DNA of 64,000 bases, taken from an uncultured Rhodocyclaceae bacterium (GTDB lineage: Bacteria; Pseudomonadota; Gammaproteobacteria; Burkholderiales; Rhodocyclaceae). Below, one piece after another: positions 1 to 64,000 of this stretch. Made by a program: the position numbers and the translations under genes. The notes beneath the pieces were generated by a model, which saw only the letters and a program-made list of their open reading frames with translations, ran no database searches and had not been told where the DNA came from. The stretch spans positions 7,072 to 71,071 of the forward strand of contig CAYYXS010000019.1 in the NCBI GenBank assembly GCA_964475635.1, given 5' to 3'. Position 1 is the stretch's first letter, and every line of letters starts with the position of its first letter.

Positions 1-1095
1 GTCCACGTTCGGGTAGAGTTTCTTGCTGACGAAGTATTCGTCCTCGAGGGCGATCTTCTCCAGCACGATGGCCAGCTTGAAGAGGCGGTCGTCGTGCAGG
101 CCGAGCTCGTTGAGCACCTCGTGGCAGGTCTCGCGCATGAGTTTCGCGCGCGGATCGAAGTTCTTGTATACGCGATGGCCGAAGCCCATCAGCTTGAAGG
201 AATCGTTCTTGTCCTTGGCGCGCTTGATGTACTCGCCGACACGCGAAACGTCACCGATCTCCTCCAGCATGTTGAGGCAGGCCTCGTTGGCGCCGCCGTG
301 CGCCGGCCCCCACAGGCAGGCGATGCCCGAGGAGATGCAGGCGAAGGGGTTGGCGCCGGAGGAGCCCGCCAGGCGCACCGTCGAGGTGGAAGCGTTCTGC
401 TCATGGTCGGCGTGCAGGATGAGGATGCGGTCGAGCGCGCGCACCAGCACCGGGTTCGGCTCGTACTTCTCGCAGGGCGTGCCGAACATCATGTGCATGA
501 AGTTGGCCGTGTAGGCAAGATCGTTGCGCGGGTACATGAAGGGCTGGCCGGCGTTGTACTTGTAGGCCATGGCGACGATGGTCGGCAGCTTGGCGATGAG
601 GCGGTGCGCCGAGATGTCGCGGTGGTACTGGTCGGAGATGTCCATGGCGTCGTGGTAGAAGGCCGACAGCGCGCCGACCACGCCGACCATCACCGCCATC
701 GGGTGCGCGTCGCGGCGGAAGCCCGAGTAGAAGCGGGTCAGCTGCTCGTGCACCATGGTGTGGTTCTGGATGACCTTGTCGAACTCGGCCTTCTGCTGCG
801 CATTCGGCAGTTCGCCCTTGAGGATCAGATAGGCGACCTCGAGGAAGTCGCATTGGTGCGCCAGCTGCTCGATCGGATAGCCGCGGTAGAGCAGCACGCC
901 GGCATCGCCGTCGATGTAGGTGATGCTCGACTTGCAGGCCGCCGTGGACATGAAGCCGGGATCGAAGGTGAACATCCCCGTCTTGGCATAGAGCTGGCGG
1001 ATGTCGATGACGTCCGGGCCGATGGAACCGGAGTAGACCGGCAGATCGACGGACTTGCCGTCGACCGTAAGCGTGGCATTGCGTTGAGTATTCAT
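1..1095 (-). CDS. gltA: Type II citrate synthase (partial, runs off the window start; absent from the ORF track)
   Basis: Manual translation from ATG at 1095: [21 protein letters not shown]...[13 protein letters not shown]...[16 protein letters not shown]...[11 protein letters not shown]...[16 protein letters not shown]...KLYPNVD. Confidence 0.97.
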
Positions 1096-1134
1096 CTTTG
1101 CATCCCCATCAGTAAGTCGGAAAAATCTCTCCCG

Positions 1135-1380
1135 TCATGCTTGGCGCAGCCGTTCTATCGCCGCTTCCAGTTGTGCATCGTCGGTATCCAGCCGGCCGCT
1201 CACCAGTTCCCACAAATCGTGGTCTTCCATCGCCACCAGACGCTCCAGCGCCGCTTCCGTGTCCGCATCGACTTCGTCGCCGACGCGGCTCCAGTAGCGC
1301 TGGAACACCAGGTCCAGCTCGAGCAGGGCGCGCCGGCAGTGCCAGCGCAGGCGGCGCAGCCGCGCCCGGCGATCGTCCAT
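1135..1380 (-). CDS. sdhE: Succinate dehydrogenase flavinylation/assembly factor (SdhE/YgfY)
   Basis: RLRWHCRRALLELD motif, 81 aa, between sdhB and gltA. Confidence 0.9.
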   Translation of the reverse strand: MDDRRARLRRLRWHCRRALLELDLVFQRYWSRVGDEVDADTEAALERLVAMEDHDLWELVSGRLDTDDAQLEAAIERLRQA

Positions 1381-1381
1381 G

Positions 1382-2092
1382 TCAAACCGCGCGCCGCACC
1401 ATCATGTCCTTGATCTTGCCGATGGCCCGGGTCGGGTTGAGGCCCTTCGGACAGACATCGACGCAGTTCATGATGGTATGGCAGCGGAACAGGCGATAGG
1501 GGTCCTCGAGGTTGTCGAGGCGCTCGCTGGTCGCCTGATCACGGGTATCGGCAATGAATCGGTAAGCTTGAAGGAGCCCCGCCGGGCCGACGAACTTGTC
1601 CGGGTTCCACCAGAACGAGGGGCAGGAGGTCGAGCAGCAGGCGCACAGGATGCACTCGTACACCCCGTTCAGCTCCTCGCGCTCCTCCGGCGTCTGCAGC
1701 CGCTCGGTCTCGGGCGGCGGGTCGTTGTTGATGAGGTAGGGCTTGATCGAGTGGTACTGCTTGAAGAACTGGGTCATGTCCACGATCAGGTCGCGGATGA
1801 TGGGCAGGCCGGGCAGCGGGCGCAGCGTCACCGGCTCCTGGAGTTCCTTCAGTTCGGTCAGGCAGGCCAGACCGTTGCGGCCGTTGATGTTCAACGCGTC
1901 GGAGCCGCAGACGCCCTCGCGGCAGGAACGGCGGAAGGCGATGGTATCGTCCTTGGCCTTCAGCTTGACCATGGCGTCGAGCAGCTTGCGGTCTGTGGCG
2001 TCGACCTCCACCGAGATGTCCTGCAGGTAGGGCTTGTCGTCCTTGTCCGGATCGTAGCGGTAGATCTTGAACTGCATGGTTCTTGTCGTCAT
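1382..2092 (-). CDS. sdhB: Succinate dehydrogenase iron-sulfur subunit
   Basis: RRSCREGVCGSD, CILCACCSTSCP, CHTIMNCVDVCP Fe-S motifs; GGAG RBS 8 nt upstream. Confidence 0.98.
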   Translation of the reverse strand: MTTRTMQFKIYRYDPDKDDKPYLQDISVEVDATDRKLLDAMVKLKAKDDTIAFRRSCREGVCGSDALNINGRNGLACLTELKELQEPVTLRPLPGLPIIRDLIVDMTQFFKQYHSIKPYLINNDPPPETERLQTPEEREELNGVYECILCACCSTSCPSFWWNPDKFVGPAGLLQAYRFIADTRDQATSERLDNLEDPYRLFRCHTIMNCVDVCPKGLNPTRAIGKIKDMMVRRAV

Positions 2093-2105
2093 TTGAAATG
2101 CTCCT

Positions 2106-2178
2106 GTGAGCGGTTGGCGGCAAGCGGTGAGCTGCAGGGGCGTTTCCCCATACCGCTTCTCGCCAACCGTTCCCCGCT
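2106..2178. repeat. Heptamer-built imperfect inverted repeat in the sdhA-sdhB spacer
   Basis: GTGAGCG/GTTGGCG/GCAAGCG/GTGAGCT units; 2111-2128 matches the reverse complement of 2152-2169 at 16/18. Confidence 0.7.
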
Positions 2179-2186
2179 GACCATGA

Positions 2187-3974
2187 TCAATAGGCGCGCT
2201 TCTTCAGCTCGATGGTGGGCACGGTGAGCGGGGTGAGCTTCACCGACTTGTAGTCGAGGCGGTTGCCCTCCTTGAACCACAGGCTGTGCTTGAGCCAGTT
2301 CTGATCGTCGCGGCCGTTCGGGCGCTCGGACGTGTCGGGCGCGTCGTCGCGCACATGGGCGCCGCGGGACTCCTTCCTTGCCTCGGCCGAGATCATGGTG
2401 GCCACTGCCACCTCGATCAGGTTGTCCAGCTCCAGCGCCTCCACGCGGGCGGTGTTGAAGACCTTGGACTTGTCCTTGATTCCGGTGCACTGCACGTCCT
2501 TCTGCACCTCGAGGATCTTCGCCACGCCTTCCTTCAGCTTGTCGGCGAAGCGGAACACGCCGCAGTGGTTCTGCATGGTGCGCTGCATGGCGAGCCGCGC
2601 CTGATGCACGTCGGCGCCGTCCTGCTGCGTGTCGAGGCGATTGATGCGCGCCAGGGTACGCTCGATGGCCTCCTGCGGCAGCTCCTTGTGCGCCTTGGCC
2701 GACTTTCGCACGTCCTCGACCGCGGTCTCGCCGGCAGACTTGCCGAACACCAGCAGGTCGAGCAGCGAGTTGGTGCCGAGGCGGTTGGCGCCGTGCACCG
2801 AGGCGCAGCCGCACTCGCCGGCGGCGTAGAAACCGGGCACGGGAACGCTCATGCTGTTGCCGCGCGGCGCCACCACCTGGCCGCTGTAGTTGGTCGGGAT
2901 GCCGCCCATCTGGTAGTGGCAGGTCGGCACCACCGGGATCGGCTCCTTGATCGGATCGGTACCGGCAAACTGGATGGAGATCTCGCGGATGCCGGGCAGG
3001 CGCTGCATGATCACCTTCGGGTCGAGGTGGGTGATGTCGAGCAGCACGAAGTCCTTGTTCGGGCCGCAGCCGCGCCCCTCGTTGATCTCGGTGACCATGG
3101 CGCGCGAGACGACGTCGCGCGAGGCGAGATCCTTGGCGTTGGGCGCATAGCGCTCCATGAAGCGCTCGCCCTTGTCGTTGCGCAGGATGCCGCCCTCGCC
3201 GCGCACGCCCTCGGTGATGAGCACGCCGGCGCCGGCCACGCCGGTCGGGTGGAACTGCCAGAACTCCATGTCCTCCAGCGGGATGCCGGCGCGCGCCGCC
3301 ATGCCGAGGCCGTCGCCGGTGTTGATGAAGGCGTTGGTGGACGAGTAGAAGATGCGGCCCGCCCCGCCGGTGGCGAAAATGGTGGCCTTGGACTGGAAGG
3401 CGACGATCTCGCCGGTCTCCATCTCCAGGGCGGTGACGCCGAGCACTTCGCCTTCGGCGTCGCGGATCAGGTCGAGCGCCATCCATTCGACGAAGAACTG
3501 GGTGTTGGCGCGCACGTTCCTCTGGTAAAGGGCGTGCAGCATGGCGTGGCCGGTGCGGTCGGCGGCGGCGCAGGCACGGCGCACCGGCTTCTCGCCGAAG
3601 TTGGACATGTGGCCGCCGAAGGGGCGCTGGTAGATCTTGCCGGCGTCGGTGCGGTCGAAGGGCATGCCGAAGTGCTCGAGCTCGATCACCACCTCGTTGG
3701 CCTTGCGGCACATGAACTCGATGGCGTCCTGGTCGCCGAGCCAGTCGGAGCCCTTGACGGTATCGTACATGTGCCAGTGCCAGTGATCCTCCTCGGAGTT
3801 GCCGAGCGAGGCGGCCACGCCGCCCTGTGCCGCCACGGTATGCGAGCGCGTCGGGAAGACCTTGGTAATCACGGCCGTCTTGAGGCCGGATTCGGACAGT
3901 TGCAGCGCGGCGCGCAATCCTGCGCCGCCGGCACCGACGATGACCGCATCGAAAGTTCGCTTGGTGATCTTCAC
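2187..3974 (-). CDS. sdhA: Succinate dehydrogenase flavoprotein subunit
   Basis: GAGGAG FAD site, [10 protein letters not shown] covalent-FAD His motif, QFHPT, HGANRLG. Confidence 0.99.
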
Positions 3975-4322
3975 TTACAGCCTCCAGAGAATCGACACCG
4001 CCCAGCCGGTGTAGCCGACCAGGGCGAGAAGCGTGAGGACGTGCAGGGCGAGGCGCACGCCGGTGGGCTTGACGTAGTCCATCCAGATGTCGCGCACTCC
4101 GACCCAGACGTGGTACATGAGGCAGACGACGAAGAGGAAGGTGAGGAAGCGCATGAAGCCGCCGGCCATCAGGGCGCGCCAGGACTCATAGGTGAGACGC
4201 GCCGGCCCGAGCAGCAGGACGGCCAGGATCAGGGTATAGACCGCCATGACGGCGGCAGTGATGCGCTGCGCCAGCCAGTCCTTCAGGCCGTAGTGGGCGC
4301 CGACGATGATCTCCTTCACCAT
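3975..4322 (-). CDS. sdhD: Succinate dehydrogenase hydrophobic anchor subunit
   Basis: MVKEIIVGAHYGLKDWLAQRITA...HVWVGVRDIWMDYVKP; start trimmed to 4322. Confidence 0.95.
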   Translation of the reverse strand: MVKEIIVGAHYGLKDWLAQRITAAVMAVYTLILAVLLLGPARLTYESWRALMAGGFMRFLTFLFVVCLMYHVWVGVRDIWMDYVKPTGVRLALHVLTLLALVGYTGWAVSILWRL

Positions 4323-4705
4323 AGCGTCACCCCCAGAATCGCGGTCAGGACGAGGCTGACGGCCATCACGGCTTTCGCGCTGCTGCGCGCCGCCTGAAGG
4401 TCGGTGCCCATGTTCAGATCGATCAGCAGAATGCGGATGCCCATGCAGAAGTGATGCAGGAAAGCCCACAGCAGACCCAGCAGCACCAGCTTGGCGAACG
4501 GATGGCCGACGACGGCCTTGAAGGTCTCGAAGCTCTGCGGCGACTCCAGGCTCAGTTGCAGAAGATAGATCAGAAGCGGCAGCATCAGGAACAAGCCCGC
4601 GCCGCTGACACGGTGCAGAATCGATGCAATCGCCGGGATAGGCTGCTTGATGACCCGAAGGTCGAGGTGCTTGGGGCGCTCCTTTTTCATGACGATTTCC
4701 GACAT
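4316..4705 (-). CDS. sdhC: Succinate dehydrogenase cytochrome b556 subunit
   Basis: SILHRVSG and HHFCMGIR motifs; GGAGG 7 nt upstream of ATG 4705. Confidence 0.95.
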   Translation of the reverse strand: MSEIVMKKERPKHLDLRVIKQPIPAIASILHRVSGAGLFLMLPLLIYLLQLSLESPQSFETFKAVVGHPFAKLVLLGLLWAFLHHFCMGIRILLIDLNMGTDLQAARSSAKAVMAVSLVLTAILGVTLW

Positions 4706-4768
4706 TTTCAAACCTCCCTACACTGTGCAGCGCACCATAAGGCGCTACGATGGCCCGATAAAATGTTA

Positions 4769-4798
4769 ATTATAGCCTCTCGAATGGCTCGGTTTCAC
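4769..4798 (-). promoter_or_regulatory. Candidate sigma70 promoter of sdhCDAB
   Basis: Perfect -10 TATAAT (4769-4774, minus strand); only a weak -35 (GTGAAA). Confidence 0.45.
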
Positions 4799-4811
4799 TC
4801 TCGGCCGCCTC

Positions 4812-5540
4812 TCAGCTCAGTTCGTTCAGGTAATAGTGCTCGGCGGTCGAGTAGAGGCCACGCCGCCACTCCACTGGCCGGTCGCCGTAGGTGTAGGTGA
4901 CGCGCTCGACGGAGAGCAGCGGACCGCCCTCCTCGACCCCCAGCAACTCGGCCGAGGCCCGGTCGGCGGCCACCGCGCGAATGCGTTCCTCGGCGCGAAT
5001 CATGCGCACGCCGAAGCGTGTTTCGAACAAGGTGTAGAGCGAATCCTGATTGTTCTGCAGCACTTCAAGCGACAGGCCCTGGAAGACCTCGCCCGGCAGG
5101 TAGATTTCATCCAGCACCACCGGCTTGCCGTCGAACCTGAGCAAGCGCCGCACGATATTGATCGATGCGCCGAGCGGGATGTCGAGGATGCGGGCTGCCT
5201 CCTGGCCGGCCTTGGCGCGCCAGCATTCCAGTGGCACGCTCTGCGGCACGGCGACGCCGCCCTCGTTGGGCACCACGCGCAGGAAACGAAAGAAGGCACG
5301 CGGATCATTGTGCGAAGCAACATAAGTGCCCTTGCCCTGCTTGCGCACGACGAGGTTCTCGGCAGCCATCTCGTCGATGGCCTTGCGCACGGTGCCTTGG
5401 CTGACATTGAAACGGACGGCCAGTTCGGCCTCACTGGGAATGGCTTCGCCTGGACGCCACTCGCCCGATGCAAGCCCCTGCAGGATCAGGTTCTTGATCT
5501 GGCGGTAGAGCGGACTGAAAGTCGGTGACACTTGCGCCAT
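4812..5540 (-). CDS. GntR/HutC-family regulator (SdhR-like)
   Basis: wHTH PLYRQIK...IPSEAELAVRFNVSQGTVRKA plus UTRA-like C-terminus; located between sdhC and mdh. Confidence 0.9.
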   Translation of the reverse strand: MAQVSPTFSPLYRQIKNLILQGLASGEWRPGEAIPSEAELAVRFNVSQGTVRKAIDEMAAENLVVRKQGKGTYVASHNDPRAFFRFLRVVPNEGGVAVPQSVPLECWRAKAGQEAARILDIPLGASINIVRRLLRFDGKPVVLDEIYLPGEVFQGLSLEVLQNNQDSLYTLFETRFGVRMIRAEERIRAVAADRASAELLGVEEGGPLLSVERVTYTYGDRPVEWRRGLYSTAEHYYLNELS

Positions 5541-5589
5541 GCAGCAATTTCATCACAAAAAGGCCACAACGTCTATAGGCTATAGGTTT

Positions 5590-5608
5590 TCTTATGTCTT
5601 ATATAAGA
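5590..5608. promoter_or_regulatory. Candidate SdhR operator TCTTATGTCTTATATAAGA
   Basis: AT-rich motif with TCTTAT direct repeat and TCTTA...TAAGA dyad in the divergent gntR-mdh spacer; from memory it matches the motif inferred for betaproteobacterial SdhR (not verified). Confidence 0.7.
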
Positions 5609-5621
5609 TATATAATACCTA

Positions 5622-5650
5622 TTGACACAGTGCAAAAACAATTCTACCAT
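5622..5650 (+). promoter_or_regulatory. sigma70 promoter of mdh
   Basis: TTGACA-N17-TACCAT. Confidence 0.7.
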
Positions 5651-5755
5651 CAAGTGCAATCCAGGCTTGCGTGTTCTTGCTCTAAATAAGGGATCTGCTC
5701 TTGCGCAAGCCGGGCCAGCGCCGCTTTCGCAAACCTGAATCGAGGAGTCACTCCA

Positions 5756-6745
<990 letters not shown>

Positions 6746-6751
6746 ACGGCC

Positions 6752-6779
6752 GCAAGCGGCAGGCAGCAAGCGGGGGCGC
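6752..6779 (+). repeat. Heptamer tandem GCAAGCG-GCAGGCA-GCAAGCG
   Basis: Shares the GCAAGCG unit with the 2106-2178 element. Confidence 0.5.
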
Positions 6780-6795
6780 TAGGGCGAGAAGGTCG

Positions 6796-7797
6796 ATGAC
6801 GGCTCCTCTACACCCCGCCACTGTCCTCTACCGCGAAGCCAAGCCCTTCCCCGCCCTGCCGGCGTGCGAGCACTACGCCGGCAGCAAAAAGCTGATCGAC
6901 AAGGCGCTTGATCTGCAGCAGGCGCTCGGGCCGGTATTCGACGTCACCTGCGATTGCGAGGACGGCGCTCCGGCCGGCGCAGAAGCAGCGCATGCCGAAA
7001 TGGTGGCCGCCGCCATCAACTCCGCCGACAACCGCTACGGCCGCGTCGGCGCGCGCATCCACGACGTCACCCATCCGCACTGGCGTACCGACCTGGAGAT
7101 CATCGTAGGGAGAGCCGGCCAGCGGCTCGCCTACGTCACCTTGCCCAAGGTCGGCGGACGCCAGGACGCACAGGTGATGCTGATGGCGCTCGCCGCCATC
7201 GCGAAGAACTGCGGCCTGACACGGCCGATCCCCGCCCATGTGCTGATCGAAACCCACGGCGCGCTGCGCGAGGTGGAGGAGATCGCCGCCTTGCCCGGCA
7301 TCGAGACGCTGGACTTCGGCCTGATGGACTTCGTCAGCGGCCACCACGGCGCCATCCCCGCCGCGGCCATGAAGAGCCCCGGCCAGTTCGAGCATCCGCT
7401 GGTGGTACGCGCCAAGTGCGCCATCGCCGCCGCCGCGCTCGGCCACGGCCTGGTGCCCTCGCACAACGTCACCACCGAACTGCATGACACGCAGGTGGTC
7501 TATCGTGACGCACGGCGCGCCCGCGAGCAATTCGGCTATCTGCGCATGTGGAGCATCCACCCAAACCAGGTGCAACCCATCATTGATGCGATGCGGCCGG
7601 ACTTCGGCGAGGTCGAGGAAGCCGCTGGAATCCTCCTCGCCGCGCAGGCGGTCGGCTGGGGCCCAATCCGCCATGACGGCCGCCTGCATGACCGCGCCTC
7701 ATACCGCTATTACTGGGAGCTGCTGCAGCGCGCCAACACCACCGGCATGGATTTGCCGGCCAGCGTCCGCCGCAGCTTCTTTTCGACCACGCATTAG
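6796..7797 (+). CDS. HpcH/HpaI aldolase / CitE-like acyl-CoA lyase family protein
   Basis: DCEDGA, LIETHGAL, FGLMDFVS, WSIHPNQ motifs; start trimmed to MTAPLHP at 6796. Confidence 0.85.
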   Translation: MTAPLHPATVLYREAKPFPALPACEHYAGSKKLIDKALDLQQALGPVFDVTCDCEDGAPAGAEAAHAEMVAAAINSADNRYGRVGARIHDVTHPHWRTDLEIIVGRAGQRLAYVTLPKVGGRQDAQVMLMALAAIAKNCGLTRPIPAHVLIETHGALREVEEIAALPGIETLDFGLMDFVSGHHGAIPAAAMKSPGQFEHPLVVRAKCAIAAAALGHGLVPSHNVTTELHDTQVVYRDARRAREQFGYLRMWSIHPNQVQPIIDAMRPDFGEVEEAAGILLAAQAVGWGPIRHDGRLHDRASYRYYWELLQRANTTGMDLPASVRRSFFSTTH

Positions 7798-7825
7798 CCA
7801 TCACATTCACTGAGAGGACTCACCC

Positions 7826-10423
7826 GTGCTAGAAGCCTATCGTGCCCACGCCACCGAGCGCGCCGCGCTCGGCATCGCGCCACTCCCGCTCACCGCCAGG
7901 CAGACCGAGGAACTGGTTGCACTGCTGAAGACCCCCCCCAAAGGCGAGGAAGCCTTCCTCGTCGATCTTCTTGCCCACCGCGTGCCGGCCGGCGTGGACG
8001 ACGCCGCCAAGGTCAAGGCCGCATTCCTGGCAAAGGTCAGCACCGGCGATACGGCGTGCGCACTGATTTCGCGCGAGAAAGCCACAGAACTCCTCGGCAC
8101 CATGCTCGGCGGCTACAACGTCAAGCCGCTGATCGATCTGCTCGACGACGACGCCGTCGGCGCCGTCGCAGCGAAGGGCCTCAAGAGCACGCTGCTGATG
8201 TTCGACTACTTCCACGACGTCGCCGAAAAAGCGAAGAAGGGTAACGCCAACGCCAAGGCGGTGATGCAGTCCTGGGCCGACGCCGAATGGTTCACGCAGC
8301 GCCCGGAAGTGGCGAAGAAGATTTCCGTCACCGTCTTCAAGGTCACCGGCGAGACCAATACCGACGACCTCTCGCCGGCGCCCGACGCCTGGAGCCGCCC
8401 GGACATTCCGCTGCACGGCCTGGCCATGCTGAAGAACGCCCGCGAGGGGATCACGCCGGAGAAGCCCGGCGAGCGCGGCCCGATCCAGCTGATCGAGGAT
8501 CTGAAGAAAAAGGGCCACCCGGTCGCCTACGTCGGCGACGTGGTCGGCACCGGCTCCTCGCGCAAGTCCGCCACCAACTCGGTGATCTGGTGGACCGGCG
8601 AGGACATTCCATACGTGCCGAACAAGCGCTACGGCGGCTTCTGCCTCGGCGGCAAGATCGCGCCGATCTTCTTCAATACGCAGGAGGATGCAGGCGCCTT
8701 CCCCATCGAGTGCGACGTCGCGCAGATGGCGATGGGCGACGTGATCGACATCTATCCCTACGAGAAGAAGATCGAGAAGAACGGCCAGGTCATCGCCACC
8801 TTCGACTACAAGTCCGAGGTCCTGCTCGACGAAGTGCGCGCCGGCGGCCGCATCAATCTGATCATCGGCCGCGGCCTCACCGCTCGCGCGCGCGAGGCGC
8901 TCGGCCTGTCGCCCTCCACTCTGTTCCGCCTGCCGCAGCCGCCGAAGGATTCCGGCAAGGGCTTCTCGCTGGCGCAGAAGATGGTCGGCCGCGCCTGCGG
9001 CCTGCCGGAAGGCAAGGGCATCCGCCCCGGCACCTACTGCGAGCCGAAGATGACCACCGTCGGCTCCCAGGACACCACCGGCCCGATGACGCGCGACGAG
9101 TTGAAGGACCTCGCCTGCCTCGGCTTCTCCGCCGACATGGTGATGCAGTCCTTCTGCCACACCGCCGCCTATCCCAAGCTGGTCGACGTCAAGATGCACC
9201 GCGAACTGCCCGGCTTCATCTCGACGCGCGGCGGCGTGGCGCTACGCCCCGGCGACGGCGTCATCCATTCCTGGCTGAACCGCCTGCTGCTGCCCGACAC
9301 GGTGGGCACCGGCGGCGACTCGCACACCCGCTTCCCCATCGGCATCTCCTTCCCTGCCGGCTCGGGCCTGGTCGCCTTCGCCGCCGCCACCGGCGTCATG
9401 CCGCTCGACATGCCGGAATCGGTGCTGGTGCGCTTCAAGGGTTCGCTGGCCGAGGCCGGCCAGCGCGGCGTCACCCTGCGCGACCTGGTGAACGCCATCC
9501 CCTACTACGCCCTCAAGCAAGGCCTGCTCACCGTCGAGAAGAAGGGCAAGAAAAACGTCTTCTCCGGCCGCATCCTCGAGATCGAGGGCCTGCCCGACCT
9601 GAAGGTGGAACAGGCTTTCGAGCTGTCGGACGCCGCCGCCGAGCGCTCCGCCGCCGCCTGCTCGGTGCATCTCGACAAGGCGCCGATCATCGAGTACATG
9701 CGCTCGAACATCACGCTGATGAAGTGGATGATCGCCAACGGCTACCAGGACGCACGCACGCTGGGCCGCCGCATCAAGGCCATGGAAGCCTGGATCGCCG
9801 ACCCGCAGCTCCTCAAGGCCGACGCCGATGCCGAATACGCCGCCGTGATCGAGATCGACCTGGCGAGCGTCAAGGAGCCGCTGGTCGCCTGCCCGAACGA
9901 CCCGGACGACGTCAAGACGCTGTCCGAAGTCGCCGGCGACAAGATCGACGAGGTGTTCATCGGCAGCTGTATGACCAACATCGGCCACTTCCGCGCCGCC
10001 GGCAAGGTGCTCGACGGCAAGACGGACATCCCGACCCGCCTATGGATCGCCCCGCCGACCAAGATGGACGCCATGATCCTCAACGAGGAAGGCTACTATG
10101 CCATCCTCGGCAAGAGCGGCGCGCGCATGGAGATGCCCGGCTGCAGCCTGTGCATGGGCAACCAGGCGCAGATCAGGAAGGGCAGCACGGCGATGTCCAC
10201 CTCGACACGCAACTTCCCCAACCGCCTCGGCATCGACACCCGCGTCTATCTGGGCTCGGCCGAACTGGCGGCGGTTTGTGCGCTGTTGGGCAGGATTCCG
10301 ACGGTGGCCGAGTACCTGGAGCAGGTCAAGGCGGTGAACGCCAAGACCGCCGACGTGTACCGCTACATGAACTTCGACCAGATCGCGGAGTTCAGGGAAG
10401 TCGCGGACGGCGTCACGGTGTAA
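7826..10423 (+). CDS. acnB: Aconitate hydratase B
   Basis: 865 aa; [50 protein letters not shown]. Confidence 0.99.
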
Positions 10424-10466
10424 ACCGCCGTATCACGGGGACTGACTTTTGTCCTTCCCCGACAGG

Positions 10467-10490
10467 CTGCCCCGCCGAGCGGCGGGGCAG
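10467..10490. terminator. GC hairpin between convergent acnB and MBL hydrolase genes
   Basis: CTGCCCCGCC-GAGC-GGCGGGGCAG, perfect 10-bp stem, no clear U-tract. Confidence 0.55.
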
Positions 10491-10507
10491 TTCCAGCCAC
10501 GGCATCG

Positions 10508-11275
10508 CTACGACAAGGCGCGCCAGTCGAATCCTTCCTCCTGGTCGGCAATTCCCACCCAGGACTCCGAACAGCCCAGCACCCCTGCCAGGGCGGCCCG
10601 GGCCAGAGTCGGGGTATTGTTCTGCTGACTCAGATGGGCGGCGACGAGGTGCTGCAGCCTGCGGGTATCGAGTGCGGCCAGCAGTTCGGCGGAAGCGGCG
10701 TTGTCGAGATGACCGAAACGGCCGGCAATGCGACGCTTCAAATGCGGCGGATAGCCGCTCCGCCGCAGTATCTCCGCATCGTGGTTGCACTCCAGCACCA
10801 GCGCATCGCACCCCGCCAGCATCTGCACCACATGGGGCGTCGAACTGCCCAGATCGGTCACCGCACCGAGACGATGCCTGCCGTCCGAGAAGACGAACTG
10901 GACGGGTTCGCGCGCATCGTGCGGCACGGGAAAGGGATGGATTTCCAGGTCGCCGACGCGGAAAGACAGATGGCTGTCGATCAGCTTCACCGCCGGGATT
11001 TCGCCGCCATCCTGCGGCGCTGCCGCGAAAGTGCCGTGCGTCATCCAGACCGACAGCCGATGGCGAACGGCCAGCCTGAAGGCGCCGGCGACGTGATCGC
11101 TATGCTCGTGGGTAACCAGGATGCCGGTCAACTCCTCCGGAGAAAGGCCGAGGCGACCCAGCCTGAAGGCCATTTCTCGCGGGCCAAAACCGCAATCGAG
11201 CAGGAGTCGCGTCGCGCCGGCTTCGACAACCAAGGCATTGCCCCGGCTGCCGCTGCCGAGTGAAGCGAAACGCAT
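10508..11275 (-). CDS. MBL-fold metallo-hydrolase (YycJ/WalJ-like)
   Basis: LGSGSRGN, THEHSDH, VPHDAREP, LECNHD, HLSQQNN. Confidence 0.9.
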   Translation of the reverse strand: MRFASLGSGSRGNALVVEAGATRLLLDCGFGPREMAFRLGRLGLSPEELTGILVTHEHSDHVAGAFRLAVRHRLSVWMTHGTFAAAPQDGGEIPAVKLIDSHLSFRVGDLEIHPFPVPHDAREPVQFVFSDGRHRLGAVTDLGSSTPHVVQMLAGCDALVLECNHDAEILRRSGYPPHLKRRIAGRFGHLDNAASAELLAALDTRRLQHLVAAHLSQQNNTPTLARAALAGVLGCSESWVGIADQEEGFDWRALS

Positions 11276-12408
11276 TACTTCAGCTGGTCGTAGAGCAGGC
11301 CGAGGATCTTCCTGGCGGTTTCGGAGTTGTCAACCCCGCCCTCGCGGGTCAATATCTGCACGGTACTCTCGCCGCCTTCCGCCTTGACGAGAATGCGGAA
11401 CTGCTGGTTGGCCGCCGGCTTGCCGCTTTCCCAGAATTTCAGCTTGCTGAGTATCCCGCCTTCCGACTTCTTGGCCATGCCGGCTTCGGGATCGACGTAG
11501 CGCACGAAATAGAGTCCCTTCGTACGGTCGCGGTCCTCGACAGTGAACCCGACGCGATCCAGCGCCAGTCCGACGCGCCGCCAGGAGCGATCGAAAGCCT
11601 CCTGCAGTTGCAGCGATCCGACTCCGCCGGAAACCTGCATCAGCCGGGCTCGCTCCTCCTTCTTCGTGTCGGCCGCCATCAGGGTCTTGGAGCGGTGCTC
11701 TTCCGTGCCGAGGCGGACCATCAGCCGGCGCAGCATTTCGGCTTCCAGCTCTGGATCAGCGGGACGCGGCTGCCAGACGGTGCGCCCCTTGCTCTCGTCG
11801 GCATAGGCCTCGTACATACCGCGGTGGCTGATATATATCTCGGTGGTGCCTTCCTCTCCGCCCTTCTCCAGACGGGTGCGGAACTTGTCACGCTCCGGCG
11901 TCGAATAGATCTGGTCGAGGAACTTGCCCAGAGTTGCGCGGATCATGTCCTGCGGCAGTTTGGCGCGGTTCTCGGCCCAGTCGGTTTCCATGATGCCGGC
12001 GTCGGGCAATTCCAGGTTGACGATGAAGCCGAGTTCCTGCCAGAACTCCTTGAGAGTGGGCCATATCTTGTCCGGCGTTCCGGCTACCACCAGCCAGCGC
12101 TGGCTGCCGGAGCGATCGACGCGCATTTTCTCGATCTGCGGCAGCACTTCCTGCGCAGCGGCCTCCTTCGTGCCGCTGCGCTCCGAGCTGTAGGCCGAAA
12201 ACGTGGCGGAACCCTTCGGAGTGATGTCTGGCACGGCATAGCGTTCGTCCCGCGTGGGCGAGGTGAGATCGGGCGGTATCTCGAGCGGAGGCAGCTTGCC
12301 CGCGGACTTGTAATCGATCTTCTTGGACTCGATCGAAACGCTGGAACAGCTTGCCAGCACGACGGATAAGGAAAACAAGAAGAACTGCCTGGACCACATT
12401 CGGATCAT
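11275..12408 (-). CDS. bamC: Outer membrane protein assembly lipoprotein BamC (NlpB)
   Basis: Lipobox LASC, IDYKS, LEIPPDL, GIMETDWAENRA; downstream of dapA; start trimmed to 12408. Confidence 0.9.
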   Translation of the reverse strand: MIRMWSRQFFLFSLSVVLASCSSVSIESKKIDYKSAGKLPPLEIPPDLTSPTRDERYAVPDITPKGSATFSAYSSERSGTKEAAAQEVLPQIEKMRVDRSGSQRWLVVAGTPDKIWPTLKEFWQELGFIVNLELPDAGIMETDWAENRAKLPQDMIRATLGKFLDQIYSTPERDKFRTRLEKGGEEGTTEIYISHRGMYEAYADESKGRTVWQPRPADPELEAEMLRRLMVRLGTEEHRSKTLMAADTKKEERARLMQVSGGVGSLQLQEAFDRSWRRVGLALDRVGFTVEDRDRTKGLYFVRYVDPEAGMAKKSEGGILSKLKFWESGKPAANQQFRILVKAEGGESTVQILTREGGVDNSETARKILGLLYDQLK

Positions 12409-12488
12409 GCCCCGCCCTCTCTGTTTTTCGGATTTGTTCCGGCTTTGCGCCCGCTGCGCAGGCATTGGCCAGCTCTGTGACTTCGTTT

Positions 12489-13367
12489 TCAAACGACGAC
12501 GCCGGCCTCGCGCATGGCATTCAGCACACGCTCTTGGCATTCAGGCGACAAGGGCGTCAGTGGAAGACGGATGCCCGCATCCATCAGGCCCATCCGGCTG
12601 ACCGCCCATTTCACCGGGATGGGATTGGCCTCGATGAACAGGTTCCTGTGCAGGCCGAGCAGGCGCGCGTTGATCTCTCGCGCCTTCGCCACGTTGCCGG
12701 CCAGGGCGGCCGAGCACATTTCGTGCATCAGTCGCGGCGCCACATTGGCTGTCACCGAGATCGTTCCATGGCCGCCCAGCAGGATGAAGGCCAGCGCGCT
12801 GGCATCGTCGCCGCTGTAGAGGGCAAATCCCGCCGGAACCCGCTTGATCAGATCAGTGCCGCGTTCAAGATTGCCGGTGGCATCCTTGATGCCGACGATG
12901 CCCGGCACCTGAGCCAGACGCAACGTGGTGTCGTTGCTCAAATCGGCCACCGTGCGGCCGGGCACGTTGTAGAGAATCATCGGCAGATCGACCGCCTCGG
13001 CGATGGACCTGAAATGGCGATACAGCCCTTCCTGGGTCGGCTTGTTGTAATAGGGGACGACATTGAGTGAGGCAGCCGCGCCAGCCTTTCTGGCATATGC
13101 AGTCAGTTCGATTGCCTCGGAGGTGGAATTGCCGCCTGTGCCGGCGATGACGGGAATCCGCCCGGCGGCGTTCTCGACGGCAGCGCGGATCAGTTCGCAA
13201 TGTTCTTCCACGTCTACGGTGGGCGATTCACCAGTGGTACCGACGACGACGACGCCATCGGTTCCTTCCGCCACATGGAAATCTATCAGGGACTTGAGCC
13301 GGGGGTAGTCTAGCCTGCCATCCTCATGCATCGGGGTGACGATGGCGACGATAGAACCTTGGATCAT
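12489..13367 (-). CDS. dapA: 4-hydroxy-tetrahydrodipicolinate synthase
   Basis: [28 protein letters not shown]. Confidence 0.98.
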
Positions 13368-13478
13368 GATATTAAGCTTGCCGGAAAGGTGTGAATTTTA
13401 CTTGATCGCAGGTGTATCCGGAAAGAAATGAACAAGTTGCCGAAAAGTTGACACGGCCCTTTGCCCGCCTTCCGGAAC

Positions 13479-14402
13479 TCAAAGATCCGCCAGTTCCTTG
13501 ATGTGGGTCGTGACGCTGCGCGCCAGGGCGGACAGGGCATACCCTCCCTCGAGCATCGATACAATGCGACCCTGTGCCGATGCGGCGGCAACCCCCTTGA
13601 CCTGCCGAGTGACCCAGGCATAGTCGGCTTCAACAAGCCCGAGGGAGGCCATGTCATCTTCATAATGGGCATCGAAGCCGGCCGAAATGAAAATGGCCTC
13701 CGGCGAGAAATCCCGCAGGGCAGGCAGCCAGATTCCTTCGACGGCCTCGCGGAAACCCTCGCTGCGCGTGCCGGCCGGCACCGGTACGTTGATCATATTG
13801 CGCGCGGGGGACTCCGTGCCGCTGTAGGGATAGAAGGGATGCTGGAAGGTGCTCACCATCAGTACGCGCGGGTCGCCTGCGAAGATGTCCTCTGTGCCGT
13901 TGCCATGGTGTACGTCGAAGTCGACCACCGCCACCCTTTCCAGCCCATGCTCCTCCAGCGCATGAGCAACGGCAACGGCGATATTGTTGAAGAAACAGAA
14001 GCCCATCGCACGAGCCCGCTCGGCGTGGTGCCCGGGCGGCCGCACGCTGCAGAAGGCGTTTTCCGCTTCCCCGCGCATGACCAGGTCCGTCGCCAGAACG
14101 CCGGCACCTGCCGCGCGCAGCGCAGCCTGCCAGGTTCCCGGACTCATCGCCGTGTCGGGGTCGAGGTGGACGATGCCACTCTCCGGTGCGCGTCCGGCAA
14201 TGCTGCGAACGTAGTCGGGAGGATGCACCCGGGACAATTGCTCGAACGTAGCCAGTGGTGCATCGTGGAATGCAAGATAGAGATCCAGCCCGGCGGCTAT
14301 CAGCCGGTCGCTGATGGCAGACAGGCGCTCCGGACATTCCGGATGATGGACTCCCATGTCGTGCAGCCAGCAGTCGCGGTGGGTTATGAAGGCGGTAGTC
14401 AT
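13479..14402 (-). CDS. Zn-dependent histone deacetylase-family amidohydrolase
   Basis: HPECPERL, RPPGHHA, GFCFFNN, DFDVHHGNGT, SAGFDAH, LEGGY. Confidence 0.93.
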   Translation of the reverse strand: MTTAFITHRDCWLHDMGVHHPECPERLSAISDRLIAAGLDLYLAFHDAPLATFEQLSRVHPPDYVRSIAGRAPESGIVHLDPDTAMSPGTWQAALRAAGAGVLATDLVMRGEAENAFCSVRPPGHHAERARAMGFCFFNNIAVAVAHALEEHGLERVAVVDFDVHHGNGTEDIFAGDPRVLMVSTFQHPFYPYSGTESPARNMINVPVPAGTRSEGFREAVEGIWLPALRDFSPEAIFISAGFDAHYEDDMASLGLVEADYAWVTRQVKGVAAASAQGRIVSMLEGGYALSALARSVTTHIKELADL

Positions 14403-14502
14403 GTCGAGCCCCGTTGCAGGCCGGGTCTTTTCGAGAAGAAATTGCAATAGAATGGCCGCTACAGTCGCCATTATCCACCGATTGCCGCATACGTCTCAAG
14501 TC

Positions 14503-15423
14503 ATGCCCTATTCCCCAATCGACGAAGCCATCCACCATGCCGGGCGCATCGTACTGGGCAAGGAAAGGCAAATCAGGCTTGCCCTGGTCTGCCTGCTCGC
14601 ACGCGGCCACCTGCTCATCGAGGACATGCCCGGCGTGGGCAAGACCATTCTGGCGCACGTGCTGGCCAGACTGCTCGGCCTGAATTTCCACCGCATCCAG
14701 TGCACAGCCGACATGCTGCCGGCGGATATCATCGGCGTGTCGATCTATGATCGCAATACGGGCGGATTCCAGTTTCACCCAGGCCCGATCTTCGCCCAGA
14801 TCATCCTGGTCGACGAAATCAATCGTGCCACGCCAAAATCGCAAAGTGCGCTTCTGGAGGCCATGGAGGAACATCAGGTCACCTGCGAGGGGGAAACACG
14901 CCCCCTGCCCGATCCTTTCTTCGTGATCGCCACGCAAAACCCCTACCACCAGATCGGCACCTTCCCGCTGCCAGAGTCGCAGCTCGACCGATTTCTGATG
15001 CGCATCGAGATGGGCTATCCGGACCAGGCCGCGGAGCGCGAACTCCTCGCCGGAGCCGACCGCCGCGACTTGGTCGCCGCCCTGAATCCCTGCATGGATC
15101 CGGGCGAACTGGTCGAACTGCAGCGAGCCGTACGGGACGTGCACGTATCCGAGGCCCTCATCGCTTACGTGCAGGCGCTTGCCGAGCACACCCGACGCTC
15201 GTCGGACTTCGAGACGGGGTTGAGCCCGCGGGCCGCCCTCGCCCTGCTGCGCGCCGCACGCGCCTGGGCCCTGATCGACCACCGCGACCTGGTGCTGCCG
15301 GAGGACATCCAGGCCGTGCTGCCGGCCGTGGCCGGACATCGTCTGCATCCGGCCAGTGGCGCCTCGGCAGCCGCCTCAGCCGACATTGCCGTCTCGCTCA
15401 TCAACGCCGTGCCAATACCCTAA
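14503..15423 (+). CDS. MoxR-family AAA+ ATPase
   Basis: EDMPGVGKT, DEINRATPKSQSALLEAMEE, ATQNP, FPLPESQLDRF. Confidence 0.95.
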   Translation: MPYSPIDEAIHHAGRIVLGKERQIRLALVCLLARGHLLIEDMPGVGKTILAHVLARLLGLNFHRIQCTADMLPADIIGVSIYDRNTGGFQFHPGPIFAQIILVDEINRATPKSQSALLEAMEEHQVTCEGETRPLPDPFFVIATQNPYHQIGTFPLPESQLDRFLMRIEMGYPDQAAERELLAGADRRDLVAALNPCMDPGELVELQRAVRDVHVSEALIAYVQALAEHTRRSSDFETGLSPRAALALLRAARAWALIDHRDLVLPEDIQAVLPAVAGHRLHPASGASAAASADIAVSLINAVPIP

Positions 15424-15432
15424 TCGCGTCTC

Positions 15433-16380
15433 ATGCAGGCGGTCGCCTCGTTCAAGCGCTGGCTCTTCAGGCTGTATGGACCGGAAGCCGCACCGATCGT
15501 ACTGAACCAGCGGCGCGTCTACGTGCTGCCTACACGGGCCGGACTGGCTTACGCCACTACCCTCGGCCTGATGCTGGTCGGCGCCATCAATTACAATCTG
15601 AGCCTCGGCTATGCCCTGGTTTTCCTGCTGGCGGGACTCGGGCTCGTCACGCTGCTGCATACCTTCCGCAACATGGTGCAGATTGAGTTATCGCCAGGCC
15701 GGGTTGAACCGGTTTTTGCAGGCGACAAGGCTCGTTTTGGCCTGCAGTTGCTCAATCGCCGCAACCGACCGCGGTTCGCCATCGATCTGCGACTCGACGG
15801 CGGTGAAACCGTCACGACCGATATGGCCGCGGACGCCATGACCTGCGTCAGCCTGCCGATGATCGCGAAGCGTCGCGGCTGGCTGCGACCGGGCCGCGTC
15901 ACACTGCAGACACACTACCCGCTGCGCCTTGTGCGCGCCTGGAGTTATGTCGAGCCCGACATGCGTTGCCTGGTCTACCCCAGGCCTGAGATGTCGGCGC
16001 CTCCACTGCCGCTTTCTGCTTCAGGGGAATCCGGCGGCTCGCTTAGCGGCAAGGGAAGCGAGGATTTTGCCGGCCTGCGCAGGCACCAGCCCGCCGATTC
16101 GCCGCGCCAGATCGCCTGGAAGGCGGTTGCGCACGGACAGCCCCTGCTCACCAAGCAGTTTTCCGGGGCTAGCGTCACCCACGTCCAACTGGACTGGAAC
16201 GATTTGCCGCACAGTATGGAACTCGAAGCGCGCCTGTCCCGCCTCACCCGCTGGCTGATCGAAGCCCATGCCCAAGGAATTTCCTACGGTCTTCGCCTCC
16301 CGGGCAGGGAAATCCGGCTTGGCCATGGCGAACAGCATTTCCAGCTTTGTCTCGAGGCCTTGGCCCTGCATGAGCGCTAG
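15433..16380 (+). CDS. DUF58 domain protein
   Basis: LVYPRPE, EDFAGLRRHQPADSPRQIAWK; follows the MoxR gene. Confidence 0.88.
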   Translation: MQAVASFKRWLFRLYGPEAAPIVLNQRRVYVLPTRAGLAYATTLGLMLVGAINYNLSLGYALVFLLAGLGLVTLLHTFRNMVQIELSPGRVEPVFAGDKARFGLQLLNRRNRPRFAIDLRLDGGETVTTDMAADAMTCVSLPMIAKRRGWLRPGRVTLQTHYPLRLVRAWSYVEPDMRCLVYPRPEMSAPPLPLSASGESGGSLSGKGSEDFAGLRRHQPADSPRQIAWKAVAHGQPLLTKQFSGASVTHVQLDWNDLPHSMELEARLSRLTRWLIEAHAQGISYGLRLPGREIRLGHGEQHFQLCLEALALHER

Positions 16381-18355
16381 GCTAGACAGCCCCTTGCTGG
16401 ATCGCACCCAGGAGTCGTGGCTGCTTGCCTGCTCCGCGGTCAGCCTGATGCCGAATGCCGTTCATACCCCCGCCTGGCTGATTGCCGCCGCCTGTACCAC
16501 CCTGGCGTGGCGATCCGCCGTCCTGTGGCGCCGGGGCACATTGCCGCCACGCTGGTTGCTGTTCGTGTTCGTCGCCGCAGGCTCTGCCGGCGTTTTCTTC
16601 ACTTACCGGCATTTTTTCGGCAAGGATCCGGGAATCGCCCTGCTTACCCTTTTTCTCGCCCTTAAACTGCTGGAATTGCGCCGTATACGCGACGGCATGG
16701 CCGTCATCCTTCTGTGCTATTTCCTGCTGCTCACGCATTTCCTTAATGCGCAGGGCATTGGAGTCGCGGGGCTCACGTTAATTGCCGTTATCACCATCAC
16801 GGCGGCCCTGGCCAGCCTGGGACATCCGGCTCGGCCCGTCGCCGATCGGCTGCGCCTGTCCCTGCTATTGCTCGGGCAGGCGGTTCCCTTCATGCTGGTA
16901 ATGTTCCTGCTGTTTCCACGCGTGCAGGGGCCTCTGTGGGGCATGCCGGCCGATGCCTACAGCAGCATGAGCGGCCTGTCCGACAGCATGTCGCCCGGTT
17001 CCATCAGCAGCCTGAGCCTGTCCAGCGAAATTGCCTTTCGTGCAAAATTCGAGGGTAGGATACCGCCGAAGCAGGCCTTGTATTGGCGCGGCCCTGTGTT
17101 GCGCATGTTCGACGGCTACACTTGGCGCGTCGGCATCCAGCAGGAAAAAGCCAGCATCTCCGACATGCCGAAGGAAGCCCCCTTGGGGGATACGGCGACC
17201 GGCACATCCATTCGCTATGCCGTGACGCTGGAACCGCACAACAAGTCCTGGCTGTTCGCTCTGGAGATGCCCGTCATGTCGCCGGCCGGCGCCTTCCTGA
17301 CCCGCGACTACCAAGTGCTGTCGAGAACGCCGGTGCGCAACCGCCTGCGCTATGAAATGGTGTCCCGCACCACCTCAGTTCAGGATGAGGAGTCCGCGGC
17401 ATCCTTGAGAGCCCATCGCAGCCTGCCGGATAACAATCCCCGCACCCGTGCGCTGGCCGAAAGGTGGCGCGCTGAACTGGACAGCGACGAGGCCATGGTT
17501 CGCCGTGTGCTCGATCACTTCCGCCGGGAGAATTACACTTACACGCTGAACCCACCCCTGCTCGGCCAGAACAGCGTCGACGAGTTCCTGTTCGATAGCC
17601 GGCGCGGATTCTGTGAGCATTTCTCTGCCGCATTCGTTGTCATCATGCGCGCAGCCGGCATTCCGGCCCGTGTCATCACGGGTTACCAGGGCGGCGAACC
17701 GAATCCGGTGGATGGCTACCTCATCGTGCGCCAGTCCGATGCCCATGCCTGGGCGGAGGTCTGGCTCGAAGGCAGGGGCTGGGTACGCGTGGACCCGACT
17801 GCAGCCATCGCGCCGAACCGCATCGAGGTCGGTCTGGCCTCGGCCGTGCCGGCCGGGGAGGCCTTGCCTTTCCTCGTCCGCGCCGATCTACCCTGGCTGT
17901 GGCAGATCCGCTTCCGCTGGGAAGCCCTGACCAATTATTGGAACCAGTGGGTACTCGGCTACAACCCGCAGCGCCAGCGCGAAGTGCTCTCCCGCATGGG
18001 CATGCGCGAGCCGAACTGGCAGACCATGACCGCAATCATGGCCATGCTGTGCGGAATCCTGCTGCTCCTCCTGACGGCCTGGGTGCTCTACAAGCACGTG
18101 AGCGTCGATCCGACATTGCGCGCCTGGAACCGCCTGAGCCACAAGCTGGCAGTCATCGGCCTGGGGCGCCGGGACTGGGAAGGGCCAGAGGACTACGCCA
18201 GCCGCGTCGCCTCCGCAAGACCCGATCTGGACAGCGACATCTCGGCTATCTCGGCGCTGTATATCGGCCTGCGTTATGGCAGACTGGACGGGATCGAACC
18301 GCAAAAAAAACTGCGCGACATGGTCTCCGCCTTGAAGATCTCCACCCGGAAATGA
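16370..18355 (+). CDS. tgpA: Membrane transglutaminase-like protein (DUF3488 + transglutaminase core, TgpA family)
   Basis: N-terminal TM helices; catalytic triad motifs GFCEHF, AHAW, WVRVDPT; start trimmed to 16370. Confidence 0.88.
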   Translation: MSARLDSPLLDRTQESWLLACSAVSLMPNAVHTPAWLIAAACTTLAWRSAVLWRRGTLPPRWLLFVFVAAGSAGVFFTYRHFFGKDPGIALLTLFLALKLLELRRIRDGMAVILLCYFLLLTHFLNAQGIGVAGLTLIAVITITAALASLGHPARPVADRLRLSLLLLGQAVPFMLVMFLLFPRVQGPLWGMPADAYSSMSGLSDSMSPGSISSLSLSSEIAFRAKFEGRIPPKQALYWRGPVLRMFDGYTWRVGIQQEKASISDMPKEAPLGDTATGTSIRYAVTLEPHNKSWLFALEMPVMSPAGAFLTRDYQVLSRTPVRNRLRYEMVSRTTSVQDEESAASLRAHRSLPDNNPRTRALAERWRAELDSDEAMVRRVLDHFRRENYTYTLNPPLLGQNSVDEFLFDSRRGFCEHFSAAFVVIMRAAGIPARVITGYQGGEPNPVDGYLIVRQSDAHAWAEVWLEGRGWVRVDPTAAIAPNRIEVGLASAVPAGEALPFLVRADLPWLWQIRFRWEALTNYWNQWVLGYNPQRQREVLSRMGMREPNWQTMTAIMAMLCGILLLLLTAWVLYKHVSVDPTLRAWNRLSHKLAVIGLGRRDWEGPEDYASRVASARPDLDSDISAISALYIGLRYGRLDGIEPQKKLRDMVSALKISTRK

Positions 18356-19356
18356 CCCGCATTCCTTTCCTCCTCCTCTGCTCCCTGGCCCTGCTGTTGC
18401 CCGACGGTGCCGGCGCAGGCGGCTTCGCCGGTCGCGCGGAAGTCCGGCAGTTCGTAGAGGAGATGCACGAGCGCCACGGCTTCGACAGACGTCGCCTGAT
18501 CCGCCTGCTGCAAGAAACACGGCCGCAGACGAAGGCGCTGCAGGCGATCCAGCCGCCGAAAGATCCCGCGGTGCGCTCCTGGCAGGCCTACCGGAACCGT
18601 TTCATGAACGCCGCCCGCATCGAAGGCGGACTGCAATTCTGGGAAAGCCACCGATCTGTGCTGGATGCGGCACGTCATGCCTATGGCGTGCCGGAGGAGA
18701 TCGTCGTTGCCATCATCGGCATCGAGACCGTATACGGGCGCAATATGGGACAGTTTCCGTCGCTCGCCGCGCTCGCCACGCTGACATTCGACTATCCGCC
18801 GCGGGCCGAGCTGTTTCGCCGCGAGCTCGAAGCCCTCTTGCTGTTGGCGCGCGAAACACGCCACAATCCCCTCGCCTTCGTGGGCTCCTATGCCGGCGCC
18901 CTCGGCCTGCCGCAATTCCTGCCCAGCAGCGTACGCAACTGGGGCATCGATTTCGACGGAGACGGCAAGGTCGATCTGGCACGAAGCACGGCGGATGCCA
19001 TCGGCAGCGTCGCTAACTTCCTCGCCAATCACGGCTGGGAACGCGACGGTGCCATCGCGGCCCCCGCCGCTGTCGCAGGCGAACGCTTTGGCGAACTGGT
19101 CGAGGCCGGCATCCTGCCCCGCCTGTCTCCGACGGAAATGGCCGAGTACGGCGTCAGCGCACCGCCCGAAGCGCCTGAACAGCCCTGCGCCCTGATCGAC
19201 TTGGCGACGCCGGGCGCGCAAACCGAATACTGGCTCGGCTACCGCAACTTCTACGTCATCACGCGCTACAACCGCTCAAGCTTCTACGCCATGGCCGTGC
19301 ATGGGCTGGCGCTGGAGCTGAAGGCGCAACGCGAGGCGCGCCTGGCCGCCAGGTAA
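18352..19356 (+). CDS. mltB: Lytic murein transglycosylase B
   Basis: IIGIETVYG, GSYAGALGLPQFLPSS, DFDGDG, ITRYNRS; ATGA overlap with tgpA. Confidence 0.93.
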   Translation: MTRIPFLLLCSLALLLPDGAGAGGFAGRAEVRQFVEEMHERHGFDRRRLIRLLQETRPQTKALQAIQPPKDPAVRSWQAYRNRFMNAARIEGGLQFWESHRSVLDAARHAYGVPEEIVVAIIGIETVYGRNMGQFPSLAALATLTFDYPPRAELFRRELEALLLLARETRHNPLAFVGSYAGALGLPQFLPSSVRNWGIDFDGDGKVDLARSTADAIGSVANFLANHGWERDGAIAAPAAVAGERFGELVEAGILPRLSPTEMAEYGVSAPPEAPEQPCALIDLATPGAQTEYWLGYRNFYVITRYNRSSFYAMAVHGLALELKAQREARLAAR

Positions 19357-19357
19357 G

Positions 19358-20263
19358 CTATAGCAGCACGTCCTTGGACACTCCGCGCCGCTTGAGAATG
19401 CGCCGCAACTGAGCCAACGCCTCGATCTGGATCTGCCGCACCCTCTCGCGCGTCAGTGACAGGCGTTCGGCGAGTTCCTCCAGCGTCGCCACCTCGGAGC
19501 CGTTCAGGCCGTAGCGGGACTCGATGACCTGACGCTGCTTTTCGCCCAGCATGCCGATCCATTCCCCGATGAGGTGCTCCACCTCCGAAGTGTGGATCTG
19601 CATCTCCGGCGTTTCCGCGGCATCGTCGGCGAGGGACTCGCCGATGGACAGGCTCGGATCGATTTCCAGGGGCGCATCCAGAGAAGCGACGTGTTCATTC
19701 AGCGCCAGCACCTGGCGCACCTCATCGACCGGTTTGTCGAGCAGTAGGGCGATCTCCTCCACGCCGGTCTCGCGCGCACTGGCCGCCTCCAGGTGGCGCA
19801 TAGCGCGCAGCACGGAGTTGAGTTCCTTCACCACGTGCACCGGCAGGCGAATGGTACGCGACTGGTTCATGATGGCGCGCTCGATGTTCTGGCGGATCCA
19901 CCAGGTGGCATAGGTCGAAAATCGAAAGCCGCGCTCCGGATCGAACTTGTCGAGGGCGTGGATCAGCCCGAGGTTGCCTTCCTCGACCAGGTCGAGCAGG
20001 GGCATGCCGCGGTTCAGATAGTGCTTGGCGATATTCACCACAAGGCGCAGGTTGTGCTCGATCATCTTCTGCCGAGCCGCCTCGTCGCCCTGGCGCACGA
20101 GTCGGGAATAGGCCAGTTCCTGCTCTGGGGTCAGCAGCGGATTGGCGCCGATCTCGTTAAGATAGATTTGCGTAACATCATTGAGGAATTCTGGTTCGGC
20201 CGCCGGTTCGTGAACCGGTGATTCGGCCGTCTCGCCCTCTTCCGGTAGGATTTCGTCTTGCAT
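19358..20263 (-). CDS. rpoS: RNA polymerase sigma factor RpoS
   Basis: [39 protein letters not shown]; downstream of nlpD. Confidence 0.95.
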
Positions 20264-20266
20264 CGA

Positions 20267-21178
20267 TCACCTCGGCGGAAGGTACTTGAGCGGATCAAGG
20301 GGTTTTCCTTGACGACGGATTTCGAAATGGAGTTTCGCCTGCTCCGTGTCGCTGTTGCCCAATTCAGCGATTTTCTGGCCCCTCGTCACGGCCTGTCCTT
20401 CCTTGACCAGCAATCTGCTGTTATGGGCATAGACGCTGGACAGGTTGTTGGCATGCTGGACGATCAACAGGTTGCCGTAACCGCGAATGCCGCTGCCGGC
20501 ATAGGTGACCTTTCCCGCCTCGGCCGCCAGCACCTGATCGCCCACGGTTCCCTCGATGTCGATACCCTTGCTGCTGCCTTCGACATAGGCGGCAATCACC
20601 TTGCCGCTGCTCGGCCATGCCCAGTTCCCTTCGTTGCCAGCATTCGGTTCTGCCGGTCTGGTCTCGGCTTTCGGCTGTACCACGACAGGTTGCGCATGAA
20701 ATTCCTCCTGCTTCTGGGCCGCCGCCATTGCCTGCTCAGTGTAAGGTTGCTTGCCGCCTTTCGGTTCGTGCTTGCGGCTATCGTTTCCGGGCTGACTGCC
20801 GCCGGCCCCTGCAAGTGTCAGGGCGTGAGTTTCGACCGGGGCCGGGCCGGCTATCGGCTTCACCACCGCCACCCCTTCCGGTGGGGCAATGCGCAACTGC
20901 TGGCCGACGCGAATCACATTCGGATTGTCGATGTTGTTCCAGGCGGCCACGTCACGATATGACTGGCCATGCTCCAACGCAATGCTATAGAGCGTTTCGC
21001 CCCTTTTCACGATATGGAACTCACCCTGCCTGGCGAGCGTGGCGGAGGGCGTCGATGTCTGCGCTGACGGTTTGCCCGATGCACCGCTCCGCTCGGTCAC
21101 CGGCGCAGGCGCCCGGGAAGCGCAAGCCGCCTGCAGACCCGCTGCAGCGGCGACTAGCAGAATCGCAATTCTGGCCAT
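20267..21178 (-). CDS. nlpD: LysM/M23 lipoprotein NlpD
   Basis: Signal with Cys (QAAC), LysM HIVKRGETLYSIA, M23 domain KGID...YAHN...LHFEIR. Confidence 0.92.
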   Translation of the reverse strand: MARIAILLVAAAAGLQAACASRAPAPVTERSGASGKPSAQTSTPSATLARQGEFHIVKRGETLYSIALEHGQSYRDVAAWNNIDNPNVIRVGQQLRIAPPEGVAVVKPIAGPAPVETHALTLAGAGGSQPGNDSRKHEPKGGKQPYTEQAMAAAQKQEEFHAQPVVVQPKAETRPAEPNAGNEGNWAWPSSGKVIAAYVEGSSKGIDIEGTVGDQVLAAEAGKVTYAGSGIRGYGNLLIVQHANNLSSVYAHNSRLLVKEGQAVTRGQKIAELGNSDTEQAKLHFEIRRQGKPLDPLKYLPPR

Positions 21179-21189
21179 GTTCGTATCGT

Positions 21190-21846
21190 CTATTCGACTC
21201 CGGCTACAAGGGGAACGAAGTACACCGCATCGAGATGCGTTTCTGTATATCCGCTCCTGCTCCGCTCGATCAGGCAGAGCGATTGCCTGGCTCCGCCCAG
21301 AGGCAGGATCATACGACCGCCAACCGCGAGTTGCCCGAGCAGCGCCTGCGGTAGGTGCAAGGCGGCGGCGGCAAGAATAATTGTATCGAATGGCGCCGCT
21401 TCCGCCAGGCCCTGACTGCCGTCAGCGTGCTTGAGCCTGACATTCGGCAGGCGCAGGTGGCGCAGATTGGCACGTGCCCTGTCCAGCATCTGCTCAATAC
21501 GCTCGACGGCATAGACGTCCTTCGCCAGCCGCGCCAGAACAGCCGCCTGATAGCCGCAGCCGGCTCCGATTTCAAGCGTCTTACCCAGTTCGCGACCTGC
21601 TGCAAGGAGTTCGATCATGCGAGCCACGACGAAGGGCTGTGAGATCGTCTGTTTCAGACCGATCGGCAGGGCCGTATCCTCATAGGCGCGTGATGCCAGG
21701 GCCTCATCGACGAAGAGGTGTCGTGGCACGGCCGCCATCGCCGCCAACACCCTCTCGTCGCGGATGCCGTCGGCACGCAGGCGATCGACCATGCGCGCGC
21801 GCGTGCGCTGCGAGGTCATGCCGATGCCTGACAATTCACGCCTCAT
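21190..21846 (-). CDS. pcm: Protein-L-isoaspartate O-methyltransferase
   Basis: [27 protein letters not shown]. Confidence 0.95.
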
Positions 21847-22586
21847 GCCTCGATCCAGCTCCTTACGGTGCCGATGAGTGCCCGATGCGTCAAGTCGATC
21901 TGCAGAGGGGTCACCGACGCATAGCCGTTCTCCACGGCATGGAAATCCGTGCCCTCTCCGGCATCCTGAGCCGCACCGGCCGCGCCAACCCAGAAAACGG
22001 TTTCGCCGCGCGGATTGGTTTGCCTGACCACGCCTTCCGCCTTGTGCCGCTTGCCCAGCCGGGTCACACGTATACCCTTGAGGCTATCGAGCGGGATGTC
22101 CGGCACATTGACATTGAGGAGTGCCGGCGCAGCCAGCGGCTGTCGCAGGCAGCGCTCGATGATTCTGCGCGCTACCGCGGCCGCAGTTCCGAAATGGATC
22201 GCATTGTGACCGTTCAGCGATACCGCCAGCGAAGGAACGCCAAGCAGATACCCCTCCGTTGCAGCGGCAACGGTGCCGGAATAGATCGTGTCGTCGCCCA
22301 TGTTCGCACCGAGATTGATGCCGGATATCACCATGTCTGGCAAATTGTCCAGCATGCCGGTCACGGCCAGATGGACGCAATCGGTCGGAGTACCATTGAC
22401 GAAATAGAAACCGTTGGCAGCACGTCGCAGGCGCAAGGGGCGATCCAGTGTCAACGAGTTGCTGGCCCCGCTACGGTCGCGCTCCGGCGCCACGACCGTG
22501 ATTTCTGCAAGATCGGATAGCGCTTGGGCGAGAATCTCGATGCCCGGGGCGAAGTAGCCGTCGTCATTGGAGAGGAGGATGCGCAT
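21843..22586 (-). CDS. surE: 5'/3'-nucleotidase SurE
   Basis: [37 protein letters not shown]. Confidence 0.97.
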
Positions 22587-22623
22587 GGTATGCCGCGCGG
22601 CGATGGCTGCCTCAGGGAAAGAA

Positions 22624-22701
<78 letters not shown>

Positions 22702-22742
22702 CTGAACCGAATTATACCAAATGCAGCGTGCGGACGCGCGTC

Positions 22743-23105
22743 TCAGGCCCTCAGAAGGGAGATGATGTTGGCTATCTCCCCGCGCAAGGAATCGGCCGGA
22801 ACGAAATGTTCGGCGGCGGCATGCGACGAGGGAATGTCCTTGCCGCCCCCCTCATCGAGGCGATTGCGCGCACCGCTGATGGTGAAGCCTTCCCGATAGA
22901 GCAATTCGCGTATGCGGCGCACCAGCAGCACTTCGTGGTGCTGGTAGTAGCGGCGATTGCCCCGCCGCTTGACTGGTTTCAGCTGGGTGAACTCCTGCTC
23001 CCAGTAGCGAAGGACATGCGGCTTGACGCCGCATAGTTCGCTTACTTCGCCGATGGTGAAGTAACGCTTGGCCGGGATGGGAGGCAGATCATCCTTGCTT
23101 GCCAT
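22743..23105 (-). CDS. MerR-family regulator (ihfA-linked)
   Basis: [25 protein letters not shown]. Confidence 0.92.
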
Positions 23106-23394
23106 GGCTGCTCAGCTTCTCGACCGAGGCCTTGAGTTTCTGACTGGCATGGAACGTGACGACGCGGCGAGCGGTAATGGGGATCTCTTCACCGGTCTTG
23201 GGATTGCGGCCGGGACGCTGCGGCTTGTCGCGCAACTGAAAATTGCCGAAACCGGACAACTTCACGCTTTCGCCGCGCTCCAGCGCAGTGCGGATTTCTT
23301 CGAAAAAGCCCTCGACCATATCTTTCGCTTCGCGCTTATTCAATCCGACCTTCTCAAACAAAAGATCGGCGAGTTCCGCCTTTGTTAACGTCAT
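23089..23394 (-). CDS. ihfA: Integration host factor alpha
   Basis: TLTKAELA...VKLSGFGNF...[14 protein letters not shown]. Confidence 0.97.
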
Positions 23395-23403
23395 TTATGC
23401 TCC

Positions 23404-25782
23404 CTAAGAACGCAGCTTGGCGCCGAATCTCCCGGATACCGCCTCGACCAGTCCGGCCAACGCGGAATCGACTTCGCCATCGGAAAGCGTTTTCTCAGTA
23501 TCTTGCATAACTATCCGGAATGCAAGACTTTTTTTCTCAGGATCGACCCCTTTGCCATGGTACAAATCGAACAGGACGACATCCCTGACATGAGGTGCGG
23601 CGGCACCGATCAGGCAATCCAGCAGAGGCTGTACCGGCTGTTCCATATCCACCACCAAGGCGAGGTCGCGCACCACGGCAGGAAAGCGGGAAACCTCCCT
23701 GAATTCCGGCAAAGGTTGCAACAACACCGCATCCAAATCCAGTTCGAAAATCACCGGCGCCACAACCAGTTCGTATTTCTGCACCCACTTCGGATGCAAT
23801 TCACCCACCAGCCCGATCACGCTGCCCTGCAAGACCACCGATGCCGCCCGGCCTGGATGGAGGGCCGGATGATCCACTTTCTCGTACTTCGCCTGCAAGG
23901 GGGCCAGCATGGCTTCGACATCGGCCTTGGCATCGAAGAAATCCGCGCGGCGGGATGGCAGGCCCCATTGTTCCGGTGCGGCCGGTCCGGCAGCCAGGCC
24001 AGCCACCCTTTTCGGCTGCTGGAAACCTGCAATCTGATCTCCCGCGTCACCGCGCATGAAACACCGCCCCGTCTCGAATATCCGCACTCGACCGATGCGC
24101 CGGTTGAGATTCGCTACCAGATTGGACACCAAGCCGCCGATCAAGCTGGAGCGCATGACTCCCATCTGGCTGGCAATCGGGTTGGCCAGCGCCACAGGGT
24201 CCCGATTGTCGCAGAAGTCCTGCTCCCAGGCGGCGTCGACGAAGCTGTAGTTCACCACTTCCTGATAGTCGCGTGCCGCCAGCAGACGGCGTAGTCGCCA
24301 GACGCTTCTTTCGTCCTCGCGCTGCGGCAGGATCGCCAGCGAGCCTCGTGGCCGGCGAGCGGGGATGTTGTCGTAACCGTGGAGGCGCGCCAGTTCCTCG
24401 ATCAGGTCCTCCTCGATGGCGATGTCGAAGCGGTGCGAGGGCGGCGTCACGTTGAAGATGTCCTCTTCGCGCGTGAAGGGAAAATCGAGCCCCTTGAACA
24501 GCCGCGCTGCAACCTCGGTGCCAAGCCGTATGCCGAGAATCTTCTCGGCGCGCGGCACGCGCAGCCGTACCGCTTCGCGTCTCGGCAGATGGCCGCGGTC
24601 TATCGCTTCCGTCACCGGGCCGGCCTGGCCGCCGCAGATGTCGAGGATCAAACAGGTGGCGCGCTCCAAGGCTTCGCTTGTGGCAGCAAAATCGACGCCG
24701 CGCTCAAAACGATAGGATGCATCAGATGAGAAGCCCAGTGCGCGCGCCTTGCCGGCGACCGCCTCGGGCGCGAAGAAGGCGCTTTCCAGGAAGATATCCG
24801 TAGTGCTGTCGGTAATGCCGCTCTCCTCGCCTCCCATGATGCCTGCAAGCGCAAGTGCGCGCTTCTCGTCGGCGATCAGTGCGGTATCGGCGGTAGGTTC
24901 CACAGTCTGTTCATTCAACAGCAGCAACTTCTCGCCTGCCGTAGGGTAACGCACATGCACTGCGCCATGCAGGAGGTCGTTGTCGAAGCCATGAAGGGGC
25001 TGGCCGAGTTCCAGCATGACGTAATTGGTGACATCCACCACGGCATTTATCGAACGGATGCCGGAGCGTTCGAGACTGCGGCGCATCCAGCCCGGCGTCG
25101 GTGCCCCGGCGTCGATGCCGGCCACCACGCGGCCGCAATAGCGCGGGCAGGCGGCCGGAGCATCCAGCACCACCTCCCGGCGCTTGTCGCTGGTGACCCG
25201 GGCTGCTTGTATTGCCGGCATCGACACGATCGCGCCCGTGAGAGCCCCCACCTCCCGCGCAATACCTCTCAGACTCAGGCAGTCGGCCCGGTTGGGGGTC
25301 AGCTTGAGGGTGAACAACTTGTCGTCGAGGGCAAGGTAGCGGCGGATGTCCTCGCCCACCGGCGCGTCATCCGGCAGGCCCATCAGACCGCTGTGATCTT
25401 CCGACAGACCGAGTTCGCGCTCTGAGCAGAGCATGCCGAAGGACTCGATGCCGCGCACCTTGGCAGCCTTTATCTTCATGCCCTGCAGTTCAGCCCCGAC
25501 CAAGGCGCATGGAACCTTCATGCCAGCGGCGACGTTGGGCGCGCCACAGACGATCTGTAGCGTCTCGCCCTGCCCGGCATCGACGCGGCAGAGCTTCAGC
25601 TTGTCGGCATCGGGGTGCTTTTCGACCGCCAGCACATGCGCCACGACGACGCCGGCGAATACCGAAGCGACGCTCTGCAGCGCCTCCACCTCCAGCCCGG
25701 CCATGGTCAGGCCATGCGCCAACTCGGCGCTGGTGATCGGAGGGTTTACAAATTCTCTCAGCCAGAGTTCCGAGAACTGCAT
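23404..25782 (-). CDS. pheT: Phenylalanine--tRNA ligase beta subunit
   Basis: 792 aa; IVCGAPNV, LTPNRADCLS, DASYRFERGVD, FDX-ACB C-terminus. Confidence 0.98.
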   Translation of the reverse strand: MQFSELWLREFVNPPITSAELAHGLTMAGLEVEALQSVASVFAGVVVAHVLAVEKHPDADKLKLCRVDAGQGETLQIVCGAPNVAAGMKVPCALVGAELQGMKIKAAKVRGIESFGMLCSERELGLSEDHSGLMGLPDDAPVGEDIRRYLALDDKLFTLKLTPNRADCLSLRGIAREVGALTGAIVSMPAIQAARVTSDKRREVVLDAPAACPRYCGRVVAGIDAGAPTPGWMRRSLERSGIRSINAVVDVTNYVMLELGQPLHGFDNDLLHGAVHVRYPTAGEKLLLLNEQTVEPTADTALIADEKRALALAGIMGGEESGITDSTTDIFLESAFFAPEAVAGKARALGFSSDASYRFERGVDFAATSEALERATCLILDICGGQAGPVTEAIDRGHLPRREAVRLRVPRAEKILGIRLGTEVAARLFKGLDFPFTREEDIFNVTPPSHRFDIAIEEDLIEELARLHGYDNIPARRPRGSLAILPQREDERSVWRLRRLLAARDYQEVVNYSFVDAAWEQDFCDNRDPVALANPIASQMGVMRSSLIGGLVSNLVANLNRRIGRVRIFETGRCFMRGDAGDQIAGFQQPKRVAGLAAGPAAPEQWGLPSRRADFFDAKADVEAMLAPLQAKYEKVDHPALHPGRAASVVLQGSVIGLVGELHPKWVQKYELVVAPVIFELDLDAVLLQPLPEFREVSRFPAVVRDLALVVDMEQPVQPLLDCLIGAAAPHVRDVVLFDLYHGKGVDPEKKSLAFRIVMQDTEKTLSDGEVDSALAGLVEAVSGRFGAKLRS

Positions 25783-25784
25783 GA

Positions 25785-26813
<1,029 letters not shown>

Positions 26814-26821
26814 TCAAACGT

Positions 26822-26851
26822 AAAAAAAGGAGGCTGCGGGCCTCCTTTTTT
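26822..26851. terminator. Bidirectional-type intrinsic terminator between rplT and pheS
   Basis: AAAAAAGGAGGC-TGCGG-GCCTCCTTTTTT; 7-U tract on the minus strand. Confidence 0.8.
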
Positions 26852-26865
26852 AGCGCGGTACGCAC

Positions 26866-27225
26866 TCAGGCAGCGAGGCTCGCCTTGGCTTGATTCGCAA
26901 TCTGCGCAAAAGCCGGCTTGTCGAATACGGCCAAGTCCGCCAGTACCTTGCGATCAACCTCAATGGAGGCCTTCTTCAGGCCGTTCATCAGCACGCTGTA
27001 GGTCAGGCCCAGTTCGCGCGCGGCGGCATTGATGCGGACGATCCACAGCGAGCGGAACTGCCGCTTGCGCTGGCGACGGTCGCGATAGGCATATTGCCCC
27101 GCCTTCATCACCGCCTGCTTGGCAATGCGATAGACGCTGCCGCGGCGGCCTCGGTAGCCCTTGGCCTGATCGAGAACCTTCTTGTGGCGCGCGCGCGCCG
27201 TTACACCGCGTTTGACTCGTGGCAT
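26866..27225 (-). CDS. rplT: 50S ribosomal protein L20
   Basis: [16 protein letters not shown]...[11 protein letters not shown]. Confidence 0.99.
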
Positions 27226-27237
27226 GGTGTCCTCTCC

Positions 27238-27435
27238 TTAAGCGTAGGGCAGCATGGCACGGACCGAAGCGACATCCGAATCATGCACGTTTGCGGCGCC
27301 GCGCAGATGGCGTTTCGCCTTGGTGGTCTTCTTGGTCAGGATGTGGCGCTTGAAGGCCTGGGAGCGCTTGACACTGCCCCCTGGCCGCACCTTGAAGCGC
27401 TTGGCAGCGCCGGATTTGGTCTTCATCTTCGGCAT
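27238..27435 (-). CDS. rpmI: 50S ribosomal protein L35
   Basis: [14 protein letters not shown]...HILTKK; AAGGAG RBS; 65 aa. Confidence 0.98.
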
Positions 27436-27558
27436 CGAAGAACTCCTTATGACATGGTGCCGGGTGGCTTCCGATCCGGAAGCGCTTCGACAACCCGCAA
27501 CCACTTGTTCATGAACCAGCCGGCCGGTTCATTCCGCCTGCGCCTCACGGCGCGAAAC

Positions 27559-28089
27559 TCAGTGCTTCTGCTGCTTCTTAATCGGCGCCAGCACCATCAC
27601 GAGCTGGCGTCCCTCCATCTTGGGGAACTGCTCGACCGTGCCGTAGGGATCCAGATCGGCCTTCACCCGCTCCAGCAAGCGCACGCCGAATTCCTGATGC
27701 GCCATCTCCCTGCCGCGAAAGCGCAAAGTCACCTTCGTTTTGTCGCCTTCCTGCAGAAACCGAATCAGATTTCTCAGTTTTATCTGGTAGTCGCCTTCAT
27801 CCGTACCAGGCCGGAACTTGACTTCCTTGACCTGGATTTGCTTCTGCTTCAGCTTTGCTTCATGGGCCTTTTTTGCCTCGGCATACTTGAACTTGCCGTA
27901 GTCCATGATGCGGCAGACCGGCGGTTTGGCCAGAGGTGCGATTTCCACCAGATCCACTCCTGCCTCCTCCGCCATCTTCAGCGCCGACTGGACCGATACG
28001 ATGCCAACCTGTTCGCCGTCCACCCCGATCAGGCGTATTTCGGGGGCATTGATCTCTTCATTCAGGCGCTGCGCCTTCTGCTGTACGAT
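27559..28089 (-). CDS. infC: Translation initiation factor IF-3 with non-canonical ATC start
   Basis: Frame extends above the called GTG as [22 protein letters not shown] to ATC 28089, with GGAG 8 nt upstream and an in-frame TGA at 28093-28095. Confidence 0.93.
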
Positions 28090-28114
28090 GGTTCAATCTC
28101 CAAAAAATGGAAAA

Positions 28115-30031
28115 TCAGGCCGCTCCCGCCTGGGCATCTCGCTCTCGCGTCAGGCGTTCGACAAACGTCTCGAGGGACATTTGCCCGAGGTCTTGAGCGC
28201 CCCGGGCACGCACGGCGACCAGTCCTGCTGCCTTTTCCTTCTCGCCAACGACGACCTGATAGGGCAGCTTCTGCAAGCTATGTTCGCGTATTTTATAGCT
28301 TATTTTCTCGTTGCGCAAATCCGCAACCGCCCTCAAGCCGGCTTCGCGTAGCTTTTCCGCAACAGTTTCGGCGTATTCCGCCTGATGCTCGGAGATATTC
28401 ATGACCACCGCATGAACCGGCGCCAGCCAGAGCGGGAAGGCTCCCGCATGGTGTTCGATGAGGATGCCGATGAAGCGCTCCATCGACCCCAAGATGGCCC
28501 GGTGCAGCATGACGGGTTGGCGACGTGAATTGTCCTCTGCGACATATTCCGCGCCCAGCCGGCCAGGCAGGGAGAAATCCAGCTGCAGCGTGCCGCACTG
28601 CCACACGCGGTTCAGGCAATCCTTCAATGAGAATTCGATCTTCGGGCCGTAAAAAGCGCCCTCGCCCGGCTGCAGGTCGTATTTCAAGTCCTTTGCATCC
28701 AACGCCTGCGCCAGCGCAGCCTCGGCCTGGTCCCAGGTCTCGTCGGAGCCGATGCGCTTATCCGGCCGGGTGGACAATTTGACGAGAATGTCGATGAAAC
28801 CGAAATCTGCATACACCTTGCGCAACAGGTCTATGAAAGCGGCCGACTCCGAAAGGATCTGTCCCTCGGTGCAAAAGATGTGTGCGTCGTCCTGCACGAA
28901 CCCTCGCACCCGCATGATGCCGTGCAGCGCTCCGGACGGCTCGTTGCGGTGGCAGGAACCGAATTCGGCGAGGCGCAACGGAAGATCGCGATAACTCTTG
29001 ATGCCTTGGTTGAATATCTGCACATGGCCCGGGCAGTTCATCGGCTTCACTGCGTATTCGCGCTCCTCGGCCTTGGTAGTGAACATGTGCTCGGCGTAGT
29101 TCTCCCAGTGGCCTGATTTCTCCCACAGCACGCGGTCCATCACTTGGGGCGTACGCACCTCGAGGTAACCGTTGACGGAGAGCAGGCGGCGCATGTACTG
29201 CTCCACCTCCTGCCAGACCACCCAGCCCTTGGGATGCCAGAACACCATGCCGGGCGCCTCGTCCTGCAGGTGGAACAGATCGAGCTGGCGACCCAGCTTG
29301 CGGTGGTCGCGCTTCTCCGCCTCCTCCAGCATGTGGAGATGGGCGTCCAGTTCATCCTTCTTCGCCCAGGCGGTGCCGTAAATGCGCTGCAGCATCTCGT
29401 TGCGGGAATCGCCGCGCCAATAGGCACCGGCCACCTTCATCAACTTGAAGACCTTCAGCTTGCCGGTCGACGGCACGTGGGGTCCTCGGCACAAGTCGAT
29501 GAAATCGCCCTCGCGGTAGAGCGAGACGTCCTGATCAACCGGAATCGAGGCTATGATTTCCGCCTTGTAATGCTCGCCGATTGATTTGAAGAAGTTGACA
29601 GCCTTGTCGCGTGGCCAGACCTCGCGCACGACCGGAAGATCCTTCTTAGCCAGCTCCCCCATACGGGCCTCGATCTGCGCCAGATCTTCCGGCGTGAAGG
29701 GTCGCTTGTAGGAGAAGTCGTAATAGAAGCCGTTCTCGATCACAGGACCGATGGTCACCTGCGCCTCGGGAAACAGCTCCTTGACGGCATAGGCCATCAA
29801 GTGTGCGGTCGAATGACGGATGAGGTCGACCCCGTCGGAGTCCTTGTCGGTGACGATGGCGAGAGAACAGCTCCGGTCGATGCGGAAGCAGGTATCGACC
29901 AGACGACCGTCCACCTTGCCTGCCAGCGCTGCCTTGGCCAGACCGGTGCCAATGGAGGCGGCGACTTCGGCCACCGTCACCGGTTGCGCGAAATCCCTTT
30001 GCGATCCGTCAGGAAGTGTGATTAACGGCAT
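28115..30031 (-). CDS. thrS: Threonine--tRNA ligase
   Basis: [35 protein letters not shown]. Confidence 0.99.
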
Positions 30032-30074
30032 GGCGCTGCGCCCAAAACAAAGAAGTCAGGAAACGGGGAAACCG

Positions 30075-30102
30075 CTGATCCCTGATCCCTGACCTCTGAT
30101 CC
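30075..30102 (+). repeat. 4x heptamer tandem CTGA(T/C)C(C/T) downstream of tRNA-Val
   Basis: CTGATCC CTGATCC CTGACCT CTGATCC. Confidence 0.75.
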
Positions 30103-30109
30103 CAGTAAC

Positions 30110-30186
30110 TGGTAGGCGCGATAGGACTCGAACCTACGACCCCCACCATGTCAAGGTGGTGCTCTAACCAGCTGAGCTACGCGCCT
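30110..30186 (-). tRNA. tRNA-Val(GAC)
   Basis: 77 nt; anticodon arm CCACC-TTGACAT-GGTGG; 3' CCA. Confidence 0.96.
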
Positions 30187-30197
30187 AAAAGACGCGC

Positions 30198-30226
30198 ATT
30201 ATAACGGATCGAGCTGGCATTTTCAA
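30198..30226 (-). promoter_or_regulatory. sigma70 promoter of tRNA-Val with GC-rich discriminator
   Basis: TTGAAA-N17-TATAAT followed by GCGCGTC. Confidence 0.8.
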
Positions 30227-30243
30227 AGCCGTCGATGAGCGCC

Positions 30244-30948
30244 TCATGAAACGGCCTTGCTCCAGATGCAGTTGCCCCTGCTTTCCCTGCCGATTTCCTC
30301 GAGTACGAGCTGGTGCTCGGCCAGTTCCCCTGGATCGGCTCGCAGAATGCGCAGGAACGGGCGCTCCATGGACAAATCGGCCAGCAGGCACGGCGCAGGG
30401 ACAACGGGAGGAAGGTCCATGATCAGGTTCTCCTGGCCGCGCGTCATAGCCAGATAGACCTCCGCCAGCAATTCCGCATCGAGCAGCGCGCCGTGGAGCG
30501 TACGGCCGGAATTGTCGATGGCATAGCGCTCGCAGAGCGCATCCAAGGAGTTCCGGCGTCCGGGATGCAGTTCCCGGGCCATCTTCAGGGTATCCACGAT
30601 GCCCGCGCTGGCCTGTTCCAGCGGCGCCTGCTTCAGCAAGGCCAACTCGTTGTTGAGAAAACCCACGTCGAATGCCGCGTTGTGGATGACCAGTTCCGCC
30701 CCTTCGACGAAGTCCAGGAACTCTTCGACGATTTCTCCGAACTTGGCCTTGTCCTGCAGAAACTCGTTCGACAGGCCATGGACCGCCAGCGCCCCCGCAT
30801 CGATCTCCCGTTCCGGGTTGATGTAGCGGTGGAACCGCTGCCCGGTCAGCTTGCGGTTGAGCATTTCCACGCATCCGATCTCGATGATCCGATCGCCGAG
30901 CCGGAAATCCAAGCCGGTGGTTTCGGTATCGAGCACGATCTGTCTCAC
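30244..30948 (-). CDS. dnaQ: DNA polymerase III epsilon subunit
   Basis: [32 protein letters not shown]; GTG start 30948 with GGAG RBS. Confidence 0.96.
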
Positions 30949-31403
30949 TTCCGATCTCCACCGAGGCTGACGATCCCGCGGCGCGCCAAGGCGTCGGCGC
31001 GCTCGTTTTCCGCATGTCCAGAATGTCCTTTCACCCAGCGCCACTCAATCCTGTGCCGTGACGCCAGCTCATCGAGTTCCCGCCACAATTCAGCGTTTTT
31101 CACGGGTTGTCTGTCGGCGGTCTGCCAGCCGCGCTTCTTCCAGGCGTGAATCCATTCGCTGATGCCCTTCTGCACATATCGGGAGTCAGTGTGGACGCGC
31201 GCCTGCACCGGCCGTTTGAGGGCCTCCAGGGCGCGGATCACCGCAGTCAGTTCCATTCTGTTGTTGGTGGTATCCGCCTCCCCGCCGAACAACTCCTTTT
31301 CGTGCCCGCCGATCCTCAGCAGCGCCCCCCACCCTCCGGGACCCGGATTTCCGCTGCAGGCCCCGTCCGTATAGATGTCCACGATCCCTTTTGTTTCGCT
31401 CAC
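30945..31403 (-). CDS. rnhA: Ribonuclease HI
   Basis: [40 protein letters not shown]; GTG start. Confidence 0.97.
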
Positions 31404-32122
31404 CGGCCGTCCTTCTGGATTCTCTGCACCGCAGGCGCCAACGCCTTGGCGCGCGCCTTGCGGTCGTGCCAGGCCGGCGTCAGCAGGCGCAGGCCATGCT
31501 GGCGCTTGATGCCCTGGAGCATGTAAACCGCACCTGCAATCGGCCACCATCGGTCGCCGGCAAGTTCAAGGAAATGCCAGCGGCGCAACCATTTTTCCTG
31601 TCTCACGGCAGGCGAATAGCGTCCGAAGCATCCGGCTTGCGTTTCAAAGCTCAACAACTTCAGCAAATCCTTAAGGCGCCGCACGCTGAAGTACTGCCCC
31701 TGCCATGGAAACTCGGCGCGGCGTCCGGCTAGGCGGCGTTTGATGCCCCAGAGACTGAACGGATTGAATCCTGAGATCAGCACCTGACCTTCCGGCACCA
31801 GGACACGCTCGACTTCGCGCAGGATCTGGTGCGGATCGGTGGAAAACTCCAGCACATGCGGCAAGACGACCAGGTCGACGCTGTTGCCCGAAAAAGGAAA
31901 ATGATGCGGATCGCCGAGGACTGCCGCAGTATGGTTCGTATCGTAAATGAAGCGCAGCGGCATACGGTTCGCTCGCAGGCAATCGCATTGCGACAGGCCG
32001 ATCTGTACGGCGTTGAATCCGAAGATATCGGCGACCATCTGGTCGAAGCGGGCCTGTTCCCATTCGAGAATATATTGGCCTTGCGGGGTCTTCAGCCAGG
32101 CATCTAGTCCGGGAATTGACAT
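31400..32122 (-). CDS. Class I SAM-dependent methyltransferase-like protein (YafS-like)
   Basis: [32 protein letters not shown]; position between gloB and rnhA. Confidence 0.85.
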
Positions 32123-32149
32123 TTCGCTCCGATAAACGAGAATCGCGCC

Positions 32150-32914
32150 ATGGACATCGAAGCCTTGCGCGCATTCGAAGACAATTATATCTGGCTGTTG
32201 CGGGAAGGTCGCAGCATCGCTGTCGTCGATCCCGGCGACGATGCGCCCGTTTTGCGCTACCTGGAAGGAAACGACGCGAGGCTGTCCGCCATCCTGATCA
32301 CCCACCACCACGGCGATCACACCGGTGGCGTGGCAGGCCTCGTCATGCGCTATCCGGTTCCGGTCTTCGGTCCGGCCGAAGAGGAGATTCCCGGCATCAC
32401 CACCCCCCTGCGGGAGGGTGACAGCGTAGCATTGCCTGGATTTCAGGCCCGGCTGCGCGTCCTGGCCGTTCCCGGACACACGCGGGGCCATATCGCCTAC
32501 CACGGGGATGGTGCGCTATTTTGCGGGGATACGCTGTTCGCTTGCGGCTGCGGCCGCCTGTTCGAGGGCAGCGCGGAACAAATGTGGGGCTCACTTGCCA
32601 AACTGGCAGCATTGCCCGGAGACACCCTGGTTTACTGTGCCCACGAGTACACCGAAGCAAACATCCGCTTCGCCCTGGCTGTCGAGCCGGGGAATGCCGC
32701 CCTGTTGTCACGCCGGGACAGAGTCGAGAAGTTACGCGCCGACAACCTTGCCAGCGTTCCTTTCCGACTTTCGGACGAGTGGTCCACCAATCCGTTCCTG
32801 AGAAGCGCAGAACCCGATGTGGCAAAATCGGCGGGCCGTCACTGCAAGCGCCAACTCAGCCGGCCCGTGGATGTATTCGCCGCCTTGCGTGAGTGGAAAA
32901 ACGTGTTCCGCTAG
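32150..32914 (+). CDS. gloB: Hydroxyacylglutathione hydrolase (glyoxalase II)
   Basis: DNYIW, THHHGDH, PGHTRGH, GDTLF, CAHEYT, NPFLR. Confidence 0.96.
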   Translation: MDIEALRAFEDNYIWLLREGRSIAVVDPGDDAPVLRYLEGNDARLSAILITHHHGDHTGGVAGLVMRYPVPVFGPAEEEIPGITTPLREGDSVALPGFQARLRVLAVPGHTRGHIAYHGDGALFCGDTLFACGCGRLFEGSAEQMWGSLAKLAALPGDTLVYCAHEYTEANIRFALAVEPGNAALLSRRDRVEKLRADNLASVPFRLSDEWSTNPFLRSAEPDVAKSAGRHCKRQLSRPVDVFAALREWKNVFR

Positions 32915-32955
32915 GACATGCCACAGTCGGCTCGAACACCGAACGGCAGCGTCGG

Positions 32956-33909
32956 CTATCCCCCGGAGGTACCCACTTCCCCCAACTGCACGCGGTTGCG
33001 TCCCTTGCGTTTCGCCTCATACAGCGCCCAATCCGCGGCGGCGATGAGCCTGTGCATGCCCTCGACGCTGCGCGGCTTGGCAGCAGCGACACCAACGCTT
33101 ACCGTCACCATCCCCATCATCGATGCCTCATTCATGCACCCGAGCCCATGAACCGCACTGCGCATGGCCTCGGCAACCTGCAAGGCGCCTCCCGGCGTCG
33201 TGTTGGGCAGCACAACTGCGAATTCCTCGCCGCCATAGCGGGCCAGGATGTCGGCCGGACGCTTGAGGCAGGACTGTAGCGACGCTGCGACGGCCTTGAG
33301 GCATTCATCGCCTGACTGGTGGCCATAGGAATCATTGAACTGCTTGAAGAAATCCACGTCACACATCAGCACGGCCAGCGACTCGCGCTCACGCAGGCAA
33401 CGTCGCCACTCGCGCAGCAACGCCTCGTCGAACTGCCGGCGGTTAGCGATCCCAGTAAGGCCATCCACTGCCGAGAGGCGCGTCAGTTCCTTGTTGGCTT
33501 CGTCCAACCTGCGTGTCATGAGCAGCAGCGCGTCGCGCATCTGGACAATGCGCTGCATGGCGTGCACCTTGGCGACCAGCACCACCTCGCTCACGGGCTT
33601 GAAAATATAATCGTCCCCGCCGGCTTCGATCCCCTTGCGCAAATCCTCGTCCTTGGTCAGGCCGGTCAGGAAAATGATCGGCGTCCATTCACCATGGCCT
33701 TCCATTGCGCGGATACGGCGCGCCACCTCGAAACCGTCGATTCCCGGCAGAACGATATCGAGCAGAATCAGGCCCGGCCTTTCCCGCTCGAAACGCGCGA
33801 TGCCGTCAAGCCCATCGCGCGCCTGCAAGGGTTCGATCCCCATGTTCCCGAGGGCGCGACAGCATACGGCCATGTTGGTCGCCGCATCTTCTATGACGAG
33901 CGCTTTCAT
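32956..33909 (-). CDS. REC-GGDEF diguanylate cyclase response regulator
   Basis: REC domain (IEDA, ILLDIVLP, YIFKP), DGLTGIANRR, RPAD I-site followed by RYGGEEF A-site. Confidence 0.93.
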   Translation of the reverse strand: MKALVIEDAATNMAVCCRALGNMGIEPLQARDGLDGIARFERERPGLILLDIVLPGIDGFEVARRIRAMEGHGEWTPIIFLTGLTKDEDLRKGIEAGGDDYIFKPVSEVVLVAKVHAMQRIVQMRDALLLMTRRLDEANKELTRLSAVDGLTGIANRRQFDEALLREWRRCLRERESLAVLMCDVDFFKQFNDSYGHQSGDECLKAVAASLQSCLKRPADILARYGGEEFAVVLPNTTPGGALQVAEAMRSAVHGLGCMNEASMMGMVTVSVGVAAAKPRSVEGMHRLIAAADWALYEAKRKGRNRVQLGEVGTSGG

Positions 33910-34007
33910 AGACGATTCCGAACGCTATCCTTCACGGGGAAAGCATAAACGAAAAAGGCTCGTGCGACTGTCACCTGAATGGCGGTCTGCAACCGGCATC
34001 GAGGAAA

Positions 34008-34036
34008 TTGACGGTTGTAGATGCCAAGGGTAGCAT
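34008..34036 (+). promoter_or_regulatory. sigma70 promoter of mltD
   Basis: TTGACG-N17-TAGCAT; overlaps the called ATG 34021, favouring ATG 34060 as the true start. Confidence 0.6.
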
Positions 34037-34059
34037 GCTGTTTTCTCCTCGCCGGCTCC

Positions 34060-35418
34060 ATGTTCAAGCTTAATTCGGCGTTGGCCGCTTTACTCGCCTG
34101 TTGCCTGATTTCTCCCTTTGCGAACAATGCCATTGCCTCGGATCAGCCTAGTCTGATCATGGCGACAAGCATTGCCACGGACCCGGCCCTCCCCGATGCA
34201 TCGCTGCCGACAGTTGAGCTGGCCGACGAGCCACCACCATTATCCACGATCGATCTGACCCAGTCGCCGGACGACCTGTGGGAACGCATCCGCCGCGGCT
34301 TCGGCATGCCCGACCTGGACAGCCCTCTGGTGCAGCAGCAGCAGGCTTGGTACCTCGCCAGGCCGGAGTACCTGCGGCGCGTCGTCGAGCGCAGCCGACG
34401 CTACATGCACCACATCGTCGAGGAACTGGAAAAGCGCGGCATGCCCACCGAACTGGCCCTGCTGCCCATCGTTGAGAGCGCCTACAATCCGATGGCCTAC
34501 TCGCGCGCCCACGCATCGGGCATGTGGCAGTTCATTCCCTCTACCGGCAAGACCTACCAGCTCGATCAGAACTGGTGGATGGACGAACGGCGCGACATCA
34601 TCGCCTCTACCAGCGCCGCGCTGGAGTATCTGCAATCCATCTACGAGATGCACGGCGACTGGCATCTCGCGCTGGCCTCCTACAACTGGGGCGAAAACGC
34701 CGTGGCGCGGGCCATCAACAAGAACCAGGCGAAAGGCCTGCCGACGGATTACCTCAGCCTGACCATGCCCAACGAGACGCGTTGGTACGTGCCCAAGTTG
34801 CAGGCCCTGAAGAACATCATCGCCAAGCCCGGCCTGTTCAACGTCAGCCTGGATCCAATCCCCAACAAGCCTTATTTCCACACCGTCGAAGTCTCCGCCC
34901 ACATGGACGTGGCCATCGCCGCCCGTCTGGCGGAAATGACCATCGAGGAGTTCCTCGCCCTCAATCCGGCCTACAACCGGCCGGTGATCCCCGACAAGGG
35001 CGGCGCCAACATTGTCCTGCCGGCAGACAAGGTCGACGTCTTCCTGTCCAACTTGGAAGCGTACAACAAGCCGCTGACGAACTGGCAGGCCTACACCATC
35101 AAGAAAGGCGAGGGGCTGGAGAGCGTAGCGAAGAAACACGGCCTCACCGTAGCGCGCCTGCGGCAGGTGAACGGAATCAGCGCCAAAATGCGCATCGGAC
35201 CGGGTCACACCCTGCTGGTGCCGGCCAACGGCAACGCCGCAACGGGCAACCTGCTTGCGGTCAACCTGCCGGTGGTCAAGCCGGCCATCAGCAAGCCACC
35301 GGTCAAGAGCAGCAAGGCTGTGTCGAAAAAGGGCGGCAAAAAAGCGGTCGCCGCGAAGAAAAACAGCGTAAAACCTGTAAGGAAAACTGTGGTCAACCGA
35401 TCGTCTCGCCGAGGCTGA
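34060..35418 (+). CDS. mltD: SLT + LysM lytic transglycosylase D
   Basis: LLPIVESAYNP, ASGMWQFIPSTG, LASYNWGE, ETRWYVPKL, LysM YTIKKGEGL; Lys-rich tail. Confidence 0.92.
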   Translation: MFKLNSALAALLACCLISPFANNAIASDQPSLIMATSIATDPALPDASLPTVELADEPPPLSTIDLTQSPDDLWERIRRGFGMPDLDSPLVQQQQAWYLARPEYLRRVVERSRRYMHHIVEELEKRGMPTELALLPIVESAYNPMAYSRAHASGMWQFIPSTGKTYQLDQNWWMDERRDIIASTSAALEYLQSIYEMHGDWHLALASYNWGENAVARAINKNQAKGLPTDYLSLTMPNETRWYVPKLQALKNIIAKPGLFNVSLDPIPNKPYFHTVEVSAHMDVAIAARLAEMTIEEFLALNPAYNRPVIPDKGGANIVLPADKVDVFLSNLEAYNKPLTNWQAYTIKKGEGLESVAKKHGLTVARLRQVNGISAKMRIGPGHTLLVPANGNAATGNLLAVNLPVVKPAISKPPVKSSKAVSKKGGKKAVAAKKNSVKPVRKTVVNRSSRRG

Positions 35419-35487
35419 TTGCCAATGCCTGTTTTGCTGTGACGCATGGCTATCCGGGATGTCGCGATAGGTTCTAAACTGCGCCGC

Positions 35488-37302
35488 ATGCAAAGTGTCC
35501 TCACCTTTTCCCGCCTTATCCGCTTCGGCATCGTCCTGGTGCTGACGGCGACGCCGGCCATCGCCGCTGCCGCACACGGCCTGGCGCTGGGCGCCGCTCC
35601 CAAGTACCCGGCTGACTTTGCCCACTTCGATTATGTCAATCCGCAGGCGCCAAAAGGGGGAGATCTGTACCTGGCCTCGATGGGCGGCTTCGACAAGCTG
35701 AACCCGTTCTCACTGAAAGGAACGGCGCCGGCCGGACTGACAGACCTGGTGTTCGAAACCCTCGCCGTACAAAGCGATGACGAGCCGTTTAGCATGTATG
35801 GCCTGCTGGCAGAAGACATGCAACTGGCGGCCGACCGGCTCTCAATCACTTTCCGGCTGAACGCCCGGGCCCGCTTCTCCAACGGCGAGCCGGTGACGGC
35901 GCTGGACGTGAAGCACTCCTACGACATGCTGATGAGCAAAGCCGCCAGCCCCCTGTTTCGCGCGCTCTGGTCGGATGTGCGGGACGTTGTGGTGATCGAT
36001 CCGCGCACGGTGCGCTTCGAATTCAAGCGCCGCAACCGCGAGTTGCACATGATCGTCGGCCAGCTGCCGGTTTTTGCTCGAACCTGGGGCGCGGGAAAAC
36101 CCTTCGGTAAAATCATGCTCGATCAGCCTATTGCCAGCGGCCCCTATATCATCGAGCGCATGGACCTCGGCCGCAGCATTGTCTATCGCCGTAACCCGGG
36201 CTATTGGGGCGCACAACTGCCGTCGCGCAGCGGCATGTTCAATTACGACCGCGTGTCATTCCGCTACTACAAGGATGAACTGGTGCGCCTCGAAGCCTTC
36301 AAGGCCGGCGAATTCGACTTCGTACACGAGAACGTCGCCAAGAACTGGGCGCGCGGCTACAAGGGTGCCAAGTTCGATCGGGGGGAAATCATCCGGCGCG
36401 AACTCACCCACCAGAATCCGCAAGGCATGCAGGGATTCGTTTTCAACCTGCGCCGTCCGCTGTTCCAGGACGTGCGCGTGCGCAAGGCGCTGTCCCTGGC
36501 GTTGGATTTCGAGTGGATGAACCGCCAGCTCTTCTACAACCAGTACCTTCGAAGCTACAGTTTTTTCACCAACAGCGACATGGCCGCCCGCGGCGTACCC
36601 TCGAAGGGAGAACTCGATCTGCTGCAGCCGGTCGCCAAGTATATCGAGCCGGCCGCCTTCGCCCCTGTCGAGGCGCCGGCGAGCACCGCCCCGCCGCGCT
36701 CCCTGCGCGACAACCTGCGCCAGGCACGCGAACTGCTGGAAAACGCCGGCTGGAATTACCGGGACGGAGCCATGCGCAACGCCAGAGGCGAGCCCCTGGA
36801 GTTCGAGTTCCTGCTCGACCGGAAGAGCTGGGAGCGGGTGGTGGCACCTTACGCCCGCAATCTGGAGAAACTCGGCATCGCAGCCCGCTATCGCGTGCTG
36901 GATGCTGCGCTCTACGCCAAGCGGGTCGACGATTTCGACTTCGACATCATCACCCACTGGTATCTGTCGAGCCAGAGTCCAGGCAACGAGCTGTTCCTGC
37001 GGTTCGCCAGCGAATCCGCCGACGAAAAGGGCTCGCACAACCTGATGGGGCTGAAAAATCCGGGAATCGACAGTCTGGTCCAGGCCGTGCTCACCACCGA
37101 AACGCGGCAGGAGCTGGTCATCGCCTGCCGTGCCCTCGACCGCGCCCTGCTGGCAGGCCATTACGTCATTCCGCATTGGCACAACACGACGCACCGGGTA
37201 GCCTACAAAAACCGCTTCGGCATACCGGACCGGCAGCCCCTCTACTATCATTCGGAGGATTGGATGCTGAAGGCCTGGTGGATACTGCCGCAAGCGCGGT
37301 AA
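35488..37302 (+). CDS. yejA: Peptide ABC transporter solute-binding protein (YejA-like)
   Basis: PKYPADFAHFDYVNPQAPKGG, FDKLNPF, IASGPY; start uncertain (35446 or 35488). Confidence 0.88.
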   Translation: MQSVLTFSRLIRFGIVLVLTATPAIAAAAHGLALGAAPKYPADFAHFDYVNPQAPKGGDLYLASMGGFDKLNPFSLKGTAPAGLTDLVFETLAVQSDDEPFSMYGLLAEDMQLAADRLSITFRLNARARFSNGEPVTALDVKHSYDMLMSKAASPLFRALWSDVRDVVVIDPRTVRFEFKRRNRELHMIVGQLPVFARTWGAGKPFGKIMLDQPIASGPYIIERMDLGRSIVYRRNPGYWGAQLPSRSGMFNYDRVSFRYYKDELVRLEAFKAGEFDFVHENVAKNWARGYKGAKFDRGEIIRRELTHQNPQGMQGFVFNLRRPLFQDVRVRKALSLALDFEWMNRQLFYNQYLRSYSFFTNSDMAARGVPSKGELDLLQPVAKYIEPAAFAPVEAPASTAPPRSLRDNLRQARELLENAGWNYRDGAMRNARGEPLEFEFLLDRKSWERVVAPYARNLEKLGIAARYRVLDAALYAKRVDDFDFDIITHWYLSSQSPGNELFLRFASESADEKGSHNLMGLKNPGIDSLVQAVLTTETRQELVIACRALDRALLAGHYVIPHWHNTTHRVAYKNRFGIPDRQPLYYHSEDWMLKAWWILPQAR

Positions 37303-37312
37303 GGAAACGACC

Positions 37313-38365
37313 ATGCTCGGCTACATTCTCAAGCGCCTCCTGCTGATGATCCCGACCCTGCTTGGCATCCTGCTGCTGACCTTTACCGTCATTCAGTTTG
37401 TTCCCGGCGGGCCGGTGGACCAGATGGTGCAGTTGCTCAAGGGCCATGCCGGCGGCGAGGAAGTGGCGGCGAGCACCGCCAACGTCTATCGCGGCAGCCG
37501 TGGCGTCGATCCGGAGAAGCTGGCGGAAATCAAGGCGCTCTATGGTTTCGACAAGCCTGCCCACGAGCGCTTCTTCGAGATGTTGCGGCGCTTCGCCCGC
37601 TTCGATCTGGGCACCAGCTACTTCCAGCACCAGGATGTTTGGACGCTCATCAGATCGAAGCTGCCGGTATCCATCAGCCTCGGCCTGTGGACTTTCCTGC
37701 TTACCTATCTCATCTCAGTGCCGCTGGGCATCGCCAAGGCCGTAAGGCACGGCTCGACCTTCGACCTAGTCAGCAGCACCATCGTCCTGGTCGGCTATGC
37801 CATCCCCGGCTTCGTCCTCGGCGTGGCATTGCTCGTGCTGTTCGGCGGAGGCAGTTTTCTCCAACTGTTTCCCTTGCGCGGCCTCACCTCTGATAATTGG
37901 GAACAACTCAGCCTCGTCGGCAAGGTGCTTGATTACCTCTGGCACATCACCCTGCCGGTCGCCGCTTCGGTGGTGGGTGCCTTCGCCGTCACCACCATGC
38001 TGACCAAGAATACCTTTCTCGAAGAATTCCGCCGGCAATACGTCCTGACTGCCCGCGCCAAGGGGCTCTCGGAGCGCAGGGTGCTCTACAAGCACGTCTT
38101 CCGCAACGCCATGATTCCGCTGGTGACGGGCTTCCCCTCAGCCTTCATCGGCGCCTTTTTCACCGGCAGTCTGCTGATCGAAACCCTGTTCTCCCTCGAC
38201 GGGCTGGGACTACTCTCCTACGAATCGGTCATGAAACGCGACTATCCCGTCGTGATGGGCACGCTTTATCTGTTCACACTGATCGGCCTCGTCACCAAGC
38301 TGATCACCGACCTGTGCTACGTGCTGGTGGATCCCCGGGTGCAGTTCGGAGAGGCAGGACGATGA
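37313..38365 (+). CDS. yejB: Peptide ABC transporter permease (YejB-like)
   Basis: YILKRLLLMIPTL, YVLTARAKGL, HVFRNAM. Confidence 0.88.
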   Translation: MLGYILKRLLLMIPTLLGILLLTFTVIQFVPGGPVDQMVQLLKGHAGGEEVAASTANVYRGSRGVDPEKLAEIKALYGFDKPAHERFFEMLRRFARFDLGTSYFQHQDVWTLIRSKLPVSISLGLWTFLLTYLISVPLGIAKAVRHGSTFDLVSSTIVLVGYAIPGFVLGVALLVLFGGGSFLQLFPLRGLTSDNWEQLSLVGKVLDYLWHITLPVAASVVGAFAVTTMLTKNTFLEEFRRQYVLTARAKGLSERRVLYKHVFRNAMIPLVTGFPSAFIGAFFTGSLLIETLFSLDGLGLLSYESVMKRDYPVVMGTLYLFTLIGLVTKLITDLCYVLVDPRVQFGEAGR

Positions 38366-39429
38366 ACGAGACAGAGCGCCAAGAGGCCGCCGAAGCGGTG
38401 GCGACGGCCCGCTCGCTGTCGCCGACCAGGCGCGCCTGGCTGCGCTTCAAAGCCGATCGCCGCGGCTACTGGAGCCTGTGCATCCTGGCCGCTCTCTTCC
38501 TGTTCAGCCTGTGCGCCGAACTGCTCTCGAACGACAAGCCGCTCCTCATCCGCTACAACGGCGAGTTCTACGCGCCGATGTTCGCAAGCTACCCGGAAAA
38601 GACCTTCGGCGGCGATTTCATCACGCCGACCGATTACCTGGACCCGTTTATCGCAGGGCAGATTTCCCGGGGGGACAACTGGGCGATCTATCCACTCAAC
38701 CGCTATCGTTTCGACACCATCAACTATTTCTCCTCCAGCCCGAACCCGGCCCCCCCTTCATCTGACAACTGGCTCGGCACCGACGACCGGGGGCGGGATG
38801 TGCTGGCACGACTCATCTATGGCTTCCGGCTATCGCTGCTCTTCGGCCTCGCCCTCACCGCCATCGGCATGCTCGTCGGTGTGCTGACCGGTGCCATCCA
38901 GGGCTATCTGGGCGGACGCACCGACCTATGGTTCCAGCGCTTCATCGAGATATGGGGCTCCATGCCGGAGCTCTATCTGTTGCTGATCTTCGCTTCGCTC
39001 TTCGAGCCGAGCCTGCTGCTCCTGCTGCTGCTGCTGTCCCTGTTCGGCTGGATGGGGCTGTCCGACTACGTGCGCGCCGAATTCCTGCGCAACCGCAACC
39101 TCGAATACGTCATGGCAGCGCGCGCGCTTGGCCTCTCCGGCAAACAGATCATGTGGCGCCACCTCCTACCGAACTGCCTGACGCCGGTGATCGCCTTCCT
39201 GCCCTTTCGCATGAGCGGTGCGATCCTCGCCCTCACCAGCCTGGATTTCCTCGGCCTCGGCGTACCGCCCACCACACCCAGCCTGGGTGAGCTGCTGTCC
39301 CAAGGCAAGAACAACCTCGATGCCTGGTGGATCTCGCTCACCACCTTCCTGGTGCTGGTCGGTACCCTGATGCTGCTGATTTTCATCGGCGAGGGGCTCC
39401 GTTCCGCGCTGGACACGCGCAAGGGCTAG
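38362..39429 (+). CDS. yejE: Peptide ABC transporter permease (YejE-like)
   Basis: LGTDDRGRDVLARLIYGFR, YVMAARALG, HLLPN. Confidence 0.88.
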   Translation: MNETERQEAAEAVATARSLSPTRRAWLRFKADRRGYWSLCILAALFLFSLCAELLSNDKPLLIRYNGEFYAPMFASYPEKTFGGDFITPTDYLDPFIAGQISRGDNWAIYPLNRYRFDTINYFSSSPNPAPPSSDNWLGTDDRGRDVLARLIYGFRLSLLFGLALTAIGMLVGVLTGAIQGYLGGRTDLWFQRFIEIWGSMPELYLLLIFASLFEPSLLLLLLLLSLFGWMGLSDYVRAEFLRNRNLEYVMAARALGLSGKQIMWRHLLPNCLTPVIAFLPFRMSGAILALTSLDFLGLGVPPTTPSLGELLSQGKNNLDAWWISLTTFLVLVGTLMLLIFIGEGLRSALDTRKG

Positions 39430-39437
39430 AACCCATC

Positions 39438-41033
39438 GTGTCTAAGCCCCTCCTTTCCATCAGCAACCTCATGGTCGATTTCGGCCCGGCCCGCGTCGTC
39501 GGGAAGCTGTCCTTCGAGATCGCACCTGGCGAGAAATTCGCCCTCGTCGGCGAATCCGGCTCGGGCAAGACTGTCACGGCGCTGTCCATCCTGCAGCTCA
39601 ATCAGGGGGCCAGCTACGACGGCAGCATCGTCTGGGCTCCCGCCGAGCACGCGGCAACCGATCTGCTTGCTCTGGACGAGCGACGCCTGCGCGGTGTGCG
39701 CGGAAGCGAAGTCGCCATGATCTTCCAGGAGCCGATGACGGCCCTCAACCCGCTCTACACGATAGGCAACCAGATCGTCGAGTCGCTGCAGCTTCACGAG
39801 GGCCTGTCCCTGTCGGCGGCTACCGGCCGTGCCATCGAGCTGCTGCGGCGCACCGGAGTACCCGAGGCAGAACGTCGCTTCGCCAGCTATCCGCACCAGC
39901 TCTCGGGCGGGCAGCGCCAGCGCGCCATGATCGCGATGGCTCTGGCCTGCCGCCCGAAGCTGCTGATCGCCGATGAACCGACCACTGCGCTGGATGTCAC
40001 CATACAGGCGCAGATCCTCGCGCTGTTGAACGAACTGCAGCAGGAATTCGGCATGGCCGTCCTGCTGATCACCCATGACCTGAACCTGGTGCGCCGCTTT
40101 GCCGACCGCGTCGGCGTCATGCAGGCCGGCAAACTGGTCGAGACAGCACCCAGCGGGCGCCTGTTCTCCTCGCCGCAGCACGAATACACACGCCTGCTGC
40201 TCGGCAGCCGACCGCAGCGAAGGATCGCCCCCCCCGACAGCGAAGCGCCCGTGCTGCTCGAGGCAAGGCGGCTTTCCTGTGCCTTCCAGTTCAGGCGCGG
40301 CTGGTTCAGGCATGATCGTTTTGTCGCCGTCGACCGCGCCGACCTGCAACTGCGCCGCGGAGAAACCCTGGGTATCGTCGGCGAATCCGGCTCCGGCAAG
40401 ACCACGCTCGGCCTGGCCCTGCTCAGGCTGCAGGCGGCGACGGGAGAAATCGTTTTCGACAGCGATCGTCTCGATACCCTGCAGCAGCCGGCGCTTCGCC
40501 GCCTGCGCAAGCGCATGCAGATGGTGTTCCAAGATCCCTTCTCTTCCCTCTCGCCCCGCCGCACCGTCGAGCAGATCGTCGGGGAAGGACTGGAATTGCA
40601 CTTTCCGGAGCTGTCCGCTGCCGAACGCCGGAAGCGCGTCGTCGATATCCTCGCCGAAGTCGGCCTGGAGGAGTCCATGCTTGGCCGTTACCCCCACGAA
40701 TTCTCCGGCGGCCAGCGCCAGCGTATCGCCATTGCCCGCGTGGCGGTGCTGCAGCCAGATCTGATTCTGCTCGACGAACCGACCAGCGCCCTTGATGCCA
40801 CCGTGCAGAAACAAGTGCTGGGCCTGCTGGCGGAACTGCAGCGACGCCATGGCATGAGTTATCTGTTCATCACGCACGACCTGTCGGTCATCCGCGCCGT
40901 CGCGCACCGGATCATCGTCATGAAGGACGGACGCATTGTCGAAAGCGGCGAAACCGAGGCGGTGCTCAATCAACCGTCGCAGCCCTACACGCGCGAATTG
41001 CTCGCGGCGGCGCTGCCCGACAGGGATGCATAG
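39438..41033 (+). CDS. yejF: Dual-domain peptide ABC ATPase (YejF-like)
   Basis: Two GESGSGKT Walker A motifs, LSGGQRQR and FSGGQRQR signatures; GTG start. Confidence 0.9.
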
Positions 41034-41102
41034 CTCCGACGCGAGGGGATGCCCGCAGCGAATCCGCTATAATCCCGTCGTCACGTTTACGAAGGATGGA
41101 TA

Positions 41103-41903
41103 ATGGGCTTTCTCGTTGGAAAACGCATCCTCATTACCGGCCTGCTGTCCAACCGCTCCATTGCATATGGCATCGCCAAGGCCTGCCACCGCGAGGGGGC
41201 GCAGCTCGCTTTCACCTACCAGAACGACCGATTCAAGGAGCGCCTCGCCAAGTTTGCCGATGAATTCGGCAGCCAGCTGGTCTTCCCATGCGATGTGGCG
41301 GAAGACGCGCAAATCGAGGCGCTGTTCGGCGAACTGGGCCGGCACTGGGAAGGTCTCGACGGACTGGTGCATTCCATTGCCTTCGCACCGAGCGAGGCCA
41401 TCGAGGGCGATTTCCTCGACGGCATCACGCGCGAAGCCTTTCGCATCGCCCACGACGTTTCCGCCTACAGCTTCCCGGCCCTGGCCAAGGCGGCGCGGCC
41501 CCTGCTGCTGAAGGGCAATCACCCCGCCCTGCTCTGCCTGACCTACCTCGGCGCCGAACGCACCATGCCCAACTACAACACCATGGGACTGGCCAAAGCC
41601 AGCCTGGAAGCCAGCACGCGCTATCTGGCCTTCTGCCTCGGCCCGCAGGGTATCCGCGCCAACGCCATCTCGGCCGGCCCGATCAAGACCCTGGCCGCCT
41701 CAGGCATCGGCAACTTCGGCAAGCTGCTTGCCTACAACGCCCACCACGCGCCCTTGCGTCGCAATGTCACAATAGAAGAAGTCGGCAACGCCGCCGCGTT
41801 CATGCTCTCCGATCTGGCGAGCGGCATCACGGGCGAGATCATGTACGTTGACGGCGGACTCAACACCACGGCACTGGGCAACGCCGAACCGTTGCCGCAG
41901 TAA
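41103..41903 (+). CDS. fabI: Enoyl-ACP reductase
   Basis: [33 protein letters not shown]; TATAAT -10 at 41068-41073. Confidence 0.97.
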
Positions 41904-41955
41904 GCGAAAATAAACGGGCGGCCGCGACAGCCCGGGATGCGAGCTGCGGCCGCGA

Positions 41956-43869
41956 CTACTCTGCCCCAGCCTTCGACAACGCCTCCCAGTTCACCTTCAC
42001 GCCATAGCGCTCGCGCAGGGCGGTGATATAGGCGTTGAAGTCCTCCACCCCGCTGAGTTGCGAGAGCTGGGCGCGCTGCGCCCGGGCCAGCGGATTGCCA
42101 GCGCTCTTTCCTGCCCCGGAGCGGACTTCCGAAATGCGATAGATGACATAGCTGCCATTCGGCATTTGCATGCCCACATAGGTCGGCAGCCTGACTGCGG
42201 CCGCCTTGAAAATAGCGCGTTGCGCTTCCGGCGCCAGTCCGCGCATAGGCTGGCGGACCACCGTCTGCGAGGGACCCCAGGAAAGCGCCATCGGCTCACC
42301 TTCGCGAAGCCGCGCCAGCTTCGATTCGCCATCCTTCGTTGCCAGGCGGCCAGCCTCCTCCGCTGCCAGCTTTTTTTCAATGTCGCCCTTCGCGGAATCG
42401 AATTCGCGCAATTGAGCCGGTCGCAGTTCCAGCACGCGCGCCGCCGCCAGCGTGTTCGGCGCAACCTCGACGGCATCCGTGTTGCGTTTGTGCTTCAGGG
42501 CATCTTCTGAAAAAAGGGCCGAGAACAGCCTTTCGTTACCCGCCAGCGGTCCGGCAGGGACACGATTGGCCTGATCGAAAAAATCCGTCTGCCGAACCTG
42601 CAGTCCGAACTTTTCTGCCGCCGGTTGAAGGCTGTCGGATTGCTCATACACCATGTTCGAGAAGACCTCGGCCGCTTCGGCAAACTTCTTCCCCGCCGCC
42701 TGGAGCCTGAGTTCGGACGAGATGGAATCGCGCGCCTCCTCCAGGCTGCGCACCTTTCTCGGCTTGATGCCGGTGAGTCGTATGATGTGGAAGCCGAACT
42801 CCGTCCGAACCACATCGCTCACCTGGTTTTCCTTCATGGAAAAAACAGCCTCCTCGAAGGGCTTGACCATGGCGCCACGCGCGAAATAGCCGAGATCTCC
42901 GCCCTTCGGACCAGAGCCTGGATCCTGCGAATGTTCCTTCGCCAGCCTGGCGAAATCGCCGGCGCTTTTCCTTGCTTGCTGCAGGATCGATTCGATTCTG
43001 GCCCGTGCCGCCTTCTGCTCGGCTTCGGGGGCGTCCGGCGGAGACTGGATAAGGATATGGCTGGCACGTCGCTCCTCCTGGGCGACGTAGTTCTTTGCGT
43101 TCCGTTCGTAGGCAGCCTTGATTTCCTCCGGGCTGACGGAAGCCTGCGCCGCCAACGCCTCGCGGCTCAGCACGACGTATTCGGCTCTTATCTGCAGCGG
43201 CACCTCGAATTGCCGGCGGTTCTTCTCGTAATAGTCCCTCACCGCCTCGGCCGGAATCTTCACCCTGCCGGCGAATTGCCCAGGCAGGACCGCAACCTCG
43301 CTGACTTGCCGCTCCTCGAGCTGGATGGCGATCGCGCTTTCGGCGGCGGCATTCGAAATGATCGCGGTGTCGGAAATCGCCTGCACCATTTGCTGCAGGG
43401 TAAGGTCCTGCCTCAGCTTGGCCTCGAACCCGGCCTGGGTCAGGCCCTGCGCGCGCAGCGCCTGCTCGTAGCGGCGCAACGAGAACTTGCCTTCTTCCTG
43501 CAGCGCCGGGATCGATCCGATCACCTCGCGCACCTGGGCGTCCCCGGCAGTCAGTCCGGACTTGGACGCATGCAGCAGCATCACACGCTGGGTCACCAGC
43601 GAATCCAGCATCGCCTGACGCGCTTCGGGCGTCTCCAGCATGGCTGGGTTGAACTCGCGCCCCAACTGGCCGCGCAGGCGATCCTGCTGCTCGCGCATGG
43701 CCTGTGAGAATTCCTGCTGGGATATCTTGCTGCCGCCGACGCTGGCCAGTTCTCCGGCTCCGCCGCTGGCGCGAAAATAGGAATCGACGCCCCAGAACGC
43801 GAAGGGCAACGTGATCAGGGCAAGAAAAATCTGAACGATGCGTTTGTTGTTGCGAACTGCGTCAAACAT
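41956..43869 (-). CDS. ppiD: SurA-N / parvulin periplasmic chaperone PpiD
   Basis: N-terminal TM after MFDAVRNNKR, RRASHILI, GGDLGYF, FGFHIIRL. Confidence 0.9.
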   Translation of the reverse strand: MFDAVRNNKRIVQIFLALITLPFAFWGVDSYFRASGGAGELASVGGSKISQQEFSQAMREQQDRLRGQLGREFNPAMLETPEARQAMLDSLVTQRVMLLHASKSGLTAGDAQVREVIGSIPALQEEGKFSLRRYEQALRAQGLTQAGFEAKLRQDLTLQQMVQAISDTAIISNAAAESAIAIQLEERQVSEVAVLPGQFAGRVKIPAEAVRDYYEKNRRQFEVPLQIRAEYVVLSREALAAQASVSPEEIKAAYERNAKNYVAQEERRASHILIQSPPDAPEAEQKAARARIESILQQARKSAGDFARLAKEHSQDPGSGPKGGDLGYFARGAMVKPFEEAVFSMKENQVSDVVRTEFGFHIIRLTGIKPRKVRSLEEARDSISSELRLQAAGKKFAEAAEVFSNMVYEQSDSLQPAAEKFGLQVRQTDFFDQANRVPAGPLAGNERLFSALFSEDALKHKRNTDAVEVAPNTLAAARVLELRPAQLREFDSAKGDIEKKLAAEEAGRLATKDGESKLARLREGEPMALSWGPSQTVVRQPMRGLAPEAQRAIFKAAAVRLPTYVGMQMPNGSYVIYRISEVRSGAGKSAGNPLARAQRAQLSQLSGVEDFNAYITALRERYGVKVNWEALSKAGAE

Positions 43870-43901
43870 GCGCGACCACCGTTTCAAAGGTGATGATTGA
43901 A

Positions 43902-43931
43902 AAAAAAGGCGAACATGCGTTCGCCTTTTTT
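43902..43931. terminator. Intrinsic terminator downstream of tRNA-Asp
   Basis: AAAAAAGGCGAAC-ATGC-GTTCGCCTTTTTT. Confidence 0.85.
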
Positions 43932-43937
43932 CGTTGC

Positions 43938-44014
43938 TGGCGGAGTGGACGGGACTCGAACCCGCGACCCCCGGCGTGACAGGCCGGTATTCTAACCGAC
44001 TGAACTACCACTCC
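43938..44014 (-). tRNA. tRNA-Asp(GTC)
   Basis: 77 nt; anticodon arm CCGGC-CTGTCAC-GCCGG; 3' CCA. Confidence 0.96.
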
Positions 44015-44056
44015 TGAATCCTCTTGCTGCCCGCCAGGATCGTCACTAATCCTGGC

Positions 44057-44132
44057 TGGTGGGTGCTGACGGGATCGAACCGCCGACATCCTCCTTGTAA
44101 GGGAGGCACTCTACCTACTGAGTTAAGCACCC
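44057..44132 (-). tRNA. tRNA-Val(TAC)
   Basis: 76 nt; anticodon arm CCTCC-CTTACAA-GGAGG; 3' CCA. Confidence 0.95.
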
Positions 44133-44180
44133 GCTCGTTTCGCCGTCCGCTATAACCTCAGCCGGCTCGATGAAAGTCCG

Positions 44181-44453
44181 CTAGTTTACCGCATCTTTGA
44201 GCGCTTTTCCAGCACGAAACTTCGGCACGCGTGCCGCCTTGATCTTGATGTTCGCGCCGGTGCGCGGATTGCGGCCGCTGCGCGCCGCGCGCTTGCCGAC
44301 ATAGAACGTGCCGAAGCCAACCAGCGTCACCATGCCGCCCCTTTTCAGCGAGGTCCGGATCGCGCCGACTGCGGCATCCAGCGCGCGGCCAGCCGCCGCC
44401 TTTGAGATATCGGCCGACTTGGCGATCTGATCGATGAGTTCTGACTTGTTCAC
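44181..44453 (-). CDS. hupB: DNA-binding protein HU
   Basis: MNKSELID...VTLVGFGTF...GRNPRTG...[14 protein letters not shown]. Confidence 0.96.
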
Positions 44454-44502
44454 AATGCCCCCTCTGACTTTGGTTTGATGAATGGCAAACAGACGAACGC
44501 GC

Positions 44503-44532
44503 TTTATAGCAAGCCGAAAAACAATGTGTCAA
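44503..44532 (-). promoter_or_regulatory. sigma70 promoter of hupB
   Basis: TTGACA-N18-TATAAA. Confidence 0.7.
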
Positions 44533-44633
44533 GCCGGAACAGCGCGAGCCGGGAAATCATCGAACGGACCCTGCAAATAAAACAAGCCTTCCGGGATATT
44601 CCCGAGAAGGCCTGCCTGCGATTCGCTGCAGTA

Positions 44634-47045
<2,412 letters not shown>

Positions 47046-47082
47046 GATCGTTATCCTTTATAGAGACGGCCGTTCAGCCCAC

Positions 47083-47109
47083 ATGGGGGTCAACGGCAGA
47101 AAATTCAAG
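47083..47109 (-). promoter_or_regulatory. sigma32 (RpoH) heat-shock promoter of lon
   Basis: CTTGAA-N15-CCCCATGT, matching the sigma32 consensus. Confidence 0.78.
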
Positions 47110-47144
47110 AAGTTCAACCAACCTGAAAAGGCCGGCCGAATCAG

Positions 47145-48410
47145 TCAGTTGGAACCGGCCACCTTGGGCTGGTCGGCGTAGATGAGGATCGGCTTGGAGG
47201 CACCCTCGATCATGCCCTCGTCGACCACAACCTTAGTGACATTCTCCATGTTGGGAAGTTCATACATGGTGTCGAGCAGGACTGATTCCAGGATGGAGCG
47301 CAGGCCGCGCGCGCCGGTCTTGCGCTTGAGCGCCCTGCGGGCGATCGCTTGCAGCGCCTGGGGACGGACCTCAAGCTCGGCGCCTTCCATGGCGAAGAGC
47401 TTCTGGTACTGCTTGATGAGGGCGTTCTTCGGCTCGACGAGGATCTCCATCAGCGCCGCCTCGTCCAGCTCGTGCAGCGTCGCCAGCACCGGCAGGCGGC
47501 CGACGAACTCGGGGATCAGGCCGAACTTGATGAGATCCTCCGGCTCGACCTTGCGCAGGGTCTCGGTGACGTCCTTGCTGTCGCGACTCTTCACCTCGGC
47601 GCCGAAGCCGATGCCGGCCTGTTCGGTGCGGTTGCGAATAACCTTGTCCAGTCCATCGAAGGCGCCGCCGCAGACGAACAGGATGTTGGTCGTGTCGACC
47701 TGTACGAAGTCCTGGTTCGGGTGCTTGCGCCCGCCCTGCGGCGGCACCGAGGCGATGGTGCCCTCGATCAGTTTCAGCAGGGCCTGCTGCACGCCCTCGC
47801 CGGAGACGTCGCGCGTGATGGACGGGTTGTCGCTCTTGCGCGAGATCTTGTCGATCTCGTCGATGTAGACGATCCCCTGCTGCGCCTTCTCGACTTCGTA
47901 GTCGCACTTCTGCAGCAGCTTCTGGATGATGTTCTCGACGTCTTCGCCGACGTAGCCGGCCTCGGTCAGGGTCGTCGCATCGGCCATGACGAAGGGCACG
48001 TTGAGCAGGCGCGCCAGGGTCTGCGCCAGCAAAGTCTTGCCCGAACCGGTCGGCCCGATCAGCAGGATGTTGCTCTTGGCCAGTTCCACCTCGTCGCTCT
48101 TCGACAGGTGCTTGAGGCGCTTGTAGTGGTTGTAGACGGCGACGGAGAGGATGCGCTTGGCCGGATCCTGTCCGATGACGTACTGGTCGAGGATGGCGCA
48201 GATTTCCCTTGGCGTCGGCAGGTCGCCCTTGCCGCCCTTGCCGCCGTGGTCGGCGGCAATCTCGTCGCGGATGATGTCGTTGCACAGCTCGATGCACTCG
48301 TCGCAGATGAAGACCGAGGGGCCGGCAATCAGCTTCCTCACCTCGTGCTGGCTCTTGCCGCAGAAGGAACAGTAGAGGAGTTTCTCGCCGCTGCCTTTTT
48401 TGTCCGTCAT
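47145..48410 (-). CDS. clpX: Clp protease ATP-binding subunit ClpX
   Basis: CSFC...CDEC zinc finger, [21 protein letters not shown] loop. Confidence 0.99.
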
Positions 48411-48429
48411 CTCTGTCTCCGGTCGTTCG

Positions 48430-49080
48430 TTACGCCGCGGTCTCTGCGCGGTTCGTCAGCACCTTGTCCACCAGGCCATAGTCGACCGCCTCTGGGCCCG
48501 AGAGGAAATTGTCCCGGTCGGTATCGCGCTCGATGCGTTCCACCGGCTGGCCGGTGTGCTTGGACATGAGTTCGTTCAGCCGCGCACGCAGGTAGAGAAT
48601 TTCCTTGGCGTGGATCTCGATGTCGGAGGCCTGGCCCTGGAAGCCGCCCATCGGCTGGTGGATCATGACGCGCGAATTGGGCAGGCAATAGCGCTTGCCC
48701 TTGGCGCCGGCCGTCAGCAGGAAGGCGCCCATGCTCGCCGCCTGGCCGATGCAGAGCGTGGACACGTCGGGCTTGACGAACTGCATGGTGTCGTAAATGG
48801 CCAGGCCCGCCGAGACGGAGCCGCCCGGCGAATTGATGTAGAAGTAGATGTCCTTGTCGGGGTTTTCCGACTCGAGGAACAGCAACTGGGCGACTATCAG
48901 ATTGGCCGTGGCGTCGTTCACCGGGCCGACAAGGAAAACGACGCGCTCCTTCAGCAGGCGCGAATAGATGTCGTAGGCACGTTCGCCGCGCCCGCTCTGC
49001 TCGATCACCATGGGAACCAGGCCCAGGGCCTGGGGATCCCACCGGTCGTGCTGTCTCGAATTATCGCTGTTGAACATCAT
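48430..49080 (-). CDS. clpP: Clp protease proteolytic subunit
   Basis: [21 protein letters not shown]. Confidence 0.99.
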
Positions 49081-49088
49081 GCTGCCTT

Positions 49089-49127
49089 CCCCTCACCTCC
49101 AACCCCTCTCCCTGGAGGAGAAGGGAG
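49089..49127. repeat. REP-like CCCTCTCCC-N-GG(A)GAGGG hairpin element
   Basis: CCCCTCACCTCCAACCCCTCTCCCTGGAGGAGAAGGGAG; related copies at 58935-58962 and 62604-62624. Confidence 0.6.
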
Positions 49128-49162
49128 CTTCATGATCGCTACGCGATTTACTCGCATGGGCA

Positions 49163-50467
49163 TCATGCCGCATTTCCCATCAATTCGTCAAAAGCGACCG
49201 CCTTGTCGGTGGTCTTCGCATTGGCCACCACCCAGTTCACCACGTTTTCCTCGATGGCGAGGGCCTCGACCTGGGCCAGGCGTTGCGGCTGGGAGTAGTA
49301 CCAGTGCACCACCTCTTCCGGTTTTTCGTAGGACTGCGCCTGCTCGTCGATCAGCGTTCGCACCTGCTCTGGCTTCGCGTGCAGGTCGTTCGCCTTGACC
49401 GCTTCGGCAATGATCAAGCCGAGCTTGACCCGGCGCTCGGCCTGGACGGCAAACCAGGCCGCATCGACGGGCATGTTCTTGGTGTCTACGCCACGATTCG
49501 CCAAATCTTGACGGGCGGCCTCCGCCATCGACTCGGATTCCTGCTCGATCAAGGCCTTGGGCACCTCCAGCGGATTGGCATCGATCAGAACCTGCATGGC
49601 CTGTTCCTTGACTTTTGCCTTGATGCGCTTGCTCACCTCGTTTTCCAGGTTGGCGCGTATTTCGGTTCGCATCCTGCCGATGTCGCCATCCTCGATGCCG
49701 AGGGAGCGGGCGAAATCCGCATCGACCGCCGGCAGCAGGGGCGCCTCGACTTGCTTCAGCTTCACCTCGAAGCCGACCAGCTTGCCGGCCAGTTCGGCCA
49801 CCTGATAATCGCCCGGAAAGGTCAGGTCGAAGGTCCTGCTTTCACCCGGCGTCAGGCCGACGATGCCGTTTTCGAATTCCGGCAGCATGCGACCTTCTCC
49901 CAGCACCACCGGATAATCCGTGGCCTGGCCGCCCTTGAAAATCTCGCCGTCGAGTCTACCGGTGAAATCGATAGTGACGCGATCGCCATTCCCAGCCGCC
50001 CTCTCGACCGCCGAGTAGGTCGTTCGCTGCTTGCGCAGGACTTCCAGGGTCTTGTCGACTTCTGCATCGCCCAGCTCGATCTGCGGGCGCTCGATGTTTT
50101 TATCGCCCAGCCCATTCAGCTTCACTTCGGGGTACACCTCGAACACCGCCGAGAACTCCAGCCTGGAGGCATCCTCGCCGCTCTTCGGTTCGATGCGCGG
50201 ATAACCGGCGACGCGCAGGTTCTGCTCGCGCACGGCCGTGCCGAAGGCTTTCTCCACTGCCTCGCCGATGGCCTCGGAGCGGGCCTGGGCGCCGTAGTGC
50301 TGCTGCACCATCCTGAACGGCACCTTGCCGGGGCGAAAACCGGCCATCTTCACGGTGCGCGCCATCGTCTTCAGGCGCTGTTCGACTTCCTTATCAATAT
50401 CCGCCATCTGCACCACCATTTCGATGCGGCGCTCCAGGGGGCTTGCGGGTTGCGGGTTGGTCTGCAT
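49163..50467 (-). CDS. tig: Trigger factor
   Basis: GFRPGKVP ribosome-binding motif, FKBP-like domain, upstream of clpP. Confidence 0.98.
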   Translation of the reverse strand: MQTNPQPASPLERRIEMVVQMADIDKEVEQRLKTMARTVKMAGFRPGKVPFRMVQQHYGAQARSEAIGEAVEKAFGTAVREQNLRVAGYPRIEPKSGEDASRLEFSAVFEVYPEVKLNGLGDKNIERPQIELGDAEVDKTLEVLRKQRTTYSAVERAAGNGDRVTIDFTGRLDGEIFKGGQATDYPVVLGEGRMLPEFENGIVGLTPGESRTFDLTFPGDYQVAELAGKLVGFEVKLKQVEAPLLPAVDADFARSLGIEDGDIGRMRTEIRANLENEVSKRIKAKVKEQAMQVLIDANPLEVPKALIEQESESMAEAARQDLANRGVDTKNMPVDAAWFAVQAERRVKLGLIIAEAVKANDLHAKPEQVRTLIDEQAQSYEKPEEVVHWYYSQPQRLAQVEALAIEENVVNWVVANAKTTDKAVAFDELMGNAA

Positions 50468-50516
50468 GAAAAATCCTAGTGTGAATCAGTGAGTTGTCCA
50501 GGGCAGTCGATCGGCC

Positions 50517-50601
50517 TGGTGCGAAGGGCGGGACTTGAACCCGCACGCCTCGCGGCGCTGGAACCTAAATCCAGTGCGTCTGCCAATTCCGCCACCTTCG
50601 C
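50517..50601 (-). tRNA. tRNA-Leu(TAG)
   Basis: 85 nt with long variable arm; anticodon arm CTGGA-TTTAGGT-TCCAG; 3' CCA. Confidence 0.96.
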
Positions 50602-50672
50602 GTGCCGCCATTCTACCTTATACTGGCGACCCCGGCAGCAGGCGCAAGTACCCGTCCAGTCGAGTTTTTTCC

Positions 50673-51482
50673 ATGTCGGTCGACCATTACGAGAATTTCC
50701 CCGTCGCCTCGTTCCTGCTGCCGCCGCGATTGCGCGAGCCGGTCAGGGCCATCTACGGGTTCGCCCGCGGCGCCGACGACATCGCCGACGAGGGCGCGCT
50801 TTCCGACGCCGAGCGCCTGGCAGGCCTCGACCGCTACCGTGCCGGACTGGACGCCATCGAGGCCGGCAGTCCGACGCCGGATCCGGTTTTCCTGCGCCTG
50901 CAGCCGGTCATCGCCGAATTCGGCCTGCCGCTGCGTCCATTCCGCGACCTGCTCGATGCCTTCGGCCAGGACGTGGTGAAGAAGCGCTATGCCGATTTCG
51001 CCGAACTGATGGACTACTGCCGCCGCTCCGCCGATCCCATCGGCCGGCTGCTGCTGCACCTGTACGGAATCGGGGACGCGAAAAGTCAGTCCCTGTCGGA
51101 CGGCGTCTGCAGCGCCCTGCAGCTCATCAACCACTGGCAGGACATCGCCATCGACTGGCAGAAGGGGCGCCTCTACCTGCCGCAGGACGAACTGGCGCGC
51201 TTCGGCATCCGGGAAGCGCAGATCGCCGAAGGGCGCTGGGACGCCGCCTGGGCGGCGATGATGGATTTCCAGGTCGACCGCGCCCGCGCCTTGATGGCGG
51301 CCGGCAGCCCGCTGGTGCATCGGTTGCCGGGGCGCATCGGCCTGGAACTGCGCCTGATCGTCGCCAGCGGCTTTCGCATGCTGGACAAGCTCGCCCGCGT
51401 GCGCGGCGACGTGTTTCGCCGACGGCCGGTCGTTACCGCCGGCGACTGGCCGAAGATCCTGCTGCACGCTGCGCTAGGATGA
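50673..51482 (+). CDS. hpnC: Hydroxysqualene synthase
   Basis: HYENFPVAS, ARGADDIADEG, LQLINHWQD. Confidence 0.92.
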   Translation: MSVDHYENFPVASFLLPPRLREPVRAIYGFARGADDIADEGALSDAERLAGLDRYRAGLDAIEAGSPTPDPVFLRLQPVIAEFGLPLRPFRDLLDAFGQDVVKKRYADFAELMDYCRRSADPIGRLLLHLYGIGDAKSQSLSDGVCSALQLINHWQDIAIDWQKGRLYLPQDELARFGIREAQIAEGRWDAAWAAMMDFQVDRARALMAAGSPLVHRLPGRIGLELRLIVASGFRMLDKLARVRGDVFRRRPVVTAGDWPKILLHAALG

Positions 51483-51486
51483 TGGC

Positions 51487-52320
51487 GTGAGCCCAGACGA
51501 ATATTGCCAGCGCAAGGCGGCCGAGAGCGGCTCCAGCTTCTATTACAGCTTCCTGTTCCTGCCGCCCGAACGCCGCCGCGCCATCACCGCGCTCTACGCC
51601 TTCTGCCGCGAGGTGGACGACGTCGTCGACGAGTGCGGCGATGCCCAGCTGGCGCATGCCAAGCTGGTCTGGTGGCGCGCCGAATTGTCCGCCGCCTACG
51701 AGGGCCGGCCGACGCATCCGGTGACGCGATCGCTCGCCGACGCCCTGCGCGTCTTCAGCCTGCCGCAGGAGCTGCTTGTCGAGATCATCGACGGCATGGA
51801 AATGGATCTTTCCCGGAGCCGCTACCCGGACTTCAAGACGCTACACCTCTACTGCTACCGCGTCGCCGCCACGGTCGGCCTGCTGGCGGCGGAAATCTTC
51901 GGCTACGAGGACCGCCGCACCCTGAAATACGCGCACGATCTCGGCCTGGCCTTCCAGCTCACCAACATCATCCGCGACGTCGGCGAGGACGCGCGGCGCG
52001 GACGCATCTACCTCCCCGCCGAGGAACTGGCACAGTTCGGCGTCGGTGCCGACGACATCCTGCATGCGCGCTACGGCGATGCCTTCCGGCGCCTGATGCT
52101 GTTCCAGATCGAGCGCGCGGAAAAATACTATGAGCAGGCCTTCGCCGAACTGCCGGCGCAGGACCGAGCGGCGCAGCGCCCCGGCCTCGTCATGGCGGCG
52201 ATCTACCGCACCCTGCTGGCCGAAATCCGCCGCGACGGCTGCCGCGTGCTCGACCGCCGCATCGCGCTCACGCCACTGCGCAAGCTGTGGCTCGCCTGGC
52301 GCGCCTGGAATAAAGGCTGA
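51487..52320 (+). CDS. hpnD: Presqualene diphosphate synthase
   Basis: SSFYYSF, CREVDDVVDE, QLTNIIRDVGED. Confidence 0.93.
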   Translation: MSPDEYCQRKAAESGSSFYYSFLFLPPERRRAITALYAFCREVDDVVDECGDAQLAHAKLVWWRAELSAAYEGRPTHPVTRSLADALRVFSLPQELLVEIIDGMEMDLSRSRYPDFKTLHLYCYRVAATVGLLAAEIFGYEDRRTLKYAHDLGLAFQLTNIIRDVGEDARRGRIYLPAEELAQFGVGADDILHARYGDAFRRLMLFQIERAEKYYEQAFAELPAQDRAAQRPGLVMAAIYRTLLAEIRRDGCRVLDRRIALTPLRKLWLAWRAWNKG

Positions 52321-52325
52321 GCGGG

Positions 52326-53609
52326 ATGCACGTCGCCATCATCGGCGCGGGCTATGCCGGCATGGCGACGGCGGCGGAACTCGCCGCACAGGGGGTGCGC
52401 ACCAGCGTCTTCGAAACCTCGCGCACCCTGGGCGGACGCGCGCGCCGCATCGAGCTGCACGGCCAGCCGCTCGACAACGGCCAGCACATCCTGGTCGGCG
52501 CCTATCGCGAACTGCTGCGCCTGATGCGGCTGGTCGGCGCCGATCCGGAGGTCCTGCTCGAGCGGCTTCCGCTGGCCATGCACTACCCGGGCAGGATGCG
52601 CCTCGCCGCCCCGCGCCTGCCGGCGCCGCTGCATCTGGCGGCGGCCCTTCTCACCGCGCGCGGTCTGCCCTTCCCGGCACGCCTGGCCGCGGTGCGCTTC
52701 ATGCGCCGGCTGCAACAGGACGGCTTCCGGCTGTCCCGGGACATCGCAGTCGCCGATCTGCTGACGCGCCATGGCCAGCATGAAGCCGTGCGGCGCTACC
52801 TGTGGGAACCGCTCTGCGTCTCGGCGCTCAACACGCCGCCGGCCGAAGCCTCGGCCCAGGTTTTCCTCAACGTCCTGCGCGACAGCCTGGCCGCGGAGCG
52901 CGAGGCGAGCGACCTGCTCATCGCGCGCACCGATTTCTCGGCGCTGTTCCCCGAGCCGGCCGAGCGCTTTGTGCTGGCACGCGGCGGCGAGGTACTGCGC
53001 GGCTGCCGCATCGGTGCCGTCACCCGGGATCCCTACGGCTTCCGCCTCGCGGGCGATCCGTCCGGCCGCAGCTACACGCATGTCGTGGCGGCGGTGGCGC
53101 CCTATCACCTCGCCCCCCTGGCGGCAAAACTGCCCCGGCTGCAACCGACGCTGGACACCGTTTCGCGCCTCGAGCACGAGCCGATCCTCACCGTCTACCT
53201 TGCCTATCCGCAGCCAGTGCACCTGCCCGGCGCCATGGTCGGCGTGGGCGGCACGGCCCATTTCCTGTTCCGTCGCAGCGAGCGAATCGTCGCCGCCGTG
53301 ACGAGCGCGCGCGGCCCCCATCTGGATCTGCCGCGCGAAGCATTGCTTGCGCGCATGCAGGCGGAAATCGAGGCCGTCGCCGGGCCCCTGCCGCCGCCGG
53401 CCTGGACGCAGACCGTCGTCGACCGGCGCGCCACCTTCGCCTGCCGTCCCGGCGTCGAACGGCCGCACAGCGAGACGCCGCTCGCCAACTTCCTGGTCGC
53501 GGGCGATTACGTCGCCTCGGACTACCCGGCGACGCTGGAGGCCGCCGTGCGCAGCGGCGTCGCCTGCGCCCGGATCGTCAGCTCACAAGCCGTCCGCCGC
53601 TCAACCTGA
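52326..53609 (+). CDS. hpnE: Hydroxysqualene dehydroxylase (FAD-dependent)
   Basis: IIGAGYAG, LGGRAR, DNGQHIL, YPATLEAAVRSG; follows hpnCD. Confidence 0.9.
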   Translation: MHVAIIGAGYAGMATAAELAAQGVRTSVFETSRTLGGRARRIELHGQPLDNGQHILVGAYRELLRLMRLVGADPEVLLERLPLAMHYPGRMRLAAPRLPAPLHLAAALLTARGLPFPARLAAVRFMRRLQQDGFRLSRDIAVADLLTRHGQHEAVRRYLWEPLCVSALNTPPAEASAQVFLNVLRDSLAAEREASDLLIARTDFSALFPEPAERFVLARGGEVLRGCRIGAVTRDPYGFRLAGDPSGRSYTHVVAAVAPYHLAPLAAKLPRLQPTLDTVSRLEHEPILTVYLAYPQPVHLPGAMVGVGGTAHFLFRRSERIVAAVTSARGPHLDLPREALLARMQAEIEAVAGPLPPPAWTQTVVDRRATFACRPGVERPHSETPLANFLVAGDYVASDYPATLEAAVRSGVACARIVSSQAVRRST

Positions 53610-54267
53610 GCTCGCGGCTGCAGCGCGCGGCGATCGCCGCATCGTGCGTCACCAGCACCAACGTCGTGCCCCGCTCGGCATTGAGGGCGAACATCAGGTC
53701 GATGATCGCCGCGCCGGTGGCGGCGTCGAGGTTTCCGGTCGGTTCGTCGGCCAGCAGCAGGCGAGGTTTCACGGCGAAGGCCCGTGCGATGGCGACGCGC
53801 TGCTGCTCGCCGCCGGACAGATGCTTCGGGTAATGGCCGAGACGCTCGGCGAGGCCGGCGCGCGCCAGCAACTGCTCCGCATCGGCGCGCGCCCCGGAGC
53901 GCCCGGCCAGTTCCAGCGGCAGCATGACATTCTCCAGGGCGGTGAGCGCCGGCAGCAGCTGGAAGGACTGGAAGACGAAGCCGAGCATGGCGCCGCGCAA
54001 TTCTGCGCGCGCATCCTCGTCGAGGGTGGATAGGTCATGCCCGGCCAGACGCACGCGTCCTTGCGTCGGAACATCCAGGCCGGCCAGCAGCCCAAGCAGC
54101 GTCGATTTGCCCGAACCGGAGGCACCGACGATCGCCACCGCCTCGCCGGCCATGACCTTGAAGGAAATCTCGTGCAGAATCGTCAGGCGGCCGTCGCCGC
54201 TGGGCACTTCCTTGCCAAGCGACTCGGCCTCAACCATGGGTGCCGATGTGTCGAAACTGAAATTCAT
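53578..54267 (-). CDS. ABC ATPase (YbbA/LolD-like)
   Basis: GASGSGKS, LSGGEQQR, LADEPTGNLD; start uncertain (54237 or 54267). Confidence 0.88.
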   Translation of the reverse strand: MNFSFDTSAPMVEAESLGKEVPSGDGRLTILHEISFKVMAGEAVAIVGASGSGKSTLLGLLAGLDVPTQGRVRLAGHDLSTLDEDARAELRGAMLGFVFQSFQLLPALTALENVMLPLELAGRSGARADAEQLLARAGLAERLGHYPKHLSGGEQQRVAIARAFAVKPRLLLADEPTGNLDAATGAAIIDLMFALNAERGTTLVLVTHDAAIAARCSRELRLSGGRLVS

Positions 54268-54859
54268 CTCCGCGGGATTCTTTCTTCTCTTCTCGTTCGC
54301 CGTCCACGCGGCGGGCAGCATCCTAGTCGTCGGCGACAGCCTGTCGGCCGGCTACGGCCTCGCCCAGGGCCAGTCCTGGCCGGCGCTGCTGGAAAAGCGC
54401 CTGCGCGAACAGCGCCTGGATTATAGCGTCGTCAATGCCAGCATCAGCGGCGACACCACGGCGGGCGGCGCCAGCCGCCTCGGCGCCGCGCTCGACCGGG
54501 CGAAGCCCTCGATCGTCATCATCGCGCTGGGGGGCAACGATGGCCTGCGGGGGCTGCCCGTGGCAGCCATGCGCGACAACCTGAACGCCATGCTCGAAAC
54601 CGCGCGCATGCGCAGGGCGCGCATCGTGCTGGCCGGCATGAGGCTGCCGCCCAACTACGGCAGTGACTACACGCAGGCCTTCGAGCGCAGCTATGCCGAC
54701 CTGGCGCGCCGCCACAAGGCAGCGCTGGTACCCTTCCTGCTCGATGGCGTGGCCGAGCGGCGCGAGTTGTTCCAGTCCGACAACATCCATCCGACTGCCG
54801 AAGCCCAGCCGATCATTCTCGACACTGTCTGGAGGGTGTTGCGCCCGCTGCTCAAATGA
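54248..54859 (+). CDS. tesA: SGNH arylesterase / acyl-CoA thioesterase I
   Basis: Signal peptide, GDSLSAGYG, NASISGDTT, LGGNDGLRG, DNIHP; start uncertain (54236 or 54248). Confidence 0.9.
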   Translation: MSKLKFISAGFFLLFSFAVHAAGSILVVGDSLSAGYGLAQGQSWPALLEKRLREQRLDYSVVNASISGDTTAGGASRLGAALDRAKPSIVIIALGGNDGLRGLPVAAMRDNLNAMLETARMRRARIVLAGMRLPPNYGSDYTQAFERSYADLARRHKAALVPFLLDGVAERRELFQSDNIHPTAEAQPIILDTVWRVLRPLLK

Positions 54860-55889
54860 CCGTCAGGCCAGGCGTCCTCGCCTCCAGCCGGCCGATGGCG
54901 CGCGCCTCGGCAAAACCGGCGCCGTGCAGCTCGGCCAGCACGGCGGATTCCGCTTCCGGCGCGCAGGCAATCAGCAGGCCGCCGCTGGTCTGCGGATCGG
55001 TGAGCAGCTTCTGCTGCCAGTCGGCCATGCCTTCGGGCAGGCTCACCTCGGCGCCGTAGCCGTTCCAGTTGCGTGCCGAGGCGCCGGTGGATATGCCTTC
55101 TTTCACGAAGCCAACGGCCTCGGGGATCAGCGGCAAATCGGCGAAGCGCAGCGTGGCGCCGAGCTTCGAGCCGCGGCAGAGTTCCAGCAGGTGGCCGGCC
55201 AGGCCGAAGCCGGTGACGTCGGTCAGGGCATGCACGCCGTCCATCTCGGCCAGACGCGCGCCCGCCGTATTGAGCTGCGTCGTGTGACGGATCATGGTGG
55301 CATAGCCCTCGGGCGTCAGCAGGCCTTTCTTCAGCGCCGCGGAGAGGATGCCGACGCCGAGCGGCTTGCCGAGGATCAGCGCATCGCCCGCCCGCGCGCC
55401 GCTGTTCCTTTTGACGCGCTGCGGATGCACCAGGCCGAGGGCCACCAGGCCGTAGATCGGTTCCAGCACGTCGATGGAATGGCCGCCGGCGATGGGAATG
55501 CCGGCTTCGGCGCAGACCGACTCGCCGCCGGCAAGGATCCTGCGGATCACTTCCAGCGGCAGCTTGTCGAGCGGCATGCCGACCACGGCCAGCGCCATGA
55601 TCGGCCGCCCGCCCATGGCGTAGATGTCGGACAGGGCGTTGGTGGCGGCGATGCGGCCGAAGTCGTAGGGGTCGTCCACGATGGGCGTGAAGAAATCCGT
55701 CGTGGCGACGATGGCCTGCTCGTCGTTGAGCTTGTAGACCGCCGCGTCGTCGGCGGTTTCCGTGCCGACGATGAGCTCCTTCGGCATGCTGCGCAGCGGC
55801 GTGTCGGCGAGCAGCTCGGTCAGCACGGCCGGCGCGATTTTGCAGCCGCAACCGCCGCCATGGGAGAATTGGGTGAGTTTGATATCCAT
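54852..55889 (-). CDS. selD: Selenide, water dikinase (Cys form)
   Basis: LTQFSHGGGCGCK, DDAAVY, TTDFFTP, AATNALSDIYAMG, TDVTGFGL, DPQTSGGLL. Confidence 0.97.
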   Translation of the reverse strand: MDIKLTQFSHGGGCGCKIAPAVLTELLADTPLRSMPKELIVGTETADDAAVYKLNDEQAIVATTDFFTPIVDDPYDFGRIAATNALSDIYAMGGRPIMALAVVGMPLDKLPLEVIRRILAGGESVCAEAGIPIAGGHSIDVLEPIYGLVALGLVHPQRVKRNSGARAGDALILGKPLGVGILSAALKKGLLTPEGYATMIRHTTQLNTAGARLAEMDGVHALTDVTGFGLAGHLLELCRGSKLGATLRFADLPLIPEAVGFVKEGISTGASARNWNGYGAEVSLPEGMADWQQKLLTDPQTSGGLLIACAPEAESAVLAELHGAGFAEARAIGRLEARTPGLTVI

Positions 55890-55896
55890 GATTGAA

Positions 55897-56949
55897 ATGA
55901 AATCGACAGGCGTTGCGAACCTAACACAGCTGGGCGAATTTGACGAGATCATCGACGTGCGCTCGCCGGCCGAGTATGCCGAAGACCACATCCCCGGCGC
56001 GGTCAATTGCCCAGTGCTCTCCGACGAGGAGCGCGCCCGCGTCGGCACGCTCTACAAGCAGGCATCGCCCTTCGCCGCCAAGAAGCTCGGCGCCACGCTG
56101 GTCGCCCGCCATATCGCCGAGCATATCGAAACGCGCTTCCTCGACCGGCCGCGCGAATGGCGTCCGCTGGTCTACTGCTGGCGCGGCGGCAAGCGCAGCG
56201 GCGCCATGAGCCACGTGCTGCGCCAGATCGGCTGGCCGGCCTGCGCGCTGGAAGGCGGCTACAAGTCCTGGCGCCGCCATGTCGTGGCGGAACTGGCCGT
56301 GCTGCCGCGCCGCTTCGCCTTCCGCGTCGTCACCGGTGCCACCGGCAGCGGCAAGAGCCGCCTGCTGGAAGCGCTCGCCGCGCAGGGCGCGCAGGTGCTC
56401 GACCTGGAACGGCTGGCGGCGCACAAGGGTTCGGTGCTCGGCGGCCTGCCCGACGAGGCCCAGCCCTCGCAGAAGATGTTCGAGAGCCGCCTGCTCGCCG
56501 TGCTGGGGAGACTGACTTTATCGGCGCCGATCTACGTCGAGGCGGAGAGCCGCAGGATCGGACAGATTCAGGTTCCGGATGCGCTGCTGGAAACCATGCG
56601 CGCCAGCCCCTGCCTGCGCATCGAGGCCACCGATGCCGCGCGCGTCGCCTTCCTCATCGGCGACTACGACTACTTCCTCGCCGACCCCGCCGCGCTCAAG
56701 GAGAAGCTCGCCTGCCTGCGCGAGCTGCAGAGCGGCGAGACGCTGTCGCGCTGGAACGCGCTCGCAGACGCCGGAGACTGGCCGGCGCTGGTGGCCGAGC
56801 TGCTGGCGCAGCACTACGATCCACTCTACAAGCGCTCGCAGGGAAAGAACTACGTCCGTTTCGCCGATGCGCCGCGCTTCGCCACGGACGATCTTTCGCC
56901 GGCCGGCCTGGCGCGGCTGGCGCAGGAGATCCTCGCTACATCTGCCTGA
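55897..56949 (+). CDS. mnmH: tRNA 2-selenouridine(34) synthase (SelU/YbbB)
   Basis: Rhodanese IIDVRSPAEY...YCWRGGKRS, P-loop GATGSGKS, HKGSVLG, VEAESRRIG; start 55888 or 55897. Confidence 0.94.
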   Translation: MKSTGVANLTQLGEFDEIIDVRSPAEYAEDHIPGAVNCPVLSDEERARVGTLYKQASPFAAKKLGATLVARHIAEHIETRFLDRPREWRPLVYCWRGGKRSGAMSHVLRQIGWPACALEGGYKSWRRHVVAELAVLPRRFAFRVVTGATGSGKSRLLEALAAQGAQVLDLERLAAHKGSVLGGLPDEAQPSQKMFESRLLAVLGRLTLSAPIYVEAESRRIGQIQVPDALLETMRASPCLRIEATDAARVAFLIGDYDYFLADPAALKEKLACLRELQSGETLSRWNALADAGDWPALVAELLAQHYDPLYKRSQGKNYVRFADAPRFATDDLSPAGLARLAQEILATSA

Positions 56950-57697
56950 ACAGATGCGCGTAGGCGCGGCTCACCGTGACCGTCTCCGGCCGGTCGCGCA
57001 GGCTGAGCAGCACGCGGCCGCTCCCGTCGTGGCGGGCCGCCGTGACGAACGCGGCGTTCACGATGGTGCCGCGATGCACCTGCCAGAAAGCCTCCGCGTC
57101 CAGCTGTTCGGCCAGCTCCCTGATCGGCGTGCGGATGAGCAGCTCGCCCGAGGCGGTCATCACCGCCGTATATTTGTCCGCCGCCTGGAAGTAGCGCACC
57201 TCGGCCACCGCCACCAGACGCACCGCCTCGCCGACCGAGGCGCGGATCCACTTCAGCGGCTGCGGTCTCGCCGTGTTCTGCAGACTGACTTTCTCCAGCG
57301 CGGCCATCAGCCGGCTGCGCTCCCTGTCCGAAGGCTCTGCGACGGCGCGGCGCAGGCGCGCCACCGTCTGCGCCAGGCGCGCCTCTTCCGCCGGCTTGAG
57401 CACGTAATCGAGCGCCGCGCGCTCGAAGGCCTCCACCGCGTACTGGTCGTAGGCGGTGACGAACACCACCTGGCAGGCAAAGTCCAGCCGCGCCGCCACC
57501 TCCAGGCCGGAGAGCCCCGGCATGCGGATGTCGAGAAAGGCGATGTCGGGCTTGTCCGCTGCCAGGCGCGCCAGCGCCGCCGGGCCGTCGTGGCAAACGG
57601 CGACGATTTCCAGATCCGGCCACAGTGCGGCGATGCGGCGGCGCAGATCTTCCGCCAGCAGCGGCTCGTCGTCGGCGATCAGCGCGGTGGGCTTCAT
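56936..57697 (-). CDS. LytTR-family response regulator
   Basis: MKPTALIADDEP, AFLDIRMP, FVTAYDQYA, DYVLKP, then LytTR motifs KYT, FWQVHRGTIVN, VSRAY. Confidence 0.95.
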   Translation of the reverse strand: MKPTALIADDEPLLAEDLRRRIAALWPDLEIVAVCHDGPAALARLAADKPDIAFLDIRMPGLSGLEVAARLDFACQVVFVTAYDQYAVEAFERAALDYVLKPAEEARLAQTVARLRRAVAEPSDRERSRLMAALEKVSLQNTARPQPLKWIRASVGEAVRLVAVAEVRYFQAADKYTAVMTASGELLIRTPIRELAEQLDAEAFWQVHRGTIVNAAFVTAARHDGSGRVLLSLRDRPETVTVSRAYAHLFRQM

Positions 57698-58911
57698 AGC
57701 GGCGCCAGCAGCGGCCTGACGAGGCGGCGCTCCAGTTCCGCCAGGGCCTGGGGCGGCTCGCCCTGCGCGGCGACGCCGAGCCAGGCGCGCAGCGCCGGCA
57801 GCAGCGGGCGCAGGCTGCGCGCCGCGCAATGGCCGTCGTCGCGCACGATCCAGGCGCTCACCCGCGCCGAGCCGCGCAGGCGGGCATAGCTGGCCGGCGG
57901 CACGTAGGGATCGCGCTCGCCGTTGACGATCAGCGTCGGCGGCAGCCGCTCCAGGGCGAAGGACGAGAGGTCGAAGCGGCGCAGCGCGGCGGTGAGCGCG
58001 GCATGCTCCGCCGTCTGCGGCAGGCCGAGCGCGGCGCGCAGGATGCCGCCCATGCCGTTGGGCAGGCCGTCCTGCTGCGCCGGCGCCGCCTCGCCGGTAG
58101 GGCCGCCGATGGCAATGGCGAAATCGACCGCACCGAGCAGCGCCAGCTTGAGCGCCCAGTGGCCGCCGAAGCTCATGCCGAACACGCCGGCCGCCGGCGC
58201 CGCGCCGCGCAGGGCGTGCAGCACGCCCAGATACACCGCCTCGGCATCCCCGGCGAGCGGCAACTGCGACTCGCCGGTGCCGGGCATGTCGAAGGCGGCC
58301 ACGCGCAGGCCGGCCATGCCGCTGAAGAACAGGCAAAGCGGGTGCATCTCGATCTTGAAGGTATCCACGCCGCCGCTGAGCAGCAGCAGGGGCGCATCCG
58401 GCGCGCGCGGCAGATACTCGTGCAGCGCCACCGCCGTGACGCCGCCGCGCCACGGCACCTCGATCACGCGGCGGCGTACGGGCAGGGCAAAGCCGGCCAT
58501 GGCGCGGGCGAAATACCCGAGCTGGCGCTGCGCCGCCGCGCGCCGCAGCGGCGTGGCGGCGACGGGAAAGCGCGCCGCACCCAGGCAGAGCGCCGCCGGC
58601 AGCCAGTCCTGGCGCGCCGCGTGTTCCTCGGCCAGGCGGTTCCATTCGAAGCACCAGCCGCCGGCCGCGTCGCTCCAGGCATCGACGATGGCGGCACGCG
58701 CACGATCCAGGTCCGCCGCCGGAATGCCCCAGCCGAGGAACTGTGCGGCGCGCTCGGCAAACAACTCCTCGACGGAAAACGCGAAGGGCTCGAAACCGAC
58801 GCCCCCGCGCAGCGGCAGAAATGGCGCGCCGTCTTCCTGCGCCGACGCCTCGGCGCCAAGCAGGGCCAGCCCGGCCGCTCCCAGCACATGCAAAAAATCG
58901 CGTCTGATCAT
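57694..58911 (-). CDS. Alpha/beta hydrolase (FrsA/DUF1100-like) with twin-arginine signal peptide
   Basis: MIRRDFLHVLGAAGLALLGAEASA Tat signal; GGVDTFK, FDMPGTGES, GMSFG nucleophile, GERD, DGH. Confidence 0.8.
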   Translation of the reverse strand: MIRRDFLHVLGAAGLALLGAEASAQEDGAPFLPLRGGVGFEPFAFSVEELFAERAAQFLGWGIPAADLDRARAAIVDAWSDAAGGWCFEWNRLAEEHAARQDWLPAALCLGAARFPVAATPLRRAAAQRQLGYFARAMAGFALPVRRRVIEVPWRGGVTAVALHEYLPRAPDAPLLLLSGGVDTFKIEMHPLCLFFSGMAGLRVAAFDMPGTGESQLPLAGDAEAVYLGVLHALRGAAPAAGVFGMSFGGHWALKLALLGAVDFAIAIGGPTGEAAPAQQDGLPNGMGGILRAALGLPQTAEHAALTAALRRFDLSSFALERLPPTLIVNGERDPYVPPASYARLRGSARVSAWIVRDDGHCAARSLRPLLPALRAWLGVAAQGEPPQALAELERRLVRPLLAPL

Positions 58912-58934
58912 ATCTTCCTCTTCTCTCTCCCCCG

Positions 58935-58962
58935 CCCCTCTCACCCCAAGCGGGGAGAGGGG
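58935..58962. repeat. REP-like hairpin between kinase and hydrolase genes
   Basis: CCCCTCTCACCCC-AAGC-GGGGAGAGGGG. Confidence 0.65.
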
Positions 58963-58971
58963 CGAAATTGT

Positions 58972-59982
58972 TCATGCCGGCAGTTCGAGCGTCGCCACCA
59001 CGCCCTGCCCCGCATTCGCCCGCACCTCCAGGCGGGCCGCCTCGCCGAACAGCGCGACCAGCCGGCTGCGCACGTTCTCCAGGCCGAAGCCGCTGCCGGC
59101 GCCGCTGCCGTCGCGCAGGCCGGCGCCGGTGTCGGCGACGGTGAGGCGCAGGCGGCCGTCCGCCAGCCGCGCGGCGATGCGCAGCTCGCCGCCGCCCACC
59201 TGCGGCTCGATGCCGTGGGTGACGGCGTTCTCCACCAGCGGCTGCAGCAGCAGCAGCGGGAAGGGGCGCGCGAGCAGTTCCGGCGGCACGTCGAAGGCAT
59301 AGCGCAGGCGCGGCCCCAGGCGCAGGCCGAGGATGTCGAGGTAGCGCCGCAGCAGCTCGATCTCGTCGCCGAGGGTGGATTCCGCCTCGCGCGTGCGCTG
59401 CAGCGTGGCGCGCAGGTAGGCAATCAGATCGGCGAGCAGGCGCTCGGCGCGCTCGGGATCGCTGCGGATCAGCACCGAAAGGTTGGCCAGGGTGTTGAAC
59501 AGGAAATGCGGCTCGATCTGCGCCTGCAGCATGCGCAGTTGCGCGTCGACGCGCTCCTTCTCCGCCAGCGCCTGGCGCAGCCGGCGCTCCTGCAGCTCGC
59601 CCTCGAGCAGGCCCAGGCGCTCGCGCAGGTAGAACAGGGCGCTGATGCCGGCGCCGAAAATGAGGCCGATCAGCAGCGACTGCCAGGCCATCTCGGCCAG
59701 CCAGGCGCTGTCGCGCGCGCCGAGCAGCAGCACGGACAGGCCGATCCCCGCCGCCACCCCGGCGGGCAAGGCGAAGAGCATGGCGTAGAGCCGCGCCGGC
59801 CCGTGGGCCGTCCAGCGATAGACGGCGAGACAGGCGGCGTAGATGGACAGGCCGATGCACTCGGAGATGAGCAGGTTCTCGTCGAAGGCGTGGCCGACGC
59901 CGATGGCGGTAAGGAAGGCCGCGATCAGCGCGTTGATGACGGCGATGGAGGCGAGCTGCGGCAGCGACAAAGACAGGGTCAT
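58972..59982 (-). CDS. LytS/AlgZ-type membrane sensor histidine kinase
   Basis: About 4 N-terminal TM segments, LQAQIEPHFLFNTL, LQPLVENAVTHG, DTGAG, GFGLENV. Confidence 0.93.
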   Translation of the reverse strand: MTLSLSLPQLASIAVINALIAAFLTAIGVGHAFDENLLISECIGLSIYAACLAVYRWTAHGPARLYAMLFALPAGVAAGIGLSVLLLGARDSAWLAEMAWQSLLIGLIFGAGISALFYLRERLGLLEGELQERRLRQALAEKERVDAQLRMLQAQIEPHFLFNTLANLSVLIRSDPERAERLLADLIAYLRATLQRTREAESTLGDEIELLRRYLDILGLRLGPRLRYAFDVPPELLARPFPLLLLQPLVENAVTHGIEPQVGGGELRIAARLADGRLRLTVADTGAGLRDGSGAGSGFGLENVRSRLVALFGEAARLEVRANAGQGVVATLELPA

Positions 59983-59991
59983 GGCCGCATG

Positions 59992-60900
59992 TTATACGGC
60001 GTGCGCCGCGCCTGTCACTTCGAGATAGACCTGCTCCAGCCCCACCGGCAGCAGGGCGAGCGAGGTGAGCTCCAGGCCGGCCAGGGCGGCGGCGATCTCC
60101 GCCAGGCCGAAGGCACGCGGCAGCCACAGCGTGGTGCGGCCGCCGTAGCGGCGCAGCGGCCAGCCGCGCGCGCCCGCCCAGGCCTTGAGCGCCGCCTCGT
60201 CGCGCGCCTCGACCGCCGCCAGCTGCGGCGCGGCGATGTGCCCGCGCAGCGCGTCGAGCGTGCCCTCGGCGGCGATGCGCCCGGCGCGCAGGATGCCGAT
60301 GCGCGCGCACAGCCGCTGCGCCTCTTCGAGATGGTGCGTGGTGAGCAGGATGGCCATGCCGTCGGCGTTGAGGCGGCGGATCAGTTCCCACAGTTCGTGG
60401 CGCGCCTCGACGTCGAGTGCCGCCGTCGGCTCGTCGAGGATGAGCAGGCGCGGCGCATGCGCCAGCGCCGCGGCGATGTGCACGCGCCGCTGCCAGCCGC
60501 CGCTCAGATTGCCGACGCGGCTGCGGGCGTACTCGCCGAGGCGAAAGGCCTCGATCAGCTCGGCCACGCGCGCGCGCCGCCGCGCCGCCGGCAGGCCGTA
60601 GAGGCGGGCGAAGAAGTCGAGGTTCTCGGCGCAGGTCAGCTCGCGGTAGAGGGCCACTTCCTGCGCCGCGTAGCCGATCAGGCGCCGGCCCTCCCCGCCC
60701 GTCGCCGCGCCCGCCAGCCGGATGCTGCCGACATCGGCGGCGAGCAGGTTGCACAGGATGTTGATGGCGGTGGTCTTGCCCGAGCCGTTCGGCCCGAGCA
60801 GGCCGTAGACCTCGCCCGGCGCGATGGAGAAAGTCAGTCCCTGCAGTACGGCGCGTCCGGCGAAGGATTTCTCCAGGCCTTCGATGTCGACGATGTTCAT
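59992..60900 (-). CDS. ABC-2 exporter ATP-binding protein (DrrA/NatA-like)
   Basis: GPNGSGKTT, LSGGWQRR, LILDEPT, LTTHHLEEA. Confidence 0.92.
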   Translation of the reverse strand: MNIVDIEGLEKSFAGRAVLQGLTFSIAPGEVYGLLGPNGSGKTTAINILCNLLAADVGSIRLAGAATGGEGRRLIGYAAQEVALYRELTCAENLDFFARLYGLPAARRRARVAELIEAFRLGEYARSRVGNLSGGWQRRVHIAAALAHAPRLLILDEPTAALDVEARHELWELIRRLNADGMAILLTTHHLEEAQRLCARIGILRAGRIAAEGTLDALRGHIAAPQLAAVEARDEAALKAWAGARGWPLRRYGGRTTLWLPRAFGLAEIAAALAGLELTSLALLPVGLEQVYLEVTGAAHAV

Positions 60901-61670
60901 GCCCGCCTCTCCTGCTCCAGCATGGCGCGGTAGGCGCGCGCACCCAGCCACAGGGCGAGCGCGGCGAAGGCGGCGAGGAAGGCGACATGCGGCTGCACCT
61001 CGGCCAGCGTGCGGCCCTCGGCCCAGACGCCCTTCAGTGCCTGGTTCATGTGATAGACCGGATCGGCCTGGGCCAGCGCGAGCAGGCTCGGCGGCAGCAG
61101 CGACACCGGGAAGAAGGTACCGCCCAACACCAGCAGCGGCACGCCGAAGCCGGCGACGGGGCCGTTCACGTCCTCGGTGCGGCGGGCGAAGCGCGCGCCG
61201 AAGAAGAAGCCCAGGCCGACGTAGGCGCAGACGCTGAGCGCGACGATCGCCAGCCCCAGGGGCAGGCTGCCGTGGAAGCGCCCGCCGAAGGCCCGCGCGA
61301 CGGCGTACACGATGGCGGTCTGCGCCAGGGCGATGACCAGATAGGCCGCAACGATGCCGAGGAAGCAGGCGGCCGGCGCCAGCGGCGAGAGCAGCAGCCG
61401 GCGCAGGGTGCGCCGCTCGCGCTCGGCGGCCAGCGTCGCCACGGTGCCGCCGAGGCAGCTGAAGAACAGCGCCGCGCCGATCAGGATGCCCGGCGCCGTG
61501 TGGTCGAAGGACGGCCCCGGCTGCTTGCCCGAAGCATACATGGTGCCGAACAGCAACAGCATCAGGGTCGGGAACACCGCCCAGAAGATCAGGCTGCGCC
61601 GCGTGCGCAGGAGCTCGATCAAGATGCGCCGGGCGATGGCCCAGGTCTCGGCGGGAATGCGGGCGATCAC
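60897..61670 (-). CDS. ABC-2 exporter permease
   Basis: Multiple TM segments, AERERRTLRRLLLSP, GGTFFP; ATGA overlap with the ATPase gene. Confidence 0.9.
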   Translation of the reverse strand: MIARIPAETWAIARRILIELLRTRRSLIFWAVFPTLMLLLFGTMYASGKQPGPSFDHTAPGILIGAALFFSCLGGTVATLAAERERRTLRRLLLSPLAPAACFLGIVAAYLVIALAQTAIVYAVARAFGGRFHGSLPLGLAIVALSVCAYVGLGFFFGARFARRTEDVNGPVAGFGVPLLVLGGTFFPVSLLPPSLLALAQADPVYHMNQALKGVWAEGRTLAEVQPHVAFLAAFAALALWLGARAYRAMLEQERRA

Positions 61671-61747
61671 GCCAGTTCTCCCAGGATGGCCTGCAGGGCG
61701 GCGGCGAACACGGCCGGGCCGAGCGCCAGTTGTGCGGCGAGATGCAT
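61667..61747 (-). CDS. Putative 26-aa hydrophobic micro-protein MHLAAQLALGPAVFAAALQAILGELA
   Basis: TGATG overlap with the upstream 2TM stop, GTGA overlap with the permease start, SD-like GGAAGG upstream. Confidence 0.45.
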   Translation of the reverse strand: MHLAAQLALGPAVFAAALQAILGELA

Positions 61748-62043
61748 CAGCGCCCTTCCCTGCGGCTGCGTTCGGTCAGCTCGCGCAGCTTGCGTTCTTC
61801 CCACTCGGCACCGAGGAAGCGCCCGCCGAAAATAACGCTCGCGCCGTGGATGACGACGGCGATGCCCCAGCCGGCGAGCGGCCACACCGACCACAGGCGG
61901 CCGCCGCCGGCAAGCAGGTTGAGGATGAGCAGGCCGGCATTCACGGCGAGGTACACGCCGAGATGGACGTAGAAGCCGCGCAGCCGGCGCACCTGGCGGC
62001 GCGCAGCCGCATATTCGGGAGTGTCTTCGAAGGTCGTTGCCAT
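61747..62043 (-). CDS. 2TM domain protein
   Basis: ARRQVRRLRGFYVHLGVYLAVN...WSVWPLAGWGIAVVIH...WEERKLREL; AAGGAG RBS. Confidence 0.88.
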   Translation of the reverse strand: MATTFEDTPEYAAARRQVRRLRGFYVHLGVYLAVNAGLLILNLLAGGGRLWSVWPLAGWGIAVVIHGASVIFGGRFLGAEWEERKLRELTERSRREGR

Positions 62044-62056
62044 TGCATCGCTCCTT

Positions 62057-62524
62057 TCAGGCGGGTTTGAAGACCATGAAGTAGAGGTTCGCCGCCGGCA
62101 GCACGGTGGCGAGAACGCCCACCCGCAGCCAGAGGCGGTTCAGCCGCCAGTACGCGGGCGGAATCTCGCCGCCGCCGGCGAAGCCGCGCGCCAGGCGCGC
62201 CAGTTTGATCTGCAGCGGAATCAGGATGCCGACCCAGAGCAGGCCGGAGAGCACGAACAGCGCCTGCCCCCAGGCCAGCCAGGGCGCGGCGAGCGGCAGA
62301 TCGTGCAGCAGGGCGCCGGCATAGCCGCCGGCGCCGAGCAGCGTCGCCCCGCCGAAGGTGAACACCCAGTCGGTCAGCGTCACCTGGCGCTGGGCGAAGG
62401 CAACGATGGCGGGGTTGCGCGTGCGGTCGGCCATCACCTTCCACCAGCCGGTGACGATGATGTTGCCGAGGAACAGCACGACGCCGGCCAGATGCAGGGT
62501 CTTCAGTGCGAGATAGGCGTCCAT
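62057..62524 (-). CDS. DUF2269-family integral membrane protein
   Basis: YLALKTLHLAGVVLFLGNI...TDWVFT...YFMVFKP; GGAG RBS. Confidence 0.8.
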   Translation of the reverse strand: MDAYLALKTLHLAGVVLFLGNIIVTGWWKVMADRTRNPAIVAFAQRQVTLTDWVFTFGGATLLGAGGYAGALLHDLPLAAPWLAWGQALFVLSGLLWVGILIPLQIKLARLARGFAGGGEIPPAYWRLNRLWLRVGVLATVLPAANLYFMVFKPA

Positions 62525-62648
62525 GACTGTCTCCGACGGGCCACCCGAAGGAGGCGGCGCGTAACGATTGGAAACCGTGCCTCGCACGGTTGAACCGTCG
62601 TCACCCCTGTCCTTGGGAAAGGGGCTGGCGGCAAGGTCATTCTCATCC

Positions 62649-63227
62649 TCAGCTGTCCTCGCGCGCCGCGCGGCGGACCGCTTCCAGCCACTTGTCGCGC
62701 TGCGCCGGCGAGGAGGTCTTCACCGGGCCGAACTGCGCGATGCGCACCGGCTTGATGCCGCAGAACTCGAGGATGGTGCGGCGCATCTGGTTGTGGCCCG
62801 GCATGCGGTAGAACCAGCGGTAGTACCAGGGCGGCGTGTCCATGGTGACCAGCAGGCGCGCGCTGCGCCCGGCGAGCAGGCGATCCCACCAGGGCGAATC
62901 CTTGCGGTAGCTGAAGGCGAAGCCGGGCAGAAAGACGCGCTCGATGAAGCCCTTCAGCAGCGCCGGCAGGCCGCCCCACCAGGTCGGGTAGACGAAGGCG
63001 AGATGGTCGGCCCAGAGAATCGCTTCCTGCGCCGCAGCCAGATCCGCCTCCGGCGCCTGCTCGGCGCGATAGCCGGCATGCAGCACCGGATCGAAGGCCA
63101 GGTCGGCCAGCGCCAGCTCGCGCACTTCGGCGCCGGCCGCGCGCGCCGCCTCGCCGTAGCCGGCGGCGAGCGCACCGCACAGGCTGTCCTGCCGCGGATG
63201 GCCGAGAATGACCAGGATTTTCTTCAT
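62649..63227 (-). CDS. Flavodoxin-fold NAD(P)H-dependent oxidoreductase (NQO/MdaB/KefF-like)
   Basis: ILVILGHP, ADHLAFVYPTWWGGLPALLKGFIERVF, LLVTMDTP. Confidence 0.9.
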   Translation of the reverse strand: MKKILVILGHPRQDSLCGALAAGYGEAARAAGAEVRELALADLAFDPVLHAGYRAEQAPEADLAAAQEAILWADHLAFVYPTWWGGLPALLKGFIERVFLPGFAFSYRKDSPWWDRLLAGRSARLLVTMDTPPWYYRWFYRMPGHNQMRRTILEFCGIKPVRIAQFGPVKTSSPAQRDKWLEAVRRAAREDS

Positions 63228-63257
63228 GACTGCCTCCATCGGGTTGGCGATGGCGGC

Positions 63258-63326
63258 AGATTAGCCGGACGGCTGCCACCGGCTCAACGGCGTTGCGACG
63301 AAACGGCGGAATCGCAGGATGAGTCG
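63258..63326 (-). promoter_or_regulatory. Candidate LytTR-activated promoter of the accessory cassette
   Basis: Imperfect direct repeat CGACTCATCC / CGTTTCGTCG with 21-bp period, then TTGAGC-N18-TAATCT. Confidence 0.45.
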
Positions 63327-63351
63327 TGCAAAAGGCGGCGTAAAAGACGGC

Positions 63352-63903
63352 TCAAGGCAACCTGACCGGAACCGTGCCCTTCACCGCGCACAGCTTCTGC
63401 ACCATGGCCGGCTTCGGCAGCGTCGCCTCGCCCTGCTCGAAGGCGACCACCGTCAGCCGGGCGCCGAAGGCCTCGAGCAACTCCCCCGGCCGCAGCAGGA
63501 AATCCGGGTTGGAAGGCCGGCCGAAGCGCTCGTTGCCCTGCATGAAGGTCTCGTAGATGAGCACGCCGCCGTCCGCCAGGGCCTCGATCAGGCGGGGAAA
63601 CAGCGGCCTGTGCAGGTAGTTGGCGACGACGATCCCCTCGAAGCGACGGCCCGCCAAAGGCCAGGCTCCGCTCTCGAGGTCGGCCTGCAGTGCCTCAATG
63701 CCCGCTCCCAGTCCCGCCAATGCGACCGCATCGCGATCGACCGCCGTCACCCGCCAGCCGCCGGCCTCAAGGAAGCGCGCATGGCGGCCGTAACCACAGG
63801 CAAGATCGAGCATCGCCCCCCCGCCCGGGACGAGGGTCGCGAAGCGGCAAACCCAGGCTGAGGGTTGCGAGAGCGGCTCGTGTATGCATGCGGGAGTCGA
63901 CAC
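63352..63903 (-). CDS. Class I SAM-dependent methyltransferase (TehB-like fold)
   Basis: MLDLACGYGRH, VTAVDRD, VVANYLHR, LIYETF; start uncertain (GTG 63903). Confidence 0.85.
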   Translation of the reverse strand: MSTPACIHEPLSQPSAWVCRFATLVPGGGAMLDLACGYGRHARFLEAGGWRVTAVDRDAVALAGLGAGIEALQADLESGAWPLAGRRFEGIVVANYLHRPLFPRLIEALADGGVLIYETFMQGNERFGRPSNPDFLLRPGELLEAFGARLTVVAFEQGEATLPKPAMVQKLCAVKGTVPVRLP

Positions 63904-64000
63904 GCCGCGATTGTATTGCATGCGCAGGAAGCAGGTTATAAGCTGAGCCCATGAAGCCAACCGAGGGCGCCCACTGCACCGAGCCCGTGCGAGGGCACGT

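Follow-up and report, generated by a model that had tools for sequence, protein, structure and literature searches.

The locus lies in a 64,000-nt stretch of DNA (the window) whose host is an uncultured groundwater Rhodocyclaceae-type betaproteobacterium. Positions 56936-63351 hold a string of co-oriented, tightly packed genes on the minus strand (Table 1). The preliminary description had counted nine such genes, mostly overlapping or within 15 nt of each other. Open reading frame calls and translations bore out the frames and the strand, and at six of the eight junctions the genes overlap or lie at most 13 nt apart; the ninth "gene", however, is a gene remnant (see below). In gene order, the junctions are 124 nt, 13 nt, a 1-nt overlap (TGATG), a GTGA overlap, an ATGA overlap, 9 nt, 60 nt, and a second ATGA overlap, which couples the start of the regulator gene to the stop of the hydrolase gene. 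The stop of the convergent mnmH gene (ending at 56949) overlaps that of the regulator by 14 nt, as had been described, and a methyltransferase gene, with its end at 63352, lies at the other flank. A 6124-bp sequence from an independent groundwater metagenome assembly is 100% identical to the string, and the gene arrangement was also reproduced by contig tiling in four groundwater metagenome runs, with contigs spanning the NQO-DUF2269 and NQO-methyltransferase junctions. Predicted stem-loops in the 124-nt spacer are not significant (z -1.1), and no operator copy was found there. The 60-nt spacer holds a strong hairpin, which is missing from the relative L083 and whose core 10-mer occurs once in the window. 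Internal promoters or an attenuator could reside in these two junctions.

Table 1. Features of the string and of its upstream region, in window coordinates.
Feature	Position	Strand	Remarks
Distal direct repeat, putative LytTR operator, CGACTCATCCT	63316..63326	-	starts exactly 21 bp upstream of proximal repeat
Proximal direct repeat, putative LytTR operator, CGTTTCGTCGCA	63294..63305	-	no other exact copy in the 64-kb window
Putative activator-dependent promoter	63258..63287	-	-35-like TTGAGC (63287-63282), 18-nt spacer, -10-like TAATCT (63263-63258)
Ribosome-binding site	63237-63233		GGAGG
NQO/Flavodoxin_2	63227-62649	-	192 aa from MKKIL; alternative start 63239
NQO-DUF2269 spacer	62525..62648	-	124 nt
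DUF2269 integral membrane protein	62524-62057	-	155 aa, length as in relatives; PF10027, E 6e-27
2TM-domain protein	62043-61747	-	98 aa; PF13239, E 3.9e-25
26-codon ORF ("micro-peptide")	61747-61667	-	
ABC-2 type permease	61670-60897	-	257 aa, 6 predicted TM helices
ABC ATPase	60900-59992	-	302 aa from ATG overlapping permease stop
LytS-type histidine kinase	59982-58972	-	336 aa
G+C-rich hairpin in 60-nt kinase-hydrolase spacer	58930..58967	-	-32.3 kcal/mol, z -2.6; no U-tract
FrsA/AbyA5-like alpha/beta hydrolase	58911-57694	-	405 aa
Twin-arginine-like signal of the hydrolase, MIRRDFLHVLGAAGLALLGAEASA	58911-58840		N-terminal
LytTR-family response regulator (REC + LytTR)	57697-56936	-	253 aa

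The kinase has four N-terminal TM helices with minimal loops and carries an H-box (EPHFLFN, H159), an N-box (QPLVENA), and G1 (DTGAGL) and G2 (GFGL) boxes. Its homologues number in the thousands, with 50-77% identity in Rhodocyclales MAGs. AlgZ (FimS) of Pseudomonas aeruginosa, likewise a LytS-type kinase of ca. 340-360 aa, also has four TM helices at its N terminus and lacks a large periplasmic domain, and the gene for its REC-LytTR regulator, AlgR, lies directly downstream. The two kinases share the H-box pattern xPHFLFNxL and the N-box pattern LQPLxENA, whereas the G1 and G2 boxes kept in the window kinase are missing from AlgZ (PMC4064291). Their 38% identity is confined to the kinase core, the TM sensor regions being without similarity. 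The regulators are 35% identical; the best NCBIfam match of the window protein, the BtsR model, scores 141 bits against a cutoff of 246. The genetic contexts also differ, in that the window pair is not beside hemC and has convergent mnmH downstream. In many relatives, the gene for the 2TM protein (predicted helices at 23-41 and 53-71) precedes that for the kinase. An association of 2TM proteins with LytTR systems had been noted and gained support: the 2TM domain is fused to the His_kinase domain PF06580 in six of the nine multidomain family members tested, and we regard the 2TM protein as a probable partner of the kinase.

The NQO protein matches PF02525 (E 3.7e-41) and has, across its full length, the Flavodoxin_2 domain common to NAD(P)H:quinone oxidoreductases of the NQO1/MdaB/KefF type. 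Its nearest solved structure is the NADPH quinone oxidoreductase 3lcm (E 2e-26), and it falls under every NCBIfam equivalog cutoff; it is a candidate for either a detoxifying enzyme or a KefF-like regulatory subunit. The ABC ATPase has the expected motifs (Walker A GPNGSGKT, signature LSGG, and Walker B ILDEP) and resembles the DrrA subfamily, at 228 bits under a cutoff of 312. An 84% identical permease occupies the same operon position in one relative, and copies at 65-70% identity occur across phyla.

The FrsA-like hydrolase (PF06500, 35 bits versus a cutoff of 22) is wedged between the kinase and regulator genes. Its Ser258-Asp345-His372 triad (numbering of the 416-aa ORF) is conserved. The structure model (pLDDT 88.7) shares its fold and the N-terminal helical domain with AbyA5, FrsA, DHPON hydrolase, and AntI/Ayg1, its closest structural relatives (TM-score 0.65-0.80), with only 16-24% identity to any solved member; unlike these, it is encoded between a kinase and the cognate regulator. 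Among 35 aligned family members, the twin-arginine-type extension is present only in the window protein and its 79% identical relative, and the TAT_signal profile scores 15-19 bits, under the Pfam cutoff of 22.7. Co-occurrence of this hydrolase family with the other genes had been expected, but in 80 other genomes it was never found beside LytS, LytTR, 2TM, DUF2269, or NQO.

The 26-codon ORF had been taken for a micro-peptide gene in its own right, and we rejected it as an independent gene family. An intact lipase-like hydrolase gene stands at its position in relatives, and the last ca. 80 nt before the permease start align at the DNA level with that gene. The peptide end, ...AALQAILGELA*, likewise matches ...AALQEILKELA* in L175 and ...DALQAIVAEAA* in L090. 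On these alignments, the ORF is what remains of the 3' end of a Hydrolase_4/monoacylglycerol-lipase-like gene that was deleted; it still provides a Shine-Dalgarno sequence and the stop-start overlap for the permease. Both hydrolases, FrsA-like and lipase-like, bear predicted N-terminal export or anchor signals, and it is plausible that the hydrolase with the Tat signal took the place of the lost, membrane-anchored lipase-like enzyme.

In Rhodocyclales relatives, the same site runs from the methyltransferase (MTase) through a variable segment to the LytS kinase (HK), the LytTR regulator (RR; 74-82% identity), and convergent mnmH. It holds zero to five accessory genes; between promoter and kinase there are zero to four, or five where the hydrolase follows the kinase. 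The order is MTase-HK-RR in Sulfuritalea L093, MTase-2TM-HK-RR in Zoogloeaceae L091, MTase-DUF2269-2TM-HK-RR in L085-L089, MTase-NQO-2TM-HK-RR in L095, MTase-DUF2269-2TM-Hydrolase_4-HK-RR in L090, and MTase-2TM-Hydrolase_4-ABCperm-ABCatp-HK-RR, followed by convergent mnmH-selD, in the ERZ27297709 contig and L175. The accessory sets are thus none, 2TM, DUF2269 with 2TM, NQO with 2TM, or 2TM with the lipase-like hydrolase, with or without the same ABC-2 exporter, and they vary among relatives with 70-77% kinase identity. The DUF2269 orthologues of L085-L090 (70-81% identity) are in the same position as in the window, and 85% identical NQO copies occupy the same slot in L095 and L083. The window gene set is a mosaic, or union, of modules found singly in relatives (NQO, DUF2269, 2TM, and the ABC-2 pair), plus the FrsA-like hydrolase. 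In none of the relatives examined did mnmH directly abut the methyltransferase; the kinase/regulator pair was always between them. The view of the string as a self-contained cassette inserted there does not hold, since the kinase/regulator core, often with 2TM and DUF2269, is a syntenic resident.

The intergenic region at the operon head contains two direct repeats that we consider a putative LytTR operator. The distal window repeat is weak, agreeing with the family consensus CGTTTCGCTCC at 5 of 11 positions; in relatives, most sites at operon heads have a repeat at exactly -21 that agrees at 7-11 of 11. The core CGTTTCGTCG of the proximal repeat is invariant across nine aligned operon-head intergenic regions. 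In 738 kb of kinase loci, the exact operator 11-mer occurred 12 times on the operon strand and never on the other, and it was absent from both strands of control loci comprising twice as much DNA (1.48 Mb). With one mismatch allowed, the counts (operon/other strand) were 42/8 in kinase loci versus 19/26 in control DNA. The window -35 and -10 hexamers are weak, falling under the threshold of a consensus promoter scan, which made no call. In the window, as in about 20 related loci, a TAnnnT motif follows the proximal repeat at 30-31 nt, and the geometry is fixed whichever gene comes first: repeats 21 bp apart, with the -10-like hexamer 30-31 nt downstream. The conserved repeat of the window family, CGTTTCGTCGC, resembles the AlgR box CCGTTCGTC (PMC4064291), and the relative L099 carries an exact CCGTTCGTCGCA. 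AlgR sites are often not regularly spaced (PMC4064291), in contrast to the 21-bp regularity of the window-type repeats. As had been suggested, the string has the appearance of one regulated unit: its genes are tightly coupled, and a single conserved operator/promoter of LytTR type precedes them. No RNA runs containing its sequence were found, so we infer both the operon status and the autoregulation.

The same operator also precedes, as three repeats 21 bp apart, a stand-alone ABC-2 pair (82% identical), and it heads MacB-type ABC/LolA-like operons preceding distant kinase relatives. Exporters of two types, ABC-2 and MacB/FtsX, thus stand before kinases of this family, and these loci and operator sites agree with the earlier remark that LytS/LytTR pairs can control adjacent ABC exporters, an arrangement that recurs in this kinase family. 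As described in PMC3498285, the LytS-type kinase NatK and the LytTR regulator NatR of Bacillus subtilis control the adjacent ABC-2 exporter NatAB (Ogura et al. 2007), which is counted there among cell-envelope stress systems. Compared by description rather than by sequence, the window resembles NatK/NatR-NatAB in pairing LytS/LytTR with an adjacent ABC-2 exporter. It differs in that the exporter lies inside the kinase/regulator operon, with permease (257 aa, 6 TM) before ATPase, and in that most relatives lack it. In Bce-type modules (BceRS-BceAB), as with other intramembrane-sensing kinases, a transporter or a small membrane protein serves as the co-sensor. The window kinase, with its minimal loops, is similarly encoded beside small membrane proteins and an ABC exporter, which is of the ABC-2 type in the window and of the MacB/FtsX type in distant relatives, but Bce-type systems are HisKA/OmpR rather than PF06580/LytTR, and co-sensing in the window is hypothetical. 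BtsS/BtsR (YehU/YehT) and YpdA/YpdB of Escherichia coli also belong to the LytS/LytTR family; unlike BtsS and YpdA, the window kinase lacks 5TM-Lyt and GAF domains.

We consider it fairly probable that the string is a single, autoregulated operon built around an ancestral LytS kinase/LytTR pair, with AlgZR-like intramembrane sensing and a plastic effector slot. With its four TM helices and near-absence of loops, the kinase would probably sense a perturbation within the membrane, probably working with the 2TM protein, and would phosphorylate the LytTR regulator. The phosphorylated regulator would then bind the operator repeats as a dimer and activate the weak promoter, raising kinase and regulator expression. 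Read-through and translational coupling would raise every lodged gene: the cytoplasmic quinone-type reductase, DUF2269, the ABC-2 exporter, and the exported hydrolase. The promoter-proximal part would serve as a plastic slot in which effectors related to the envelope or to lipophiles are captured; the targets would be in-operon membrane, exporter, and hydrolase genes, whereas those of AlgZ/AlgR are pili or alginate genes.

A rather unlikely alternative is that the extra genes are functionally unrelated, neutral insertions at a permissive landing site that are being lost, so that only the kinase and regulator, perhaps with 2TM, matter. The variable gene content and the gene relic inside the operon fit this idea, as does the close relative L083/L084, in which 2TM is frameshifted, the kinase and ABC genes are missing, and the regulator is truncated at residue 31; this decay implies that at least some genes of the string are dispensable and may be neutral passengers. 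However, genes of like function turn up repeatedly: extracytoplasmic alpha/beta hydrolases of two unrelated families have been captured, between 2TM and kinase/ABC or between kinase and regulator, and exporters of two types precede kinases of one family. The inserted genes are also intact and translationally coupled, with conserved catalytic motifs, and the operator on the stand-alone ABC-2 pair argues for the exporter as a true regulon member.

The preliminary description had instead proposed one inducible detoxification pathway, in which NQO reduces, the Tat hydrolase hydrolyses, and the ABC-2 exporter expels a xenobiotic that is sensed at the envelope, be it a redox-active quinone, a phenazine, or a polyketide-type compound. 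We judge this improbable. All of the genes do lie behind one operator/promoter, NQO is a quinone-reductase-type flavoprotein, the ATPase is DrrA-like, and the nearest folds of the hydrolase include AbyA5 and the polyketide-shortening C-C hydrolases AntI, Ayg1, and Wdyg1. Yet the substrate assignment draws on family names and on fold relatives of only 16-24% identity. The hydrolase family never adjoined the other genes in the 80 genomes, and the ancestral hydrolase role was held by a different, lipase-like enzyme. The reductase is cytoplasmic, whereas the hydrolase is predicted to be exported. Moreover, L095 has NQO but neither ABC nor hydrolase, the ERZ27297709 contig and L175 have ABC but no NQO, and L085-L089 have DUF2269 with neither of these two. 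Such single gains and losses among close relatives argue against an obligate reduce/hydrolyse/export pathway. Horizontal acquisition of the whole 6.4-kb string between mnmH and the methyltransferase is very improbable. Synteny refutes it for the string taken as one piece: every relative examined has the kinase/regulator pair at exactly the same site, usually accompanied by 2TM and often by DUF2269, and the promoter region is orthologous. The string is flanked by no tRNA (nearest at 50517), integrase, integrase-type or terminal repeats, or Rfam element. On the other side, the hydrolase segment is slightly richer in G+C (0.74-0.77 versus about 0.70) and the ABC-2 pair keeps 65-88% identity between distant phyla, which suggests that those two modules are mobile.

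The gene string at this locus had been described in a preliminary reading as nine co-oriented, tightly coupled genes forming a self-contained cassette. Gene order and coupling were borne out by independent Logan assemblies of several groundwater metagenomes, which reproduce the order at 100% identity, including the NQO junctions; the ninth gene, however, is a relic, and the string is not self-contained. Six of the eight junctions overlap or are separated by no more than 13 nt, the two long ones being NQO-DUF2269 (124 nt) and kinase-hydrolase (60 nt). At one flank the 3' end of the regulator gene overlaps the convergent mnmH by 14 nt, and at the other a small SAM-methyltransferase gene ends at 63352. 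Many short Logan contig "joints" have sides of 20-23 nt and were regarded as k-mer noise stemming from other G+C-rich contigs. No RNA runs containing the locus were found, the matching runs being groundwater DNA metagenomes only. Contigs from three of these runs (X1-X3) all end at one 30-nt overlap, 62437-62466, inside the 5' part of the DUF2269 gene, possibly because strain variants that have and that lack DUF2269 coexist; a further run, X4, yields a contig that spans the break. The G+C content of the window is ca. 70%, and long spurious reading frames are therefore common. A 1350-codon open frame (56936-60988, minus strand) crosses four real genes in another frame upstream of the regulator; it is spurious because of the local G+C content of 70-77%, a warning for any ORF-based reading of the window.

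Features of the locus in the window, in order of transcription
Feature	Coordinates	Strand	Basis or remark
Distal repeat	63326-63316	minus	
Proximal repeat	63305-63294	minus	
-35-like hexamer	63287-63282	minus	
-10-like hexamer	63263-63258	minus	
NQO-type flavoprotein	63227-62649	minus	Pfam, NCBIfam, gene calls on identical public contigs
DUF2269 membrane protein	62524-62057	minus	as for NQO
2TM-domain protein	62043-61747	minus	as for NQO
26-codon ORF	61747-61667	minus	
ABC-2 permease	61670-60897	minus	as for NQO
ABC ATPase	60900-59992	minus	as for NQO
LytS-type histidine kinase	59982-58972	minus	as for NQO
FrsA-like alpha/beta hydrolase	58911-57694	minus	N-terminus MIRRDFL...
REC+LytTR response regulator	57697-56936	minus	as for NQO

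Homologues of the kinase number in the thousands; at 50-77% identity the sources are MAGs of Rhodocyclaceae, Rhodocyclales, Zoogloeaceae and Sulfuritalea. The order at the same site in these relatives is methyltransferase, variable genes, kinase and regulator, with mnmH convergent to them; in most cases selD and genes for a GDSL lipase and an ABC ATPase come next. The interval between methyltransferase and kinase holds no genes in Sulfuritalea (L093; kinase identity 52-54%), only 2TM in a Zoogloeaceae locus (L091; 63%), DUF2269-2TM in five loci (L085-L089; 70-77%), NQO (85% identical) followed by 2TM in L095 (73%), DUF2269-2TM and a Hydrolase_4-type hydrolase in L090 (70%), and 2TM, a Hydrolase_4 hydrolase, an ABC-2 permease (84% identical) and its ATPase on a 23.5-kb contig (70%). 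The gene set of the window is the union of these modules. Because of this synteny, we regard the kinase/regulator pair as resident at the site and the accessory genes as varying module by module; the self-contained cassette first proposed is thus not upheld, and mnmH directly abutting the methyltransferase was seen in none of the relatives examined. Searches for signs of a mobile element revealed no adjacent tRNA, no Rfam family, and only chance-level G+C-rich matches as flanking direct or inverted repeats.

Both resident proteins are readily classified. The kinase matches PF06580 (E 7.8e-23) and PF02518 (E 2.4e-9), with H159, N252 and the G1/G2 glycines invariant in 16 homologues, which places it among LytS-type kinases; the regulator is of the REC+LytTR type (PF00072, E 2.4e-19; PF04397, E 5.1e-20). 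Four TM helices with minimal loops are predicted within the first 117 residues of the kinase, and several TM residues are invariant. The AlgR reference sequence, confirmed by exact look-up and returned alongside AlgZ/FimS, is 35% identical to the window regulator, and AlgZ is 38% identical to the window kinase over residues 104-326 (the kinase core) only; the TM region does not align. AlgZ lacks the G1, F and G2 boxes (PMC4064291). Unlike AlgZ, the window kinase keeps conserved G1 (DTGAGL) and G2 (GFGL) boxes. Similarity confined to the core, an unaligned 4-TM sensor and the presence of these boxes therefore led us to reject AlgZ(FimS)/AlgR orthology and to call the pair AlgZR-like. Membership in BtsS/BtsR (YehUT) was likewise rejected, as the regulator scores 141 bits against the NCBIfam BtsR cutoff of 246 and the kinase has neither PF07694 (5TM-Lyt) nor GAF. 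When the sequences of the regulator, the kinase and the permease were searched against the PDB, the only matches were generic receiver, kinase or ABC ones.

A consensus promoter and terminator scan of the intergenic regions gave no useful result, and the putative promoter was found instead by phylogenetic footprinting. An alignment, over nine loci, of the region from the methyltransferase to the first gene (NQO, DUF2269, 2TM or kinase) revealed CGTTTCGTCGCA, which is almost invariant, then TTGAGC and, 17-18 nt further on, TA(A/G)(T/C)CT. The geometry is constant throughout the kinase family, to identities as low as 35%: the start of a distal repeat (consensus CGTTTCGCTCC) lies exactly 21 bp further upstream, and 30-31 nt separate the proximal repeat from the start of TAnnnT. 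In 738 kb of kinase loci the 11-mer occurs exactly 12 times on the operon strand and 0 times on the other (42 and 8 with up to one mismatch), whereas 1.48 Mb of hydrolase-family loci, used as a control, contain no exact copy on either strand (19 and 26 with up to one mismatch). The window holds a single copy. AgrA-type LytTR operators consist of two direct repeats of ca. 9-11 bp, ca. 21 bp apart, just upstream of the -35 element (PMC4064291). The putative operator matches this arrangement, its two direct repeats being offset by one 21-bp period and adjoining a weak -35; at the level of sequence, this pattern and its geometry are conserved family-wide. The conserved repeat CGTTTCGTCGC resembles the AlgR box CCGTTCGTC, from which it differs by one inserted T, and the exact AlgR 9-mer is present in one relative's locus, L099. 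The 124-nt NQO-DUF2269 spacer (62525-62648) has no counterpart in relatives, its predicted fold is not significant, and it contains no second operator at up to one mismatch. It does hold two similar short motifs ca. 21 nt apart, ACGGTTCAACCG and ACGGTTTCCAATCG, which by the family consensus are not an operator copy.

The same candidate operator connects the regulator family to ABC exporters. At least a dozen distant relatives have the kinase/regulator pair as the last genes of an operon that also encodes an ABC ATPase, a MacB/FtsX (LolCE-like) permease, a protein resembling LolA and another, of 398 aa, without matches in Pfam or NCBIfam (L112 4004-9735; L098, L106-L108, L114, L119, L123, L127, L130, L133, L145, L163 and L164). 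The operator heads these operons wherever this was checked (L098, L106-L108, L112, L119, L123 and L164). A stand-alone ABC-2 permease/ATPase pair (L176/L177, 8814-10778), whose permease is 82% identical to that of the window, is preceded by three repeats exactly 21 bp apart, with a -10-like hexamer at the usual distance; this implies that the pair would be controlled in trans by a regulator of this family encoded elsewhere in that genome. The expectation that LytS/LytTR pairs are tied to ABC exporters is supported by the shared putative operator. The window proteins themselves form an ABC-2 exporter, the permease carrying ABC2_membrane and six TM helices and the ATPase carrying ABC_tran with Walker A/B and signature motifs. 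Scores fell short of the DrrA (228 vs 312 bits) and NodI (198 vs 521 bits) subfamilies, NatA/NatB models were absent among the NCBIfam matches listed for the two proteins, and no characterised homologue of the permease was found among its homologues. The permease (60897-61670; homologues P0205-P0323) is unusually conserved for a membrane protein, with copies of 65-70% identity in MAGs labelled KSB1, Calditrichaceae and Gemmatimonadetes, which suggests a strongly constrained substrate or frequent horizontal transfer.

Association of 2TM proteins with LytTR-type systems, also claimed at the outset, held up on the evidence of gene fusions. The window protein has two TM helices and scores 88 bits against PF13239 (versus 24.8 for membership). 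Most of the ca. 3,000 representative clusters of this family are stand-alone or tandem, and six of the nine multidomain members examined are fused to a LytS-type His_kinase domain; in two of these six, the 2TM domain is the kinase's sole membrane segment. By this Rosetta-stone argument the 2TM protein probably works with the kinase. We found no literature on PF13239 proteins with LytTR systems, and none on the function of DUF2269 beyond passing mentions.

The "micro-peptide" gene is better explained as the remains of a larger one. Some relatives carry, exactly between 2TM and permease (or kinase), a Hydrolase_4-type gene of 306-320 aa, whose product has an N-terminal hydrophobic anchor and is closest, among solved structures, to monoacylglycerol lipases. 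The gene overlaps the 2TM stop with its start and the permease start with its stop, and the 26-codon ORF has both overlaps too. The ORF ends in ...AALQAILGELA*, compared with ...AALQEILKELA* (L175) and ...DALQAIVAEAA* (L090) in the relatives' hydrolases, and its last ca. 80 nt align with them at the DNA level. An independent small-protein family was considered and rejected: the peptide matches the C-terminus of the 306-320-aa hydrolase, has no Pfam match, and is unrelated to the 31-aa ORF that precedes the stand-alone ABC pair in L176. The shared overlaps and matching tail therefore indicate that ca. 0.9 kb of the hydrolase gene was deleted in the lineage of the window. The retained tail carries the Shine-Dalgarno sequence and the stop-start overlap for the permease, which may be the reason it survives.

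The gene for the second hydrolase is an insertion specific to this lineage. Kinase and regulator genes overlap, stop on start, in every relative, whereas in the window they are parted solely by the FrsA-like gene, whose own stop is coupled to the regulator start by an ATGA overlap. The protein scores 35.2 bits against PF06500 (gathering threshold 22) and, apart from one relative at 79%, has no homologue above 47%. Its AlphaFold model is confident (pLDDT 88.7) and includes an N-terminal helical domain; the nearest structures are AbyA5 (TM-score up to 0.80), FrsA and 2,6-dihydroxy-pseudo-oxynicotine hydrolase, along with the polyketide-shortening AntI, Ayg1 and Wdyg1, all within 16-24% identity. 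The Ser-Asp-His triad (S258, D345 and H372) is invariant in an alignment of 35 family members. Judged by the N-terminal features expected of such signals (an S/T-R-R-x-F-L-K motif, then a hydrophobic region and an AxA cleavage site), a Tat signal is likely: only the window protein and its 79% relative, of the 35 aligned, have an extension with RRDFL, a hydrophobic stretch (GAAGLALLGA) and ASA, the other members beginning at a conserved MFTFPLDP. Pfam TAT_signal scores of 15.2 and 18.6 bits fall short of the 22.7 cutoff, and the segment has low pLDDT in the model. Relatives of the hydrolase (35-47% identity) in 80 genome loci have none of the other cassette genes beside them, barring chance ABC ATPases and two unrelated LytTR matches, so the expected co-occurrence failed and the hydrolase is not a usual partner; the closest context, in Curvibacter, comprises cupin, AraC, LysE and decarboxylase genes. 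A G+C-rich hairpin without a U-tract lies in the 60-nt kinase-hydrolase spacer (58930-58967, minus strand; -32 kcal/mol, z -2.6) and is missing from the 79% relative. Possible explanations are an insertion scar, stabilisation of the mRNA or attenuation; a repeated REP-like element was rejected, the core 10-mer occurring once in the window.

The locus encoding the 79% relative (contigs L083/L084) is a decayed derivative, found twice independently in JGI and Logan assemblies. It retains NQO, a frameshifted 2TM, the Tat-type hydrolase and a regulator cut at residue 31, and L083 (1-2707) continues from ca. 2105 onward as unrelated DNA of lower G+C content. This derivative shows that the common ancestor already combined NQO with the Tat-type hydrolase, and that the system is dispensable. 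L083 and the window share TGCCGGCATGA, which is suggestive of formation of L083 by a deletion reaching the very 3' end of the kinase gene; the alignment around it is ambiguous. An extracytoplasmic location is predicted for both hydrolases, and where one occurs the other has been lost; it is therefore plausible that the FrsA-like enzyme is a non-orthologous replacement of the Hydrolase_4-type one.

The preliminary description joined these genes into a pathway that reduces, hydrolyses and exports quinones or polyketides. This proposal is weakened, and the link to detoxification is not established: its genes are distributed independently of one another, and the guess at a substrate has a weak basis. 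The observed features, namely a resident two-component pair, a conserved head operator/promoter, tight coupling, modular gain and loss of accessory genes and a gene relic, are the basis for a regulatory model of the operon that we infer from sequence. The kinase, probably with 2TM, would sense a perturbation within the membrane; the phosphorylated regulator would then activate the putative head promoter, and all genes behind it would be co-induced, including the reductase, DUF2269, the ABC-2 exporter, the exported hydrolase and the two-component system itself. The repeated capture of exporters and of extracytoplasmic hydrolases suggests that the stress concerns the envelope or lipophiles.

This is not a new kind of system but an uncharacterised AlgZR-like LytS/LytTR clade with a well-defined operator and an unusually plastic operon. 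A more inclusive reading, which we consider rather unlikely to hold in all its parts, makes the locus the type locus of this large clade. Its 4-TM kinase, without a sensing domain of its own, would read membrane- or lipid-related stress via the upstream-encoded 2TM and possibly the ABC exporter (Bce-like "flux-sensing"), and the conserved AlgR-like operator would define the regulon. An evolvable slot would be formed by the promoter-proximal part of the operon and even by the junction of kinase and regulator; in this slot exporters and exported hydrolases would be repeatedly captured and swapped, including the exchange of a membrane-anchored lipase-like enzyme for a cytoplasmic-type FrsA-like enzyme with a gained Tat signal.

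Several features of the locus are noteworthy: kinase and regulator are separated by an inserted gene, a normally cytoplasmic enzyme family has acquired a Tat-like signal, and a relic ORF is kept as a coupling device. The locus is a clean example of a putatively autoregulated operon that recruits effector genes by taking them up downstream of its promoter, or even in between its kinase and regulator genes; recruitment re-creates translational coupling at the junctions, and a relic is kept where it feeds the ribosome-binding site of the next gene. What is sensed by AlgZ-type kinases, whose sensor regions are short and TM-only, has yet to be established (PMC4064291). That question is perhaps easier in this clade, where the operator is clearly defined. 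The recurrent partners of the kinase (2TM, DUF2269, two kinds of ABC exporter and exported alpha/beta hydrolases) all point to the envelope, and natural variants differing by single accessory genes make direct tests of co-sensing and regulon membership possible.

The surroundings of the operon are conserved as well. In Rhodocyclales relatives (syntenic in L085-L101) the methyltransferase gene (63352-63960) is without exception the operator's immediate upstream neighbour and has the same orientation; it is near the selenium genes mnmH and selD, and a weak TehB-like match covers its SAM motif only. Beyond the regulator, a GDSL/TesA-like lipase gene divergent from a YbbA-like ABC ATPase gene, then selD and mnmH (selU), occupy 53578-56949 and are conserved in relatives, a grouping that resembles the E. 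coli tesA-ybbA...ybbB region. In two further loci (L161 3980-8352 and L170 1377-5314) kinase/regulator pairs of this family are duplicated in tandem, with operator-like repeats upstream of each.

Follow-up and report, generated by a model that had tools for sequence, protein, structure and literature searches.

The window, a 64,000-nucleotide stretch of DNA from an uncultured Rhodocyclaceae bacterium, carries on its minus strand a cassette that begins with a gene for a flavodoxin-fold NAD(P)H quinone-reductase-like protein (62649..63239; Pfam PF02525, 141 bits) and continues with genes for a DUF2269 protein (62057-62587) and a 2TM protein (61747-62043; the pair, 61747..62587, was recognized by Pfam and synteny), an ABC-2 exporter (59992..61670, comprising a permease at 60897-61670 and an ATPase at 59992-60951, with Pfam and NCBIfam DrrA/NodI-like matches), a LytS-type intramembrane histidine kinase (58972..59982), an alpha/beta hydrolase of 405 aa (57694..58911) and a LytTR-family response regulator (56936..57697). 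The kinase and the regulator constitute a LytS/LytTR two-component system, the former combining PF06580 with a HATPase_c domain (PF02518) and the latter a Response_reg receiver domain (PF00072) with a LytTR domain (PF04397); the regulator is BtsR-like, at 141 bits, a score under the equivalog cut-off. A hydropathy scan of the kinase identified four transmembrane helices connected by loops of at most 13 residues, and the protein therefore lacks a periplasmic ligand-binding domain. The cassette varies among relatives: its simplest layout is methyltransferase, kinase and regulator, others add the 2TM and DUF2269 genes, which are the usual companions of the kinase-regulator pair, and the version in the window is the largest. 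The operon may resemble those of the NatK/NatR-NatAB type, in which a LytS/LytTR system controls an adjacent ABC-2 exporter; in both, one operon combines a PF06580 kinase that is small and intramembrane with a LytTR regulator and an ABC-2 exporter of the DrrA/NodI-like type. They differ in that the exporter, like the hydrolase, is peculiar to the cassette as it stands in the window (an ABC-2 exporter between the 2TM and kinase genes was found in none of 21 orthologous loci examined), the partners conserved among relatives being the 2TM and DUF2269 proteins.

The hydrolase gene starts with an ATG at 58911, which is preceded by GAGGAAGAT. Its product matches Pfam PF06500 (FrsA-like/DUF1100) over residues 83-338 with 35.4 bits (cut-off 22), and PDB profiles of FrsA (5.5e-42) and AbyA5 (2e-39) were also matched. 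The AF2 model (pLDDT 90.9, with residues 1-22 below 50) shows a two-domain fold consisting of an alpha/beta hydrolase core and an N-terminal helical domain, and its top Foldseek matches were AbyA5, FrsA, 2,6-dihydroxy-pseudo-oxynicotine (DHPON) hydrolase, Wdyg1p and AntI, with target-normalised TM scores of 0.66-0.82. The catalytic residues are S247 in GMSFG (codon 58173-58171), D334 in GERD (57912-57910) and H361 in DGH (57831-57829), all of which are without variation across a 42-sequence alignment and occupy the columns of the Ser, Asp and His of AbyA5; S247 also coincides with the Ser of DHPON hydrolase. The enzyme is thus a Ser-Asp-His member of the FrsA/AbyA5/Ayg1p/DHPON-hydrolase superfamily, and the FrsA/DUF1100-like assignment, the triad and the kinship to the C-C-cleaving enzymes Ayg1p and DHPON hydrolase, all of which had been put forward in a preliminary description made from the sequence, were borne out by these profile, alignment and Foldseek results, the last of which add AntI to the C-C-cleaving relatives.

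The best match among solved structures is AbyA5, an esterase-like lyase of the abyssomicin pathway (PDB 4ywf/5no5), with E 6.5e-15 by sequence and a target-normalised TM of 0.82; the N-terminal helical domain and alpha/beta core are common to both proteins and the triads are aligned, although identity is approximately 23%, and AbyA5 is a cytoplasmic protein of a polyketide gene cluster, whereas the window's hydrolase has a Tat-type signal and no biosynthetic neighbours. FrsA (PDB 3mve/4i4c/3our), known as the fermentation/respiration switch protein, is a cytoplasmic protein that binds EIIA-Glc. The hydrolase shares with it the fold and the GG(V/L)D(T/S) loop, but Vibrio vulnificus FrsA aligns an Arg at the nucleophile Ser of the hydrolase's family, and under the NCBIfam equivalog for FrsA orthology (NF003460) the hydrolase scored 46.8 bits (cut-off 477) and is thus not an FrsA orthologue. 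A role as a cytoplasmic partner of EIIA-Glc is incompatible with the N-terminal export signal described below, and the name FrsA should not be carried over to this gene in annotation. The C-C-cleaving enzymes Ayg1p/Wdyg1p, PlAntI and DHPON hydrolase have the same fold (Foldseek E 1e-15 to 1e-17) and a GxSxG serine triad, but are only weakly similar to the hydrolase in sequence (E 6e-6 to 1e-4), and they are cytoplasmic and belong to pigment or nicotine pathways; the mechanism of AntI has been described (PMC6601290). In Afyg1p, the Asp of the GLDS loop aids keto-enol tautomerisation (PMC11165489), and the oxyanion loop of the hydrolase (GGVDT, residues 180-184), whose D183 is invariant in the 42 sequences, corresponds to this motif by sequence. 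Because FrsA also has the motif, the loop is not diagnostic of a C-C hydrolase.

The N-terminus of the hydrolase reads MIRRDFLHVLGAAGLALLGAEASA|QEDG and contains a Tat-type signal peptide (residues 1-24; 58840..58911) with an RRxFL motif, an uncharged 12-residue h-region and an A-S-A site; set against the consensus S/T-R-R-x-F-L-K, it gives I-R-R-D-F-L-H, followed by VLGAAGLALLGA and A-S-A|Q. An 18-residue linker joins the signal to the conserved domain, which begins at F43, approximately where the cytoplasmic homologues, which lack the signal, start. The RRDFL twin-arginine signal and ASA site noted previously are therefore present, and RRDFL is retained in both orthologues with available N-termini (P0001, MHRRDFLK; P0027, MNRRDFLQ), in which the surrounding residues vary. 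TAT_signal (PF10518; cut-off 22.7) is the sole Pfam family matched by all three N-termini, with 15.2 bits for the window's protein, 18.6 for P0001 and 24.4 for P0027, so that the signal in the window is consensus-like but sub-threshold. TatC is encoded in the same genome (G000; 239.5 bits). This sub-threshold score and a c-region devoid of a basic Sec-avoidance residue would suit the alternative that the N-terminal extension does not function as a signal, or that translation starts further downstream, and that the enzyme is cytoplasmic like FrsA. This alternative is very improbable, however, given that RRDFL is invariant in the three orthologues despite the fast evolution of the signal region (dN/dS 0.57 versus 0.23 for the domain), that all three have a Shine-Dalgarno sequence before the same start codon, and that no plausible start lies between residue 1 and F43, the sole other candidate being a TTG at L50 within the conserved block; moreover, export has evolved independently elsewhere in the family, in branches whose members have Sec signals or transmembrane anchors. 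The hydrolase is most likely exported to the periplasm by Tat, in which case it would fold in the cytoplasm first.

At orthologous loci in relatives, the kinase gene and the regulator gene always lie next to each other or overlap (21/21), and this hydrolase is found in none (0/21). The additional segment in the window is 1.28 kb long, lies exactly at the kinase/regulator junction and is flanked on both sides by a duplicated ATGAA. Comparison with nine relatives indicated that these copies correspond to the ancestral junction GCCGGCATGAA, in which the kinase and regulator genes overlap: the left copy (58971..58975) is a remnant of this overlap at the kinase stop codon, and the right copy (57693..57697) is the site at which the ATG of the regulator overlaps the TGA of the hydrolase. 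The hydrolase consequently stops on the TGA of the old junction, and the ATGA overlap with the LytTR gene, reported earlier as a coupling of the two genes, is located at 57697-57694. The C-terminus reads LLAPL* in the window versus the native LLAD* in L102. No copy of the hydrolase was found in 27 same-genus genomes searched. In the closest relative, L081 (79% identical), the kinase gene is deleted and the regulator gene truncated, but the hydrolase is intact; when the element behind this truncation was sought in a collection of plasmids, there was one weak match only. The 405 codons of the two hydrolases align without an indel, and a dN/dS of 0.27 overall and 0.23 for the domain, at a dS of 0.44 for the split of the two lineages, shows that the hydrolase has been under purifying selection between the window and L081. 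Base composition was uninformative as a sign of recent transfer, the GC3 of the hydrolase (0.90) equalling that of its neighbours (0.83-0.95).

Homologues outside this lineage occur in other settings. Of 80 species-level homologues, none has a twin-arginine signal and none has a kinase or LytTR neighbour. The Tat-signal clade, drawn from a library of 1.84 billion representatives, comprises four sequences, which come from three loci and a fragment, a very small group in a family best known for cytoplasmic enzymes; its 65%-identical member adjoins a TRAP transporter and an HbpS-like gene, with no two-component system beside it. Three homologue contexts viewed singly were heterogeneous, and the neighbourhood was rejected as a clue to the substrate, since the 78 flanking genes at 42 loci of cytoplasmic homologues include no dominant partner (TetR_N was the most frequent, with 6/78). 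A literature search on exported FrsA-like proteins or 2TM/LytTR systems returned nothing relevant. Taken together with the junction comparison, these contexts indicate that the linkage of the hydrolase to the two-component system is a recent, lineage-specific insertion and does not represent a conserved functional partnership.

Upstream of the cassette, an 11-mer, CGTTTCGTCGC (63295..63305, minus strand), was identified by its conservation as a candidate LytTR (AlgR-like) operator, and is followed by TTGAGC-N18-TAATCT. Of 22 orthologous loci that differ in gene content, 14 have it ahead of the cassette's first gene, in the orientation of the operon and with 0-1 mismatch, and only six copies exist in the 4.4-Mb genome. 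The motif marks the cassette at its 5′ end irrespective of the genes that follow. The presumed cassette promoter lies near 63260, and a candidate internal promoter at 60018-59989. No minus-strand terminator was found between the kinase and regulator genes, and the previously noted coupling of the hydrolase to the LytTR gene agrees with this and with the ATGA overlap. Because the cassette lies downstream of this conserved operator-like site, the hydrolase is proposed to be expressed with the two-component system and under its control, in which case the LytTR protein would govern hydrolase expression.

The following history would account for these features. A serine hydrolase of the FrsA/AbyA5/Ayg1p/DHPON-hydrolase superfamily would have acquired a twin-arginine signal peptide and, in an ancestor of the lineage, its 1.28-kb segment would have recombined into the overlapping stop/start GCATGAA of the conserved kinase/regulator pair; the recombination would have duplicated the junction, giving the hydrolase the old TGA as its stop and leaving the start of the regulator ATGA-coupled. 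The insertion at this junction is confined to one lineage, and the hydrolase is therefore most likely an added output and not a part of the signalling loop. It may thus be a periplasmic effector accreted beside the quinone-reductase-like protein, the DUF2269 and 2TM proteins and the ABC-2 exporter, acting on an ester, or on the C-C bond of an aryl ketone or beta-diketone, in a hydrophobic or aromatic compound; both this role and this substrate class are inferences. As a whole, the account of a Tat-exported, junction-inserted hydrolase that serves as an accreted effector, and not as a conserved component of the signalling loop, has in our estimation an even chance of being correct.

The preliminary description had proposed instead an enzymatic feedback on the two-component system, in which the kinase senses a molecule that the exported hydrolase either generates or destroys. 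The tight coupling of the gene and its site between those of the kinase and the regulator would fit such a loop, as would an intramembrane kinase, which could sense a membrane-partitioning substrate or product. In addition, in two same-genus genomes the cassette contains a different, membrane-anchored alpha/beta hydrolase (Hydrolase_4), unrelated and independently inserted in the same operon, which could indicate a hydrolysable lipophilic signal. However, a wider link of Hydrolase_4 to the two-component system was rejected, as its three other orthologues in the family sample have no kinase or regulator nearby, and the FrsA-like enzyme is likewise linked in one lineage only: the 21 orthologous pairs have no gene between kinase and regulator, and neither the 80 homologues nor the 65%-identical orthologue of the Tat clade is linked to kinase or LytTR genes. 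Homologues without the signal and unlinked to LytTR genes are, in part, what that description had itself named as evidence against the loop. L081, moreover, has lost the kinase and kept the hydrolase, and the kinase has no periplasmic domain for ligand binding. Feedback on the signal is accordingly a possible role that finds no comparative support, and we regard it as improbable.

The retention of the hydrolase in L081 without the kinase or an intact regulator implies that the system is not needed for its function, and its co-location could therefore be neutral. The gene may have landed by microhomology at a permissive junction, where it would be expressed by operon read-through as a functionally unrelated, general periplasmic esterase. 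The 4-5-nt microhomology at either end of the insert, the unrelated contexts of the orthologues, the lack of a conserved neighbourhood anywhere in the family and the survival of the gene through the decay of the two-component system in L081 are all in keeping with this possibility. It is nevertheless rather unlikely, because the insertion left the regulator with an ATGA-coupled start and the RBS intact, the gene has been kept under purifying selection since before the split of the window and L081 lineages, and the cassette repeatedly accretes envelope-located functions. A more speculative and quite improbable extension is that a membrane-partitioning ester or aryl ketone, for instance an antibiotic or a signal between cells, is what the 2TM/LytS/LytTR cassette senses, and that extracytoplasmic alpha/beta hydrolases (the Tat-exported FrsA-like enzyme here and the membrane-anchored Hydrolase_4 in the two congeners) have been repeatedly recruited by different lineages to the operon to degrade it, forming a self-limiting sense-and-quench circuit.

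The locus provides a case, resolved nearly to the base, of a gene inserted into an overlapping kinase/regulator stop/start with translational coupling unbroken and the old TGA reused as its stop, and it places a member of the Tat-signal clade in a cassette that accretes envelope functions downstream of an operator-like motif. Should the inducing compound be a substrate of the hydrolase, the cassette would combine sensing, export and degradation in one compact module; otherwise, it would illustrate cleanly how an operon grows by accretion.

The 60-nt spacer between the kinase and hydrolase genes contains a REP-type hairpin (58933..58964, minus strand), which is missing from the spacer of L081. 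It was ruled out as an attenuator or terminator, being a genome-wide REP element, with 49 copies at <= 3 mismatches versus 0 for the control, and having no U-tract after it; the hairpin folds at about -30 kcal/mol and leaves the RBS unpaired.

The hydrolase gene (57694–58911, minus strand) encodes 405 residues with the N-terminus MIRRDFLHVLGAAGLALLGAEASAQEDG; its ATG is positioned at 58911, downstream of GAGGAAGAT, and its stop shares the sequence ATGA (57697–57694) with the start of the following gene, which encodes a regulator with receiver and LytTR domains (56936–57697; Pfam PF00072, PF04397). Upstream on the same strand, Pfam searches identified a PF06580/HATPase_c kinase (58972–59982), an ABC-2 exporter (ATPase, 59992–60951; permease, 60897–61670), a 2TM protein (61747–62043), a DUF2269 protein (62057–62587) and a flavodoxin-fold quinone-reductase-like gene (62649–63239); a weak promoter-like internal site is located 5′ of the kinase gene (60018–59989). 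Within the genus and family, 21 other genomes were found to carry an orthologue of the kinase (48–77% identity), and in all of them the kinase and regulator genes abut or overlap; their usual junction reads GCCGGCATGAA, in which the TGA of the kinase falls within the regulator ATG. In the window, this junction occurs in two copies, ATGAA at the kinase stop (58975–58971) and ATGAA at the regulator start (57697–57693), which bracket a 1.28-kb insert containing the hydrolase as its only gene. Since the junction is duplicated around the insert, the hydrolase uses the ancestral TGA as its stop; its last residues are LLAPL, and those of the orthologue in an unrelated context are LLAD. The 60-nt spacer 3′ of the kinase contains a hairpin that has no U-tract 3′ of it and belongs to a genome-wide REP family: the palindrome is present at 58933–58964 and at 48 other places in the genome (consensus CCCTCTCCCCGCTTGCGGGGAGAGGG), with at least 49 copies at ≤3 mismatches versus 0 for a reversed control.

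The kinase-regulator pair occupies a fixed chromosomal site, between a methyltransferase gene and a convergent selenouridine synthase gene, and the content between these flanking genes varies among loci. No extra genes are present at loci L116, L118 and L121, nor at L095, where a 25-codon 2TM remnant (MESTLDQSPRYQAARCQVRRQQRRQ and a stop; about 1100–1350, minus strand) separates the kinase gene from the conserved promoter region, which suggests that some lineages lost an ancestral 2TM gene. Other versions contain 2TM, DUF2269 with 2TM, or, at L092 and L093 (two same-genus genomes), DUF2269 and 2TM with a different alpha/beta hydrolase; the version in the window is the largest. The second hydrolase (L092:2563–3579 and L093:2566–3669, both minus strand) is encoded between the 2TM and kinase genes, matches Pfam Hydrolase_4 at 88–90 bits and has an N-terminal TM anchor. 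It shows no sequence relation to the FrsA-like enzyme, and elsewhere its orthologues have no link with the kinase-regulator system. An extracytoplasmic hydrolase was recruited independently at these two loci. Overall, the cassette appears to grow by accretion.

The closest relative (DNA 83% identical) is one metagenomic contig found in two assemblies (L081/L082); L081 and L102, the locus of a more distant orthologue, are short or metagenomic contigs. In L081/L082 the kinase gene is reduced to its final 11 nt (GCCGGCATGA), directly 5′ of the hydrolase ribosome-binding site, and the ABC genes and DUF2269 are missing. Their 2TM gene is frameshifted, and the regulator gene is interrupted after 30 codons by a sequence (L081:2105–2707) that has no Pfam match and four dispersed matches of 77–92% identity in the genome of the window, and is probably a mobile or dispersed repeat. 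The kinase remnant and the decayed cassette genes mean that L081/L082 derive from a kinase-hydrolase-regulator ancestor whose two-component system decayed afterwards. The hydrolase itself is intact in L081/L082, with no indels and a dN/dS against the window of 0.27 overall and 0.23 in the domain.

The hydrolase scores above the threshold of the Pfam FrsA-like family (35.4 bits; threshold, 22) and far under that of the NCBIfam FrsA equivalog (46.8; cut-off, 477). S247 (GMSFG), D334 (GERD) and H361 (DGH) are invariant in a 42-sequence alignment, as are D183 in the GGVDT loop and a DMPGTGES motif. The profile of this alignment matches FrsA (3mve, 5.5e-42) and AbyA5 (4ywf, 2.1e-39), as well as Wdyg1p and Ayg1p (8qd7, 8qd1), 2,6-dihydroxy-pseudooxynicotine (DHPON) hydrolase (2jbw) and AntI (6hxa). 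With the single sequence as query, AbyA5 is the top match (6.5e-15), and its Ser, Asp and His align with S247, D334 and H361; the Ser of DHPON hydrolase also aligns with S247. An AlphaFold2 model (pLDDT 90.9; residues 1–22 disordered) retrieved the same set by fold, AbyA5 first (target-normalised TM 0.82). The assignment to an FrsA-like family in the preliminary description is therefore correct, although the enzyme is not FrsA itself. In the alignments, Vibrio vulnificus FrsA (3mve/3our) has an Arg (GFRFGG) at the position of the nucleophilic Ser in the hydrolase family and AbyA5. By motif, the GVDT loop is the counterpart of the GLDS loop of Afyg1p, whose backbone forms the oxyanion hole and whose Asp assists tautomerisation (PMC11165489). 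One cytoplasmic family member in the representative library, P0020 (894 aa), carries an FAD-dependent aromatic-ring-hydroxylase-like domain fused to its C-terminus, a weak hint of aromatic substrates for the family.

The N-terminal extension is confined to a small clade (SH-aLRT 100) comprising the window protein, P0001 (79% identical), the fragment P0037 and the orthologue at L102:6001–7235, where a frameshift, either an assembly error or a sign of a pseudogene, divides one gene into two called genes, P0027 (65%) and P0010 (76%). The L102 gene is flanked by a divergent TRAP transporter operon and an HbpS-like gene. RRDFL is invariant in all three available N-termini, the adjacent residues differ, and TAT_signal is the sole Pfam family matching all three (15.2, 18.6 and 24.4 bits; gathering score, 22.7). 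The genome encodes TatC, and every close cytoplasmic homologue begins at the position of F43. Tat export is a well-motivated prediction, and a non-exported enzyme is quite improbable. Elsewhere in the FrsA-like family, Sec-type signals occur in a Bacteroidota locus (L022), in L032 (labelled Saccharibacteria) and in acidobacterial members, and N-terminal TM anchors in a Thermodesulfobacteriota-type clade; branches with either feature include L022, L032, L046–L058 and L065–L078. Export has evolved several times independently in a family whose well-known members are cytoplasmic.

Ahead of the first cassette gene, the operon strand carries an 11-mer, CGTTTCGTCGC (63295–63305, minus strand), which resembles an AlgR-type LytTR site. 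It is found with 0–1 mismatch in 14 of 22 orthologous loci, several others being too short upstream to score, regardless of cassette gene content (equivalent sites in L091, L094–L099, L116–L119, L121 and L126; two copies spaced 41 nt apart in L119), and the 4.4-Mb genome contains just 6 copies. In the window and L095, the 11-mer is followed by TTGAGC-N18-TAATCT. The 11-mer is a candidate LytTR operator, its conservation as a phylogenetic footprint is consistent with autoregulation, and the footprint places all accreted genes downstream of one common control region.

The best reading, with about even confidence, is that an autoregulated cassette for envelope or xenobiotic response has recruited a Tat-exported serine hydrolase as a further output in the periplasm. 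The preliminary description had proposed instead that the enzyme makes or destroys the signal sensed by the kinase. This feedback model stays alive through the second exported hydrolase, which arrived independently, but it found no comparative support among the loci compared, and we consider it unlikely. That the hydrolase is a neutral hitch-hiker is doubtful, yet a stronger contender than feedback. With four TM helices, loops of ≤13 residues and no extracytoplasmic domain, the kinase must sense within the membrane or via partners such as the 2TM protein, and cannot detect a soluble periplasmic ligand by a dedicated domain.

When 1.84 billion representatives were scanned exhaustively with HMMER, 451 proteins matched at E≤1e-3, of which 41 reached E≤1e-30. 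None of the 80 species-level homologue loci, mostly from Actinomycetota and Myxococcota with a few from Pseudomonadota, is flanked by a kinase or LytTR gene of the type seen in the window, and these loci share no conserved neighbourhood (commonest neighbour, TetR, 6/78). A search of 27 same-genus genomes did not find the hydrolase, and of the 33 other genomes searched from the same family and order 4 gave matches, all at E≥4.7e-9. It is pure speculation that an aromatic or quinone compound is the common theme of the cassette, which a quinone reductase, a DrrAB-like exporter and a relative of aryl-ketone C–C hydrolases would all fit.
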